Source: Setoptus koraiensis
Lineage: Eukaryota > Animalia > Arthropoda
NCBI GenBank assembly: GCA_048013815.1
Contig: CM106586.1
Location: 22,692,001-22,756,000 of the forward strand
Direction of reading: 5' to 3'
DNA: 64,000 nucleotides
Made by a program: the position numbers and the translations under genes. The notes under the pieces were generated by a model that saw nothing but the letters and a program-made list of their open reading frames with translations, had not been told where the DNA came from and searched no databases. Of the stretch, positions 1 to 64,000 are shown one piece after another (positions within the stretch are counted from its first letter, which is position 1; each line of letters begins with the position of its first letter).

Positions 1-781
1 GGCAGCGCCGGCCACTCGGCCGACTCAGGCCAAGTGGGCACAGTCGAGCGGCCAGAGTTCAACTGGCCCGCTCACCTGTCTGCTGTTGTTGTTTCTAATG
101 GGCAACAACAGACGAGAATTCTTAGGCGCACTGCGAATCGCCGACAATTTCCGACAATTGCACTCAACGAGCAATCGTTGACTCCGGCGGCGCCGGCTGC
201 GGCCCATCGCTGGCCGGCAGCCGCTCAATGGTCAGCCCATTGAGCGACCAAGCGAATCAGCTCACGTCTTCATCGGTTTGTTGCGCCATTAGTGCACATC
301 AGTGGCTACAAAAATTTGAAAGAGCCGCCAGGTAAACGAGCTGCGGATGAACGAGCCCGGCGAAAGACGCGCACAGACGAGCCCGCAGATGGACGGGCCG
401 CCAATCTCACAGAGTGTCAACACTGAAAGCTACACGAACGGCCGCCTAGCGGCCGCAACGGGCCCAAGCGGCCGGCACCTAAATCAAAAAACTTCGGCCG
501 AGGCGTGCGCGGCTTCTCGGCGCTTGCGCAACGCAATTCGCTGGCCCCTCGCAAGCTTGCCACAGGCAAAGAATGCTCTCAAAGAATCATTACGTAACTA
601 ATCAATTGTTTGCTCACAATTTGTTCCACCGCCCCCCCCCCAAACCGTTACCTGGCCCACAAACAAACAAACTGACCAACAAACTGACCAACGCACAAAC
701 TGACCAACGCACAAACTGACCAACTGACAAACAAACAAACGGATCGACCCACAAACAACGCACACACAATGTTTCGCAATA

Positions 782-3457
782 ATGCGCCGTGTTGCGCAAC
801 AAATCGCCCAAATTGATCAATCAACCGATTTGTGCCGAACCGCAACTAAATCGCGCGCCTTAAATGGCCAAAATCGCCAATGGAAACGAACGACGACAAC
901 GACAACAATCACAATGAATGATGCAACCACCACCAACAACAAACAACAGCAAAACGAGACCGCCATGGACATTGCGCTACGCAAAGATCTAATTGAGATA
1001 CAGGAATTGATTGCAAATCCGCCCCCTAGGGGCCAGAGTCAGAAACACAGCCATAGCCGTTTAAATCGTTCCAACAGCAAGCTTGCCAGCAGTACAAATG
1101 TCGCACAAGATGCCAACAACAGCGACGACCAACAACAACCACCAGAGCACCGGCACAATGATTTTGATCAGTCGGACAATGACAATGACGACAATGACAA
1201 CGACAATGATGCACACAATCATCATCGTCATCATAGACGAAAACGGCATCATCATCATCACGGCAACAATCATCATAGGCAGCATCATCATCGTCATCAT
1301 CATCCAACAACAACAACAACAACAGCGGCACCGACTGCTGACCACCAAACAAATGTGTACATTTCTAGCAAATCTATTCGTCATCAGAGGCGCCACTTGC
1401 AACGACTAAAAATTGCTCAACAACAGCAACAGACGGAAACTGGCACACTGGAGCCAGCGCCATCTACCAGTGATAATGTGATCAACCGACAGCATCAAAG
1501 CGATGCTGTTACGCAAGGCACAAATTATGGTTATGCTACCACCGCCAATACCACAACAAACACAATAATAGGCCAACAACAACAACAACAGCAGCAACGA
1601 TTGAGGCGGCCCCATGCCAATCATCATTACAATCATCATCAGGGCTCCTCTAGCGGAAGTTGCAGTAGCTCTAAATCGGCCAGGTTACGTTTGAGCAGGT
1701 TGCGGCTACAATCGTCGTCGTCGGCGGCACTGCGACACAACAACAGTAACAGCAACAAACAACAACGTTCGTTACTGTTACACAATAGGCCCAACAGTGC
1801 AACATTGCAACTGGCTGGCGCTTGTGGCACCGGAACCGGAAGTGTCACGGGGCCGCTTGCTGGCACTTCCGGCAAGATGGTGTCAGCGCAATTGGGTGGC
1901 ACAACTGGTGCCGCGAGATTGCAAAGTTATAGTTCGAGTCAGTTGGTGCTAAACCAACAACAGCAACAGCAACTACAACTACTGCAGCACCACGTGAAAC
2001 AGCACTCCATCAGTCAATCGCGCATAGGTGGCGGCAGCAGCAGCAGATTGGCCAAGGGTGGCAATCAATTAATTAACTATTCCGTGAACAATGTCAATTG
2101 TGCAGTGTTGCACATAGACGACAACGACTACACTGCCGTCGTGGCCAAACAACGGACCACCACCGCCGCCCTCAACAACAACAGCAACAACAGCAACAAC
2201 ACCAGCAACAACAACAGCAACAACAATGGCGAAACTGCCACCACCACCACAACTAGCACTAACAACATGATTGATTTAATAGATATTGATTTATTGGACG
2301 GCAGACAGCAGCAGCAGCAGCAGGCGACAAAGATAGCAAACGGCGACAACAGCGTCAAACAACAACACGATTTGCTGTTGTGCCAGCAGTCGCAAGGGGC
2401 CCAGTTTGAGGCTTGTGCGCCGGATGCGCGCGATCATCCCTCTAAATGGCGCCTCATTATGGAGAGCAGTGCGGCCATTGGTCACTCGCTGGCGCGTTTT
2501 GACGCAAGCGCAACAACAACCACAACGGGCCCCAAGAGCTCGCCCTTGGTGCCGCTGTCATCGATGACAGATGACAGCGGTTGTGTCAAGAGCACCAGTC
2601 AGCTGTCGCCGAAATATGCCAACACTGGCAGCTCTAGATTGTTGCTGTCCAGTCACACTGTCCAGTCTTGTCTAGAGGGCGCTCATGTGACGACGGGCAA
2701 CAATGACATCGCGCAACAGCAACCACAACAACAACGCCAACGACAACCGCAACAACAACATCAACGACAACCACAGGATAACAAGGCACAGCGAAAGCAA
2801 CAAAACAGCGCCAACAGGTGCGGCCCGGAACCAACTAAAAAGACACTGAGGCGCCACTCGCCACTGTCGCAATTGTCCGGCGTGCATCGTTTGACCCCGT
2901 TGCGTCCCCTGCTGGCCAATTATTCAACTAGCAACACAACGGCCTTTAATTCGTTGAAGCGCCAACAGGGCGCCGGTCAGTCTAGCAAGAAGCGGCGAGC
3001 GGGCCGTCAATCACTGTTTGCTGTTATGAAATTGCCAGTCACTCTTGGCTTGATGGCCTCTGGTGGCCAGAAAACGAACAACAAAAAGCAACAACAACAA
3101 CAACAGGACAACAACAGTGACGACGACGACCAATTTGAGGATATCGATATCGTCGAAGAGGACGACAATTGTCACAACAACGCAACTGAAACAAACAACA
3201 ACAACAAGACCACAATTGCACAGTTGCTGAGCCAACCGGAAACAGCTGGTGACAACAACGACATGTCAAAAGCGGTTGGCAGCCAGCAAATGGGTGGTCG
3301 CAGGGCCGAGCGACAACTGAGGCAATCAGACAGCAGCAATCAATATCAGGTGATAGGAGCCAATGGGCGCCCGTTGCGTCAGACGCGCCCCCTGGCGCCG
3401 CTGAGCGAGGCTCATCAATTGTATGCGGTGCCTAACAAGTGTCACGCAATCAAAAGG
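782..3457 (+). CDS. Large low-complexity (Q/N/H/T/S-rich) coding exon of an unidentified protein; probably spliced at its 3' end
   Basis: 909-codon ORF 782-3511 with sense-strand CAA/AAC repeats. Strong donor AGG|GTAAGT at 3458 (phase 0) just before the stop. No recognisable domain. True start (782 or a later ATG) and the downstream exon are unresolved. Confidence 0.55.
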
Positions 3458-5622
3458 GTAAGTTTTGGCCTTAGTGGCTCACGATCGACCATTGTCGGGC
3501 TCGATAGATAGAGGTCACTGGCGTTGGTCCTGCATCTGTTATATATTGCATGCGACTGGGTTACGTAAGAGACATTTTTGTGTTGTATTTTTGTATTTTT
3601 GTATGAGCAACAACAACATACAACTTGTGTAATACAAGCGCTGCAAGAGTGTGACATATATGAGATATCGACTGGCGAGCTTGTGAGGGCTTGTGAGGGC
3701 GGACTGACCTTGCGAGCTGCTCACAAACTTTGTCAGGCCGCAAACAAAGAGCGTTTAGTGCGGAGTTTGTCGACCCGCAGCGCGATTTACATGCGGCGCG
3801 CCATGGCAATCGGCTCTGGCCAGTTGATTGATTCGTCACTCGACATCCGATACCCGATGCCCGGCGGCCAATCGATGGCCGGCGTCCAGTGGCCAGTGCG
3901 CCGAGTTGCGCCACCAAATTAGATTAATGGCGATCCGATGCGATCGGCGCCACGCTCGACTCGAGCGGCTCGAGGATGCGAGCGGCGCAATTGTTGTCGT
4001 TGCTGTTGCTGTCGTTGTTGTCGTTGTTGCTGTTGTTGTTGCTGTTGTCGTTGTTGCTGTTGCTGTCCTTTGGAGCGCTTAAACGCTACGTCCGAGTGAC
4101 GCCGGCAACGGCAGCGTCAGCACAACAACAGCAACGACAACAACATTGTCGCAACAAGCGCATTGTGTGACGCAATGCTGCTGCAGTCGGCGTGTAATGG
4201 CTTGCCGACACGCTACAGGGCATCGAGTGCAGATGCGACACATTGCGCAACGTACACAGGTAATGGCAGCGTAATGCACAGCGAGATAGGGCAAGAAACA
4301 AATTATTACAAAAGAGTTTAGTGGCCATTTCACACTTTGATGAGCACATGATCTCTCTCTCTCTCTCTCTCTCTCTGTGCCGATCTGTCGCTGACACAAA
4401 CGAGGCGACGCACGACAACTAGCTTGCCATTTGCGCCAAGCACCGTGCCAAGCCGGCGGCCATTGTATTGGCGTTGGCGTGTTGTGGCCGGCGAGTCAAT
4501 CGAGGCCAATTGAGACACTTGTCGTTGGGGCACACAAACGCACAGACAGCTGACCATTCAATTGGCGTGCCGATTGAATGGTCAGCCGACTGCCATTTCG
4601 TGCTTCCATGTGGACATGGCAAAATGCACACCAGAATGGACACCAAAATGGACACCAGGCGACCTTTGACAAACTGTCTGTCCGTTTGCGCCACTCTAAT
4701 ACAGTCACTCTATCGGCCGTCTGTCTACCTGTCAAGCCTGTGTGCAGTGTGTGTCGGATTACGCAACTGCATCTCGCTGCAACTGCCAACCGCGCACAGC
4801 TGACCACTGGTCACCAGTGACTGGTGGCCACTCCCGGCAACTCTGTCCAAATTCAATGTCCAAATTCAATGAACTGTCTCTCGTTGAAATTCAATGATCA
4901 CGCTCGTCAATGATGCTTGCGCGACTCGCCGCCAGAGTGACACGAGACTCTTGTTACAAGAGCGCGGTGGCACTCGAACATGAACAAGCAGACATGACAA
5001 TGATCGCCACAATGAACGGCCAACTAATAGCCAGCCAATATCTGCCAGGGGACGGTCAATCAATTAGCCATTCGTTGGCCAGTGCGTCGGGCCATTAGTC
5101 AGGTTAATGTTGCGCCAGAGTCAGGCCAGTGTTACGTCAGAGTTGGGCCAGTGGATGGCGAGCCCAACGACAACAAGTCAATTGTTTGCATTGTTGCCCG
5201 CTCTGGCGTGTTGCTGGCTGGCGGGCGCTGGCCGGCCAGTGCAACAAGTTGCCGCCGAGTGGCCAAATTGAGCCATCAAATCGATCATTGTTTTGCTGCT
5301 CAATCGCACGCTGGCCAAGTGAGTCCGCTCACCAGACAAGTGTGTTGTGGCCGCGGCGCGCTCACCTGTCGCAAATGCACATTGTGTCGTATGTGGCCGG
5401 CATTGCGCAATCAATCGGCCCGGCCCGGCCCGACATTTGGCAATCAATCAGACCGGCCCGCGTGGCGTGGTGTCGCACTGCAAGCAACTGTTTTTGTTGC
5501 AAGTTACGCAATCAACGTGCCACAGCAAGCAACTGCGCTCTGCAGAGAAAGTAGCCGCGGCGACATTGGATTGCTGCCACTTCCGGTCAGCGGGCCGGCG
5601 CAAGCGGCTTCAGTGGCCGGTT

Positions 5623-5623
<1 letters not shown>

Positions 5624-5680
<57 letters not shown>

Positions 5681-5683
5681 TGT
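5624..5683. repeat. (GT)n microsatellite
   Basis: About 30 GT units with one interruption. Confidence 0.95.
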
Positions 5684-7268
5684 GGCCGCTTGAGACAACA
5701 AAAACAATCGATTTGTTGTTGTGCGTTTGTTTGCCGATAGTTGCTGATAAACTTGTTGCACTTGTTACGCGCTTGCCACTCACAAGTCGAGAGGAAGTGA
5801 CGCAACTCGCCGCTGCCAAACACAGCTGACCGCTGCCAAGCACAGCTGACTGCCGCCGCCGCCGCCAAATCAAACAGACTCGCCCATTTGACTTGCGGCT
5901 ATCGACTGTCCGTTCGCCAGATCGATTGACCAGTGTCCATTGATGTGGCGCTGATGTTTGTCCAGTTGGCTGGACAAACATTGGCTCGCTGCAACGGTCA
6001 GTTGTTTGTCGGACGCATCCCGATGATGAATTGGCTCGGCCGGGTTCGCGCGGCTCGCATCGGCCCGAATCGGCTGCTTGGCTCCGCTCGGCTCCGTTTG
6101 GCCGCGCTCGGCCGGCGCCGGTGGTCAGCGAAATCGGAAATGAGCCGCAGCGCGCCGACCGACAACAAACCCACCGACCGACAGCTCATACGTCAAACAC
6201 TGGCTTACGTAACATGAGTTATGTTGTACTCATGCATCATGCTGCCATGCTAGCCGTGCACAACAATGCAGCGCCAGGCGCATTATAGTAACAGTTGCAT
6301 TATACGGCGGTATGAGTGTTGTTGTTACATAATAGCCGGCGCACATAACATATTAGTCATCATTAGTGCCGCTTGCGTCATTAGGCTGATCGATGGGCGC
6401 GCGTTGCGCCGGCTACCGCGACAGCATGACGACATGCGGTTATTATGTACCTGTTATTCACGCATTATTCACTTGTTATATATTATATATTATGCAATAC
6501 CTGTTATTACATAATAACAGATAACAGATAACATATAACAGATCTGGTGGCGCTGCAAGTTGCGCCGACAGATATGTATTATGTAACGAGCCGCCGCCGC
6601 CACAAACAAGCGCCAGCAACAACCTGTTGCTGCCATAGCAATAGTGTTGCATTTGCAGGCTATTTGCATACCATCCAATCACTAGATAATAGCAATAATA
6701 TCGCAACAAATACCATTCTGTTCACCTGTGGCAGCCAAATATTGTTTGTTGCAATACTATTGCACAGGTGAGCAAAACATTATCACACAGACGAGCAAAA
6801 TATTGTCTGGTCAGCGAGCAGCTTGTTGGCCGGATAAGAGTGTTGCGCCGACACAACGCGGACAAAGCCCGCGACACAGCTGACCGGGTTTGTGCGGCCG
6901 GCGCGTCTTCCGTCCGTTCGGACGCTCCGCTCGGACGCAAACAACCGCTAATCGATCACTCGCCGGCGAGCTCTGCGCGATCTGACAGTCTCATTACGCG
7001 GCCCGCCGCACTCTCAAAACCGCGTCTATCTACACGACGCGTCTATCCCTGACACATCCATGCGAAACCATCAACCGATCCAATCGCTAACGAGTCCCCC
7101 AATCTGTCTATTCCCCGTCTATTACCCGCTGCTATTATCCGATTCAACTCGATTCCGCATTCAACCCGCGCCCGATCCGCATCCATCGACAAACAAACAA
7201 ACAAACAATCACACTCACCGGTCGACTGGCACGTAATGCGAACGATCCAACAACGACAATGACGCAAA

Positions 7269-10200
7269 ATGACGCAATATGACGATGTGATGAAATGGCG
7301 TCTGCAGAGACAGCAACAGGACGAGGCGGCGGCTGCCGCGGCCCTCGTGGCGCCCTCTACTGGCCACGCCGCCAACGACGACTCGTCGGGATCATCGTCG
7401 GCCGCGCTCACTAGCGCCTCTAACCCGGACCTGTCCAACGAATCCGCACAGCAAGCGCAACAATTAACCGTTAGACCTATGACCATGGACGAGCAGCAGC
7501 AGCAGCAATCTGACCAAAATCTGGCCAAACACTGCGCTGACCAACAACCACAACAACAACCAGCGACATCGGCCGCCGTGATAGGAGTGAGGCGACACAC
7601 GCAACTGACCGGATGCTCGTCTCAGTCGACAATGGCCGACAAGGAGCTGGACACAACTTTCGACACGCAACAACAGCAGCTCGCTAAGCAGTGTTGCACG
7701 GACTGTCACAAGGAAATGGGGCCGGCGACGAGCGGGCCCAGCGGCGCCGACGGCGCACTAGACGCAAGCGCAATGTTGGCGGATAATTGCTGTGCGCCGG
7801 CGGGAGGGGCGCCGGTCAACAGCCGGCAGCAGCAGCAGCAGCAATTGTGCATTTGCAGTCCGTACGGGCGCAATTCGGGCCAGCCCGACTTGAACGAGTT
7901 TCCGCGGCCCAAGTTCGACATGAGCGCCTCTAGCGCCCCCCTGAAGGAGGGCGAAAAGTACTACATGGATCTGGGTAAGTTCACGACGCTGCCACGGTGG
8001 CGCTCGTCGTCGCGATGTGACGCCGCGCAATCGGTTATGTAATCGGTCAAACGCAAACACTGTCAAAATCATCACTAATTACTTAATTAATTTAAATCTC
8101 GCGCTTATTTGTTACCCGACAGCCGGCAACGTGCGCAAGGGCCCAGTGGGCGTGCGACAAGTGGCCCCCGTCGAGTGTGTGTGCGCCTCGGATTCGCAGC
8201 CGGCACCAACGGCAACGACATTGCAGCAGCAGCAGGACCCGTCGGGGGTCGGGCAACAGCGGCTGTTCGGCGACCCGGACGACGACGCGGACGAGGGCGC
8301 CGCGCGACAAAAACCGCAACCGGACAACGAGGACCAATTGAGCGCCGACGCAAGCAACGACCTCAAGACGCTGCTGGCCATAGAGAGGGGCAAACAGTCG
8401 AGCACGGCAGCGGCCACGGGCGACCGAGGCGCCCAACAGCCGCTCAACAACGTAAATCACGGTTCGAATGGGGCCCACTCGGCCACAAATACCCAGTACT
8501 CGACCGGAAGCCGACAGTCGCGCCAGCGACAGCAACTCATTGAGGCCCCGTATCAGTATGGATCGCTGAGTTATTATGCCTTTTCGCCCGTTGTGCAGGC
8601 CTCGTCGGATTTGATCGACAGACCGGAACAGGTTGCCGGCCCGTCGGATTCGGCGCCGGCGCCGCCGCTACCCGCAAAGCATCAGCAGGCGAGCAACGAC
8701 AGCGAGCCCGCCACGGGCAAGCCGCCGGGGCAACAACGCGACAACGACAAGCCAGCGGCGGGCGGCCCGCCCAGGAACGACAAGAAGAGCAAGGAGGCGC
8801 CCCCAACCAAGAAGTCGTGGCTCATGTCCAAGCTGACGCTGTCCTCGAAGAACCAGCTCAAGCTCGCCGGCAAGGCGCTAGCGGCAAGCCAAAAGAACGG
8901 GCCGCAATCGGGCGAGCCGGACAAGGGGGCCGCGAGCAGCGACAAAGCCGCCGGTAAATCGAGCGGCGCGGCGCCCGACGACAAACTGGCCGCAAGCGCC
9001 GACAATCTGCACGGTCCCGAGCGCAGGCCCGAGATAATTCGTTTGGGCGGCGCCCCTGAGGCTGAGCCGGTGCCCGTGAACGGCAGCGCGGGCCAATTGG
9101 CGTCGGGCCGCCATTTGTATTCGGCGGCCAGCCAGTCCGTGGTGGCGCAACAGAAGAGCCTGGCCGCGGCGGCCGCCGCCAAGGTGCACCAGCTGAAACT
9201 GCACAACGGCCGGCCCGGCCTGCAGTCGCGCGCCAGCCTGGAAATGGCGAGCGCGGGTGCGGCGGCCGCAACGGACGGCACCCCGTTGCCCGGCGACACG
9301 AAAACAGCCAAGTCAGAGCAATCGGTCCAGCAGCAGCAGCAACAGGTGAACAGGGCCGCGTACGCGCTCAACATTCAGGTGTTAGACCCGTTGGGGGGCG
9401 TGGGCCTCCATGCCAAGACGGACGGAAGTAAGTCGGCCAACAGCGTCGGGATGTCCGATTCGTCGCCGTCGAACAATGGCGCCGACTCGGACAATTCCAT
9501 TCACAGCGGCTCTAACCAGTCGAACGGGACCACAACAAACACAAGCCAGGCCACCAGCACGAGCAACCCGAGCCCGTTGGGCGTGCTCAACCGGCTACTA
9601 TTGAACACGCACACGAGCGTTGTTGCGGTGACCGCAGGATGCGGCCCGAAGAAGAGCGGTTTGCCCGTGGTGTCGCGGCCCGTCGGCAAACCGGCGGCCG
9701 ACCTAGCGGTGGCGGCACAACAACAACAACAGCAGCAGCAACAGCAGACAACCACAAACATGGGATCGGACGGCCAGAGCGAGGCGCCCTCGTCGTCGTC
9801 TGTGTCGCCCTCGTCGTCGTCGCAAACGACAACAACCACGGGTGGCACCACGACGCATCCGTCGGGCGACCTGACCAGCGCGGGCGCGTCGCCCGCGTCG
9901 CTGTCGCCGCTGGCGCAACCGACAACAACGCACGGTAACAAAGCGGCGGCGGCGGCCCGTGCGCCGCTGTTGACCTCGGCGAGCGCCATTCAGGACCTGC
10001 AGCGCGTGGACAGAATCGTGTCGGACCACATTATGAAGCGAACGACTTCGGCGCACGCGACGGGCTTGCATCAGCCGCGACCGGAAGCGGAGGCCGGCGC
10101 CAAGTCGCTGACGCTGTCCGACGTGGACTGCGCGGGCAGCGCGCAACTGGGCAACTGCACCCGCTCCAGGCGGCCCATATTCGTCAATGGGGGCCACAGT

Positions 10201-11568
10201 ATGACCGGAAGCGGCCCGACCGACATGGACATCGTAGTGGGCGACGCAACGAACCGCGCCGCCCACCCGTCGTACGAGCCAACCCGCACCGGCAAACCCG
10301 ACCAGCAGCAGCAGCTCACAGTGGAGCCGCCCCCGCCGCGTAGATGCGTGTCGTCCGCAAACGAGCGACACACACTGACCGCTTCGGGCCAGCAGCAGCA
10401 GGCGCAATACAACCCGTACATGACCAACGTAATGATGATGGCGCCCCAGTACCCCGCTTCGGGCGCTGGCGCCGCTGTTGTGCCCCTGTGCGAATATCAT
10501 GCCAACAGCCGGGCCGCAATTCAAAATTCCACTTCCGGCCCGCTAGCCAACAATTATTTTGTGCGTGCCGACGATGCAGCGCACCACGTGCACACCATGT
10601 CGGCCGCCAGCAGTCACCACCATCAGCAGCAAATGGACGCGGCCGCGGCCAGCTACGAGTATTACCTGTCGACAACGGCGCCCCAGCGGCCGGTGTACCT
10701 GAGTCACGGGTACGACAACGCGTACCAGTCGCTGCTAGAGCAGCAACAGGGCGCCGCCAACCAGAGCCACCTGTCGGAGAGTCTGTTGTGTTTGCCGGCG
10801 GCGGCGACAGGTAGCAGCAGTTTGCTTCAGCAGCAGGACAAGCACCTATCTCAGCACTTGTCGGCTCAGCAACGTCGCCAATTGCCCCCCCGGCCCAAGA
10901 GTTCCCTAGATGGCGCCATGCTTCATCAGTATCAATCGACGCCACACTACCTGGTCGACAGTAACGGGTACAGCGCGGGTGGCGCCGCCGCGCCGCCGCT
11001 GCACACAGCCAACGGGTACGCAAGCGCAGCCGCGCCCGCCTCTCTCGTGAGCTTGTATCAGCAGGCCGGCGGATATCCGCTGGCGCCCATGTATCACTCG
11101 AGCTTTTATTTGTATGACGGCGCACAGCAGGACATTTCGGCCGGTTCGGGCGGCGGACTGACCGTCATGTCGGCCAGCGGAGCGCCGTCGGGCTATCGGA
11201 GCGTTTCCGTTGCGCCCCCGTATCAGCAGCAGCAGCAGCCGGCCACCGGCAACGGCAAGCAATCGTCGTTGAGTGTGGTGTCGCCGGGCACCCTGTCAAG
11301 TCAGTACTACCAACAAAAGCAGCATCAGCATCGCGTCTACGTGAGCGCCGCCGGCCCGCCAACAACGGAACCGCCAACAAGTGCCAACCAGGAGCCCCAA
11401 AACGGCGCCTCAGAGGGGCCAAATCATAAGTCAATATTGTCTAGTCATAATGGTCACACTGGCAGCAAGGTGACCGTATCAACCGGGCCGGCAGCGGCCA
11501 ACAAGCAGGCGGCCGACACAGCGCAACTTGTGGTCAAGCACAAGCTGACAACTCTGGCGGCCATCTAA
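7269..11568 (+). CDS. Two-exon (7269-7974, 8123-11568) ~1383-aa disordered Q/A/S/G/P-rich protein of unknown function
   Basis: Donor CTGG|GTAAGT at 7975 and acceptor CCGACAG| at 8121-8122 are both phase 1 and join ORF 7269 to ORF 8017 in frame (EKYYMDL-A-GNVRKG). GC-rich codons and a long uninterrupted ORF. May be the 3' part of the gene starting at 782. Confidence 0.7.
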
Positions 11569-14500
11569 TCGGACCCAATCACAACTGATCGCCACCAATC
11601 ACAACTGGCCACAACCAATCAAAACCAATTGAAACTGGCGACAACCAATTAGAACAAATCAAAACCGGCGACAACCAATTAAAACAAATCAAAACCGGCG
11701 ACAACTAATCCACGCAACATCCGGCTGCGCGATTGCGTGACCAATCCAATGGCCAATCTGATCCGGTGAATGCAATTCATGATCGGATATCGCCTCTGCA
11801 CAATTATCCTCTGCAACAATAATTAAGATAATTAGAGGCGGCGTATGCATAAATGTATAGATGTGTGTAAATGTATATTGTACAATAAATGTAATTTGTG
11901 ATGCACATAAAAGACAAGTTGTTATTCGTTGTTGTTGTTGAGCTCGCCACAAAGTGTTAGCCTATCACGATATATCTAAGCTATGCATGCCGATAATGAC
12001 AAGTGCGCAATGCGAAGTGCAGTGAAGTGTCCCAAAATTATCATGACAAGCGGCAACAAAACAAAATTTTCACTGGCCCATCTATGTAAAAACTTGTATG
12101 TAACCTGTTGTATAATAGTATGTTATCTTTTTCATTATTTTCATTTTCACAATATGTCAGTCGGACTCGCCATTCAACTCGCACTCACACCTTGCCGGCG
12201 GCACACACACTACGCACCTCACACCCACACGCACGTCATGTCGTTTATTATGTAATCAGTAGTCATGCATTGCGGATGGCAGCACAAGAGAGAAAAGTAA
12301 CGATAATTTAAATTTAAATTTACAAATAAATAAATGACACAATTGTTACACTATTATTATTTGTCTCCTCGCTGTATTATTGCCGAGCAACATAGTTGCG
12401 CGTGTCATTGTCGTATTATTAGTTGCGCGTGTTATTGTGGTATTATTAGTTGGGCGTTATTGTCGCCGTGCGTCGCACTTGACAAGTTGCAACTTGTTGC
12501 GCTTGCCGCCAATCACTGGTAAACCGATGAATTGCTAAATGGGTGAATGGGTGAATTGCTAAATTGGTGAATCATTGAATCAGTGAATCAGTGAATCAGT
12601 GAATCGGTGAATCGGTTAATTGGTTAATTGGCGAATCGCTGCTTGTGTTTTGGGCGCTGACAACAGATGCGAGTGTCGCGTCGTCGCATTAATTAGCAAC
12701 TGCGCGTGGCAGGGGTGCCAGTCGGCGCTCGTGCCACTGATTAAATGTTCAAGTTATGCAACACAACTCGTTATCTCGCGCGCCATCCGGCTAATTATGA
12801 TGCCGGTCGCGCAAGCGATCACAATGGCTTATCGCGAGTCGCGACACGATCACATTGACTCGGTGCTCGGCGCTTGATTGACGGCTCGTCGTCACAACAG
12901 CAACCAACCAACAGCCAGCACAGATGGTCGTTTGAAATATCATCTCTGAAAGATGTCGTTTGATGAAATTAGCGACGATTTATAACGAGTGACGACGTGG
13001 GTTTCCCTTTGGTGGATTTCGCACTCGCACAGCAGCCAGCCGCGTAATTACCAATTAATTGGATGTATATTTCTAGACTGACAGCACAGTTCTAGTCACA
13101 GTCATTTCTCGAGTCTAGAACAAGCCGGCCCGACAGGCGGCCCGACAAGCAGAGTGGCTCGGATATCGCAAATATTCGTGTCATATGAATATTTGATTTG
13201 GCGTATTGGCGCGCGACTGTGCGCAATATCATGTGTGGCACGATGGCGAGTTGTCTCAAGTGATTGCGCACGGTTGAACGACTCCCGACCTTTGCAAACA
13301 CCCGACGCCCGCCACCAACAACAGCGACCAACAACAGCGACCAACAGCGAGCGAGCGACAACAGCGACCGACAGCGAGCGAGCGAACGAGCGAGTCAAGG
13401 GCTCATTTGCATAAGTTGGCCCGCCGATAAGTTATCGGAGCTGCTAGCTGTAATTAGCGCATGCTATGCGTTTTGCCCAAGTCAACGATGGTGCGAATGG
13501 GTAGGCAAACACTTGTTGTTGTTGGTGCTGGCGAGTGTGTGATTGCTGTCAGTGGAGCTGTCATTGGCACTTGAGTAGTGAATTTTATTTTAAAATGCAC
13601 ACTTGCGACAGACACAAACAAATTGCCAGCCAGCGGCTGGATAATTGTGGTGCCACAAACAACAATTGTTGTGCTTTTGTACACTTTGTACACAGCGATC
13701 GTCGCCGGCAACGACGAGCTGCGACAACAACATTATCTAGCTATTATCACCTGTGTTGCGTCGAGTCGATGGCACTCGTTGCCGGCCGCTTCAATTATTG
13801 CCAATTACGCTTGTGGCAGCATATGCCACAAGCGCCGCCGCCGCCGCCGCACCATACGCCACAAGCCCGCAACAAGCCGTTTGTCGTCGAGACCAAATCG
13901 CTTGTGGGACTTGAGTGAGACGCGCCGGCGTGTCGTACGACAATTTGTGTCTCAAGTTGCGCAACAACTGGCTGTCATTACCTGGCTGCTGCTGCTACCT
14001 GTGCTGCAACGTGACAAGAATCGTGCTGCTGCTGACATAAGGTTGTTGTTGTCATCTAACCAATCTAACAATAGCCGGCTGGCACTGTGCGCGTCACCAC
14101 GATCGGCACCCACTGATCGAGCGCCGACTGCCGCCAGGTAAGCGCGCCATGTAAGCGAGCAATTGCGACAGCGTTGGCTTGCACGAGACCGTCTCGTCGA
14201 GACGGCGCGCAGGCAGCCCGATTGTCGCAACAACAGCATGACAATAACAATACGATTACACACAAGCGGACAGGAATATCGCCCAATTATTCATATATCA
14301 CGTCGCTCGTATCGCGAGCTTGGCATGGTCGCCGCGACCATTGTCCAAACACCGAGCACCATCGGCGCTTATCGTGACGAGCATAGCGCCGGCGCTCGCC
14401 GGCAAGACGCACCCGAGCGGCCGTCCGGCCGCTACCGATCGCCGTCAGTGTCAGTGCGGCGTCAGTGCAGCGTCAGTGTCAGTGCGGCGTCACATGCGAG

Positions 14501-17385
14501 CCACACACTGGCGGCAAGGCCGAGATTAGGTCAGCAACAGGTTGCCGGTGGCTGCTATTTCGGTCGCCTCGGCTGCTGCTGCCTCGGCTGCTGTGTCCAC
14601 TGCTGTGTGTCCACTGGTGTGCGTCGGCAAGCTCGCCGTCGCGTTCGGCGCCAGCTAATCTGATTAGCCGCAGAGGCCACTAACGACTCGCCGGCTGACC
14701 GAGTGCCCGAGTGATGGGCTAATTAGTTAAGAGACCGCTTGGCGCAGCCCGAGCGGCCGGCCGTTCATGGTCAACAGTCGGGCATGGTCGACAGTCGGGC
14801 ATGGTCAACAGTCGGGCATGGGCACACAAATGTGAGCGCATAAACGAATGAATATATAAATTGGACGCATGCATAATCCGCAGGATAGGCCCGTGAGACC
14901 GAAGGCCGGAGAAAGCGAACCATTGCGCTGATGGCATGACGCAATGGAGCAGATCGCATGCAAACACACTACGTCAAAGGTATGCGAAAAGGTACGACGG
15001 TGCCGAGACGAGCGAACAGGTTGCCGTATCAAGGTATCAAGGTCCACGAAGGTGAGTTAGAAAGTTCACGCAAACACACTCGGCTCGAGCGACTCGAGCC
15101 AGCGATTCAGCGCGTACGGCCATGCCGTCGGCCGACAACTGAATCGACACTATCAAAAACTATCGAAATGAGACTGCGAATCATAGTGAGAACTAAAATT
15201 AAATCAGAGCCAGAATTAAAATTAAAATTGAATTAAAACTAAAATTGAAACGCAAACACTAATCTGCATTGGCCGCGATCATTAAAAATAATTACCATTA
15301 TCGGACCAACTATTTATATGTCAGCAGCGCTTATCTAGATCAAGTCAAGGCCTTGGCGCTGCCGCCGGTGTCCGTCGATGGTCGCATCTATGGCAGCGCT
15401 GCGTCCATCGTTGGCCGGCTCGACATTGGCGGCTCGACATTGGCGGCTCGACATTGGCAGGCTCGACATTGCACTGCTGGCCATTCGATGGCGACGCTCG
15501 CCAAAATCGCCACCGACTAACTGGCCGAAAGTGGCTCACCCAACGACCGACACTGACCAGTGCTGCTAATGGATACTCTGATAACTCTGGCCGCTGCCGT
15601 GTAGCCACCGGAGGCCAGACTCGTCACTCGATTTGCATCGCGCTGCACCATCCATTTGCGCCGTGCCGCATCATCCATTTGGCGACTATCGGCGCCCATC
15701 CGAAACTATCATCACCTCGCGGCGCAGTTCGGGCCGGCCGACAGGTGAGCCGGGCGTACATGTTGCGAGCATATGCATGCATTGTAACACACATATATAT
15801 ATATGTGAGGCAGTTAATCATCTTCTCATTTACTTATTGCCTGACACACTAACGCAAACACCAACGGCGGCAAGCACGACAAGCGCGCCAACAACACCAG
15901 TCGGCTGCAGCGGCAACAACAGCAACGACGACAACAACAACAACAACGACAACAACAACGGCAACAACAACGAGAAGCAACGACAACAACAACAACGACA
16001 ACAGCGGACAAGAGTCAACAACGGCGAGCAGCAGCGAACAACAGCGAACAAGCGTGAACAACAGTGAACAACGAGTTATGAGGAGCAACAAAAAGGCAAA
16101 CATTACATAAGCATTATAAACTGGCATTGCCGGCAACAAGTGACTGCAGAGTCGACACTCGCTACTGCAGCAAGAGGCTCGCCGCAACAACAACATCAAC
16201 AACAACAACAACAGGCAGCAGCGATCAGCGATTCAGTCGAAAGAGATAATAGTAATAACACAATATTAGTAATAATAATATTGCCGCCGTATGATAATAT
16301 ACATGTAGGCATGTTTGTGTGTGTTTGTGTATGCGGTTGGGGAAAACGGTCTAGCCAGACAGCGCTAGCCAATAAATAAAAAACGATTTCAACAAAAATC
16401 TCGCTTCTCGCTGCAGCATAGGCAGCCTTGGAGAAGTGGCGCCAGAAAGCCAAGTATCCATGTCAGTGGTGGAAGCAACAGCTAACTTTGAGTGCACCAA
16501 CTAATGGCATTTTCTAACAACTATGTGCAAGTTCCATGAATTATCATCAAGTATCATCATCATCGGTGGTCTCGGCGCTCGCAGTATCCTCATAGACTAA
16601 TAACGAATAAAGAATGACACACAGTCAATACAGTCTGATATTTATCTTCTTTTTGTAACATCGCACCAGCCGAAATACCGGCTAAATCAAGACAACAAGC
16701 ATCAATCGACAATTCAATCATCATTTTCAATTTCGAAAATTGAATTTTCACTAATTTTCAATTTTCGCTGGCTGCGCAAACAAATCAAAGCAGCAGTTGA
16801 TCGGAGGAGGAGCAAAAGAAGAAGAACAAATCACAAGTTTATGTATCACTATAGATAGATATTGTTGTAATTGTGTTTTTATGATAATTTAAACCGTCAT
16901 CAAGTCATTACATTCAGCAGCGATTTGCAGAACAATTCAAACGTAAAACAATTAGTTGTTGCAAGTGCCAACGTCAGTTGCAAACAATTTGCAAACTGTT
17001 GCAGGAGCAAACAAACTTATTGTTGTCAGACAATAACACAAACTCATTGATTGAGCCGCTTACACACATCGCATCCGACCATTAGAATCGTCAAGTCTCA
17101 ACTACAACCGCCACTACTGTATCAACCACTCGACTGTTTGTTGTTGTTGCGCAACACCAGCAACAGCAACAACGCACACACACCAGATCGACAACAGCAG
17201 CAGCAGCAACAACAACAACGACAACAGCACCGACAACAACAACGACAACAACAGCGATATAAAGCAAGCGTATCATCACATTGGCAGTGTTGGGTGGCAC
17301 AGTACACACAACAGCAACAACAGCAACAGCGGCAACAGCGACAGCAACGAAAAGTTTCAATTCACTACTGTCTTATCACCACGCC

Positions 17386-20300
17386 ATGCACACAGGTGAA
17401 CACCTACTATCCATGCTGTCTGTCTCATCATCGCCGTCGTCGTCAACCTCAGCCCCGCCAGTGCCGCCAATTGTCAACCCGATAAATCTAACAGCCAAAT
17501 CATCATCATATGTGCCAGTTATTTTGACAGCAACTTCGTTGCAGGCCAATATAACTACCACCACCAACAACAACCACGCCACCACAAATACGCTACACGA
17601 CAAGCTGAGTGGTGCCAACAACTTGCAAATTCACCATCCACACCACCATCACCACCAGAACGACCACCACCAACTCAGTCATCACCACTATCAGCGCCAA
17701 TACGATGCCCAACAGCAACAACTAATTGCAGGTCACCCTCTTCAACATCGTCAAGAAGATGATTTGTCTCGACAACAACAGCAATTTGAATACGACAACA
17801 CTACAACACTAGCGAACAACATGGCATTTGCGCGCGACGCCATCATACAACACTTAGAGACTCATTACAGTTACTATATCTATCTGACAATATTTATAGG
17901 CATCTTAATTTATTTCATCTACTATTTCACATTAATCGCACAGGTGAGTATTACTACTCGTGCATGCCACTGTCAAAACTAATACTGTGTGTTATGCTAA
18001 TCATCGTCATGCTGACTGTTATATTGTTACTGTCGATCGACATCCATCCCGTGTCCAGAGGCCTAAACTCATTACGAACGGCGGATCCAAGTTTGGTCAG
18101 TTCGTGAAAGACAATTTCAACGATGTACTCAGCAGACCATTCTATCCCATCTTTTTCTGGTGGGGCTGCAACTTTCAGACGGCTCTCTTCGGCTACATGC
18201 AGGGCATGACAAGCGAGCTGCCAAAAGAAGCGTAAGTAAACTCTTTATTTATTTTGACATTTGCATTGATTATGTAATGATTGTAAGTGAGTTGGATATT
18301 TGAGAATTGTCATGTTAAAAAACAAAACAAAAGAACCGTTCAAAGTTGGCGCCTTTCTGCGAGTGCTGTCCTATAGTGACCTGGGCGCATTCGATCAGCG
18401 CACCCCCTATAAGAGTTGAGGGCCGATTTTCCAACGCACGCTACACATTTTCGTCGCCGGTAAGCCACCGGTGTAAATCCGTTGTATATATTTGTATTTA
18501 TCCGTTATTATTGTTGATTTATCATTGATTAATTTGCATAATATTGCATAAAATCCAGATTTTTGCGCCAATATTTGGACGTGTCAGATGAGCAATATTA
18601 CGTGTCCAATGTGGATCTGAGCGAGTTCTTTCGAGACGATGTCGTGCCATTGCAGAGCAAATTCAGTCTGGCAAACGTTCAGAAGACCGCAGCCAATAAA
18701 GGCCAACAACAGTACAGACAGAACCTGGCCAACATCAATGGCGATGATAATGGCTCGTCGTCATCAGCAAACAACTCTAAATCTATTACCGTCGAAGGTT
18801 TGCAATCGCCAGTAACAACAACTAACAACAAACAGTCTGCGCCTTGCAAAAACATTGTTGTGTTAAAACCCGATAGCTGTCCGTCGTCACTAGTGAAGAA
18901 TTGCCAAATGAATTTCTCTCAAGAATCAATTATTATATCCAATAATTCACAATCAGACATGGAATTAAGTAACTCTAAGCCGTCTAGCCGGCTCTCGTCA
19001 TCGCTGTCGTCATCGCTGTCCTCCATGCAAGATGATTCTGGCATTGAGACAGTCAAATATCATCATCGTTACGATAGAGATCAATTAGACAACATAGATA
19101 GATACAATAGCAATCAATCTGATGATAGCAGTGCTGCTAGCAAGGATAGTGATAAGGATTCAAGATCAACAACAAAAGAACACGTATATGTAGACAATAT
19201 AAATAGACATAAACATGATAATAACGCCAATAGTGCCAGTAGTAGTTGCAGCGGATCTAAGATGTGTGTCACAACGACTGCCGTTGTGGATAATTTAAGA
19301 GAGAATAAACGAAAGAATTTTATTGATTCAGCTAAAATATACCAACAACAACAGCGACAATCAATGCAAAGAAACGCGTCGGCATCATCTCCGTCGTCGT
19401 CGTCGTCCTTATCTACATCTGAGGCACCCCAGTCAGAGTCTTGTCGGATAGATATCAACAGCAGTTGTCAAACTGACGGTTGCGGATGCATGCAAAACTT
19501 GTACACGCCTAGGCACCAATTCATTGAGGTAAGTTTAATGAGCAGAAAGTTAAACAGTTGAACAAAGAAAGTGTTGATCGACACTTCTTTTTTTTTCAAC
19601 TAAAACCTAGTACCCTAAGCTTCTTGTGTAATAATAATCTTAACTCGTACAATCGAGCTGCTTTGACTGTTTGCTGCTGTTTGCTGGTTAACCTTGTTGT
19701 GCATCATCTCTAATTTTACATTCAAACACTTTTGCCCATCTATCATACATCGGCTCATTAACGACCCATTGAACTATTACCATAATAACAACAACAATAA
19801 TAATACTAACTACTACTATTCAAAGTATGGACAATGCGCTTTAGATTGGTTCAAAATAAGCCATAAAAATTATCATGATAATCAATTAGTGGCCCTAATC
19901 TCAGCGGGAATGACTACAGGTAGCGACAAGATTTACGTAACTGAAACTGCTAAATGTTTGAACGAACTTGGTTATGAGTGAGTACGATTGATTCTTAGCT
20001 ACAACAATCGCTATTATCCTTCTTTTTCTTCTTGTAAACACTCTATCAATATCCAATGATCACTCTCACATTGGATCGACTGTCGTCGATTGCCTTGTGC
20101 AGCTGGCTGAATATTGTTGACCTAAGCATTCCTAGATTCAGCTAACAATCAATATTTCAGCGATAATGATTTCATTCGTCGCTTGATCTTTCTAATTATA
20201 GTTTTCTCTTTCTCCTTGCTCATTTCTTAACCGAAAAAAAATATGTAATTTAATGTTTCAAAATCATTTATTTGCACATACACCGATAGAGTATGTGTAT

Positions 20301-22249
20301 TTATACGACGAGGAGTCGGAGGCTTGACGGTGAGTAAAAGATATGACGGCAACCTTTCAATCATAGATAAGAGCAAGAGAAGAGGAGAGAATAAAGGCAA
20401 GCGTGAAAACCTTGATCTGATAATTACCGGTATCAAGTTCGAGCGCGTTCTATCATAGCGGAAGAAGGATCTTGTGAGAGTCATTGCGAATGTCATAGCT
20501 TAAAAGTTGCTAATTGCGTCCCGAGCTATCGGTATTGGTGGCAAATATTGTTATTGATATTCATGGTCTCGATTGAGCAAGATATGATTGATATTTATAA
20601 AAAAAACGAGAATGTATTATTGAAAATGAAGATTAAATTACATGTTAGCCTATGTATTGTCTCGTTGTTTGGTATAACGGCCTGATTATCTCTCAATTGA
20701 CCAAATGAGGAAACTCAAAGGGTTCAATAGTCAAAAAGACAGACGGCGTATGTGTTGCCTGAGAAAAAAAGAGTGTGTGAAAGAAGGAGAATGAAGGTGA
20801 AACATTTCATAAGCTTAATTGCTGAGAAAAGGAAGGGTCGACAGGTTATGTCTGTATTTGCTGATACTAAAGTTTATCTTGGTGAGAGTGCAGCAAACAA
20901 TGAGTGCACAGTAAAGAGCTGCAACAACAATGACACTGATCAAACCTTTGATTTCTATCATTAGCCAGCCATCATCGAGACTGGGAGAAAGTGAGGGAGA
21001 TACGTTTAACAAGTCTAATTACACATAAGTTTTGTTATTACAAACATTCACATTATACTAATATTATTGGTAATCCACCAATCCTTCTCTCATTGCCTCC
21101 CCAAATTTGTTGTCTGTCATCAGCTCAAGAGTGCCAGGTTCTTTTCTCCAACCAAATGGAAAGATTTCGAAGCTGCTGTTGATTCAATCAAGCTACAAAG
21201 ACCAAATGCCAAGATAGTTGCCATCGGATTCTCTTTTGGTGCTTTAGAGTTGTGTAGATATTTGAGTATGACGGGAAATAAGTCGTCAGTCAGTGCAGCT
21301 ATGTTGATCTCATGCCCATACAATCCTGTAAGTAAACTACTGTGTTCTATTCAGCAAATTATGTACAACAACTAGTACATAATTCAATACAAACAAACGA
21401 GTTACGTATGCAATATCATCACACTCTGACATAAACAAACAAACCTATGAACCTTAACCTATCTATCTGTCGATCTATTATCGTTAACTTGTTTTCTCAA
21501 TGGCTGTACTTTCAAATGGATAATTACCTGACAAATAACAAATTGTTGTGATCACCCTGTGCGCTACCAATGAATCATTGGACAATATATTACATGTTTA
21601 TTAAACGTTTATTATTTATATATATATGTATATACGTAATATATGTTATGCTACCGCTTTAATTTGTTGCTGATAACGTAATCGCCGCACCGATCTATAT
21701 GATTACTAATTAACCACCTAGGAGGCTGGTGGCAGGAATATGCGCAAGACTTTCTTAAATAGATGCATGGATACATATTTGGCCAGATATTTAGGAAAAA
21801 TGTTATATTTACCATTAAAAAATAAAGCCACACTAGATGGTAGTAGATATCAGCTGGATTTCAGTGTTCTGCCAAAACTTCAAAGTCTTTATGACTTTGA
21901 GATCAACTTTAATAGGATAGTTCAATATTACCCAACAACAGAAGCCTACGCCAAAGATAGTATCTTAAATGACGTTATAGCAAACATTCAAGTTCCTACT
22001 TTATGTCTAAGTAGTTGTGATGATTTCATGGCAACCAAGCAAATGCTACCATTAGCCCAATTGTCTAGACATGATAAAATGGCCATGATATTGACAAGAC
22101 ATGGTGGTCATATGGCCTTCGTGGATGGTATCTGGCCTAAAGCTCCGTTCTTAGGTCAACGCGTGATTACACGATATTTGAAGGTACTGAGGCATTCGCC
22201 GTATCTCAATCAGCATCCAACAAGATGGAAAGCGAGTGATAGTAGCTGA
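17386..22249 (+). CDS. ABHD1/ABHD3-family (YheT-like) alpha/beta hydrolase, ~874 aa; exons 17386-17943, 18059-18231, 18559-19528, 19826-19977, 20290-20329, 21124-21327, 21722-22249
   Basis: All junctions are GT-AG and phase-compatible (total 2625 nt). N-terminal TM segment (YIYLTIFIGILIYFIYYF), FYPIFFW...QT, ALDW, GMTTGS, FIRRG, nucleophile GFSFG, acid DD (SCDDF) and GGH match the family layout. TACTAAC branch point at 19804-19810. Start codon uncertain. Confidence 0.88.
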
Positions 22250-23501
22250 ATAAAAAACAACAGCAAATGCACAAAAATAATCAGTGACAGTAGCTTGATC
22301 AAAAGTAAATTTAACGGAGGCTCCAAAGTGAACAAGCTTCAATCTTAACTTTTTATTCTATATACATAAACATAGATATATATTGTATCATAATTATCTA
22401 ATGCTCTCATTTCCATCCATCTTATATAATGTAATAATTATAAAATTATAAATTAAATGTGATAATTCTACACGGAAGCGAGAATATAACTAGTTGACGT
22501 TAATTAATGCAATTATTCGACTTTGAAGCTCAGTTGCATCTCATTAGGGAAGGCCCATAATTCTCTCTCTCTCTCTCTCTTTCCCTCTTGTCGGATGTCT
22601 CTGCCATGTAAAAGTTTTTGTTTTCTCTCGATTAATATTTACCTGACCATGGTGTTTTATGGCGTTATTTGCAAACGAGATTGAGTTGACAAACATGCGT
22701 TATTTGTAGTCTCAATCGATGGAGCCAGTTGCGAACCAAACCTAAGTCAATACCAATCTCCCTTTCACTCTCAAGGTGTCTCCTTCCTTGATCACGATGA
22801 CTGTTCTTCCTGAATAACAACTAATGCAAACTGATTCAGTGAAACCACCCAGCTATTCTGTCGGACATAGGAAGAAGTACAATTCTGAGAGAAATTTATA
22901 ACTTTGCAAACAGGATGAGCATTTTCGTCATCTTGATTAATTGCTTATTTATTGCGCCATCTGTCAGTGAGCAGCGTGTACATGCTTTTCTATCACATGT
23001 CAACCGCTAACAAATAAATCGTAAGTCAGACAGTATTTGCAACAATGATTGTCTGGATTCGGTTGCTTCCATTACAGGTGCCAATTTGCTCATGTAAACT
23101 TCCGATGGATAAACGTAAATATGTGTATATTTGACGTATGTCAGCCGTTGACGCTGTCAGTTGTTTGAGACATTTATATTCAATAATATTGTTTGATGGT
23201 TGAGTCCTTTTCCAGCGAAACCTTCTCCAAACAAAGGTGTCTTGACAATGGATATCCAATAGGGAGCGTCACGTGATTTGAAAGAGTTGTTGGAGTCGAC
23301 GGGAGAAAGACGACTTTTTCTTGACTCGTGTTCCCACAACGGATGATGAGCTGCCTTTGTGCTGGATTTGTTAGTAGAAAAACAAAACTACAGTAGAAAT
23401 CAAATGATACTGAATGGGTCCAATCGATAATAATTCATTATAATCGGTGAAAATTCATTGGCCTATCACTGATATCAGTGTACGATTTACTGGCGAGCAG
23501 C

Positions 23502-26500
23502 TCAGTCGGGCACTGGCTGGCGCTGGTTGGGGCCAGTCAGCGGGTCTGTCAGCGGGTTTCTCCTGTTGTCTGAAGATGCGGGGGCGGCGGCGGCGGCGGG
23601 TGATTTGACAACAGTGAGAGATGATAGTTTTGAGGAGCAATTGTTAGGGGGCGCTGGTGACGAGGAGGAAGAAGAAGAGGACGACGACGACGACGAAGAC
23701 GAGGAACGGGTCGACGACGATGAGCCACGGGACGACGACGACGACGATGAAGATGACGACGACGACGACGATGACGACGACAATGGCGACAACATTGCCG
23801 CCTGGCTGAGAGTTGGCTCAACGGAAGTGGCGCTGGCGCTTGTGTTGGCGGCCGAATATTTGAGGCGCTTCTGTTTCTGGCGCTGATTGCAAAACCAAAC
23901 TCTAACGGTGTTCTTTTTCATGTCCAGTCGCTGGGCAATGGCCGATATCTTTTCGCCTGTTGGCCTAGAATTAATGGCAAAGTATGCCTCTAATGAGCGT
24001 TTCTCTGACGACGCTATAGAGGTGCGCTTGCGCCGGTCCGAATCGGGCAGCACGTCCTCGCCCTGGCTGGCCGTCTGTTGACCGGCACCACCAGCAGCTG
24101 CTGTATTGTATTGCTGCTGACTTCCGGTCAAGTCTTGAGAGCGCTTGTTGGCCGCTGGCGCAACGTACTGCTGCTGCCCGTCTGGCGTTTGCAATTTGGC
24201 GCGCTTGCCATTGTCACAAATGAGATAGCCGTCTAGTGAGACAGACTGATTGTCCGACGATTGTCTGGACGCTTGCGCGCCCTTGAGCCTGGCCTGATGA
24301 TTGTAATTGCTGGAATTGTTGTCTGAAATTGCATTGTTGGCCTTATTGTTGTTGTTGTTGCTGTTGTTGACGTTGGCGCGGTTAGAATTGCTGACCGCTG
24401 ACGAGGAGCCCTGATGATGGCTGTCGGTGGCGTGATTGAGCAGCCGATCCGCGTAGGCCGACTGCAACAGACTGTTGTTGCCGTTGTTGCCGGTGTTGTG
24501 CAAAAATGACAGCTGACCACAACTGTCGCTGTTTGTATCACTCATTTGTGTGGTCGATGTGGCCGAAGTTGGCCTCGTGTCGATCATGCTGCTGCTGTCC
24601 ACAAATTGCATGTGGCCTGATGCGGGCACGACCAACTGGTCAACTCTGTTATCATTGGGCCTGTCGTTGTTGGTGGCGCCGGCACAATACGAGCTAGTGT
24701 CGTTGGTGTCGTGGCTCGTTTTGGTTGCCGACTCACCTAGGTCGCCGTGCACATCGGGCGCCACGTCAGCTTTGTCTTTGTTGCTGTTGACTTGACAAAC
24801 TGCGGCGGCTTGTATCGACTTCCGGTCTACTGAGTTAACCAGCAACAAGTTGTCTGCTGTGCTCGTTTGCTGTCTGCTGTTTGTGTGACGCTCAGTCGCT
24901 GTTTGTGTTGCGTCACCATGTGTCGTGCCACCGGTCAGTTGTGCAGTGGACAGTGTTGCAGTGTTGGCAAATGGGTCACTATCAGTGTCGCCGGTTTTGC
25001 TAATATTATCAGTATTTAGCAGCAGCACCGACGTGTGATCGGAGCCACCGATATCGAGCAGGCTTCTGGTGACAATATTGTCAGTTTGTAGCGTCTCTGT
25101 TGTGGCGTCATTGCTTTGATTTGCGTTTGTGTCTGTGGCGCGAGTTGTTTGGTCGAGCTGGCTTGTCGTGTTGCTCGGTGATGCCGCTTGTTGCGTCACT
25201 TGGTGGTGGTCAGCGTAACTGGTCAGTTGTTTGTATTGGTCGTGCTGTTTTTGGTGCATGACAGCGTCGCTCACAATGAGCGTGTAGTATCCAGTGTTCG
25301 TTGTTGTTGTTGTTGTTGTCAGTTGTTGCTGACCTTGCTGATCTAGGTACTGTCTTGTTATTGGATTGTCGGCTGGCGCTTGTGCGTATGTTGCCGCCGG
25401 TCGCTGTTGATCGGCGCCGCCGCCGAAATTGACCCCGTTGTCCCGTAGCAAACAATTGACAGTGGCCACTTGCTTGCCATTCGATATTTGGTTTGTCATT
25501 ATTGAACTTCCGGTTGCTGCTGTCATAATGGGCTGTCCTGTGTCGGTTTGTGCATAGCTTACGCTGCCCCCAACAGCTGACTGCTGCTGCTGCTGACAAA
25601 ACGCGTGCTGCTGCTCGTGCTGCTTGACATGCTGTGATTTATGGCCCGCCGTTGAGTGCCTGTCAGTGACGCTGTTGCGATCACTGGCCGCCAGCGGTCG
25701 CGCTGTCACACCCATGTGACAGTCGTGTGTCAGCTGATTGCTGACATGCTCGTCAGCTGATCGCTGACTGTTGTTGTTGTTGTTGTTGCTATTAGTGTTG
25801 TTATTGTTGCTATTAATGTTGTTGTTGTTGGCTGCTGCCGACTGGTTGTTGCTGTTGAGAGGGGCGCCCGTGGCGCTGAACGCGGAGCTGGTTCGCGCCT
25901 TGCGCGCCTGGTACTCGGCCGCCTCGAGCCAGGCCTGCAGAATGGGCCTGAGCGCAATCATGTTGTTGTGCGACAAGGTGAGCGATTCGAATCTGACAGT
26001 TGCGGCATTGGGGCCCATGTTTGGGTTAGTGAGAGATTATTCAGAGGTTAATTCAGAGATTGTGTTGAAGTGAGAGAGTCGTGCAACGGTTAGCGCCGGT
26101 TACGTAACATGTACGGCGACTGTCATGATCGCCGACGAGTGACGGGATAGGCAGCGACGCCCACGCATACTCACCTGCATATGGTACTCTGCGACAGCGA
26201 GCCCACGCCGGGCAGCTTCAGGTTGGCCAGCGCCTTGCCCACGTCCGCTTGCGTCACGCCCAGCTTGATGCGGCGCTGCTTGAAGCGCTCGGCAAACTCC
26301 TCCAATTCGCTGGGCTTCACGTTGTTGTTTGCGATGTGTTGCTGGACTTGGCCGGCGGGTCCCGTGGCGCCGGGCTTCACGTTGTTGCTGCCGGCGCTGA
26401 CGGGCGTCGATTGGCACGATATCGGCGCGTTGGGCACGTGAGCCGTCGAGTAGTTAGTGGGGCCGGGCTTGCTCAGCGGGACACTCGCAACGCTGGCCTG

Positions 26501-29194
26501 ACAGCCGGCTGACGGGCACTTCGGATTGGCCCGCCGGCCCGTTGGGCCGCATTTTGCCGACGAGTGGGCGCCGCCCGACGAGTGGCCCGGCTTACCGGCG
26601 GGCGTCGCCGTTGCCTGGCCGCCGCCGCCGCTCGCTCCCGCGGCCGCTCGGCCGCCCACAGCCGGCAGCGGAGCAGCAGACCCGGCCACCATGACATTTG
26701 GCACAAAGCTGGCCGCTGGCGCGGCACTCATCTGGTGCCATTGCTGCCGGTTGGCGGCCGCCGTTATGGCAGCGGCCTGCTTGCTGGCGGCCTCGCTCAT
26801 GGCGCACACAACGGGCGTCAGCGGGCCGTGCGGGTCGGGCGGCCCGCCGCCACCGCCCACCGCAAACTGACCGCTGGACGCCGGTGGACGGCCCGCGGCT
26901 GCCTGGTAGCCGGCCGCCTGGTAGTACTGGCCCACGATGCCCACCGACGGGCTCGCAAACAGCGGTCGCTGGCCAACCGACGACGCCAGCTGATTGAGCG
27001 TGCTTGCGTCGAGCTTGCCGCACTGGGCTCGCTGCGGGCCGGGCTCGGCCGTTGCGCCGCTCGGGGGCGCTGCCGGCCCGACAGCGCACAGGTGAGCGGC
27101 CTTGGCGGGCTCGTCCTGTTTGGTGGGCGCATCCGTTGCTGTTTGCAAATGGGCTCCAATTGAGTGCTCGTTTGACTGTTTGCTGCTGTTGTGCTGCGCC
27201 GCCGGCCGGCCTATATAACGGCCCGCGTACAGTGTGTGCGAACCGGAAGTGCCGGCCAGGCCGCCCGACGCGTGGAAAGCGTGATGCTGCTGCGGGCCGC
27301 CGCCGCATTGCTGATTGTTTGTTGTGGCGCTCGTTGTCTGTTGCATAATCGCGCCCTGATTGCAGCCAGCGCCGGATGTTACGTAATGCTCTATTATGCC
27401 ATTGTCCATTTGGTGCTGCTGCTGACGAGCCGCATAGTAATTGCTGGCCATGTCCAGCTGATTACTGTGCTGACCAATGGGATGGTTCAGGTACAGCTGA
27501 TGGTGGTTGAGATACGCGACGCTTGGTGTCGCCATGGCCGCCTTGATTGGGCTGGGCCCGTTATAGTGCTGCTGCTGCTGTTGATGGTGGTGGTGGTGGT
27601 GCTGTTGTTGGTGGTGCTGATGCTGCTGCTGGAACAGCGCGTCGTCCATAGCTGTGTGCTCCTGCGGGCCGGTCGAGCCCGCCAGCGACGGGTAACCGGT
27701 CAGTTGAGTGGCTGTTGTAGCGGCCGCAAAAGTGTTGTACTGGGCCGTTGCGGCAACTTGTTGGTGCTGCATCATTGTTGCGGCACTATTCACATACCGG
27801 CCGCCGGCCTGGTGGCCGCTCAACGGGCCAACGTTACCCGTGGGCGCGGGGTGCGCCGATGCTGGGCCCATTAGGTGAATGGGGTGTGTGTGGCTGAAGT
27901 GGCGCTGCGGTTGGCTTGGGGCCGCCTGCCCGCCCCCGTTCAAGTCGCCGGGTGCCGGGTCGACAAAGCTGCCCATGGAAGCGGCCGCAATCGGGTTGGT
28001 GGGGGCTGCCGCATTGGACAACGACACCGCCGAAACGGAGGAGCTCGACGACGATGACGAGCACGAGTTGGGGGTGCCGCTCAGCGCTGCACTATCCACG
28101 TGTGAATAGTGGTTAGTGGTAGTGGTTTGGTTGTGCAGTGGCGCCGCCGTGGTGCAGTGTTGCTTTGTCACTGCGCTGTAGTTGTGATACTGTTGTTGTT
28201 GTTGTTGCTGTTGTTGCTGTTGTTGCTGTTGTTGCTGCTGCTCGTTGTTGGCGTAGCTCTGCTGACAGTTGACGGGCGCTGTGTCCGAGTTACGCAACAG
28301 CGAGCTGGCGCCCTCTGTGACTGCGTGCTGGCTCGTCGATGACATGAATGGCAGCTGTTGTTCCAAGTTGCAATTGTTGTTGCTGTTGTTGTTGTTGGCG
28401 TATTGCTGTTGCTGGTAGTGTTGTTGATACTGTTGTTGTTGTTGTTGTTGATGTTGGTGGTGTTGATCGTGGTCGGCGCTGAACAAATTGGCCAGCATCC
28501 CCTGATCGTGGCTACCGTTTCTGGCGCTTGTCAGCGGATCGAGCGTTATTTTGTTGTTGATGCTGTTGTCGTTGATGCTGTTGTTGTCGTCATTGTTGTT
28601 GTTGTTGTTGCCATTATTGCCACTTGTCATAGTTGTCGCCGACGATGATGAACTGGCCCCCGTTGTGCTGCTGGCGTTGTCAACGGCGGCCCCATTGTAG
28701 GCCCGATGTTGCTGTTGCTGCTGTTGATCCAGGTTGTGGGTGTTGTTGTGGTTGCTGTTGTTGTTGTTGTTGCTATGTAACGATGTCGCCGATTGGCGAT
28801 GATAGGTCGCTAGGTGCTGCTCCGATGGCGACGCCGTTGAAGATGTCGCGCTCGAGGGTGTTGTTGCCGTTGGCCTGCCGGTGCCCACTGACGGTGGATA
28901 AAGCGACGGGTACGAGGCATTATAGTGCGAGTTGGCGACATTATCCGAGCTACCGTTGTCCGATAAATTGCTATTGCCACTGGTGCCCATTGTGTGAGCG
29001 CCCAAAATAGTGTCGCCGGCCAAAATCATGGAGGCCAGCGAGTCGCAATTGGTTGCGATTGTCGGAAATGTGAAACCGGCCGCCACCAAACTGGTTTGCT
29101 GTTGCTGTTGCATACTGTCAATCATATCCAATCCGGTCAGAGTAGAGCAGCCGTACGAGGGCGCATTGCAGTCGGTGAATTGGTGCGCGGCCAT
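23502..29194 (-). CDS. acj6: Class IV POU-homeodomain transcription factor (Acj6/Brn-3/Unc-86 family), ~1836 aa; exons 29194-26175 and 25992-23502
   Basis: POU-specific domain [71 protein letters not shown], split by a phase-2 intron 26174-25993 (GTGAGT...TGTCAG). Homeodomain RRKRTSIASSEKRSLEAYF...VRVWFCNQRQKQKR is POU4-type. First in-frame ATG is 29194; an upstream exon is possible. Confidence 0.93.
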
Positions 29195-30752
29195 CGCTGC
29201 CAATTGGCGCTTGACCAGCTCAACTGGCTCAATCAATTAATTGGCTTGATTAACGAGTGACAGCGCTTGTATTTAGTGATTTATGACGGCAGTCTGAGAG
29301 CGCGAGGTTGATACAGGGGGAGAGACAGGGTTGAGAAGGGAGCAAAGAGTGTGAATTTATTGACTGATTGAGCACCACTGTGACAGCTTAAACTGAGACG
29401 AAAATCGATCGACAGATATAGATTTGAGCGGCCCAAATTGAACAAAAATTGCCAACAAAAATTTCATTTTCGCCATTGGTCAAAATCGAATCGGCCGTGT
29501 CATTCATTGGATAGATCCATCAGATCATGAGCTGTGTCCAAGAGCAAATTCGCGCCAATAAAGTCGCCTATGAATTGAGAGTGATTACGCGACAATTATT
29601 AAACCGCAGCACCAACTGAGGCCCACAGACCGATGGGCCGGGCGACAGCGGGTCAGTGCGGAGGCTCATTTGTGGCGCACACCGTTTGCGGCACCCGACC
29701 GTTCGGGTTTGAGCACCCTCGGCACGGGTTTAATGGGCGCGAAACGAGCCCAAGTTTAAGTGGGCCCATACCACTACATGTGGCATAACTGTACAATATA
29801 CATGTAACTGCATAATATACGTGTAATATTGTGGCATAAATTAACTTGTTTATATTGTTTGTCCGTATCAGCGTGCGTTATGCAACGTCCGGCCCGCGTT
29901 ACGCAACGTCCGGCCTGCGTTGTGCAACGTCCGGGCCCCGCATGTGAACGGTGGGCGTGCTCACAATCATAATAATGATAATAGTTGGCGGTATCATTAT
30001 GATTGCTATTATCATAATGATCGTTAAATGTTAACATATTGGCCACTGGCCGGCGTAACAAGGTAACCGGGTCGGCGGCTCGTGGCACGAGCTCACTTGC
30101 CGACTCGGTTTCGCTGGCAATCGCTGGCACGTTGGCCGCAGCGATTGTGCACGTACCCAGTGATGGCAAACAGCGCTCGTCGAGATTGAAACTAATTTCA
30201 GTCCCAACGAGCGCCGCTAATTGATTCATGGGATTTGATTGCGACGCTACCTAGTGGCTGCGTTGCGACAGCGGCGGTGGCATCGCAACGCTAGTTAGAT
30301 TAGATTGGGCCACTGACCGACGGCGCCATCGCCAACAGCGACAACAACGACAACAACAGCAGCAACGACAACAACAGCAGCAACAACAGCAACAACAGTA
30401 ACAACGACAACGGCAACAACGAGCCCGCTGATGAGCGCCCAATTGAGCTAATTTGTATTTTTAAATTACAAATCAACGTGATGTGACTACTACTGTTTGC
30501 ACGCGCTCGCGCGTTATTGCACTCGAGCTGCACTTGAGTTGGTGCACGTGCTCACCGTGCGGCCGGCACGTAGGCATTAGCGTTGGTGCAGTGACAGCAA
30601 TCACAACAGTGCATTGACAATGCTTGTTACTTATATTGTTTGTTTGCTAGCTTGTTGGTTGCCAGTTGCTTTGTTTGGCCGAAATTGCATTTGAATGCTA
30701 ATTAGTGTGTCACAATGTAATCACTTTTGCCGTGCTGGCACGAGCCACAACA

Positions 30753-30848
30753 ATCTGGCCACTCGCTTGTCCCGTGATCTGGCCACTCGGTTGTCCCTTG
30801 ATCTGGCCACTCGGTTGTCCCGTGATCTGGCCACTTGGCTGTCCCGTG
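30753..30848. repeat. Tandem repeat, 4 x 24 bp (ATCTGGCCACTCGGTTGTCCCGTG)
   Basis: Four near-identical units read directly. Confidence 0.9.
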
Positions 30849-31194
30849 AGAGCCAAGTCGCCTATCCGGTCAGCGGTCAAGCCCGACCGGTCGACCGCTG
30901 AAACTGGACTGCACTGCCGACGAGATTGCGGCCGGTCGTCAGTGTCCAGTTGGTCAGTTGGCCAACTGGCGGCATCTGACTGACTAATAATCTGACGGCT
31001 AAGTGACAGTATCAGCTGATTGGCTGCTGCCACTAGGGGCTGTGTGACTTGTGACAGTCGCTGGCCGTTGGCTGTCGAACAACTTGTGTGACTCACAAGC
31101 TGATGCAACAGCGCACAGTGACAGATGTGCGCAGGCGACAATGAAATTGAAATTGAAACTCAAACAATGACAGCGCCATCGACTTATATCCAAT

Positions 31195-31282
31195 CAGATG
31201 ACGGCCGATCGAGTGACGGCCAGTCGAGTGACGGCCAATCGAGTGACGGCCAACGAGTGACGGCCGATCGAGTGACGGCCAG
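31195..31282. repeat. Tandem repeat, ~15-bp unit (GATCGAGTGACGGCC), 5-6 degenerate copies
   Basis: Read directly. Confidence 0.85.
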
Positions 31283-32219
31283 TGAGCTGAAACGGAAACT
31301 GGATCAAAAATGCGATTAACGAGCGTACCTTTTGTTGTGTGATGAGCCAATCAGTCGAATCGGTCGAATCGGTCGAATCAGTCGAATCGGTTGAATCAGT
31401 TGAATCAGTGGCGCAGTTTGCGACAGTTGCGCGTAGCACGTGTTTGTTGCACAGAGATGTAACTGTTTGTTGTGGCGAGATGCGTCTGACACGAGTTGTG
31501 AGGGGTCAAGTGTGTGTATCACTAGCGGCCCGTGTGTGTGTGTGTGTGTGTCGTAATAGGTTATGTAAGTGTGCGGTAATAGGCAATGAAACATTTATTA
31601 GATCATCAATATTTGCAAGTATTTCCATTAGCTTCTAGTCGCTTGTATTCAATATTAATAACTTGTCGTGGTGGTCGTCGTTGTTGCTGTTGTTGCTGTT
31701 GTTGCGCGTGTAATCGATGAATATTTAAGTTGATTACCTAACGGTTACTTGTGGCGGCCGCAGTGTGTGTTAGCTGTGTCAGTTGCGGTGTGATAGCGGC
31801 ATTCCGGATGCTCTCATACATGAATGAATTCCATAAATGATGATTCATGAATGAATGAATGAATGAATGACTGAATGACTGAATGAATGACTGTATGTAT
31901 GTATGAATATTTACATTGTTAAATGGGCAGCGCTAAACGGGGCTCGCGCTGGCATGTCGTCGTTGTTTTTATTCTTGAATATCCGAATGCACAAAATAAG
32001 CGCAGTAATCATTACCGATCATTAAAGATAATCACACACCGTTTGATATTCATTCAATCATGCTCACTGTTCATCATTGTTTGCATGCTCGCAACAACAA
32101 CACCGACAACACCGACAACAACACCGACAACAGCGACAGGCTTGCATAACATCATTAGCTGTTATTACCTGGTTGCGTCACCGTGTCTCTAGTTACTGTG
32201 TGCATGTATCAGTGCATGC

Positions 32220-32222
<3 letters not shown>

Positions 32223-32252
<30 letters not shown>
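32223..32252. repeat. (GT)n microsatellite
   Basis: Visible pure GT run. Confidence 0.9.
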
Positions 32253-32253
<1 letters not shown>

Positions 32254-32440
32254 CTATAAATTATTAAAACTATTATCCGCTGTTTGTGCCGCATCATCTT
32301 AATCACTCACTGATTTACCGTTACACAAACTCTTGCTCACTGTTGCTCACTGGCACCCACTGCTCGCGGGCCCCAGGCTAATCAGCTGGCTTGTTGTTGT
32401 TGTGGCTGTTGTTGTCGTTGCTGTTGTTGTCGTCGATGTT

Positions 32441-32471
<31 letters not shown>

Positions 32472-34649
32472 TTGCTGTTGTTGCTGTTGTTGTTGTTGTT
32501 AAATAATGCGCCCAAATATATCACTCGAATGGAAATAAAATGAGCCAGCGACGACTATTCATACTATTACTTGCATACTGCTTATGCATGCATACATATT
32601 ATAGGTGTGCTATACCGTGTTCCACGCCGCCCGCGTACATATAAATAAATATATACCGCTCATATACCGCGAGCGCGCCTACCCGCCACACATACACGGC
32701 CTACTTGTATTGTGGATATATAGCGGGTATGCGGCGGGTATATAGCGGATATATTGCAGGGTATGTGGCGGATATATGGCAGGGTATGTGACGGGTGTAT
32801 AGCGGATATATGGCAGGGTATGCGGCGGGTGTATAGCGATTATTAATCAGCTACTATTGCTATTATTCATCGGTTGACCATGCAAAACAATGTTTAATTT
32901 ATGATTGAAGTGACTCTTATATTTGGCGGCGCTCCGATCGCCAGTTGATGATGTCTGCTCTTGTTTACGGTCACCACTTGTGCGCGCTGCCGACGCCTCG
33001 TTCAGCCAGCTCGCAACTGCACTCACAGTTGCGCTTGACACAAAAACGCCCGTTACGTAACCCTCCGTCGCCATACGACTGTCATAGCAGTCGGACTGTG
33101 TGTGCGTGCGTGTGTGCGTGTGCGTGTGTGCGATATTAATAAACACGCGGCACGCGCAGAGAGATTGCGCAACTGGCAGCGCGTGCTCATGCAAACAAGT
33201 GGCGTGAGTCGCACAACGTGGCACCGCTGGCACCACTGGTGATTTATGGCCCAACTAGCGATAGCCCGTGGCGCAACACTCATGCGATCGCGTGCAAACA
33301 AGGTGCCACCTGTCCTGTCGCGCTGACTGCGCCACACGCTCGCGCGACACACAGTCATGCGCGCGCCCTCTCAGGTGAGTTACCTGTCGAACGCGGCTAT
33401 TGGTGTCGCGTTCGTGCGCCGTTTGGCCGTTCGGCTGCTCGGCCGCTCGGCTGGCAGCACCATGTCGCCGCCGGTCGGATGTGAGCGGCCGCATCTACCC
33501 GCGGCCGTGTGACGAGGCACCCAGCGAGAGCCACCAAACGAGCGCGTTGTCACACGAATTATCTAGTTACGGCGATCGCACGTTGCGCCGCGACACGCCA
33601 GCCCATCGATGCGGCGCGCGCGCGTGCAGGTCGATAGGTCAAATGGTGCCGTTATTGCATAATAGCTTGCCCATTACGTAATGACGCCATTGTGTGTGAG
33701 TGTGTGTGTGTCGGGCCAGATATTGGCCGCCGCACATTGCGGTGGCTGGCAACGGTCGGTTGTTGGTTGGGCGCTGACAGATGGACGCTCGCATCATCAG
33801 TCGCTGTTGTTGTTGTTGCTGTTGTTGTTGCGTAATGATGTGGTGCTGTCCGTCTGTCATAATCATCATTGTTGCGCAACTAACCTGCGACTGCCATAAT
33901 GATGCCCTTCGAGGCCGCTGGCCGCCGCTGTCGTCGTTGTTGCTGTCGCCGTTGTTGCCGTCGCCGCTGCTGCTGTCGCCGTTGTTGCTGTCGCCGCTGC
34001 TGCTGTCGCCGTTGTTGCTGTCGCCGTTGTTGCTGGCGCGTGTGAGCGGGCCGGAATGCGGCGCGTATCGCCGACATCACGAGCCGGGCCGCAACTCGTG
34101 CAACTCGCCCGACCAGCCCGACCAGCCCGACTCGCCAAACTCGCCAAACTCGCCAAACTGCACGCCATACGCAACTGAGTATGAGCAACCACATCCGCTG
34201 TGCGCGCCACATCTCGTGCCCAGTCTCGGCAATCGGCCCGCGTGCCAGCTCCGTCCGCGCTCTGTGCTGGCTAGACCGGGCCGCAACCCAAGCGGCGGAC
34301 GCAGCGGACGAGGCGGACACGGCGGACGAGATAGCCATCTCAACAACTGGCCAGAGTCAACGGCACGACACAATCATCGCGCTGAGTGTGGCACTTGCCC
34401 GTGAACAGCGACCGCTGCACGTGCTGCACCCCCCGCGCGCGAGTCGTGCGGTGCGCTATTGGTTTTTCAATAGTTTAATCTTGAATAATGGATTCTCTAC
34501 GCGCGCATTACATAATGGCTTACGTAATACAAATCGACAGGCCCAAAAGTGCAAACTTGCTGCCAGCGAGTTGCACAACTCAATAAACGTAACTTTGCCC
34601 GCTCGCCACTTTCGCTCGCTGTCTGGCCGCCGCGGTCGTTGCGGTTGTT

Positions 34650-34782
34650 GTTATTTCTGTTGTTGTTGCTGTTGTTGTTGCTGTTGTTGTTGCTGTTGTT
34701 GTTGCTGTTGTTGTTGCTGTTGTTGTTGCTGTTGTTGTTGCTGTTGTTGTTGCTGTTGTTGTTATTGCTGTTGTTGTTGTCG
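34650..34782. repeat. Compound (TTG/CTG) minisatellite, 12-bp unit TTGTTGTTGCTG
   Basis: About ten regular units; produces the poly-C, poly-L and poly-T ORF-track artefacts. Confidence 0.9.
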
Positions 34783-35389
34783 CGGTTGCTGTCGCGGTTG
34801 TTGCGGTTGCTGCTGTTGCGCTAGTTGTTACGCTAGTTGTTACGCTTGTTGTTGTTGTTGTTGTTGGGCACGATGCTGACAACTGGCAAACACACTGACA
34901 AATTACAGTGTCGGCCGCCAGGGCCCTGAGCCGCGGTCGTATCAGTGCCGCCGGTGGTGCAGTGTCAGTGTGCCACTTTCCGCTGAAAAGTGCCCCTTGC
35001 CGTTGCTGTTGTCGTTGCTGTTGCTGGCGTTGTTGCTGCACAACTTCGAGTGCCAACATTGAACTTTGCGGCCCAATTCCGCTAATTTGTTTTATTGCAA
35101 GCGAGCTTTTTTCAACAGTTTAACTTTATTTTCTGCGGCTTTTTTCCCGCTCGGCCCCTCAGTCCACAATTGGGGCCCATTCGGGGCCCAATGTGAGCCG
35201 CGTGCCGACTGGTGGCTGTTGAGGGCGACCACTCAAGAGAATTGCTTATCGGCCGCCTGCCAAACGCTCTTTGCTCCTCCGCTGCAATGTCGGCCTCAAT
35301 ATTGGCTGGCGCTGCTGGGGCCCCGAGCCACAATATACCGACAATAGCCAGACAAATATACAGAGTATATTTGTCACTCGGGCACAGTA

Positions 35390-35454
35390 TATATTCAGTG
35401 TCTATGTATTCAGTGTCGATGTATTCAGTGTCGATGTATTCAGTGTCGATGTAT
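35390..35454. repeat. Tandem repeat, 4 x 15 bp (GTATTCAGTGTCGAT)
   Basis: Read directly. Confidence 0.9.
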
Positions 35455-38400
35455 GCGGCTAGGGGGCAATGTAGCAATAATGAAGTAATATAGGACAAGC
35501 CACCTATATCGGGCCGTTGGCGAGTCTCGCCGAGCTAAGCCGGGCGAGCTTGCCAGTGGCGAGGGGCGCATGCGTAAATTAACAAATGAAAAGAAGGTGC
35601 CCGGAGGTGGCCTATATTGGTGCAAGACCCCCCCGATACAAACAATGGCACCACCACATGAGCTATTCAGTGCAAGTTGGCTGTCCGGTGGCTCATCAAC
35701 GCGCCAATCAGCGCCATCTTGTCAGCAAAGTTAATTCTTATCGAAGAGGTCAATTTCTATAATACAGTCCAGTTGATTATAAGTTGATTATGTAATGCAG
35801 TGCGCTGCAAGAGTGACTGCCACCTAGCGTACGTTTGTCACGCTATATTGTGTTATATTTGCCGAACCGTCCTAACGACTGACAGCCGACTATCCATGCT
35901 TGACTCATCCACGGTTGACTTATCCATGGCTGACTTATCCATTGTTGACTTATGTCCACTTAGGGGCGCATGTGACGCCAAAGTCAACTCACTAATGTTA
36001 TTGTTGCGCAACAACAACCACCACTGGACAGGTTGTTACCTGGCCACTATTGGCCACCAGTCACACACACACTGGTGACCAGTGTGTGTGTGTGTCAATT
36101 ATTCGATCGATTTACACAGCGCAAATTAACGCACCAAATGGACGTGATAATAAGTCGATTAGTGCACTGCCACGTGACTAATGGCCGGCCGCAGCCTTCA
36201 ATGGCCGAGTGTGTCCGGTCATTATGTCGCTGACCGACCAAGAAGTAGCGAGCTTATTTATGTCGCAGCCGGCCGGCCAGCGAATGAATAAATAAATGGC
36301 CCTCTACTGGCCATAAATGCTAGCTACTAACGACATATAAATCTTCTTCTGGATAATTCTTCTTCGCGCGCGCATATCGGACATGGCGCGGCCGGATATG
36401 GCGCGGTCGGATATAGCGCGGTCGGACATGGCGAATATGCGCGCACTGACAGCGCGACGCAATTGTGTGCGGCGCTCAAATAGAGCCCATCAAACCATAG
36501 AGCACACTCAGCTCGGACACGCTGGCCACGAGCTGCAGCTCCCAACACTAACGAGCGGCCATCGCGAGTGCAATGTTATGTAATGGACGTATCGCCGTTG
36601 CGTCGGTGTGCCGACCGTCGGGCATCTAATGCGGGCCGGCTAATGAACAGCTCAAGGTGATAGCGGTAATTGTTAGCCAATCTGGCACTCTCAACAAGTT
36701 CACCTGAATTATACATCATTATGTGTCATTTGTTGGCGCTCATTGTCTTACTGTCTCATTGTGTCGCTGTGTCGTTGTCTCGTTGTCTTACTGTCGCACT
36801 GTGTGCGCGTGTCGGGCCACAACAAATTTGCGCGTGTTTTGTCCGATGGGTGTCGTCGTCGGTCGTTGTGGGCCGTCGCCACTGTTGCCATTGTCGGCGA
36901 GTGGTCAGCGCTCGCGGCGACACTGGCCGTAGCATAATGTCCACTCAATGAGCCAGATTGGACCGGGTTGCTCGTTAGCAGTGGCACTGTCACCCACGCC
37001 ACTGATAACGAGATAACGGCACTGGAATGGCCCCGCCAACATAAATCAAACAACTGACCACTTGGGTGCGCTGCCGCCTGCGACCTGGCGCACTTGGCTA
37101 ATTTGCTAATGCATTCTCTCTAATGCACTCACTTGACTCTGGCCCCGGAGCTACCACGGGCCGCACTGTGCGCCGGACCGCGGGCCGCACCACGGCCCAT
37201 GGCACAGGTAATGGTGGCACCACTGCCGACAATTATATTATATTGTGAGCTAACGAGCCGGCACAGGTGAGCCGGCCCTATAATGTGCCGGCGGTGGCAT
37301 ATGGCGATCGAGTGGTCAGTTAATCAGTTTTCGTTGTGCAAACTCATTATTATTGCACTGATTGACCACTGCAAGTTGCCGAGCTCGAGCGAGGCGCCAT
37401 CTGCCTGCACAAACAAACACTGCCACTCATTTGCATCGCGCCAGATGGCGCCTCGCTCGCCGCAAACTAACTCGCTAGCTACCAACTCGCCAGTGCCAAC
37501 TTCGAGCCGCCAATGCTTGTAAATATCCGTATTTCCATTAAATATAATCTGCGGCTGCCTGTCAAGTGTGACAAGTCACTTGTCGCAACCGGTTGTTTGT
37601 ACACTCGATATCTGACACGAAAAATTATCTGCATTACATATATTTATATGTATAAACTGATTTGGTTTGTAGGCAAGATAAGTGGCTCGCCAGCGAGGTC
37701 GCAGCGAGCCAGATAAGCCGACAATTACGGCGGCCGGCGCCGTTCTAAATGGACGAGTTACAAGTGAAGGGAGTCGCGTTCGGAGTTGAAGTGGCTCCAT
37801 TGTCGAGACGTTTGCACTTGCAGTTGGGCTGATATCTGGATATTCGTATATCTGGATATTTGTATATCTGGATTTTTGTATATCTGGATATTTGTATATC
37901 GGGATATCAGGCGACTGGGGGATATTTGCATTGTGACTATTGCGACCATTGTGAGTATTGTGACTATTGTGAGTGGGGATATTCGTGTTGCGACGAGCAA
38001 ACATTTGAATATTTGTAGCGCAGATTGGCCGTTCGAGGGCGCCAAGTGAGTTGTAACGAGACCGCGCAGACCAGTTACGAGACAGGGCTCCGGTGGCTGA
38101 CAAAAGTCGCAAATTGCATCCAAATTGCTGCGTCTAACCAATGTCAGCCGGTGGCGAGGCCATTAACGCAATCATTGATTGAACGGGACGCCAATCGGCT
38201 GTGTCAGCCAGTGCACAATGCGGCCAATGCGCGATATCGCTGCAAACTGATTGCCGCCGCCAAGCGACCAAACGCAACACAAACAGATCTAATATGAATA
38301 TCTGGCACACATTCGTTACATTTCGCTACAATATATCTATTCGCTACAATATATCCATTCGCCGCACCGTGCCTCTCGTTGCGATACGCCGCTCCGTTGC

Positions 38401-39962
38401 GATGCGCCGCTCCGTTGCAACGGCGCCTTGCCGGTCGCCCTCACTTATGCGATGCAACTTATACGATATCACATAAGTGCTTGCGTTACGCGGCGTCGAG
38501 GTGCCGAGATTGATAGACAGTGTGAGAGCGATTCAATCGCAATGAGCCAATCGGAGTGAGCCAATCGAGCGAGATTCGGTCTGAATGAGCCAGAAATTGC
38601 GTGGCGAGTAATTGACGTCAATCAATCTTGCATTTGCCATATTTATTAGCAGTGTCGTTGTTGGCTGGCAAGCTAACTGCCACCAGAGCCTAGTGACGAG
38701 ACGCACAACTAGCGCTGGCTACATTTCGCAGCGGTGAAGGGCACAGTGGCGGCCATTACCATTAATCATCGAGGCTGTCGGCGTTGTCTAGGCAACGGTC
38801 GCTTATCTGCTGCCAGCGACACTGGCGACCAAAAAAGCAGCCAAACAAGCGGCCAAACAAGCGGCCAAACAAGCGGCAAAACTGGCAGCAAAACCGACAG
38901 AAATAACTGACAGAAATAACTGCAATGGGGCGAACAAGTTTGAACGATCGAGAACGAAATCGCTCGCCATCAATGATACATTTGCGGCGATTCGCGGTCG
39001 ATCGTTGGCGCGCAATCCCAATAGCGATCCCATTCATTGTTGGCTCACCTTGGTCGCCGGCCTAGTTCGGCCTCTCTCGGCCTCAGCGGTCTCGGCGGCC
39101 TCGGCGGCGGCCACCTACCGGCCGTTTTACGGTTGCATCGCAGTTGTACAACTGCAAAAGCGACTGTGTAAACGACGACAACGGCCCACATGAAACATTC
39201 AACATGAGCCACGACATGTTAATAAGTTGGCCGCCAGGTGATGCCGGTCGGCGGGTCGGCCGGTCGGCGGGTCGGTCGGCCGGTTGGGCTGGTGCCAACG
39301 TAATGATTGTCGCGCACGCCACTGACATTGTGGCGGGCACATATTGCAGCATAAGTGTCATTATTATTTGCTTGTATGTATTGCCTGAATATTGCGTGTA
39401 TTGGTGGTGCAAAAATAAATGCTTGATAGTGTATCGTCAACAGATAAACAGCAAATAACAGCAAAAGAGTCAAGTATCAGTAGTGACAGTTTTGGCGCAT
39501 TATTACGTCGGCGTCATTGCTGTTGGCGCCTTCACCTTGACAATCAATCACGCCGTGGTGTCGTTGCGTAAGTGTCGCATCGATACTCGATACCCCGAGC
39601 ACAGATTGGCTGGCACCTCTACTCTCCATAACACTGCTGCCTGAAGCAATGCTACTACTCTAAAACACTGCTGCGGCTCTCTATCTGAATAGCTGCTGCA
39701 ACTCTCTATCTGATCTGTGAATGGGTGCTGCAACTTTCTAGCGCTCTCATGGGCGCTCTCCATCAGTCGACGGTCCGACAGAATCGCAAATGCGGATCCA
39801 TTGTGCGCAAGAGGCAAGCGAAACGCGAAACGCGAAACGAGCGTCAAGTCGAGCCGAGGGGTCAACAGCAACCCCGATGAGCACAACCGATGATTGAATA
39901 TTGCCCACGAATCGCACGCAAAATATCGCCAGTCGCCGCTTCGAATCTCAATTCCAAATTCA

Positions 39963-40068
39963 GAATTCGAAATCCAAAACAAAATTCGAAATTCGAAATC
40001 CAAAACAAAATTCGAAATTCGAAATCCAAAACAAAATTCGAAATTCACAACAAAATTCGAAATTCGAA
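39963..40068. repeat. Tandem repeat, ~26-bp unit (AATTCGAAATTCGAAATCCAAAACAA), ~3.5 copies
   Basis: Read directly; rich in TTCGAA palindromes. Confidence 0.88.
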
Positions 40069-41383
40069 ATGGGCCTCGAGTCGCTCGAGTCGAGTGAGCC
40101 CAACGAGTTGCAGCCGGCTGACGAGGTAAACCTGCCAGTGAGTGAGGCTTGCGAGACTCTCACGGCGAGACTCTCACGGTGCGACTGTCATTGTGGGAGG
40201 CGAGTGCACGGGCGCGAACTTGATCTACTTTCGCTTGGCCGCCTCTGGCCGGGCCGCCGGCCGGCCCGCTAGCTGGCAGCCGGCGCGCCAACAGCGACAC
40301 AGCGCCCAGCAACGACAACAGCGACAACAGCGACAATAGCAACAACAAGCGCGCTTGTCACATGTTTGTCAGCTCGGCGTCGCTCGCTCGACGGGCCTGA
40401 CACTGACATTTGGCCTAATTTGTGTCGTGCGTGTGTGTGTGTGTGTGTGCGAGCTGCTAACAGCTCGAGTGCGTGAACAGCGCAGCCACGATAATGGCTG
40501 GCAATAATGCGGCCCACAATGACATGACGACGCCATGTAGTTGTGCGAGCATTGAAAAATGAACATTCAAATGACATTGCGCTGTCGCTGTTGTGGCGAC
40601 AACGACAGCAGCAACGACAACGACAGCGGCAACGACAACGACAACAGCGACAGCCGACGCTGTTGTGCCACATATTGTGTTGGGACAGCGGCTCACAACA
40701 ACTCGCAACAACAACTCGCAACAACGACACACATAAGACGCTCATAAGACGCTCATAGGACGCGCATAAGACGCACATCGACGCCGAAGGTCTCGGCGCT
40801 CGCTCGGCGACCATTAGCGACAGTCGGCGTAATATTTTGTTTTTTATTTCATTCCGATCTGCATACTCACTGTTGCACTGTTAATTCGTGTACACAATAT
40901 TATCATATATTACATTATATTATCCATCTATAACGCACAATATAACGTATGGCAACTTTACACTTGCTGGCGCTGTCATTCGAGGCTGCACTGATACGCC
41001 ACTAATTGACAGAATCAACTCAGCTCAGTTTGAGCAAGCGACGTATGCCGAGCGTCGTCTGCAAATCGGCCGCCTAGTCGCCCCCGCAAAATCCATCTAT
41101 TTAAGTCTATTTATGTCTATGTCGTCAGCCGATACTCGCAGCTTGGCGCTGCTGTCGAGCCTCGCCAGCTCTCATTGCATCGCTGGAATCGTATCGCTGG
41201 AACTGTATCGCTGCATACAATGAGAGCAGATACAATATTTACAATATTTGCACTATTTGCGCTAGTTAAACTTGTACAATATGCCATTCACGCAAACGAT
41301 ATTCGCGCCCTGTAACGAGCCATGCGATCACATATACACTCACAACAGATAATACGCAATACAAGGCCGCGCGCATTATTATC

Positions 41384-41444
41384 CCATGGTGCCCGTTATC
41401 ATGGTGCCCGTTATCATGGTGCCCGTTATCATGGTGCCCGTTAT
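41384..41444. repeat. Tandem repeat, 4 x 15 bp (ATCATGGTGCCCGTT)
   Basis: Read directly. Confidence 0.9.
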
Positions 41445-44400
41445 GCACGCAACTCGGCGTGTCATTGTCGATGGGGCTCCTCGTTGCGCGCAACAGTGTC
41501 GCACCAATCTCGTCGGGCAGCCCAACAAGTTACAAGCTGCAAGCTACAAGCGAGTCGAGTTATTGTTTGTCCGTCGATCTCGTTTATTTGATTGTTTGCT
41601 CGTTTGTTTATTTGTCAGTTTGTTTGTTTGTCAGTTTGTTTGTTTGTTTGTTTGCCCGCTTGTTTGTTGGCTGGTGGCTGGCAAATTGACCCGGCGGCTG
41701 CTCGACGACAAGTGCAATCGAGGCCAAATTGTCACCAAATTTCGTTGGTGCCAAAGTGTGTCAGCGCGTGCGACAATGTGCCACGCGTTGCAACTGACAC
41801 ATTGTCAAATTGTGACGCATTGTCAAATTGTGACGCCCTGTCCGCTGCACGTGCGCACCCTGGTGGCCAGACCGCACAGGTTGGCCGAGTGGTCGCTGGC
41901 AAGTCGCTCGGCCAACTGACAGCCATTCACACTGTCAGTTGGCCGGCAGTCAGCTGGTCGCATGCCAGCTGATTTGGCTGACAAGCGACAGCTTTGTGAG
42001 CTAAATGTCGGCTTGATGATACCCGTCGGTGCATGGTTGCTGGTGGTGCACAGTTGTGGTGCATGGTGGTGGTGCATGCTTGTGATATAAGCTTGTGATA
42101 TATGCTTGTGATATATGCTTGCGATATATGGTTGTGGTGCGAGATGCGGCCAACAATGGCGCGCTGCGGTGTGGCTGCCAATCAATGTCGCGCACTGTCC
42201 GCCAGGTGAGCGCATCAATTGAAACAAGTGCCATGAGACGCCCGCGTGATTGCGCACTGCCGACAAGACGCACTACTTGTGAGTCACAAGACGACGCCCC
42301 GCAACTTGAGAGCCTCGCGATTTGTGAGCCGCAACTTGCGAGCTTCGCGAGATTTGTGGGCCACAAGACGCAATAGGCAAGACGCATTACGCAATAGGCA
42401 ATAGGCAGTACGCAAGCGGCATGTTGCGTCATTACGCTTGATTGGGCACGCCAATCAACAGTACGGGCTGACGCGCACAACAGGTAACAGGTGTGAGTAG
42501 ATGAGCGAATGAGCTTACAAGTTGTTGCATGTGTTGCGACAACATGTTGTCGGCACCACTGGCGCATTGTGGAAGCGTTACTCTGCTCTGGCCATTGTGC
42601 AACCAGCGAGCCCAGGTGAGTTGTTGTTACATAATATGTTGTTACATAATATGTTGTTGTTACACATGTGATGGTGTGTGGTTGTTGACTGGCTGTGGTG
42701 CCAATAGGCGAGTGCGCCGACGACAGTCTAGCGACCACAGCGACCACAGCGACAGGTGACGCCAGCAGCGCAGCACCGACGCAACAAGTGCCAAGTTGGC
42801 GCCATTGTGGCCGGCTCACATAATCCCTCTCTCTCTCTCTCTCTCTCTGTCCCGCCGCAACCAAAACAACGACAGCAGCAACCAAAACAACAACGGCGGC
42901 AACCGCAACAACAACAGCGGCAACAACATCGGCAACAACAGCAACAACCGCGCCAGCGACAACGTCGAGACCAGGACGACGACAGCCGCAGCCGAAGCCA
43001 AGAGTGTAGCGGTGCCGACACGACAGCCGCTGGCTAGACGATGACGCGGCTGAGGCTCAACGGGCGCAAGTTGATCGCCTGAGTCACTGTTGGCGGATGC
43101 ACAACTTGCCAGCCGTTGCCGTCGCTGTTGTTGTTGTTGTCGTTGTTGTTGCTGTTGTTGCTGTTGTTGTTGCCGTTGATGTTGTGGTTGCCGTCGCTGT
43201 TGTCGCTGTTGTCGCTGTGGTTGCCGCTGATGCGGATGCTGTCGCTGTTGCTGTGGTCGCGCATTTGCATAACGTTACATAACGCCATGCGAGGCTGCAT
43301 GACATGGTTGTACATGCGTGCCAGGCGCAGCTACAACAAACTTGCCGCTGTGATGCGATTAGCTGATGAGCCAGACGAGACGAGCGACGAGCGGCCCCAA
43401 TGTCGGCCCATTGTTGTCGGCGAGCACAGCGTGAGACTGACTGTGGTGCGAGCCCACAATTTGAGAGCCCACAACTTGAGAGCCCACAACTTGCCAGCCG
43501 CAACACAGTCAGTCTAAACATAAATACAGTCATGCTTGCCAATGTTTATTTACATTTGCAAAAACAATTATATTAAAACAAAAACAATTATATTAAAACG
43601 AAAACAATTATTACATAACACAGCAATCGAAATATATCTTGCGCAGTATTATAGGCAGTATGTATTCGCATGAGTATATTACTTGTGTGATGTATTATGT
43701 AATATTGGCACCACACACACACATATGCGAGAGTCGCTCATTGTGAGTCATTATCATGAGTTACGTCATAAGTCGCGCTGATCGCTGGCGGCAACGGCCG
43801 CTCGTGCTGGCCGGCCGGCCGGCTCACTGGCAATCATGCCAATTGCATGCACTGTTGACAATGAAGCGCACAACAAGCATAAAAGGATAATATAAAGATT
43901 AAGACAGACAGAGAGAGATACACAAAGATAATTGACACGACGCGCTTCGGCAACATTGGGCAACAATTCCACTTCCACTTGCATGGCTACAAGCTGGCAA
44001 CTGGCGCTTAATGAGCCCAATCACAGCGGACAGTCCGACAATGACATGCAAGCCGCCAACTGTAGCTAATGGCGCCTCGCTTGCATTTGTTTACAAGTCG
44101 CTGATACTGCACAATACCCATGTTACGTATTACGTAATACAGTATTATATTATATTATACGCTACTGATTGCAAAGGTTAAAAATAGAGGCAGCTCATTA
44201 TGCATGTGAGTTGCGTAATGATTGATTGGCCAGCATCTCAATTTGCGAGCTCGACAACGGACACTTGTTTCCACTCGATCAGCTGATGGGCAGCCCATTG
44301 GACAGGCCGCATGTCATGCAGCTTGTTATGCAATGAGCCACCGAGCTCGAGCTAATCTCACAAGCTTGTCAGCCTGAGATTGTCAGGTAATCTCAAATAA

Positions 44401-47400
44401 TCTCAAATTAGTGCATGTAATTAGTGTGACTTGTGTAACAGCAACGAGCGACGCTGCCAAGTGCCGCTCGTTGCTGCACTGTTCAACAACAGTGACTGTC
44501 GTCGTCGCTACCCTCGCTACTGACGCTGTTGCGTCGTTGTTGTGTCGCCGCCGTGTCGCTGTTGTGTCGCTGTTATGTCACTGTGTCAGTGGCTGGCCAG
44601 TGGCTCAGTGACATAACAGAGCCACTGGCGTGCTCACAAGTCCCGAGTCAGCACCGACAAAAGTTGTGCGCTGTCCAAAAGTGCCACCAGCGTTTGTCGC
44701 CGACGGCCGCGGTGACTAGGGTGGCGCTCGTAATCACTCTAATTATTGGACTCTAATAACACTCGGCTTGCCAGACGGGCCGTGGCAAGCTGGCCGGCCG
44801 GCCGGCCGGCCAGTTACCTGTGCTGCGCGACAATCGCCGCTGAGTGGCGCATGATTGTGGCTGTTGTTCTTTTTTCGGCTAACAGCGGCAGCAGTAGCGA
44901 ACCATTAGTCCCATTAGCCGGCCCATTTGGCTCGTCTGCCAGCCAGACGCTGCAAGCGACACAACAGCCGCAGCAGCAGCAGCAGCAGCAACAACAACAG
45001 CAACAACAACGACAGCAACAACATTGCAGTGGTTGTTGCTGCGCCGTCATCATCGCCATTGATATTATTATTGGCACTGTTGCGCAACAGCAACAGCAGC
45101 GGCGCGGCGATAGGCGAACGTCGTGTCAATGCGTCATGTGCTGCCTTGCAGCAGCCACCGACAATTACATAATTACATAATGAGAACAATATTTGTCCAT
45201 TTAAATTATGCACCTTGCGTCGACTGTTGCGCAACTTGGCAACTCTGCTACACTCTGCCGCTGTCTAGGCATACTAGGTATCCAACTACAATAGTACTAT
45301 AATATTATATAATATTTGTAGTGGTCGTGCAGGCAGTCTAGTTTTGTGCCCTTTGTTTGCCAACTGTTGTGCATCATTGTTGCATCATTTTTTACCTGGC
45401 CGCCTTGCACTTGTTACCCTTTCGTAGGCCTGAGCGGCCGGTGTGAGCCCACAGCAGCAGCAACAACGACAACGGCAACAACAGCAGCAACAACAGCAAC
45501 AACAACAACGGCCACAGCAACCTGTTCTCTGCTGATCTCGCTCGCTGGGGGTATCGCTGGCGATAGGAATTAGGCATTGAGATGATCTCTGCTGTTGGCG
45601 ATCGTTGCAACAACGACAGCAGCTCCTGCTGCCAAATGCCGTGGTCGTGCCGGCGAACAACAGACTCCGTCGGACAAACTCTGCCGAACAGAATCCGCCG
45701 AACAGACTCCCTTCGACGGACAGAATGGGAATTGCATTGTATCGCCTGGCCGTGAGTCACCTGGTTGGTCTCGGTTGGCCGATCGCCTGCACCTATGGCG
45801 CAAACTTAGAGTTGGGCCAAACTCACGCTCCGTTTCGCATTTGTATTTCATTCCAGCGAAACCTCGTTTGCTCGCCAGACTCCGCCGGGCCGCAGACTCC
45901 GCGCTGCGGACCGTGCAGGGCAGGCGAGTGTCGCCAACTTATTCTTTTGAAACTCTTGAAACTTTTTAAACTGTGAGCCCCTTTCGAGCGCGGCCCGCAT
46001 GCTTTTTCTATGCGCTCCGCTGGCGCCACACGATCATAATAAGTCAGAATAATATAATAATTGCATAATGAATTGTCTCACTCTAATACCTGAGCGTCGC
46101 TGGCAGCACACAATTCGCTAATGGTTTGTTTGTTCGTCTGGCTCGCTTCTTTCCGTGTTGACATTGCCTGTTTGAGTTGTGAGTTACCTGAGCCAGCGCC
46201 GGTCACCTGTGCCGTGAGTCACTCAGTGAGTGAGTAACTCAGTGGAATGATGCCAATTGTGACCATTAGGCGACATAATGCCCACGATGCCCATAAAGCA
46301 CCGGCCAGTGACCATTTGTGTGGCGCTTCACTGATCACCACCATCACTGATATTGCTGTCGTCGTTGTCGTTGCTGTTGCCATTGGTGTTGCTGTTGTCG
46401 CTGCCATTGCTATTAGAATTGGTATTATTATCAGCTTGCTTGGCTGTTGCGCTGGCGCTGGCGCAATGGCAACCCCATTGCCAGTCGAGTCACGCAGCCC
46501 ACAAGCAAGCGATTGCATGATGAAATGAATTTCGCGAATCGCCATTGTTCGTTGGCTCGCCTAGCGACAAAAAATCGGCAAAATATCGGCGACAGTTTGC
46601 AATTTCGATCGCTCCTCGATCCGCTGTGTGCCGCTCGAGGATGCGCCGGCCTAACCAGACTCGCCTGACTGGCCTGCTTTTTGCACTAAATGCTGGCCGC
46701 CGGCCTGCTGTCGCTGTTGTCGCGGTTGCTGCTGTTGTTGCCGTTGTCGTTGTTGCTGTTGTTGTCGCGGTTGCTGTTGTTGTCGCTGTCGTTGCTGCGG
46801 CTGTTGCTGGCACACCGACAACGACAACGACGACGCCGACAACAAGTGCTGGCTCGAGCGATTCGCACAAATACAAAAATGTGTCGCTGTGGCCGACAGT
46901 GACAGATCAGCCTATCCGAGACAGACAGAGATGCTCCGTTGAGCTGTGGTGGCGCCATTGTTGTGGTCATTGTTCTAGCGCGCTGGCTGTCAATAGTCGC
47001 CTGTCAATGCGCTTGCTGTGCCAACAACGACAACAACAACACCATCAGCAACAACAACAACAACCACAACATCAGCAACAACAACAACAACAACAACAAC
47101 CACAACATCAGCAACAGCAACTACAACAACGGCGCCGGCTATTGGCCACAGTGATATATTCAAGATACATATTCAAGAGTCAGCTCAATTGGGCCGCTTG
47201 CGAGTTCACTCGCCGCTGACAGTTTGTGGCTCGCCAGCGAGCGCAGTTTGTGTCGTGGGAGGCGGCGGCTCATTTTCATCGAATGGCTGCCACTCGCGAG
47301 CTGTTGCTGCCACTCACAACCTGTGAGTCGCAAGCCGTTGTCGGGCCGACGAGAATGGCTCTGGCGAGCGTAGAGAATCGCACTTGTTCCCTCGACTGGC

Positions 47401-47712
47401 TTCGAAACTTTTTTAAAACCTCGTCTTCTTCTTCGAAGCGGCAGCCGCAACAACAACGACAGCGACAACAGCAACAAAAACGGCAACAACGACAACAACA
47501 GCAACAACAGCAACAACAACAACAACAACGGCGACAACAGTCTCTCGGTGGACGACGAGCGACAACAGTGTCGCTTGTCGTGACATGTCGCTCGCTGCCA
47601 CTCATGACAGCGGCCAGACCAACAGCGGCGTATAATGGCGCCATTACTGCGCAACAGCCAGTGTTTAGCCAATCATATAATTGACTTTTGACAGCCAGCC
47701 GAGTCGCACTGC

Positions 47713-47774
47713 ATACAGACTCTGTATTACAGACTCTGTATTACAGACTCTGTATTGCAGACTCTGTATTGCAG
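47713..47774. repeat. Tandem repeat, ~4 x 14 bp of a self-complementary unit (ATACAGA-C-TCTGTAT)
   Basis: Read directly. Confidence 0.9.
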
Positions 47775-49033
47775 AGTGGCCATTAGAGACCCGCTGTAAT
47801 ACAGAAACTGTGCGGACAGCCAGAGATATTCCCATGGCGGAGGCCCCTCACGGTATCGTTTGGCTACTTGTTGTTGCCGGTTGCGTAATGTGTGTGCAGG
47901 GCAATTGTTGTGGCGAGCTCGCAACAAGCTTGTCGCGGCGTGATTGTTGGTTTGGGCGCCAATTTCAAATTTTCGAATTTTTCGTTGCGAACGTAGCGTT
48001 CGCAAAAAAGGCCTCGCCAGCCTCGGCGCAGTGTGTGGGAAGCTGGCGTTGCCGAGCTCGTCAACAAGAGCTGCCATAGTAATGCTGCGATAGTGATGCC
48101 GCTGTTGTCGTCGAGACGATTATCTCCTCGGCGCGGAATGGATGCTCGCAGTCCTCGGCGCGGATCCGCAGACTGACTGGCCAAGACTGTGAGAACTGCT
48201 GCATCTTGACTCAAGATTCTTGAGAGATCTAGTGCAGAGATGTTGCCGCTGTGGGGCGGGGTCTTGCCGCCATTGCGCTCCGACGATTGCAGTGAGTCAG
48301 CTGACAATTGTGAGCGAGTGGCACGCAATAAGGAGATCATGCTCACTCACAATGTTGCGAGGTTGCGTGTCTTGAGAGTTGCGCGTCGTCGTTGTTGCCG
48401 CCGCCGCCGGCCAGTCTGTGCGCCCCGAGAGCGCCGTTGTGCAGTTGATTGTGCAACCCGTTGCACAACGGCCGCGCTTGTGCCTTGTTGCAGCGAGTCT
48501 TGTGAGCTGTGCTGCTGCAGTGACCGTGGCCAACTGGGTGGAGCTCGCACTGCCCACAGGCGCGCAAGCGAGCCAGCGAGCATGCTCCGTGCGGCCGCAC
48601 AGCGGGCTACACAATCGGCGATCCAACGCACACACACACACACACACACACAATAGCAGCAACAACCGCCATCGATCACTCATTCGACGACTGGCGACCG
48701 AGCGACACCAGACAATGTTATCATCACCACAGCATCATTATTATCTATTATTATCCATTATTATCATCCATTACAATTGATTATTATTCATTGACCAGAC
48801 AGCTACACGGCGCCCACTGTGAAGCTCGTTCATTAGATAGTCTTCGGCGTAGTCACAGTTAGATTATTGCGTAACAATAATCGTCGTCGCCCTTGGCGTG
48901 ACAAGCAAACAAATCATTTCATCAGCGTCTCAATTAGCGTTGACATAGCCCAGCAGTCAGCACACACACACACAGTGAATTGATAGTGAACACATATTAT
49001 TCATTCAATAATACTAATATCAATATCGACAAC

Positions 49034-49092
49034 AGTTATTCGACAATTATTCGACAATTATTCGACAATTATTCGACTATTATTCGACAATT
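49034..49092. repeat. Tandem repeat, 5 x 11 bp (TTATTCGACAA)
   Basis: Read directly; lies immediately upstream of the acceptor-like AG at 49097-49098. Confidence 0.9.
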
Positions 49093-49103
49093 AACCAGGC
49101 AAA

Positions 49104-50684
49104 ATGACGGCCAGCAGCGAGAAAAAGATCATCAACAACGGCCCATTGGCCATCAGCACAGAGGCAAGCCCAGAGAAGACGGACAAGATCATATTGGCGC
49201 TTAGTCCGCAGAGATGTGATAAAGCCACAGATGAGCTTATAACAAACAAATTCAATCTATTGGCCAAGAAGACACTAGACGAGTTTCGCAATCCGCCACT
49301 AGTTATTTTTCAAACCATCGACGACATCCTACTGGAGCCATCCTCTTTTATTGACCACGGATACGGGGTGGCCTCCATTGTGCCAGGACACAAGGACTAC
49401 AGGAAAGATGCTAGACTCAACAGCCCCGTTAACGGTCACCAGGACAAACAGCATCTCCAGGAACAACAACAACTGCTACTGCAACAACAACAACAACAAT
49501 TGCAGCAGCAAAAATTGCAACAACAACAACGACAACTGCAACAACAGCAGCAACAGCAACAACTACAACAACAGAAACTACAACAACAGCAGCAACAACT
49601 GCAGCAACAGAAAATACAACTAGAACAACAGCAGAAATTACAACTGGAGCAACAGCAAAAATTACAACTGGAGCAACAGCAGAAATTACAACTGGAGCAA
49701 CAGCAGAAATTGCAACAAGAGCAAAGATATCAGCATCAACAACTTCAACAAAAGCTACAACAGCAACAAACACCACCATTGAAGCAACAACCACAGCAAC
49801 AACCGCAAAGCCAACAACCACAACAGCAACAACCACAACAGCAACTACAAACACAACAACAACAACAGCAATCACTGTATCAACAACAACCACCACAACA
49901 ACAACCGCAGCAACCACAACAACAACAGCATCAGGAACAAAAATATCTACAAAATTCTCTCTATCAAGAGCAACAAAAACAACAGCAAGAGATACAACAA
50001 GAGCTACAGCAACCTCAGCAACAGAGACCCAAATCGCCCTATCACTATGTGCAACATAGTACCAAAAATTGTACCAAAAACCCTTCGAGTAAAAGCACAT
50101 CTTTGCCACCTATCAAGGAATCGCCACCAAACAACAAAGTCTCGAATTTCAAGTACAGCGACGAGGAGTCAACCACAGAATCTAGCGATGATAGCCACTC
50201 TATCCAGTATCGTAAATTCAAACTGATGAGACATCAAAATGGTCACGCTCGCCAGAGAGGAGTGCAACGATCGTCAACTGTTGCAGCTTTTGCTTATAAC
50301 AATAACCTGTCCAAAACTGACCACAACAATCATAACGGAGGAGGCAATGGTTATGAGTATTGGCCACCAAGTGAGGAAAGCAATTTATATAAACTCCATA
50401 ATAATTCATCTGCCAACAATTTGCGCCTTAGTGATGATGAAATTATTATTATACCAAGTCAGACGCCTGCAATTAACTCAGATGGGGCCGATGAGGAAGT
50501 TGAGCGATTTAGTATAAGCAAAACAAAGAGCTTCTGGGAGCGCTTATCCGCAAAAAATAATAGCAATAATAAGAGAAACAAAAGTGATAATAATACCACC
50601 TCCTACAATCGTTGTCATGATAGTCAGCAACAATCACAACAACAAATTCTTGATAGAAACCATCGCTTTAGACAAACACGTTAG
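49104..50684 (+). CDS. 526-aa Gln-rich protein or terminal exon of unknown function
   Basis: ATG in CAAAATG context (same as eEF2 and RpS24), preceded by acceptor-like TTAACCAG at 49091-49098. Non-repetitive N-terminal ~110 aa, a central poly-Q with QQKLQLE repeats, and a C-terminal SKTKSFWERLS segment. Confidence 0.7.
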   Translation: MTASSEKKIINNGPLAISTEASPEKTDKIILALSPQRCDKATDELITNKFNLLAKKTLDEFRNPPLVIFQTIDDILLEPSSFIDHGYGVASIVPGHKDYRKDARLNSPVNGHQDKQHLQEQQQLLLQQQQQQLQQQKLQQQQRQLQQQQQQQQLQQQKLQQQQQQLQQQKIQLEQQQKLQLEQQQKLQLEQQQKLQLEQQQKLQQEQRYQHQQLQQKLQQQQTPPLKQQPQQQPQSQQPQQQQPQQQLQTQQQQQQSLYQQQPPQQQPQQPQQQQHQEQKYLQNSLYQEQQKQQQEIQQELQQPQQQRPKSPYHYVQHSTKNCTKNPSSKSTSLPPIKESPPNNKVSNFKYSDEESTTESSDDSHSIQYRKFKLMRHQNGHARQRGVQRSSTVAAFAYNNNLSKTDHNNHNGGGNGYEYWPPSEESNLYKLHNNSSANNLRLSDDEIIIIPSQTPAINSDGADEEVERFSISKTKSFWERLSAKNNSNNKRNKSDNNTTSYNRCHDSQQQSQQQILDRNHRFRQTR

Positions 50685-52060
50685 CTTCGTTCATACAGAT
50701 ACATGTAAATACAGGCGTATTTAGACAATATTAACTATCTACACACTCACACACACATATATATAGAAATATATACTCACAACTATTACTAGTCCAAAGA
50801 TTGTCGACTATAATGCGAAATGGACGAATGTGAATTCCTTCATTGGTGTTGTTACATATATACAATTATATATCCGGTGCAATTACTTCACTAACAACAA
50901 TCCCCTTATTGAAATCCTCTAGAAGGTAAAAGTGATTCGCTCAAAAGTATTATCTCATTTTAGACTGTGATGCGTCCCTAAATAACATTGTATTAATTGG
51001 ACAAGGAGGCCCGCACTACGAATTGCTTTTCCTTTCATTTAATTCATTTAGAGATAGAGAGGCGATTGAATGATCTCTAGCATCCCGGTCGGATTTACAG
51101 ATCATTCACTATAGATATAAGTTGCGCGAAACAATAACAATATTATTTGATCATTCGTTATTAAAATATTATGAATAATCGAATAATTAACAGGTTGTAC
51201 ATAATTTACAGAATACATTAAACACTTCAATTTGGTCAGGTATACAATTTACATACTACTTGAATAATATCACTTGACGCTCACAATTTGTTCAAAGTAT
51301 AACATCTTGTTTACAAAAATATTAATCCAAGGAGTCATTGCTACCATCTCTATACCTCCTTTTTCACTAATTACACTAAGTATTACATGGCAGTTACATC
51401 TTCTATTACATTATTTTTTACTATGTACTCTACGTCATTATTAGAGCAACAAGCAAAAATAGGTTTCGTTTATTATTGAGAAGTGGTTCATTTCACCTTT
51501 CAGCTCCATTAATCGTAATCGTCATGTCACGAGATGATTGATGATTACGCGGCTTCCCGTTTTTCAGGACTTTCATTTGTTGTATCGTCAATTAATTAAT
51601 ATACAACTTAGAGTACAGATCATTATCATTGATATCAGTATTATTACTATTACTATCATTATTACAATCGCAACCAACAGTAATAATAATAATAATCCAT
51701 TCTCGTCTATATATGTGTGTGTCTTATGTTTGTTTCTTCGTGGACCAACCAATTAATTAATGTTCATCGAAGCTTGAGTGTGTTGATTGTATTTATGATA
51801 TGATGATTAGTAATAAGCGTGTTTTTTTGATTCGAAAGTAGCTGCATTGAATTGTTTGAATGATGATGATGTTGTCTATTTCCTTGTTGCATAATAATGA
51901 TCAGAGGTGCAATGATGATGTAAATGTACCAATTTATACATCATCTATTATATATTTTTCATATAGAGCATATACTATATATTTATATATAGATATATAT
52001 ATATATACACATTTATATAAATGATAACTATCTATTATTTAAAGAACGACAAGGCTGAGC

Positions 52061-54408
52061 TTAACACGAGGCCGCTACCTGTCTTTCGACAAATTTGATC
52101 TTTGGCCATACCATCTGTAACAGCATGTAATGATGCCTAAATTTGGGCGGCCATCTTGTGTTCTCTGTCTTGACAAATTCGTATGTGTTTATTAGATGAG
52201 CTAAAGCTAGTTTTGCTTCAATCAATGCAAATCTCATAGCTAAGCAATATCTGGGACCACTGCCGAACGGAATGTATGTGCACGGCTTTATTTTATGACG
52301 ATTCTCTGGCAGGAATCGCTCTGGATCAAACGTCTCTGGCTCATCGTAGTTATCTGGATCATGATGAATAGCGTGAAAAGGTATAATGACACCCATACCC
52401 TTTGGTATAACCAACTTTTTGCCTTCTATTTCAAGCTCAACATCCTCGCTGGCTTCTCTGTCGAATGTCAGGGTTGGCGTGTACATTCTAAGCGCTTCCG
52501 ATACAAACGCATCCAAATATTCAAGTTCAAGCAATTTATCATAGCTAATATCACCCTTGCCATCAATGAAAGCCTGATGAACCTCATCATACAATCTGGC
52601 TTGCATGTCTAGATTTAGTGATAAAAAGAAGCCACATGTTGAAAGAAGTGTCGCTGTTGTTTCGTGGCCAACGGCAAAGAACAACATGGATTGTGCCAAT
52701 ATTTCGAGGTCACCCATCTCTTGCTTGGCATCACTAGTTTTATTGTTGTTGTTTGTTGTGGTTGTTGTTGTCGTTGATCTTTGTTGTCGCTGTTGAGCAG
52801 TAGTCTGGTAAGCAGTCTTATCAATCGAGTTGTAAGTGCTATCCAAAGTTGATTCAGTTATTCTGGTGGTAGTTTTTTCTTGTAATAGCTGTTGCTGTTT
52901 AACGACTACTTGGCCGCTCCCATTTGTTGTTGTCGTCGTTCTACTATCTTCTACTAATCTATTGTCACTACTGTTGCTACCATTGATGCTATTCGTGTCG
53001 TCACCTCTATTTACCGGAACTGCTTTTTGATTATTATCTGTTTGTTGTTGTGGTTGCACTAAAGAGTTAATTTGTTGCTGTGGTTGACTGCTAGCTTGAA
53101 CACTCTTATTATTGTTGGTGCTATTACAATTGTTGTTGTTGTTGTTATTTATTGAGTTGCCGTTGCTTGCTCTGGCTTTTGATTCGTCCAATAAGATCTG
53201 AAGAAAATCGTCTGGTCTGTTGCATTTAATTTGTCCCTTAGCCATTTGATCCAACAATCGTCTGCGTTTTGAAATAATCTCTGTGGTGAAACGGGCAAAA
53301 AAATCAATGGACGACCTATCGTTTATATCGAACCTCATCAGACCCAACAATGTTTTTGGCAATGAAAAGGCAACAGCCATTTTGAATTTTGAAACTTCAA
53401 AGAATTTACGCGCACTAGACAGTATCTCGCTATCTGGGTGTCTATACTCTTTGAGATCCATACTAAAACAACATGTCGATATAACATCGACAGTAAATAC
53501 GGCAAATAATTTCTTCAATTCAATTTCTTGATCCTTCTGCTTGGCTATTGTAGATTTTAGATTGTTTGTGCAGCGTTTCATTAACTCAAACATTCGCTTT
53601 AATTTGTTGCTGGTGAATATGGGTGCCAATAAACATCTCAATTGTTTCCACTCATCGTCCATCATATACGTAAGTGCTCTACTTCTGATACTCAACGCTG
53701 TCATGGGCCTCTTTCGGTTTGTAAACGAATGAAAATGCTTGATAGTTACTTGTTTGATCGCCTCTGGGTGGCCGCAAACTAGCGTTGGCTTTGTGCCAAG
53801 GAACCCCTCGTATAATCTGTCATGTTTGTTTATTTGTTTTGTTTGGGTGATTTATAATTGTATTAGCAAAGTAACATTGGGCAAAAACAGAAACAAACAA
53901 AACACTCTAGTAGTGGCCACTCACCCATATAGCTTTCCGTAGGTCTTATGTAAATGCAATTCTAGTACTGGTTTTGGTGTAAATAAAGGATATAGAGAGG
54001 TACCAAATATAGGTAAAGGTGGCGGAGTCTTGATGCCCCGTTTCGCCCAAAAACTGAACTTGTAACTGTAGTAGCTGATTGTAGTAGCGTTTATAATAGA
54101 TGAGTGAGCGTGACATAAAATAAAAACGAGTTAATTAGTCAATCAGTTGTAATTAGAGCATGTTCGAGCTCACGATGATGTAATGAGTGGTAAAGGCCAT
54201 TTAGATATAAGAGTGGCAGTTGAGTTGAGATCAGTTCAATAAGGGCAGTCTCAATGGTTGTGTATCAGTGGTGCTGTTGTCGTTGCTGCTGTTGCTGTTG
54301 GTATACTTACAAGTATATGAATATAACACTAGCAATTCCTGTTATAGACCAAGAAATTACTGAATTCCCTGGCAAGTAAAAGCTTATCGTCCCTTCTAAA
54401 GAAGTCAT
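52061..54408 (-). CDS. Cytochrome P450, CYP3 clan (CYP3A-like), ~667 aa; exons 54408-54311, 54074-53925, 53816-52061
   Basis: N-terminal membrane anchor, proline hinge (KTPPPLPIFG), C-helix W (DEWKQLR), I-helix AVGHETT, K-helix EALR, PERF, heme motif FGSGPRYCLA. Both introns are GT-AG, phase 2; total 2004 nt. Confidence 0.93.
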
Positions 54409-56097
54409 CGCTGGGCAATTGTATGGTTCGTCGTATGGTTATTATCTATCTGTTATTAGCGGGCTATTATTAATTAGTAGTGGCTCGAGTTACAATAGAC
54501 AATTGCAAATGAGTCGCGATCGTTGATAACGGTTTGTTGAGGCCAGTGTCACCTGTGTGAGCGTGTAGCAATTATTCAAAAATAAACAAAACTCTATTCA
54601 CTATGAAAAGAAAGTTCTCTATTATATTATATTGGCTATTATTATATTCGATTGGCTATTGTTATATTTTTCGTCTACTTGTTGTGACGTTCTCTAGTAA
54701 GAATTTTCTTGGTGCTTTCTTGACGTCGCTGTCTTGATGGTATCGTCGTCACTGGTCTTGTGGTAGATGAACAATTAAAAGTGAAAGTGTTTTAAATCTA
54801 CCGAGGATCATTTATATTTTTGTATATATGTGATCGCTTTGGGTTCGAACAAAACATTGATAGCCAACGCGATATTGTCGTCTCATAATTCTCACTGTTG
54901 CTCGCTCAACTGAAGAATTTATCTCTACCTTCATGATAGAATTGATAGAATTGATTCACTCCACTATCTTCTATCACGTGAGTTCTGCCAACTGCAATTA
55001 TACCGCCCTCTATTCTTCGAGATCATATTCTTTTTTATTCTTCCTCTTATAAAAATAATGATAATATGATCATGCAAACTCTCGACAGTAGATCTCATTA
55101 GTTATTGTTACCTTTACATTACTCTTTGGCTCTCATAATTAATATCATTCGTCTGTATCCCGCCCCAAAAACTAATTCGTTGCTGTTGTCGCCGTCGTCG
55201 TCGTCGTCGTCGTTGCCGTCGTGTACTATCCATTCACAAGTTACATTTTTGATGAAAACCCTCACAGGGACACTTCGCGAATCTGGGTAAGAATTCTTTC
55301 AATACAACTCTATCTACAACAATCTTCCGATCTACAATTGAAAAGAGAGAATTGAATATCAAAGGATGATGATAAGGTTCGTGAGTGCAAACTCGTGCAA
55401 ATAATCACCCGCCCACTCATGTCTGACAAGATTTGATTCACTTAGAGTATCTGGTATAGAAAGAACGAGAGTGATACGGTGCAGGAGAGATAACGGTTGG
55501 TTGACATAGGCAGTAAGACAGTTGTTGGTAGAAGAAGAGATCGAGCTAATCACTCGAAGCAATCTAATGCGAAAATTGAATATGATGTTAATGATGAAGT
55601 CAGCGAACATGATGACGAACAGTCGGCTATAAATATAAACACTCTAATTGCATACATGATTGCTCGCGTATTAGTCTTTCTCTAATCGCTTTAGTAACCC
55701 TATTCATTGGTGTTCATCGCAAATTCATGATAATTATTTCCGGACCGGATCTAATTAAAACACACCGTCGAACTGTTTACATGCATAGTTGAAGTCAATG
55801 TTAAGGATCAACTGAAGAGAATGAAACCAAGACACCGAATATTCGCAAAGCTTCTCCTATTGGCAGCAGTTGTGTATCATTGTTTTATACGTACAGGTGT
55901 ACTAAAAACACGTTCTTTTAGTGGGCATGAACACTACAAGTAGAAATTAGTAGTTCAGTACTATTATGCTCAACTTACTCTCGAAAGAACGATTTCTAAG
56001 ATTGAAGTCTTTTATTGTGTTTGTTGTGGTATTGAATATATTTATGCGTACACTAAAATTCGCTCGAAGAAAAGCTAGCAAAAACCAGTTTGACTTC

Positions 56098-58834
56098 TCA
56101 CATCTTGTCGAGGTAAGAGTCTAGGTCAGGAAGAGACTCTTTCAAACCTTTACGCTTTCTAGTATCAATCAGGACTTGATAGGGTTTTGATTTACCATCC
56201 ATGGGGTCACCTGGTAGTACTTGCCAATGATCAAATACACACTGTGGAAAAGCTTGACCACCTGTATTAGATCTGAGGTCGGCTGTAAAACCGAATGATT
56301 CGTTAACTGGAAGATAGGCCTTAACTACGAACATAGGGGTTCCGGTAACTTGAGTCTCCTCGGTAACGTGACCACGACGACGATTGAGCACTCCATAAAT
56401 ACCCCCGACGACAGATTCAGGACACTGAATTTCAACTAAATAGACGGGCTCTAGCAAACGAGGCTCAGCTGTGATCTGACAAGCGTAAAAGCAACGTCTG
56501 GCTGTTGGTATAATTTGACCACCACCACGATGGATCGCATCAGTGTGAAGTGTAACGTCATGAATGTTCCATCTGATTCCACGGCAGTTCTCTTCACAAA
56601 GGACACCCTCTTTAGATGCCCACTGTAGACCTGCTACCATGCTGTCCTTAATTTCGTTCAAGTATTGAACACCCTTAGTAACGTCAACGAGAAGGTTGGG
56701 GCCAGTTGTCTCAGGACCAAAGCACCAAATCTTACGCGAATCGGTTGCGTCCCATTCGTATTTCTCCACTAAGATCTTACCACGATTCTTGGGGTCATCC
56801 TTGACGTTGATGATACCAGAATCAATGTCCTCGGCAAGACCGTCTTGCATTGGCACAGCTTTCATGTAAAGACGATTGTGTTTGTTAGGTGACTTCGACA
56901 GGCACATAATAGATGATTCTTCTGTTACAGTTTCACGGTAAGACACGACGGGATCTGAGGTCTTCAATGGAATCTGTGCATGATCTTCTTCCAAGTCTTT
57001 CAAACAGATCTCAAGATGGAGTTCACCAGCTCCAGCGACGATATGCTCACCACTAGATTCAGTGCTGATTTGTACCATAGGATCGGATTTGGCTAAACGT
57101 TTAAGACCTTCAACTAATTTTGGCAATTCAGCGGGATTTTTGGGTTCAACAGCTACACGGACAACGGGGCTGACACTGAATTTCATGACCTTAAGATTGT
57201 GAGCATCCTTAAAGTTAGAGATGGTTCCTGTCTTGACAAGGTACTGATCTACACCGACAAGACCACAGATGTTACCTGAAGGAACATCTTCGATGGCTTC
57301 AGCAGAACGACCCATCATGAGGACTGTACGTTGAATAGCTTTTTCAGCAAGATCTACTTTTCCACCGGGAACATAGTTGGGTCCCATAATACGGACCTTT
57401 TGACCTGAGGCAACACATCCGGAGAAAACTCTACCGAAGGCGTAGAAACGACCTTTATCAGCTGTCGGTACCATTTTAGACACGTACATCATGAGAGGAC
57501 CATTAGGGTCACAGTTCTTAATGGCGATGGCAGCTTCATCGTCTAGTGGGCCTTGGTACAAGATTTCCATACGGTATCGTTGGGCTGTGACAGGTGATGG
57601 TAAGTGGATGGCTATCATCTGCAACAAAGCCTCACCAGCTGGCCACCAGGTACGCATTACAAGTTTGAGTAAGTCTTTGCCCTCCTTGTCTTTGTCGTCA
57701 CCTTTCAACACTATTCCTAATTTGTTTAGTAGATCTGCTATTTCTTCCTTGTGGTAGTTCATTATTGCGTCGAAAACTTTGAAGATTGGGTCGAGTACGA
57801 AGTGACAGAAGGCGCGCTCAAATCCTTCACCTTGATTCTTTGACCATTTCTTTGTTGCCTTGTTGAAGAAGTTCTCACCCCACAATTTACCCATGAGCTT
57901 TTCTGGGTCAATCTTGAATTTGTCAGCGTAGAACTCAGCAAACTGTTTGAGCGTGAAAGCCCATCCGTGTAGACCACTACCAAAGGCTACGTTACCCTTT
58001 GCCGGGTCGACTTTGATGTCACCCATAGGTCCACTCTCATCGGAGTATGTGGCTATGATAGCGTTGACTGTCTCAACAATACGAGTCAACTTCTGATACA
58101 AGTCTTCCTTACCTAGTTGCAACGTAAGCATAGCCAAGTCCATCTTGTTCATGATGAGAACGGGCTTGATACGCTCAGTGATGGCTTGACGGAGGACGGT
58201 TTCAGTTTGTACACAAACACCTGTTAGCGAAGACAATGTAGAGATTGGGGTTACCAAATAGAAAATATTCTGATAGCAGTCAATGTTGATAGAACCATAG
58301 TCTTACCTGAGACACAGTCGACGACAACCAGAGCACCATCGGTAACACGAAGAGCAGCTGTGACCTCAGATGAGAAGTCAACGTGACCTGGTGAATCAAT
58401 AAGATTGATCAAGAAACCTCGTTCGTCTTTCTCTCGTTGAAATTCTCCTTTGATGTATGGTAAATCGCGTTCGGCCATCTCGAAGTACATGGAAATAGCG
58501 GTAGATTTGATGGTAATACATCTCTCTTGTTCGTCTTTTCTTGTATCAGTAAATCTCATCTCACCGGCTTTAGCGGCGGCGATAATACCGGCTTTGGTAA
58601 CTAAAGCATCGGTCAAAGTGGATTTTCCGTGATCGACGTGGGCTATAACACTCATGTTACGAATGTTCCTCTTCTTGGACATGATGCCACGGATCTCATC
58701 AACTGTAAAGTTCACCTGTGAAAAAGAGGTAAGTTTACATTGTTAGTATTGAAAACGTGAGTGAATTCGCATAGTGCACGACATATTTCTTTATAAGCAC
58801 CGTATGTGAGTATGTTGCATTGATCACTTACCAT
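56098..58834 (-). CDS. eEF2: Eukaryotic translation elongation factor 2, 844 aa; coding exons 58834-58832 (ATG), 58715-58307, 58220-56098
   Basis: [10 protein letters not shown]-terminus, G1 AHVDHGKS, effector [20 protein letters not shown], diphthamide loop [13 protein letters not shown]. Introns are GT-AG and the joined CDS of 2535 nt is in frame. Confidence 0.98.
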
Positions 58835-58857
58835 TTTGATGCTTCTTTTTTATCTAT
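58832..58857 (-). other. 26-nt mini-exon ending in the eEF2 ATG (ATAGATAAAAAAGAAGCATCAAAATG)
   Basis: Bounded by TTATAG and GTAAGT; 21/26 identical to the RpS24 mini-exon. A second AG lies 4 nt downstream in both. Confidence 0.7.
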
Positions 58858-59017
58858 CTATAAGTTCACAATTATTTGCTATGATATAATATATGGATAT
58901 TTATTTAAATTAACCTAATTAAATGAATGTTTGATATGATTTAAGTCAATATTATTGTATAACATGTAGTGCTGGCTTGCAACTGCGTCCAGTCACCAAT
59001 ATGATAAGAAGAAATTC

Positions 59018-59109
59018 GCAATTGAAGTTTCAAGCAACTCACGCTGTTTCCGTTGCACTTACATTTCTCTATTTGCGCATTCCAAATATGACTAGCGCCA
59101 ATTTTGAAC
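59018..59109 (-). promoter_or_regulatory. Left arm of inverted repeat: putative eEF2 promoter and non-coding leader exon with donor CAGC|GTGAGT (intron 59042-58858)
   Basis: Reverse complement aligns to 59337-59430 at about 70/94 identity. Donor is oriented toward eEF2. Matching acceptor TTATAG at 58863-58858. Confidence 0.7.
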
Positions 59110-59336
59110 CACATTTCATCACGTTATTGGCATTAGATCCACTGATGATGCGGGCAGAATTCCACTGTAGCACAGACAAGAAAAGTTCACGAGTGAATGT
59201 CGATGGTGTGCTGAACACACTTGTGTAGAGAATGTTTGTGTGAACTTTGCCGGTATTCACATTCGTGCACATTCATGCACAACATTAAAGTGCAAACATG
59301 CGAGCAGACACACAAACAAAAAATCACTCCAAAGCC

Positions 59337-59430
59337 GTTCGAAATTGGCGCTAGTGCTGCTGGCAATGCGCAAGCAAAGGAACATTAGTGCAGCGGAAGC
59401 AGCGTGAGTCGGACAGTAAACTTGAATTGC
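59337..59430 (+). promoter_or_regulatory. Right arm of inverted repeat: putative RpS24 promoter and non-coding leader exon with donor CAGC|GTGAGT (intron 59404-59561)
   Basis: Inverted homologue of 59018-59109. Donor is oriented toward RpS24. Matching acceptor CCATAG at 59556-59561. Confidence 0.7.
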
Positions 59431-59561
59431 AAACTGCTTCAACATGCCGATAACTCACATGATTTACAGAGTTCTTATTTAATTCGTTTCGAATTTATAA
59501 TATTCTGTTGGATTAATTTAAATTTATCCAGATACTAATTGTAACAATTTCACACCCATAG

Positions 59562-59587
59562 ATAGACAACAAAAAGGAATCAAAATG
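59562..59587 (+). other. 26-nt mini-exon ending in the RpS24 ATG (ATAGACAACAAAAAGGAATCAAAATG)
   Basis: Bounded by CCATAG and GTAAGT; same length as and 21/26 identical to the eEF2 mini-exon. Confidence 0.7.
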
Positions 59588-60086
59588 GTAAGTAGTCAAT
59601 TCAGGGACGAAACATTTCTTCCACCATCGTAGCTCACTCAGGTTCTAATAACTGTTTCTATCGCTGTTTCTCTATCAAAATTACTAGGTCATAAGCTCGT
59701 TGCGAACACGTAAATTTATGACAAATCGTCTCTTATACAGACGTCAGATGGTAGTCGATATATTACATCCAGGAAAAGCTACCGTGTCCAAGAAGGAGGT
59801 TCAAGAAAAACTAGCTAAAATGTACAAAACCACTCCAGATGTTGTCTTCTGTTTTGGATTCAAAACACAATTCGGTGGTGACAAATCATCCGGATTCGCC
59901 CTCATTTATGATAATTTAAAGATGGCCAAGAGATTCGAACCAAGATACAGATTGGTCAAGAATGGTCTTAAAGAAAAGGCTAAGACCGGTAGGAAACAGC
60001 GCAAGGAGCGAAAGAACAGAATGAAGAAGGTTAGAGGTACAGCTAAGGCGAAGATTGGAGCAGGTGCTGCCAAGAAGGCTAAATAA
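59585..60086 (+). CDS. RpS24: 40S ribosomal protein S24 (eS24), 133 aa; coding exons 59585-59587 (ATG) and 59688-60086
   Basis: [30 protein letters not shown]...FGFKTQFGG...[19 protein letters not shown]|GTAAGT donor at 59588 and acceptor TTACTAG at 59681-59687. AATAAA overlaps the stop. Confidence 0.97.
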
Positions 60087-60289
60087 ATAAACAAACTAAA
60101 AATTCAAATCATCGCGAATACATTCACTCTCGTCATCTATTTTTTAGCCACGGCAACTGTCCAGATATACTTTTTTCAACCTCGTACGCTCAAAAACTGC
60201 GCCACTTCATGAGTGACCACGAGGCGTGCTCCATACACGTTTTTTTTTTGTATCAATCCACTCTACGTCTTTAAGATGTTTTGATTTCT

Positions 60290-60760
60290 ATATAATATAC
60301 ATATTATTTATATATTAAATTATTATTATCTATTAGTATATAATTCATCTATAATATTATATTATTTATATGGTATATTTTATATATTATATTAATTATT
60401 ATATGATTATTTTATTATTTATTTATATTATTTTATAAATTACAATGTTACTAAAAATTTAATATACAGATATTTATATATAATTTAAATTATATTATAT
60501 TATATTATGATATTATATATATTTTTTATATATTAAATAATATATTATTTATATTATTATGTATAGATATATATATATTTATATAGTAATATTATATAAT
60601 ATTATATATTTATCTATGTAATATTTATATTATACTGTATATAATCATTATATAGTTTGTTTTTATATATTATTAATTATATATAATATATATTATATAT
60701 ATTATATATTAAATGATATATTTTTAATATAAATTTTTATTAATAATTTCAAATAATTAA
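60290..60760. other. Extremely A/T-rich low-complexity tract
   Basis: Almost exclusively A and T with sparse C/G and no clear period. Confidence 0.85.
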
Positions 60761-60778
60761 CATCCCACCCTACACACT

Positions 60779-63700
60779 ACCAACCCAACACAACAAACAA
60801 CAAACACAAAACAACCCACAAACCACACCCACACCAAAAACAACACACACACCACAACAACACAAACAACACAACCAACAAACACAAACACAACACACAC
60901 CACACACACACCAACCACACACACAAACCAAACCCAACACACACCAAACACCAACAAACCACACACACCAACAACCCAAACCCAAAACAAAACCAACAAA
61001 CCCCCCAACACAACCAACAACACACCCACACAACACAAAAAACAACAACAAAAAACACAAAAAAACACAAAAAACACACAAACACACACACAACCAAACA
61101 CACAACCAACACAACAACCCAACCACAACACCAACACAACCACACAACCCAAACAACAAAAAACAAAACCAACACAACCACCACACAAAACAACACACCC
61201 ACCCAACCAACCAACAACAAAAACACCAACCCACACACAAACCCACAAACCCACACAACACAACAACAAAACAAAACACAAAACAAAACCAAACACAACA
61301 CACAAACCACAACCAAAAACAACAAAACCCACACACACACACACACAACAACACACACAACAAAACCACAAACCAAACCACAAAAACCAACAACCCCCCC
61401 AACAACACACAACACACACCACCACCAAACACAAACCCACAACACACACACCACACACCAACCAAACACACAACACAACACAACAACCAACAAACCAAAA
61501 AACCCAACAAACAACCCACCAAACCAACAAACAAACAAACCACACAACAAAACCACCAACAACAACACACAACAAACACACACAACCAACACCAACAAAC
61601 ACCACACACACCAAACCACACCACACACACAAAAAAAACCACCAAACAACCCAAAAACACAACAACCACACCACACAACCAAACAACAAAAAAAAAAAAA
61701 CAACACCAACCACAAAAAAAAAACAACACACAACCCCACAAACCAACACAAAAAACACCACCACACAACACACACAACAAACCCAACACCCAACAAAAAC
61801 CAACAAACACCCAAAACCACAAAAACAACACACAAAACACAAACAACAACAAACCCAACAAACCACCAACCCACACCAAACCACAAAAACACCAAAAACA
61901 CACCAAAAAAAACCCACCCAACACACACAAAACCACAAACAAACCCAAACCCACACACAACCCAACAACACAACACACAAACAACAACCACCCCACACAC
62001 ACAAAAAACAACCACAACAACCAACACCCCAACCACACCACCCCCAAAAACAACAAACCACACACAACACAACACACCAAACAACAACAACCACACACAA
62101 AAACCAACAACACCAACAAACCACACAACAAAAAACAAAAAACACACCACCAAACAACAACACCACACAAACACCCCAACCCACCCAACCACCAACCAAA
62201 AACAACACCAAACACAACCCAAACAAAACCAAAACAACCAAACACAAAAACCACACAAAAACCCACCAACCACCAAACAAACACCAAACAACAACACCCC
62301 AAACAAAACACAAAACAACAAACAACACAAAAAACACACCAACAACACACCAAACCAACACAACACCCCCCAACACAAACCAAACCACAACACACAACAA
62401 ACCCAACAACAAAAAAACCCACACAACAAACCACAAACCAACCAACCCAAAAACAACAAAAACACCCAACCACAAACAAAACCACCAAAAACAAAAACAA
62501 CCAAAAAAACACCAAACCAACACAACACACACAACAACAAAAACAAACACACAAACACCAACACAACACAACAAACCCACCCAAAAAACCACACCACACA
62601 ACAACAAAAAAACACACAAACACAACACAACAACCAAAACAAACCCACACCACCACAAACAACAACCACCCACAAACCACAAACAACAACACACCACAAA
62701 AAACAAACAACAACACCCACACACAAACCAAACCACACAACCAAACAAAAAAACAAACAAAACAACACCCAAAACCACACACAAAACAAACAAACACAAC
62801 ACACAACACAAAACAAAAACACACAAACACAACACAACAACACACACAAACAAACCCCCACAACCAAACACACAAAAACCACAACACAAAACACACAACA
62901 CCCCAAAACAAACACCCACCCAAACCAAACAACAACACCAACCAACAACCAACAACAACAACACCACCAAACACCACCCACACAACCACAACACAAAAAC
63001 ACCCAAACAACACACCCAACCAAACACAACAAAACACCAACCACACACAACACACACAACACCAAAAAACAAAACACAACCAAAAACAAACAAACACAAA
63101 CACCACCAAAACAACCAAACCACAAAAAACACCACCAACCCAACACAACAACCACAACAACCCCAAACAAACCCAACCCACCCAACACCCCCACCAAACA
63201 CCCACAACACAAACACCCCCAACAAACACCCAACCCAACACAAAAACACACCAAAAACAACACAACCACACACAACCACAAACAACAACACACCAACCAC
63301 CAACAAAAAAAACACACAACCAAAACAACAAAACCCCAAAACACCCAAACCACCAAACCAAACCCACACACCACACACACCCACAAAACCAAAAACACCC
63401 CAACACCCAACAAAACAAACCCCCAACCCACCAACCACCAACACACCAAAAACAACACAAACCCACAAAAAACAAAACAACAACCAACAAACACCAAACA
63501 ACAACCAAAACACACCAACCCACACAACAAAAAACACACAAAACCCCCAAAAAACCAAAACAACACCACAAAAAACACACCCAAAAAAACACCACAAAAC
63601 ACACAAACACACAACACCAACAAACAAACAACACCACCACAAAACCCACAACAACAAAACACAACACACCCCCCAACAACAACCCCCAACAACAACACCA

Positions 63701-64000
63701 CAACACACCAAAAACAAAACAACACACACACAAACCACAACAAAACAAAACCAACCACACAACCACAAAACCCCACAACAAAAACAACACACACACAACC
63801 CAAACCCAAAAAAAAACAAAACACACACAACACACAACAAACCCACCAACCACACAAACCACAAAAAACAAACCAAAAAACAAAAACCAAACCACACCCA
63901 AACAAACAAACCACCAACAAACAAAAAACACAACACAAAACCAACAAACCAACCAAAAACCCACACACAACAAACAAAAACACACAACCAACACACCCCA
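60779..64000. other. A/C-only aperiodic tract, probable raw-read or contig-end artefact
   Basis: I saw no G or T over 3222 nt, and no repeat unit. The 1000+ aa minus-strand ORFs exist only because G/T-only sequence cannot encode a stop codon. Confidence 0.8.

What the first reader, a model, noticed from the sequence alone, without database searches (positions are those of the whole stretch)
24036..25913. POU-IV factor with a ~626-aa linker between the POU-specific domain and the homeodomain
Established: POU linkers are about 15-56 aa, and POU4 linkers are among the short ones; the tether sets cooperative bipartite DNA binding. Seen: LEAAE and RRKRTS are separated by 1878 nt of uninterrupted, in-frame N/Q/T/S-rich sequence. 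The only consensus donor I noticed inside is CTAG|GTGAGT at 24736, and using it would still leave roughly 390 aa. The homeodomain is also mildly diverged (ASSEK, AINSRPTGEK). Inference: the two DNA-binding subdomains are effectively uncoupled, which could allow binding of distant half-sites, looping or condensate behaviour.
Basis: partly seen in the sequence, partly recalled or inferred. Interest (0 to 1): 0.72.

Follow-up and report, generated by a model that had tools for sequence, protein, structure and literature searches.

The report
Mite POU4 gene with giant linker
A mite's version of the nerve-cell regulator POU4 (Brn3/Unc-86/Acj6) carries about 600 extra floppy residues between its two DNA-binding halves. 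The extra stretch looks translated rather than spliced out, and related mites and a rotifer have similar but shorter or independent expansions, so the short tether thought typical of this protein family is not obligatory.

Summary
On the minus strand, LEAAE (end of the POU-specific domain, 25914) and RRKRTS (start of the homeodomain, 24035) are separated by 1878 nt, or 626 codons, with no stop. The other two frames have 20 and 31 stops, and none of 5000 dinucleotide shuffles was stop-free.

The stretch resembles an exon. Its GC is 0.54 against 0.35-0.39 in the flanks, and its synonymous codon use matches exon 1 (r=0.84). It is unique in the genome and only about 8% is triplet repeat.

No in-frame GT..AG pair with a reasonable donor restores a linker of 60 aa or less. 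The one strong donor (24736) would still leave at least 413 aa.

Tetranychus, Oppiella and dust-mite POU4 have a 24-aa linker with the same two ends. The mite therefore has an insertion of about 600 aa inside the ancestral linker.

Its closest relatives are 13 unnamed sequences, the six contigs I fetched being genomic and apparently intron-free. They have open linkers of 119-257 aa. Seison nebaliae independently has 609 aa.

I read it as a translated, disordered giant tether. A chain model suggests it weakens the coupling of the two halves about 15-20 fold rather than abolishing it.

This is a new variant of a known kind, of moderate interest.

The parts
26175..29236 (-). Exon carrying a low-complexity N-terminal region of about 970 aa (Q/N/H/S/A-rich) and the first half of the POU-specific domain, ending ...SQSTIC(R). 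The first in-frame ATG is at 29194. The Pou match covers about 26175-26314.
   Evidence: ORF; Pfam PF00157 at 53.1 bits, residues 975-1021; genome match at C2:22718174-22718314; first Met at index 14.
25993..26174 (-). A 182-nt intron inside the POU-specific domain (STICR|FESL), with donor CAG|GTGAGT and acceptor ...CTGTCAG|A.
   Evidence: Read from the minus strand; donor matches 9 of 9 consensus positions. The dust-mite ORF P0046 starts at the same point. The median eriophyoid intron is 170 bp (PMC7738191).
25914..25992 (-). Second half of the POU-specific domain: FESLTLSHNNMIALRPILQAWLEAAE.
   Evidence: Pfam PF00157 at 32.5 bits, residues 8-35 of ORF 23502-26018; coordinates checked.
24036..25913 (-). 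Open linker of 626 codons, YQARKAR...[about 600 aa]...GEDVLPDSD. Its first 6-7 and last 8-9 residues match the two ends of the 24-aa linker of other acariform POU4 proteins.
   Evidence: 0 stops against 20 and 31 in the other frames, and 0 of 5000 shuffles open; GC 0.536 with GC3 above GC2; codon use correlates with exon 1 at r=0.84; unique in the genome; linker ends compared with P0002, P0046 and P0048.
24731..24740 (-). Donor-like site CTAG|GTGAGT (GT at 24736-24735), the only strong donor match in the linker.
   Evidence: 8 of 9 consensus matches. There are 11 in-frame downstream AG sites, removing at most 639 nt, which leaves at least 413 aa.
25769..25847 (-). Largest (CAA/AAC)n-type triplet tract, encoding poly-N. 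Smaller tracts lie at 25295-25331, 24473-24498 and 24341-24392. Together they make up about 8% of the linker.
   Evidence: Tandem Repeats Finder and the repeat finder.
23865..24035 (-). POU homeodomain with an intact basic N-terminal arm (RRKRTS) and recognition helix (VRVWFCNQRQKQKR).
   Evidence: Pfam PF00046 at 61.1 bits, residues 662-718; 77% identical to vertebrate POU4 over 64 aa.
23502..23864 (-). C-terminal tail with long poly-serine runs, plus the stop codon at 23502-23504.
   Evidence: ORF translation; GAC/GTC triplet arrays at 23659-23794.

Best explanation
This is the single POU class IV (Brn3/Unc-86/Acj6) gene of a small, intron-poor acariform mite genome. Earlier notes of this scan call it a gall mite. 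An in-frame insertion of about 600 residues has grown inside the ancestral 24-residue linker and is translated as part of exon 2. The protein therefore has its POU-specific domain and homeodomain joined by a 626-residue polar tether that is probably disordered.

Shown here: the open frame, the exon-like composition and codon use, the retained ancestral linker ends, the lack of any credible intron that restores a short linker, and the presence of long open linkers in the nearest relatives.

Inferred: the insert arose through the same tolerance of in-frame low-complexity growth seen elsewhere in this gene and genome, namely the 970-aa N-terminus, the poly-S tail and the nubbin-like linkers of 59-108 aa. 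Both subdomains keep their DNA-contact residues, so the protein most likely still binds bipartite POU4 sites. The tether lowers the effective local concentration of one subdomain near the other by roughly 15-20 fold (about 4 mM to about 0.2-0.3 mM in a Gaussian-chain estimate). It also allows half-sites to lie much further apart, with an rms reach of about 120-140 A. The extra sequence may additionally serve as an interaction or activation region, but that is speculation.
For: Frame. There are 0 stops in 626 codons against 20 and 31 in the other frames, a shuffle mean of 14.8 and 0 of 5000 shuffles open.

Composition. GC is 0.50-0.56 in the linker against 0.33-0.39 in the flanking non-coding DNA, and the same strand skew runs through exon 1. 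GC3 is 0.61 and GC2 0.47, the same direction as exon 1. Synonymous codon choice correlates with exon 1 at r=0.84.

Origin. There is no second copy in the genome, no Pfam domain in the linker, and only about 8% is triplet repeat.

Splicing. Only 6 in-frame GT..AG pairs leave 60 aa or less. All have donors matching 3-4 of 9 consensus positions, against 9 of 9 for the real intron. The strong donor at 24736 leaves at least 413 aa.

Ancestral ends. Tetranychus urticae XP_015795497.1, the Oppiella nova protein and a dust-mite cluster have LEAAEAQARK.R...VLPS.DKKRKRTSI with 24 aa between the domains. The window has LEAAEYQARKAR[...]VLPDSDRRKRTSI.

Relatives. Thirteen unnamed proteins have linkers of 119-257 aa. 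The six contigs I fetched (for P0013, P0028, P0039, P0008, P0038, P0017) are genomic and their genes read as unbroken ORFs. Their best match in this genome is this gene. An ML tree on 86 columns gives the split {window + 13 long-linker} against 42 other POU4 proteins, with support 97/96. In one pair of the family the linker has pN 0.41 against pS 0.81 and all indels keep the frame.

Independent case. Seison nebaliae KAI3382302.1 has a 609-aa linker inside one continuous 1661-codon ORF at 35% GC.

Context. Eriophyoid genomes have 75-84% intronless genes and a median intron of 170 bp (PMC7738191; bioRxiv 10.64898/2026.08.24.746826).
Against: The window's linker shows no detectable similarity to the family's linkers: an HMM of the family scores it no better than shuffles. 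A shared origin of the long linker therefore rests only on an 86-column tree and four shared residues.

No close relative of this genome was found, so dN/dS on this linker itself cannot be computed.

The acceptor of the gene's real intron is not pyrimidine-rich either, so weak-looking sites cannot be excluded by motif alone.

Codon use of the linker against three other genes of the window is not frame-specific: r is 0.52 in frame and 0.57 in frame 2.

The AF2 single-sequence model is too poor to prove disorder; even the homeodomain scores about 50 pLDDT.
Confidence: 0.7

Rival explanations
1. The whole linker, or nearly all of it, is an in-frame intron removed from the mature mRNA through weak or non-canonical splice sites. 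The protein would then have a normal linker of roughly 10-50 aa, and the open frame would be a by-product of T-poor composition.
For: The minus strand has only 14.5% T, which lowers stop frequency. Six in-frame GT..AG pairs would leave 10-52 aa. The gene does contain one real intron nearby. The ancestral linker ends flank the insert exactly, as would be expected if an intron had been gained inside the linker.
Against: Even with this composition, shuffles give 14.8 stops and none of 5000 is open, and the other two frames have 20 and 31 stops. The candidate donors (GTACCA, GTCGGC, GTTCAG) match 3-4 of 9 positions. GC is 0.54 against 0.35-0.39 in non-coding flanks. A 1.7-1.85 kb intron would be about ten times the median intron of the only eriophyoid with published statistics, in a lineage that loses rather than gains introns. 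The nearest relatives carry long linkers, and the fetched contigs show them in what read as intronless genes.
Confidence: 0.1
2. Part of the linker is an alternatively spliced 'exitron' that uses the strong donor at 24736. This would give isoforms with linkers of about 413-595 aa beside the full 626-aa form.
For: TAG|GTGAGT matches 8 of 9 consensus positions and is the only such site. GTGAGT is expected only about 0.16 times by chance in this sequence (my estimate from the base composition). Eleven in-frame AG sites lie 93-639 nt downstream, including TCTCACTAG| with 71% pyrimidines.
Against: A single hexamer match is not significant (chance of roughly 15%). The stretch downstream of it stays open and has the same composition. 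No RNA data are available.
Confidence: 0.12
3. The gene is decaying or is an assembly artefact. On this view the insert is foreign or mis-assembled sequence, or the gene is a pseudogene that no longer makes a working POU4 factor.
For: The homeodomain is slightly diverged (ASSEK, AINSRPTGEK). No POU-IV box was found in exon 1 or in the 12.7 kb upstream.
Against: About 1850 codons stay open across two exons, with intact splice sites and intact DNA-contact residues. It is the only POU4-type locus in the genome. The insert has the same skew and codon use as exon 1 and no other copy exists. The POU-IV box motif was also not found by the same regex in the Tetranychus and Oppiella proteins.
Confidence: 0.04

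Closest known systems
POU class IV factors (Brn-3a/b/c = POU4F1-3, C. elegans UNC-86, Drosophila Acj6/I-POU), with the mite orthologues Tetranychus urticae XP_015795497.1, the Oppiella nova POU domain protein and Euroglyphus maynei OTF74204.1
   Same: The POU-specific domain and homeodomain are 70-77% identical. The linker ends are the same (LEAAE.QARK.R ... VLP.SD.(K/R)RKRTSI). The intron position inside the POU-specific domain matches the dust-mite ORF. The basic arm and recognition helix are intact.
   Different: The linker is 626 aa instead of 17-26 aa. The N-terminus is about 970 aa instead of about 300-400 aa. The tail is poly-serine. No POU-IV box was detected.
An unnamed long-linker POU4 family from Logan/ENA/JGI contigs (P0008, P0013, P0016, P0017, P0019, P0021, P0028, P0038, P0039, P0093, P0098, P0099, P0110)
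   Same: It is the nearest branch in the tree (97/96). It shares derived residues: ALRPIL, LDM, NTVRVWF and KRLKYS. Its linkers are long, open and fast-evolving. In the fetched contigs the neighbouring OGG1 and LIM genes are 66% and 84% identical to this genome's copies over their best segments.
   Different: Linkers are 119-257 aa, with a conserved aromatic-acidic patch and a KKRKK cluster before the homeodomain that the window lacks. There is no intron in the POU-specific domain. The homeodomain is more diverged (RERRLLEAHF). Their organisms are not identified.
Seison nebaliae hypothetical protein SNEBB_011396 (KAI3382302.1)
   Same: It is a POU4-type protein with a 609-aa N/S/T-rich linker that is one continuous ORF in the genome.
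   Different: It comes from a rotifer, so the origin is independent. It groups with the canonical POU4 sequences in the tree. Its genome is AT-rich (35% GC). It exists only as an automatic gene model.
Oct-1/Oct-4 linker work (the tethering model of POU binding)
   Same: The architecture is the same: two helix-turn-helix subdomains joined by a flexible tether that raises local concentration and sets the allowed half-site arrangements (PMC4482079).
   Different: The linkers studied are tens of residues long. Nothing near 600 aa has been tested, and my literature searches found no description of such a linker.

Membership tests
POU domain transcription factors, class IV | POU-specific domain (Pfam PF00157) present and complete | tested here: met
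   The domain is split by one intron. Profile positions 3-46 score 53.1 bits and positions 45-72 score 32.5 bits; both exceed the 27-bit cut-off.
POU domain transcription factors, class IV | POU-type homeodomain C-terminal to it, with a basic arm and WFCNQRQKQKR | tested here: met
   PF00046 scores 61.1 bits over profile positions 1-57 of 57. RRKRTS and VRVWFCNQRQKQKR are seen in the alignment.
POU domain transcription factors, class IV | Closest to class IV rather than classes II, III or VI | tested here: met
   The best named hits are POU4 or I-POU proteins of mites, molluscs, flatworms and vertebrates. The genome's other POU loci are of the vvl-like and nubbin-like types.
POU domain transcription factors, class IV | Short flexible linker (about 15-56 aa in the family; 17-26 aa in most POU4 proteins) | tested here: not met
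   The linker is 626 aa. Among 102 POU4-type proteins measured, 76 have 30 aa or less and only one other exceeds 300 aa.
POU domain transcription factors, class IV | N-terminal POU-IV box (..RAEAL..) | tested here: inconclusive
   The motif is not found in exon 1 or in the 12.7 kb upstream. The same regex also fails on the Tetranychus, Oppiella and Seison proteins.
POU domain transcription factors, class IV | Bipartite DNA binding to POU4 sites and expression in sensory neurons | not testable with these tools
   This needs EMSA or SELEX and in situ or RNA data.

The most novel reading that the evidence does not exclude
POU4 is unusually tolerant of tethers hundreds of residues long, or even benefits from them. 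A long linker arose at least twice: once in the mite lineage holding this genome and its 13 relatives, and once in the rotifer Seison. It has been kept open through divergence deep enough to saturate synonymous sites. If so, in these animals the POU-specific domain and homeodomain act as semi-independent readers that can bridge half-sites tens of base pairs apart, and the linker has become a regulatory or interaction region in its own right.
Probability: 0.25. Interest if true: 0.7.

Novelty: new variant of a known kind. Interest (0 to 1): 0.5.

Why it matters
The POU domain is the textbook case of two DNA-binding modules whose cooperation is set by a short tether. Natural proteins with 120-630-residue tethers, in a gene otherwise under very strong constraint (POU-specific domain 100% and homeodomain 97% identical between deeply diverged relatives), offer a ready-made series for testing how tether length controls affinity, half-site spacing and site choice. 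They also show that gene annotation pipelines should not force an intron into such regions. Within this mite the linker is one more example of genome-wide in-frame growth of low-complexity loops, which is odd in a lineage otherwise famous for genome streamlining.

Tried and rejected
I did not resend, trim or try another route to reads. Later work used protein-level and own-genome tools by reference only.

(2) Linker similarity. A profile of the relatives' linkers scored the window's linker no better than 200 shuffles.

(3) dN/dS in the family. The close pairs are identical in the linker (P0013/P0042 and P0008/P0045). All other pairs are only 35-39% identical with saturated synonymous sites. 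Only pN below pS could be shown.

(4) Structure. The AF2 single-sequence model of exon 2 has mean pLDDT 34 and even the homeodomain is poorly modelled, so it says nothing about hidden folds.

(5) Protein atlas. The best score of 0.77 is at noise level.

(6) Closer relatives. The exhaustive HMMER search found no protein matching the linker itself. All top scores come from the two domains.

(7) Organism names.

(8) Codon use against other window genes was not frame-specific.

(9) Poly(A) signals. There is no AATAAA or ATTAAA inside the linker or in the 400 nt after the stop.

The exons were searched separately by reference, and the tree used exon-2 columns only.

Full report
What is there. The gene is on the minus strand. 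The ORF 26171-29236 encodes about 970 residues of Q/N/H/S/A-rich sequence and then the first half of a POU-specific domain, ending ...LSQSTICR (Pfam PF00157 at 53.1 bits). A canonical donor, CAG|GTGAGT, sits at 26174 and an acceptor...CTGTCAG|A, at 25993. Together they define a 182-nt intron. Exon 2 begins with FESLTLSHNNMIALRPILQAWLEAAE, the second half of the Pou domain (32.5 bits). It continues without a stop through 626 codons and then encodes a complete homeodomain, RRKRTSIASSEKRSLEAYFAINSRPTGEKISAIAQRLDMKKNTVRVWFCNQRQKQKR (PF00046 at 61.1 bits). It ends in a poly-serine tail with the stop at 23502.

Is the open frame more than chance? The coding strand is T-poor (14.5% T), which lowers stop frequency. 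Even so, the other two frames hold 20 and 31 stops. Dinucleotide-preserving shuffles give 14.8 stops on average, and none of 5000 was open. GC is 0.50-0.56 across the linker, like the rest of the gene, whereas DNA on either side of the gene is 0.33-0.39. GC3 (0.61) exceeds GC2 (0.47), the same direction as in exon 1. Synonymous codon choice correlates with exon 1 at r=0.84. Only four or five short (CAA/AAC)n tracts are repetitive, about 8% of the length. There are no large internal duplications, no other copy in the 48.8-Mb assembly and no Pfam domain in the linker.

Could it be an intron? I enumerated all in-frame GT..AG pairs. Only six would leave 60 aa or less, and their donors (GTACCA, GTCGGC, GTTCAG) match 3-4 of 9 consensus positions, against 9 of 9 for the gene's real intron. 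The one good donor, TAG|GTGAGT at 24736, lies 392 codons into the linker. With the farthest in-frame AG it removes 639 nt and still leaves 413 aa. Published eriophyoid genomes have 75-84% intronless genes, a median intron of 170 bp and massive intron loss with almost no gain (PMC7738191; bioRxiv 10.64898/2026.08.24.746826). That this genome is a gall mite comes from earlier notes of this scan, and I did not verify the species. What I saw is consistent with it: two contigs of about 24 Mb each, many very long uninterrupted ORFs in the window, and best named POU4 matches from acariform mites.

Where the insert sits. Tetranychus urticae XP_015795497.1, the Oppiella nova protein and a dust-mite cluster that includes Euroglyphus maynei OTF74204.1 all have a 24-residue linker, LEAAEAQARK.R........VLPS.DKKRKRTSI. 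The window has LEAAEYQARKAR, then about 600 residues, then GEDVLPDSDRRKRTSI. Both ends of the ancestral linker are kept in frame, so the novelty is an internal expansion and not a rearrangement.

Relatives. The word search and the exhaustive HMMER search found no protein that matches the linker itself. They did reveal 13 unnamed proteins with linkers of 119-257 aa. The six contigs I fetched (for P0013, P0028, P0039, P0008, P0038 and P0017) are genomic. On the longer ones the neighbouring genes, including an RNA polymerase II large subunit of more than 1448 aa and a Med24 of 1156 aa, are single ORFs. I did not fetch contigs for the other seven. The best counterpart of the family in this genome is this gene. 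The neighbouring OGG1 and LIM genes are 66% and 84% identical to this genome's copies over their best segments. An ML tree on the 86 columns encoded by exon 2 gives the split {window gene + the 13} against 42 other POU4 proteins, with support 97/96. Four shared derived residues agree with it: ALRPIL, LDM, NTVRVWF and KRLKYS. The tree is short and is rooted only by assumption, namely that the root lies among the other bilaterian POU4 proteins. Within the family the linker evolves fast (35-39% identity) but stays open. In the pair P0013/P0039 it has pN 0.41 against pS 0.81, while the POU-specific domain is 100% and the homeodomain 97% identical. The family's linkers share an aromatic-acidic patch and a KKRKK cluster. 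The window's linker does not match their profile, so I cannot say whether 626 aa grew from a shared linker of about 200 aa or arose separately.

Independent cases and context. Seison nebaliae KAI3382302.1 has a 609-aa linker inside a continuous 1661-codon ORF at 35% GC. The POU4 of the monogenean Protopolystoma xenopodis has about 130 aa. In this genome the vvl-like POU3 gene has a normal linker, roughly 20 aa by eye, but the three nubbin-like genes have 59, 59 and 108 aa, the last with an extra N-rich block. Earlier notes of the scan report similar in-frame low-complexity inserts in other conserved proteins of this genome. I tested that only through the POU paralogues.

How it probably works. 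The DNA-contact elements of both subdomains are intact, including the basic arm whose loss makes Drosophila I-POU unable to bind DNA (PMC4482079). In the tether model the linker raises the local concentration of one subdomain once the other is bound. A Gaussian-chain estimate (persistence length 3-4 A, subdomains 30 A apart) gives about 4 mM for 24 aa and about 0.2-0.3 mM for 626 aa, with an rms span of 120-140 A. From memory, Klemm and Pabo (1996) measured about 3.6 mM for Oct-1; I could not check that paper here. The subdomains are therefore still coupled, but 15-20 fold more weakly, and they could reach half-sites several helical turns apart. 'Uncoupled', looping and condensates remain conjecture. 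N+Q is 22%, and the mean hydropathy of 0.395 lies just on the disordered side of the Uversky line at 0.422. The AF2 model is too poor to use.

Limits. 

Verdict. This is a new variant of a known kind and of moderate interest.

Noticed in passing
L029:5001-9986 (Seison nebaliae, GCA_023231475.1 JALJEE010002126.1): A rotifer POU4-type gene (KAI3382302.1, 1645 aa) has a 609-aa N/S/T-rich linker inside one continuous 1661-codon ORF at 35% GC. This is an independent giant POU linker.
   Followed up: partly
G000:C2:18811000-18817000, 18870500-18877000 and 18897000-18903500 (L026-L028): A cluster of three nubbin-like POU2 genes. The two at 18.87 and 18.90 Mb are near-identical, which suggests a recent tandem duplicate. 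Linkers are 59, 59 and 108 aa, the last with an extra N-rich block.
   Followed up: partly
L011, L012/L013 and L030 (Logan and ENA contigs): The long-linker POU4 relatives keep the gene order Pou-OGG1-(x)-LIM-ANAPC15 in compact contigs whose genes read as intronless ORFs. In this genome OGG1 and LIM lie on the other contig, so that synteny is not shared.
   Followed up: partly
L011 and L034 (both from run SRR29837393): Two different long-linker POU4 proteins (P0013, 922 aa, and P0038, 664 aa) come from the same sequencing run. Either the sample holds mixed species or one genome has two paralogues.
   Followed up: no
window 782-3511 (+) and 8017-11568 (+): Two very long ORFs (909 and 1183 aa) have no Pfam match at E<=0.001.
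   Followed up: no
window 23527-23886 (+): A 119-aa acidic (D/E-rich) ORF lies antisense to the poly-serine tail of the POU4 gene. It is most likely a mirror image of the GAC/GTC triplet arrays rather than a gene.
   Followed up: no
G000:C1:5175762-5175971 and 5182357-5182566: Two divergent Pou-domain hits (45.8 bits each) lie about 6.6 kb apart on opposite strands. They may be the HD-POU-K50 homeodomain gene noted by an earlier finding of the scan.
   Followed up: no

Follow-up and report, generated by a model that had tools for sequence, protein, structure and literature searches.

The eEF2 and RpS24 genes of an eriophyoid mite, which lie head to head in the window analysed here (the whole stretch of 64 kb), have homologous, mirror-image 5' ends, and with a probability of roughly 0.7 these are explained by an old bidirectional gene pair in which the 5' module of one gene was replaced by an inverted copy of its neighbour's, in an episodic manner. 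eEF2 is located on the - strand and RpS24 on the + strand, and with 753 bp from ATG to ATG the two form a divergent pair whose starts are separated by less than 1 kb. The earlier note on this DNA had described two non-homologous translation genes in head-to-head orientation at a distance of about 750 bp, and all sequence features that it listed could be located. Its inverted arms (59018-59109 and 59337-59430, about 70/94 identity) match in 71 of 94 columns, the string CGGAARCAGC/GTGAGT (the slash marks the putative splice site) is present in both arms and faces the respective gene, and the lengths of the following putative introns (185 and 158 nt) as well as the number of identical positions in the 26-nt exons (21) were reproduced. 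The parts of both modules and their surroundings are listed in Table 1.

Table 1. Features of the eEF2/RpS24 interval in window coordinates; leader introns are predictions.
Feature	Position	Strand	Remarks
eEF2 coding region	56098..58715	-	open reading frames; 90% identity to EF2 proteins; one more short intron at ~58221-58306
eEF2 post-ATG intron, 116 nt	58716..58831	-	~58746-58831 is shared module
eEF2 26-nt mini-exon ending in ATG (58832-58834)	58832..58857	-	21/26 identity to RpS24 mini-exon
eEF2 putative leader (5' UTR) intron, 185 nt	58858..59042	-	predicted; 80% identity to L088
eEF2 promoter/leader arm	59043..59110	-	78% identity to RpS24 arm, z 15.5
Central unique spacer between the arms	59111..59335	none	no arm-arm similarity (control z 1.0)
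RpS24 promoter/leader arm	59336..59403	+	box set and order of the eEF2 arm; ETS-like CGGAAGC; putative donor CAGC/GTGAGT
RpS24 putative leader intron, 158 nt	59404..59561	+	predicted; weak colinear similarity to eEF2 leader intron
RpS24 26-nt mini-exon ending in ATG (59585-59587)	59562..59587	+	21/26 identity to eEF2 mini-exon
RpS24 post-ATG intron, 100 nt	59588..59687	+	~59588-59652 in common with eEF2; remainder RpS24-specific
RpS24 coding exon, through the stop codon	59688..60086	+	Pfam Ribosomal_S24e in orthologous calls

At the protein level eEF2 of the window differs from that of locus L088, which stems from a sister species, at 2 of 684 residues. The RpS24 protein shows no differences among the window, L088 and a second sister locus, L089, from run SRR33927538, and is 79% identical to that of Fragariocoptes setiger (locus L090). 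The eEF2 reading frame restarts at 58715 after the post-ATG intron, the ATG of the mini-exon being required for the conserved N-terminus MVNFTVDE, and the RpS24 frame restarts at 59688, shortly behind a stop codon in the same frame; homology supports the introns predicted immediately after both ATGs. The leader intron upstream of the mini-exon is a prediction in both genes. For eEF2 its GTGAGT donor and TTATAG acceptor are kept in the window and L088, and the putative RpS24 leader intron of the window is orthologous to that of L088 (z 19.8), not to that of L089 (z 2.1). A spliced full-length product of either gene from the window's clade was absent from the protein collections searched.

The eEF2 arm comprises GTTCAAAATTGGCGCTAG, TGCGCA, an Inr-like AGTGCA and an ETS-like CGGAAAC, followed by the putative donor CAGC/GTGAGT. 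ATCAAAATGGTAAGTRRTCAAT has only two sites in the window, both within the eEF2/RpS24 modules, and a TTTCTTCTT run is restricted to the eEF2-type intron; no pyrimidine run is conserved across both arms. Inverted local alignment of the whole modules gave a score of 82, as compared to 21.2 ± 2.5 (maximum 32) for 500 dinucleotide shuffles and 23 for the direct-orientation control, and the overall inverted colinear similarity corresponds to z 20-25. It includes two inverted repeats, 59037-59109/59337-59409 (73 nt, 78%) and 58816-58876/59543-59603 (61 nt, 75%), and ends sharply, at 59110/59336 and inside the post-ATG intron. Colinear inverted similarity with discrete ends, which characterizes an inverted segmental duplication or conversion, thus points to such an event here.

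The individual parts contribute unequally. The 68-nt promoter/leader segment (z 15.5) was not matched by any of 1000 shuffles and the mini-exon segment (z 4.2) by one of 1000, and the interior of the leader intron yielded z 2.7 in local alignment (25 of 1000 shuffles as high) and z 3.9-4.6 in colinear global alignment (0-1 of 1000). In L088 the paralogous similarity between its own two leader introns is not significant (z 1.1). The interior of the post-ATG intron, with a local z of 3.2, did not exceed a coding-exon control (z 3.4), so that this part of the homology is taken from an alignment of five sequences, in which the introns are homologous up to a TCACTCAsGTTyT block and continue with gene-specific 3' ends; the similarity accordingly persists ~65-85 nt into the intron following the ATG. 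The spacer between the arms is only ~51% identical between the window and L088, making it effectively unalignable; a 28-nt match of the spacer to the first eEF2 coding exon was judged to be due to chance. Scanning of 55500-60800 against Rfam at E <= 1 gave no match, which speaks against a snoRNA or other known RNA as explanation for the shared introns.

Evidence for copying comes from the sister loci. L088 carries both arms (score 79, z 22.8), its eEF2 arm being 90% and its RpS24 arm 95% identical to those of the window over aligned columns. The RpS24 module of L089, however, is 76% identical to the eEF2 module of the window and 57% to the RpS24 module, and it agrees with the eEF2 type at 12 of 15 diagnostic sites as well as in its indels. 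The maximum-likelihood tree of the arms separates (W_S,L088_S) from ((W_E,L089_S)96,L088_E)100, where W stands for the window, _E for the eEF2 arm and _S for the RpS24 arm; arm phylogeny is discordant with gene identity, as L089_S groups among the eEF2-type arms (bootstrap 100%). The similarity extends into the presumably neutral intron interior, where it is strong between L089_S and W_E and weak between W_S and W_E: the leader-intron interior of L089 RpS24 gave z 54 against the eEF2 intron of the window and z ~2 against its RpS24 intron. The post-ATG intron of L089 RpS24 is a mosaic that begins as eEF2-type and finishes as RpS24-type, and in both L089 and L088 TRM10 lies directly downstream of RpS24. 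Judged by alignment and phylogeny, L089 shows whole-module copying between eEF2 and RpS24 in the window's clade and, since its RpS24 leader intron is eEF2-type and its RpS24 module nests in the eEF2 clade, indicates at least two copy or conversion events. The proposal of the earlier note, inverted copying of one 5' module or its homogenisation through gene conversion, is supported and taken further by the two arms of L088 and the eEF2-type module of L089 RpS24.

The L089 RpS24 leader is without the TATAG acceptor of the putative leader intron, and the contig ends within the leader. Its eEF2 arm was not recovered, so that an assembly chimera is formally possible. In the search for this arm, the 684-aa eEF2 product of the window had no exact match, the cluster members led only to L091, and the N-terminal exon as query retrieved only L088. 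L091, found among the eEF2 cluster members, represents essentially the species of L004.

Quartet sites in the arms of the window and L088 favour orthology at 21 positions, concerted evolution at 5 and crossed pairing at 3, indicating that the arms have been independent since the window/L088 split, with no ongoing homogenisation in the window. As the arms of the window and L088 follow orthology while L089_S does not, conversion would be episodic.

The gene arrangement itself is old. eEF2 and RpS24 are head to head in every eriophyoid locus fetched (L001-L007, L088, L091 and F. setiger), and the ATG-to-ATG distance is 425-822 bp at eight further eriophyoid loci. In L001-L007 extended mirror similarity is absent (z <= 2.4), which indicates that the arrangement predates the long homology and that the latter is not ancestral to the superfamily. 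Distant relatives share the motif grammar only, i.e. a GCGCTAG-like box, TGCGCA(TG) and then CGGAAR, and the common promoter grammar that had been suggested earlier holds for eEF2 and RpS24 across eriophyoid mites. F. setiger possesses its own, shorter inverted arms (83 nt, 77%) with identical box order. A metagenome scan with RpS24 returned 80 loci, none with eEF2 upstream and none from a closer relative; one of them, L023, is an eriophyoid-like contig whose upstream DNA is too short.

Based on these findings we propose that an ancient eriophyoid eEF2/RpS24 pair was controlled by a bidirectional promoter whose two halves mirror each other. Going toward the gene, either half would carry the GCGCTAG-like box first, then TGCGCA(TG), and the ETS-like CGGAAR last. 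In the lineage of the window, an inverted copy of one gene's entire 5' module would then have replaced that of the other, the module being made up of promoter half, short leader, leader intron, mini-exon with the ATG and two-thirds of the post-ATG intron, counted from its start. The copy may have arisen through template switching or gene conversion within the chromosome, between inverted halves that lie close together. The first event would predate the split of the window species and L088, and a second one, in the L089 lineage, would have brought the eEF2 module into RpS24. Because a phase-0 intron directly follows the ATG in both genes, the junction would be intronic, so that the Met codon alone was exchanged and both proteins were left unchanged. 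In the eEF2/RpS24 swap no residue past Met was transferred, and both partners are old genes. As donor of the first event we lean towards eEF2. Two short clues conflict, the outgroup noncoding DNA being saturated: the start of the post-ATG intron is more like that of eEF2 orthologues, whereas L001 has a GTTCAAATTTCGCGCCAG box on the RpS24 side at equal distance from the ATG.

Alternatively, the module could be a dedicated cis-regulatory cassette of translation genes, also present at other ribosomal protein or elongation factor genes and kept for common transcriptional and 5'-UTR control, which we regard as unlikely. In its favour, eEF2 and RpS24 are both translation genes, conservation of the promoter/leader arms between the window and L088 is as strong as that of coding sequence, and the 5' UTRs would be ~80% identical if the putative leader intron is spliced. 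However, across the window and 91 loci the arm motifs occur at the eEF2/RpS24 pair only, and neither an oligopyrimidine nor a TCT initiator is conserved in both arms. The composite TGCGCA-N15-35-CGGAAR is found nowhere else in the window and its flanks, a stretch of DNA that holds no other ribosomal protein gene.

Quite improbable is a scenario without any copying in the window's lineage, where ancient symmetric halves have stayed alike through purifying selection on binding sites, Kozak and splice signals. In favour of it, the boxes follow one order on either side in distant eriophyoids and in F. setiger, conservation is highest in the boxes, the donor and the TCAAAATG/GTAAGT consensus of Kozak context plus donor, a 12-nt segment between boxes is deleted in L088_S, and the intron interiors are only weakly similar in the window. 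Against it stand the colinear similarity that the leader-intron interior still retains, the sharp ends of the homology and, in L089, the copying of a neutral intron over its full length from one gene to the other; L001-L007, moreover, have the grammar, yet no alignable arms. Finally, transposon or MITE terminal inverted repeats, or an assembly artefact, are suggested by two inverted arms around a ~225-nt unique spacer, but can be dismissed as extremely improbable, as the arms contain the start codons and splice donors of both genes, occupy the orthologous place in the independent assembly of a sister species, are without Rfam match and, contrary to the multiple dispersed copies expected of a high-copy repeat, which the earlier note had named as a refuting option, are absent elsewhere in the 64-kb window and were found in L088 only among the 91 loci fetched.

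Inverted copying within an old bidirectional pair would have implications beyond this locus. The evolution of promoters is usually viewed in terms of point changes and binding-site turnover. In eEF2 and RpS24 two essential, unrelated and highly expressed genes have a front end that is common by descent, and the repeated overwriting in a sister species would provide a natural, datable case of whole-promoter replacement, suggesting a role of introns right after the ATG in making 5' modules interchangeable. Tentatively, and as a conjecture that may well fail, fold-back or template-switch conversion could be genome-wide in eriophyoids, with head-to-head genes repeatedly overwriting each other's promoter-leader-start modules and post-ATG introns serving as safe junctions. 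If true, this could help to explain the retention of 5' introns in the intron-poor eriophyoid genomes, and neighbouring essential genes would be co-regulated by descent, not by convergence.

In vertebrates and flies ribosomal protein and eEF2 mRNAs are under common TOP/TCT control. The eEF2/RpS24 pair resembles this system in that eEF2 and a ribosomal protein gene have common 5' cis elements, but no oligopyrimidine initiator is seen to be conserved in both arms.

Bidirectional housekeeping promoters of human and mouse are enriched for GABPA/ETS, NRF-1, E2F and YY1 sites (review PMC4730256). Like these, the interval separates divergent genes by less than 1 kb without an evident TATA box and displays ETS-like CGGAAR and NRF-1-like (GCGCATGCG / TGCGCA) elements on both sides, the factors being putative, as well as a GC-rich E2F-like box (TTTCGCGCC in L001). 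Unlike in these promoters, however, the halves of the eEF2/RpS24 promoter are homologous to each other, and this homology continues through leader, intron and ATG into part of the next intron.

Gene conversion is known to drive concerted evolution of inverted repeats in sex-chromosome palindromes (PMC8981503), and inverted Hsp70 pairs and divergently paired silkmoth chorion genes are analogues of such conversion (PMC4639761). The eEF2/RpS24 modules share with these systems the apparently non-reciprocal copying between close inverted arms and arm trees that are discordant with orthology. In contrast to them, the arms are tiny (~0.3 kb) and 67-78% alike, conversion would be episodic, and the genes that the arms precede are not paralogues.

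In the window eEF2 and RpS24 are arranged head-to-head, on the minus and plus strand, respectively. The points at which the two coding sequences resume imply that in both genes the ATG must come from a tiny upstream exon, which is directly followed by GTAAGT on its 3' side. At the sequence level, this reading of an ATG mini-exon and a post-ATG intron is confirmed by intron-less orthologues, in which eEF2 (locus L006 and the mite Fragariocoptes setiger, ATG-GTC-AAC...) or RpS24 (locus L001, ATG-ACC-ATA...) is continuous. Over the eriophyoid loci L001, L004, L006, L007 and L090 (F. setiger) the post-ATG intron shows a patchwork of presence and absence, eEF2 lacking it in L006 and F. setiger and RpS24 in L001-L003 and F. 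setiger.

Positions of features in the window and, where prefixed, in the F. setiger locus L090
Feature	Position	Strand	Remark
eEF2 start codon	58832-58834	-	
eEF2 coding, after post-ATG intron	resumes 58715	-	
RpS24 start codon	59585-59587	+	
RpS24 coding exon	resumes 59688	+	in-frame stop immediately 5' of exon
Inverted arms, promoter-side pair	59037-59109 / 59337-59409		73 nt, 78%; repeat search
Inverted arms, ATG-side pair	58816-58876 / 59543-59603		61 nt, 75%; repeat search
TCACTCAsGTTyT block	~58746 / ~59652		five-sequence alignment
Spacer stretch / first 28 nt of eEF2 coding exon	59240-59267 (+) / 58688-58715		inverted, 20/28
Conserved segment downstream of eEF2	55001-56097		
AT-rich tract directly 3' of RpS24	60289-60745		
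CA/AC-rich low-complexity array	60774-63993		at least 3.2 kb
F. setiger inverted arms	L090:5698-5780 / 5808-5890		83 nt, 77% complementary, 27 nt apart

We compared the eEF2 and RpS24 sides, each oriented toward its own gene, by gapped local alignment. The alignment starts at the GTTCRAAATTGG box, ends 16-18 nt beyond the ATG and scores 82 in inverted orientation, as compared with 21 ± 2.5 in dinucleotide shuffles and 23 in the direct-orientation control. Similarity is very strong in the promoter/leader arm (68 nt, z 15.5), clear in the mini-exon (z 4.2) and locally weak in the leader-intron interior (z 2.7), which is significant as a colinear global alignment, equalled in 0-1 of 1000 shuffles. 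The post-ATG introns are still homologous up to the TCACTCAsGTTyT block, 3' of which polypyrimidine tract and acceptor are gene-specific. Two homologous, inverted modules of ~365 and ~317 nt flank a freely evolving spacer of ~225 nt. An earlier note had proposed such an inverted duplication of promoter, leader, intron and ATG, and its figures were all reproduced (71/94 columns in the arms, putative leader introns of 185 and 158 nt, 21/26 in the mini-exon). A high-copy transposon repeat, which that note had named as the alternative, was not found, as the arm motifs have no further copies in the 64-kb window, recur among the 91 fetched loci only in the sister-species locus L088, and the region (55500 onward) gave no Rfam match. 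The L088 spacer lacks the 28-nt stretch that in the window's spacer resembles the inverted start of the eEF2 coding exon; the resemblance is probably due to chance.

The sister-species Logan contigs L088 and L089 encode an RpS24 protein identical to that of the window, with third-codon-position identities of 0.80 and 0.835, respectively. Both arms are present in L088 (score 79, z 22.8). Identity between window and L088 is 90-95% in the promoter/leader arms, 85-88% in the mini-exons, 68-80% in the leader introns and 67-71% in the post-ATG introns, whereas the central spacer (~51%) is effectively unalignable, indicating that the arms evolve under constraint and the spacer does not. Orthologous arms (73% and 77%) are closer than paralogous arms (66.5% and 68.7%), and quartet-informative sites favour orthology (21:5:3), suggesting that the copying behind the window's two arms is older than the L088 split and that no homogenisation between them followed.

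The contigs L089 and L088 are syntenic, both with TRM10 directly downstream of RpS24. The RpS24 module of L089 shows 76% identity to the eEF2 module of the window and only 57% to the window's RpS24 module. It carries eEF2-type indels, a 26-nt block among them, and 12 of 15 diagnostic sites are in the eEF2-type state. Its leader-intron interior matches the window's eEF2 intron with a score of 159 (z 54) vs 23 (z 2) for the RpS24 intron, and a maximum-likelihood tree places the arm within the eEF2-type clade (100% bootstrap), adjoining the window's eEF2 arm (96%). L089 could in principle be a chimeric contig, as it stops within the leader and the eEF2 arm of its species, although looked for, was not recovered; its mini-exon region, however, is strongly diverged, unlike what is expected of a constrained eEF2 arm. 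The L089 post-ATG intron is a mosaic, eEF2-type at its 5' end and RpS24-type at its 3' end, and switches at the block already common to both genes, the position that homology-guided conversion would give. These comparisons argue for at least two copying events, the later one from eEF2 to RpS24.

In the flanks, TRM10 lies ~260 nt past RpS24 in L088 and L089, so that the low-complexity array which follows the AT-rich tract in the window arose by insertion or expansion in the window's species alone. Window and L088 share 88.7% identity in the segment 3' of eEF2, far more than in introns and spacer (51-71%). This segment contains no long ORF and, from 55500 onward, no Rfam match; it may represent either conserved non-coding DNA or a gene made up of small exons.

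The top named RpS24 match is F. setiger (79%); named EF2 matches are mites and other chelicerates (at most 82%), unnamed ones reaching 90%. RpS24 and eEF2 are head-to-head in every eriophyoid-like locus fetched (L001-L007, L088, L091 and L090), 425-822 bp apart from ATG to ATG, and eEF2 is upstream of RpS24 in none of 80 further metagenomic RpS24 loci, which argues that the pair is old within the superfamily. Between the two halves in L001-L007 no mirror similarity can be aligned (z ≤ 2.4), and each half contains the same set of boxes, in a shared order toward its gene: GCGCCAG/GCGCTAG-like (in L001 an E2F-like TTTCGCGCC), TGCGCA(TG) (full GCGCATGCG in L006) and an ETS-like CGGAAR, the factor names being motif readings. 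F. setiger has inverted arms of its own, with this box order and with TGCGCATG and GCGGAAGTG boxes equally spaced on either side. L006 has a short mirrored 5' UTR (TCAATCTA...ATGGT, 18 nt, 83%). GABPA, NRF-1 and E2F sites are reported to be enriched in human bidirectional promoters (PMC4730256).

In the clade of the window and its sister species, copying between the arms of this ancient gene pair has been repeated. It would take place between the inverted halves, which lie only ~230 nt apart, through intrachromosomal gene conversion or template switching, and would be tolerated because the junction sits in the intron directly 3' of the ATG, so that the Met codon alone is exchanged. Since every arm has an ATG inside the ATGCGCA box, the transcription start probably lies 3' of this box, close to the Inr-like AGTGCA, which is invariant and precedes the GTGAGT donor by ~17 nt. 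Predicted splicing of the leader intron would leave 5' UTRs of ~40 nt that are ~80% alike; its TATAG acceptor is absent in L089. Judged from sequence, co-regulation of eEF2 and RpS24 is plausible.

Bidirectional promoters and inverted-repeat conversion are both well known. A literature search of limited scope returned no bidirectional promoter with sequence-homologous halves in which the homology of two unrelated genes also takes in leader, intron and start codon, and for which a sister species shows a renewal. In an eriophyoid genome 83.7% of the genes are intronless and 5' introns are preferentially retained (PMC7738191), which fits the idea that the post-ATG introns matter at eEF2 and RpS24.
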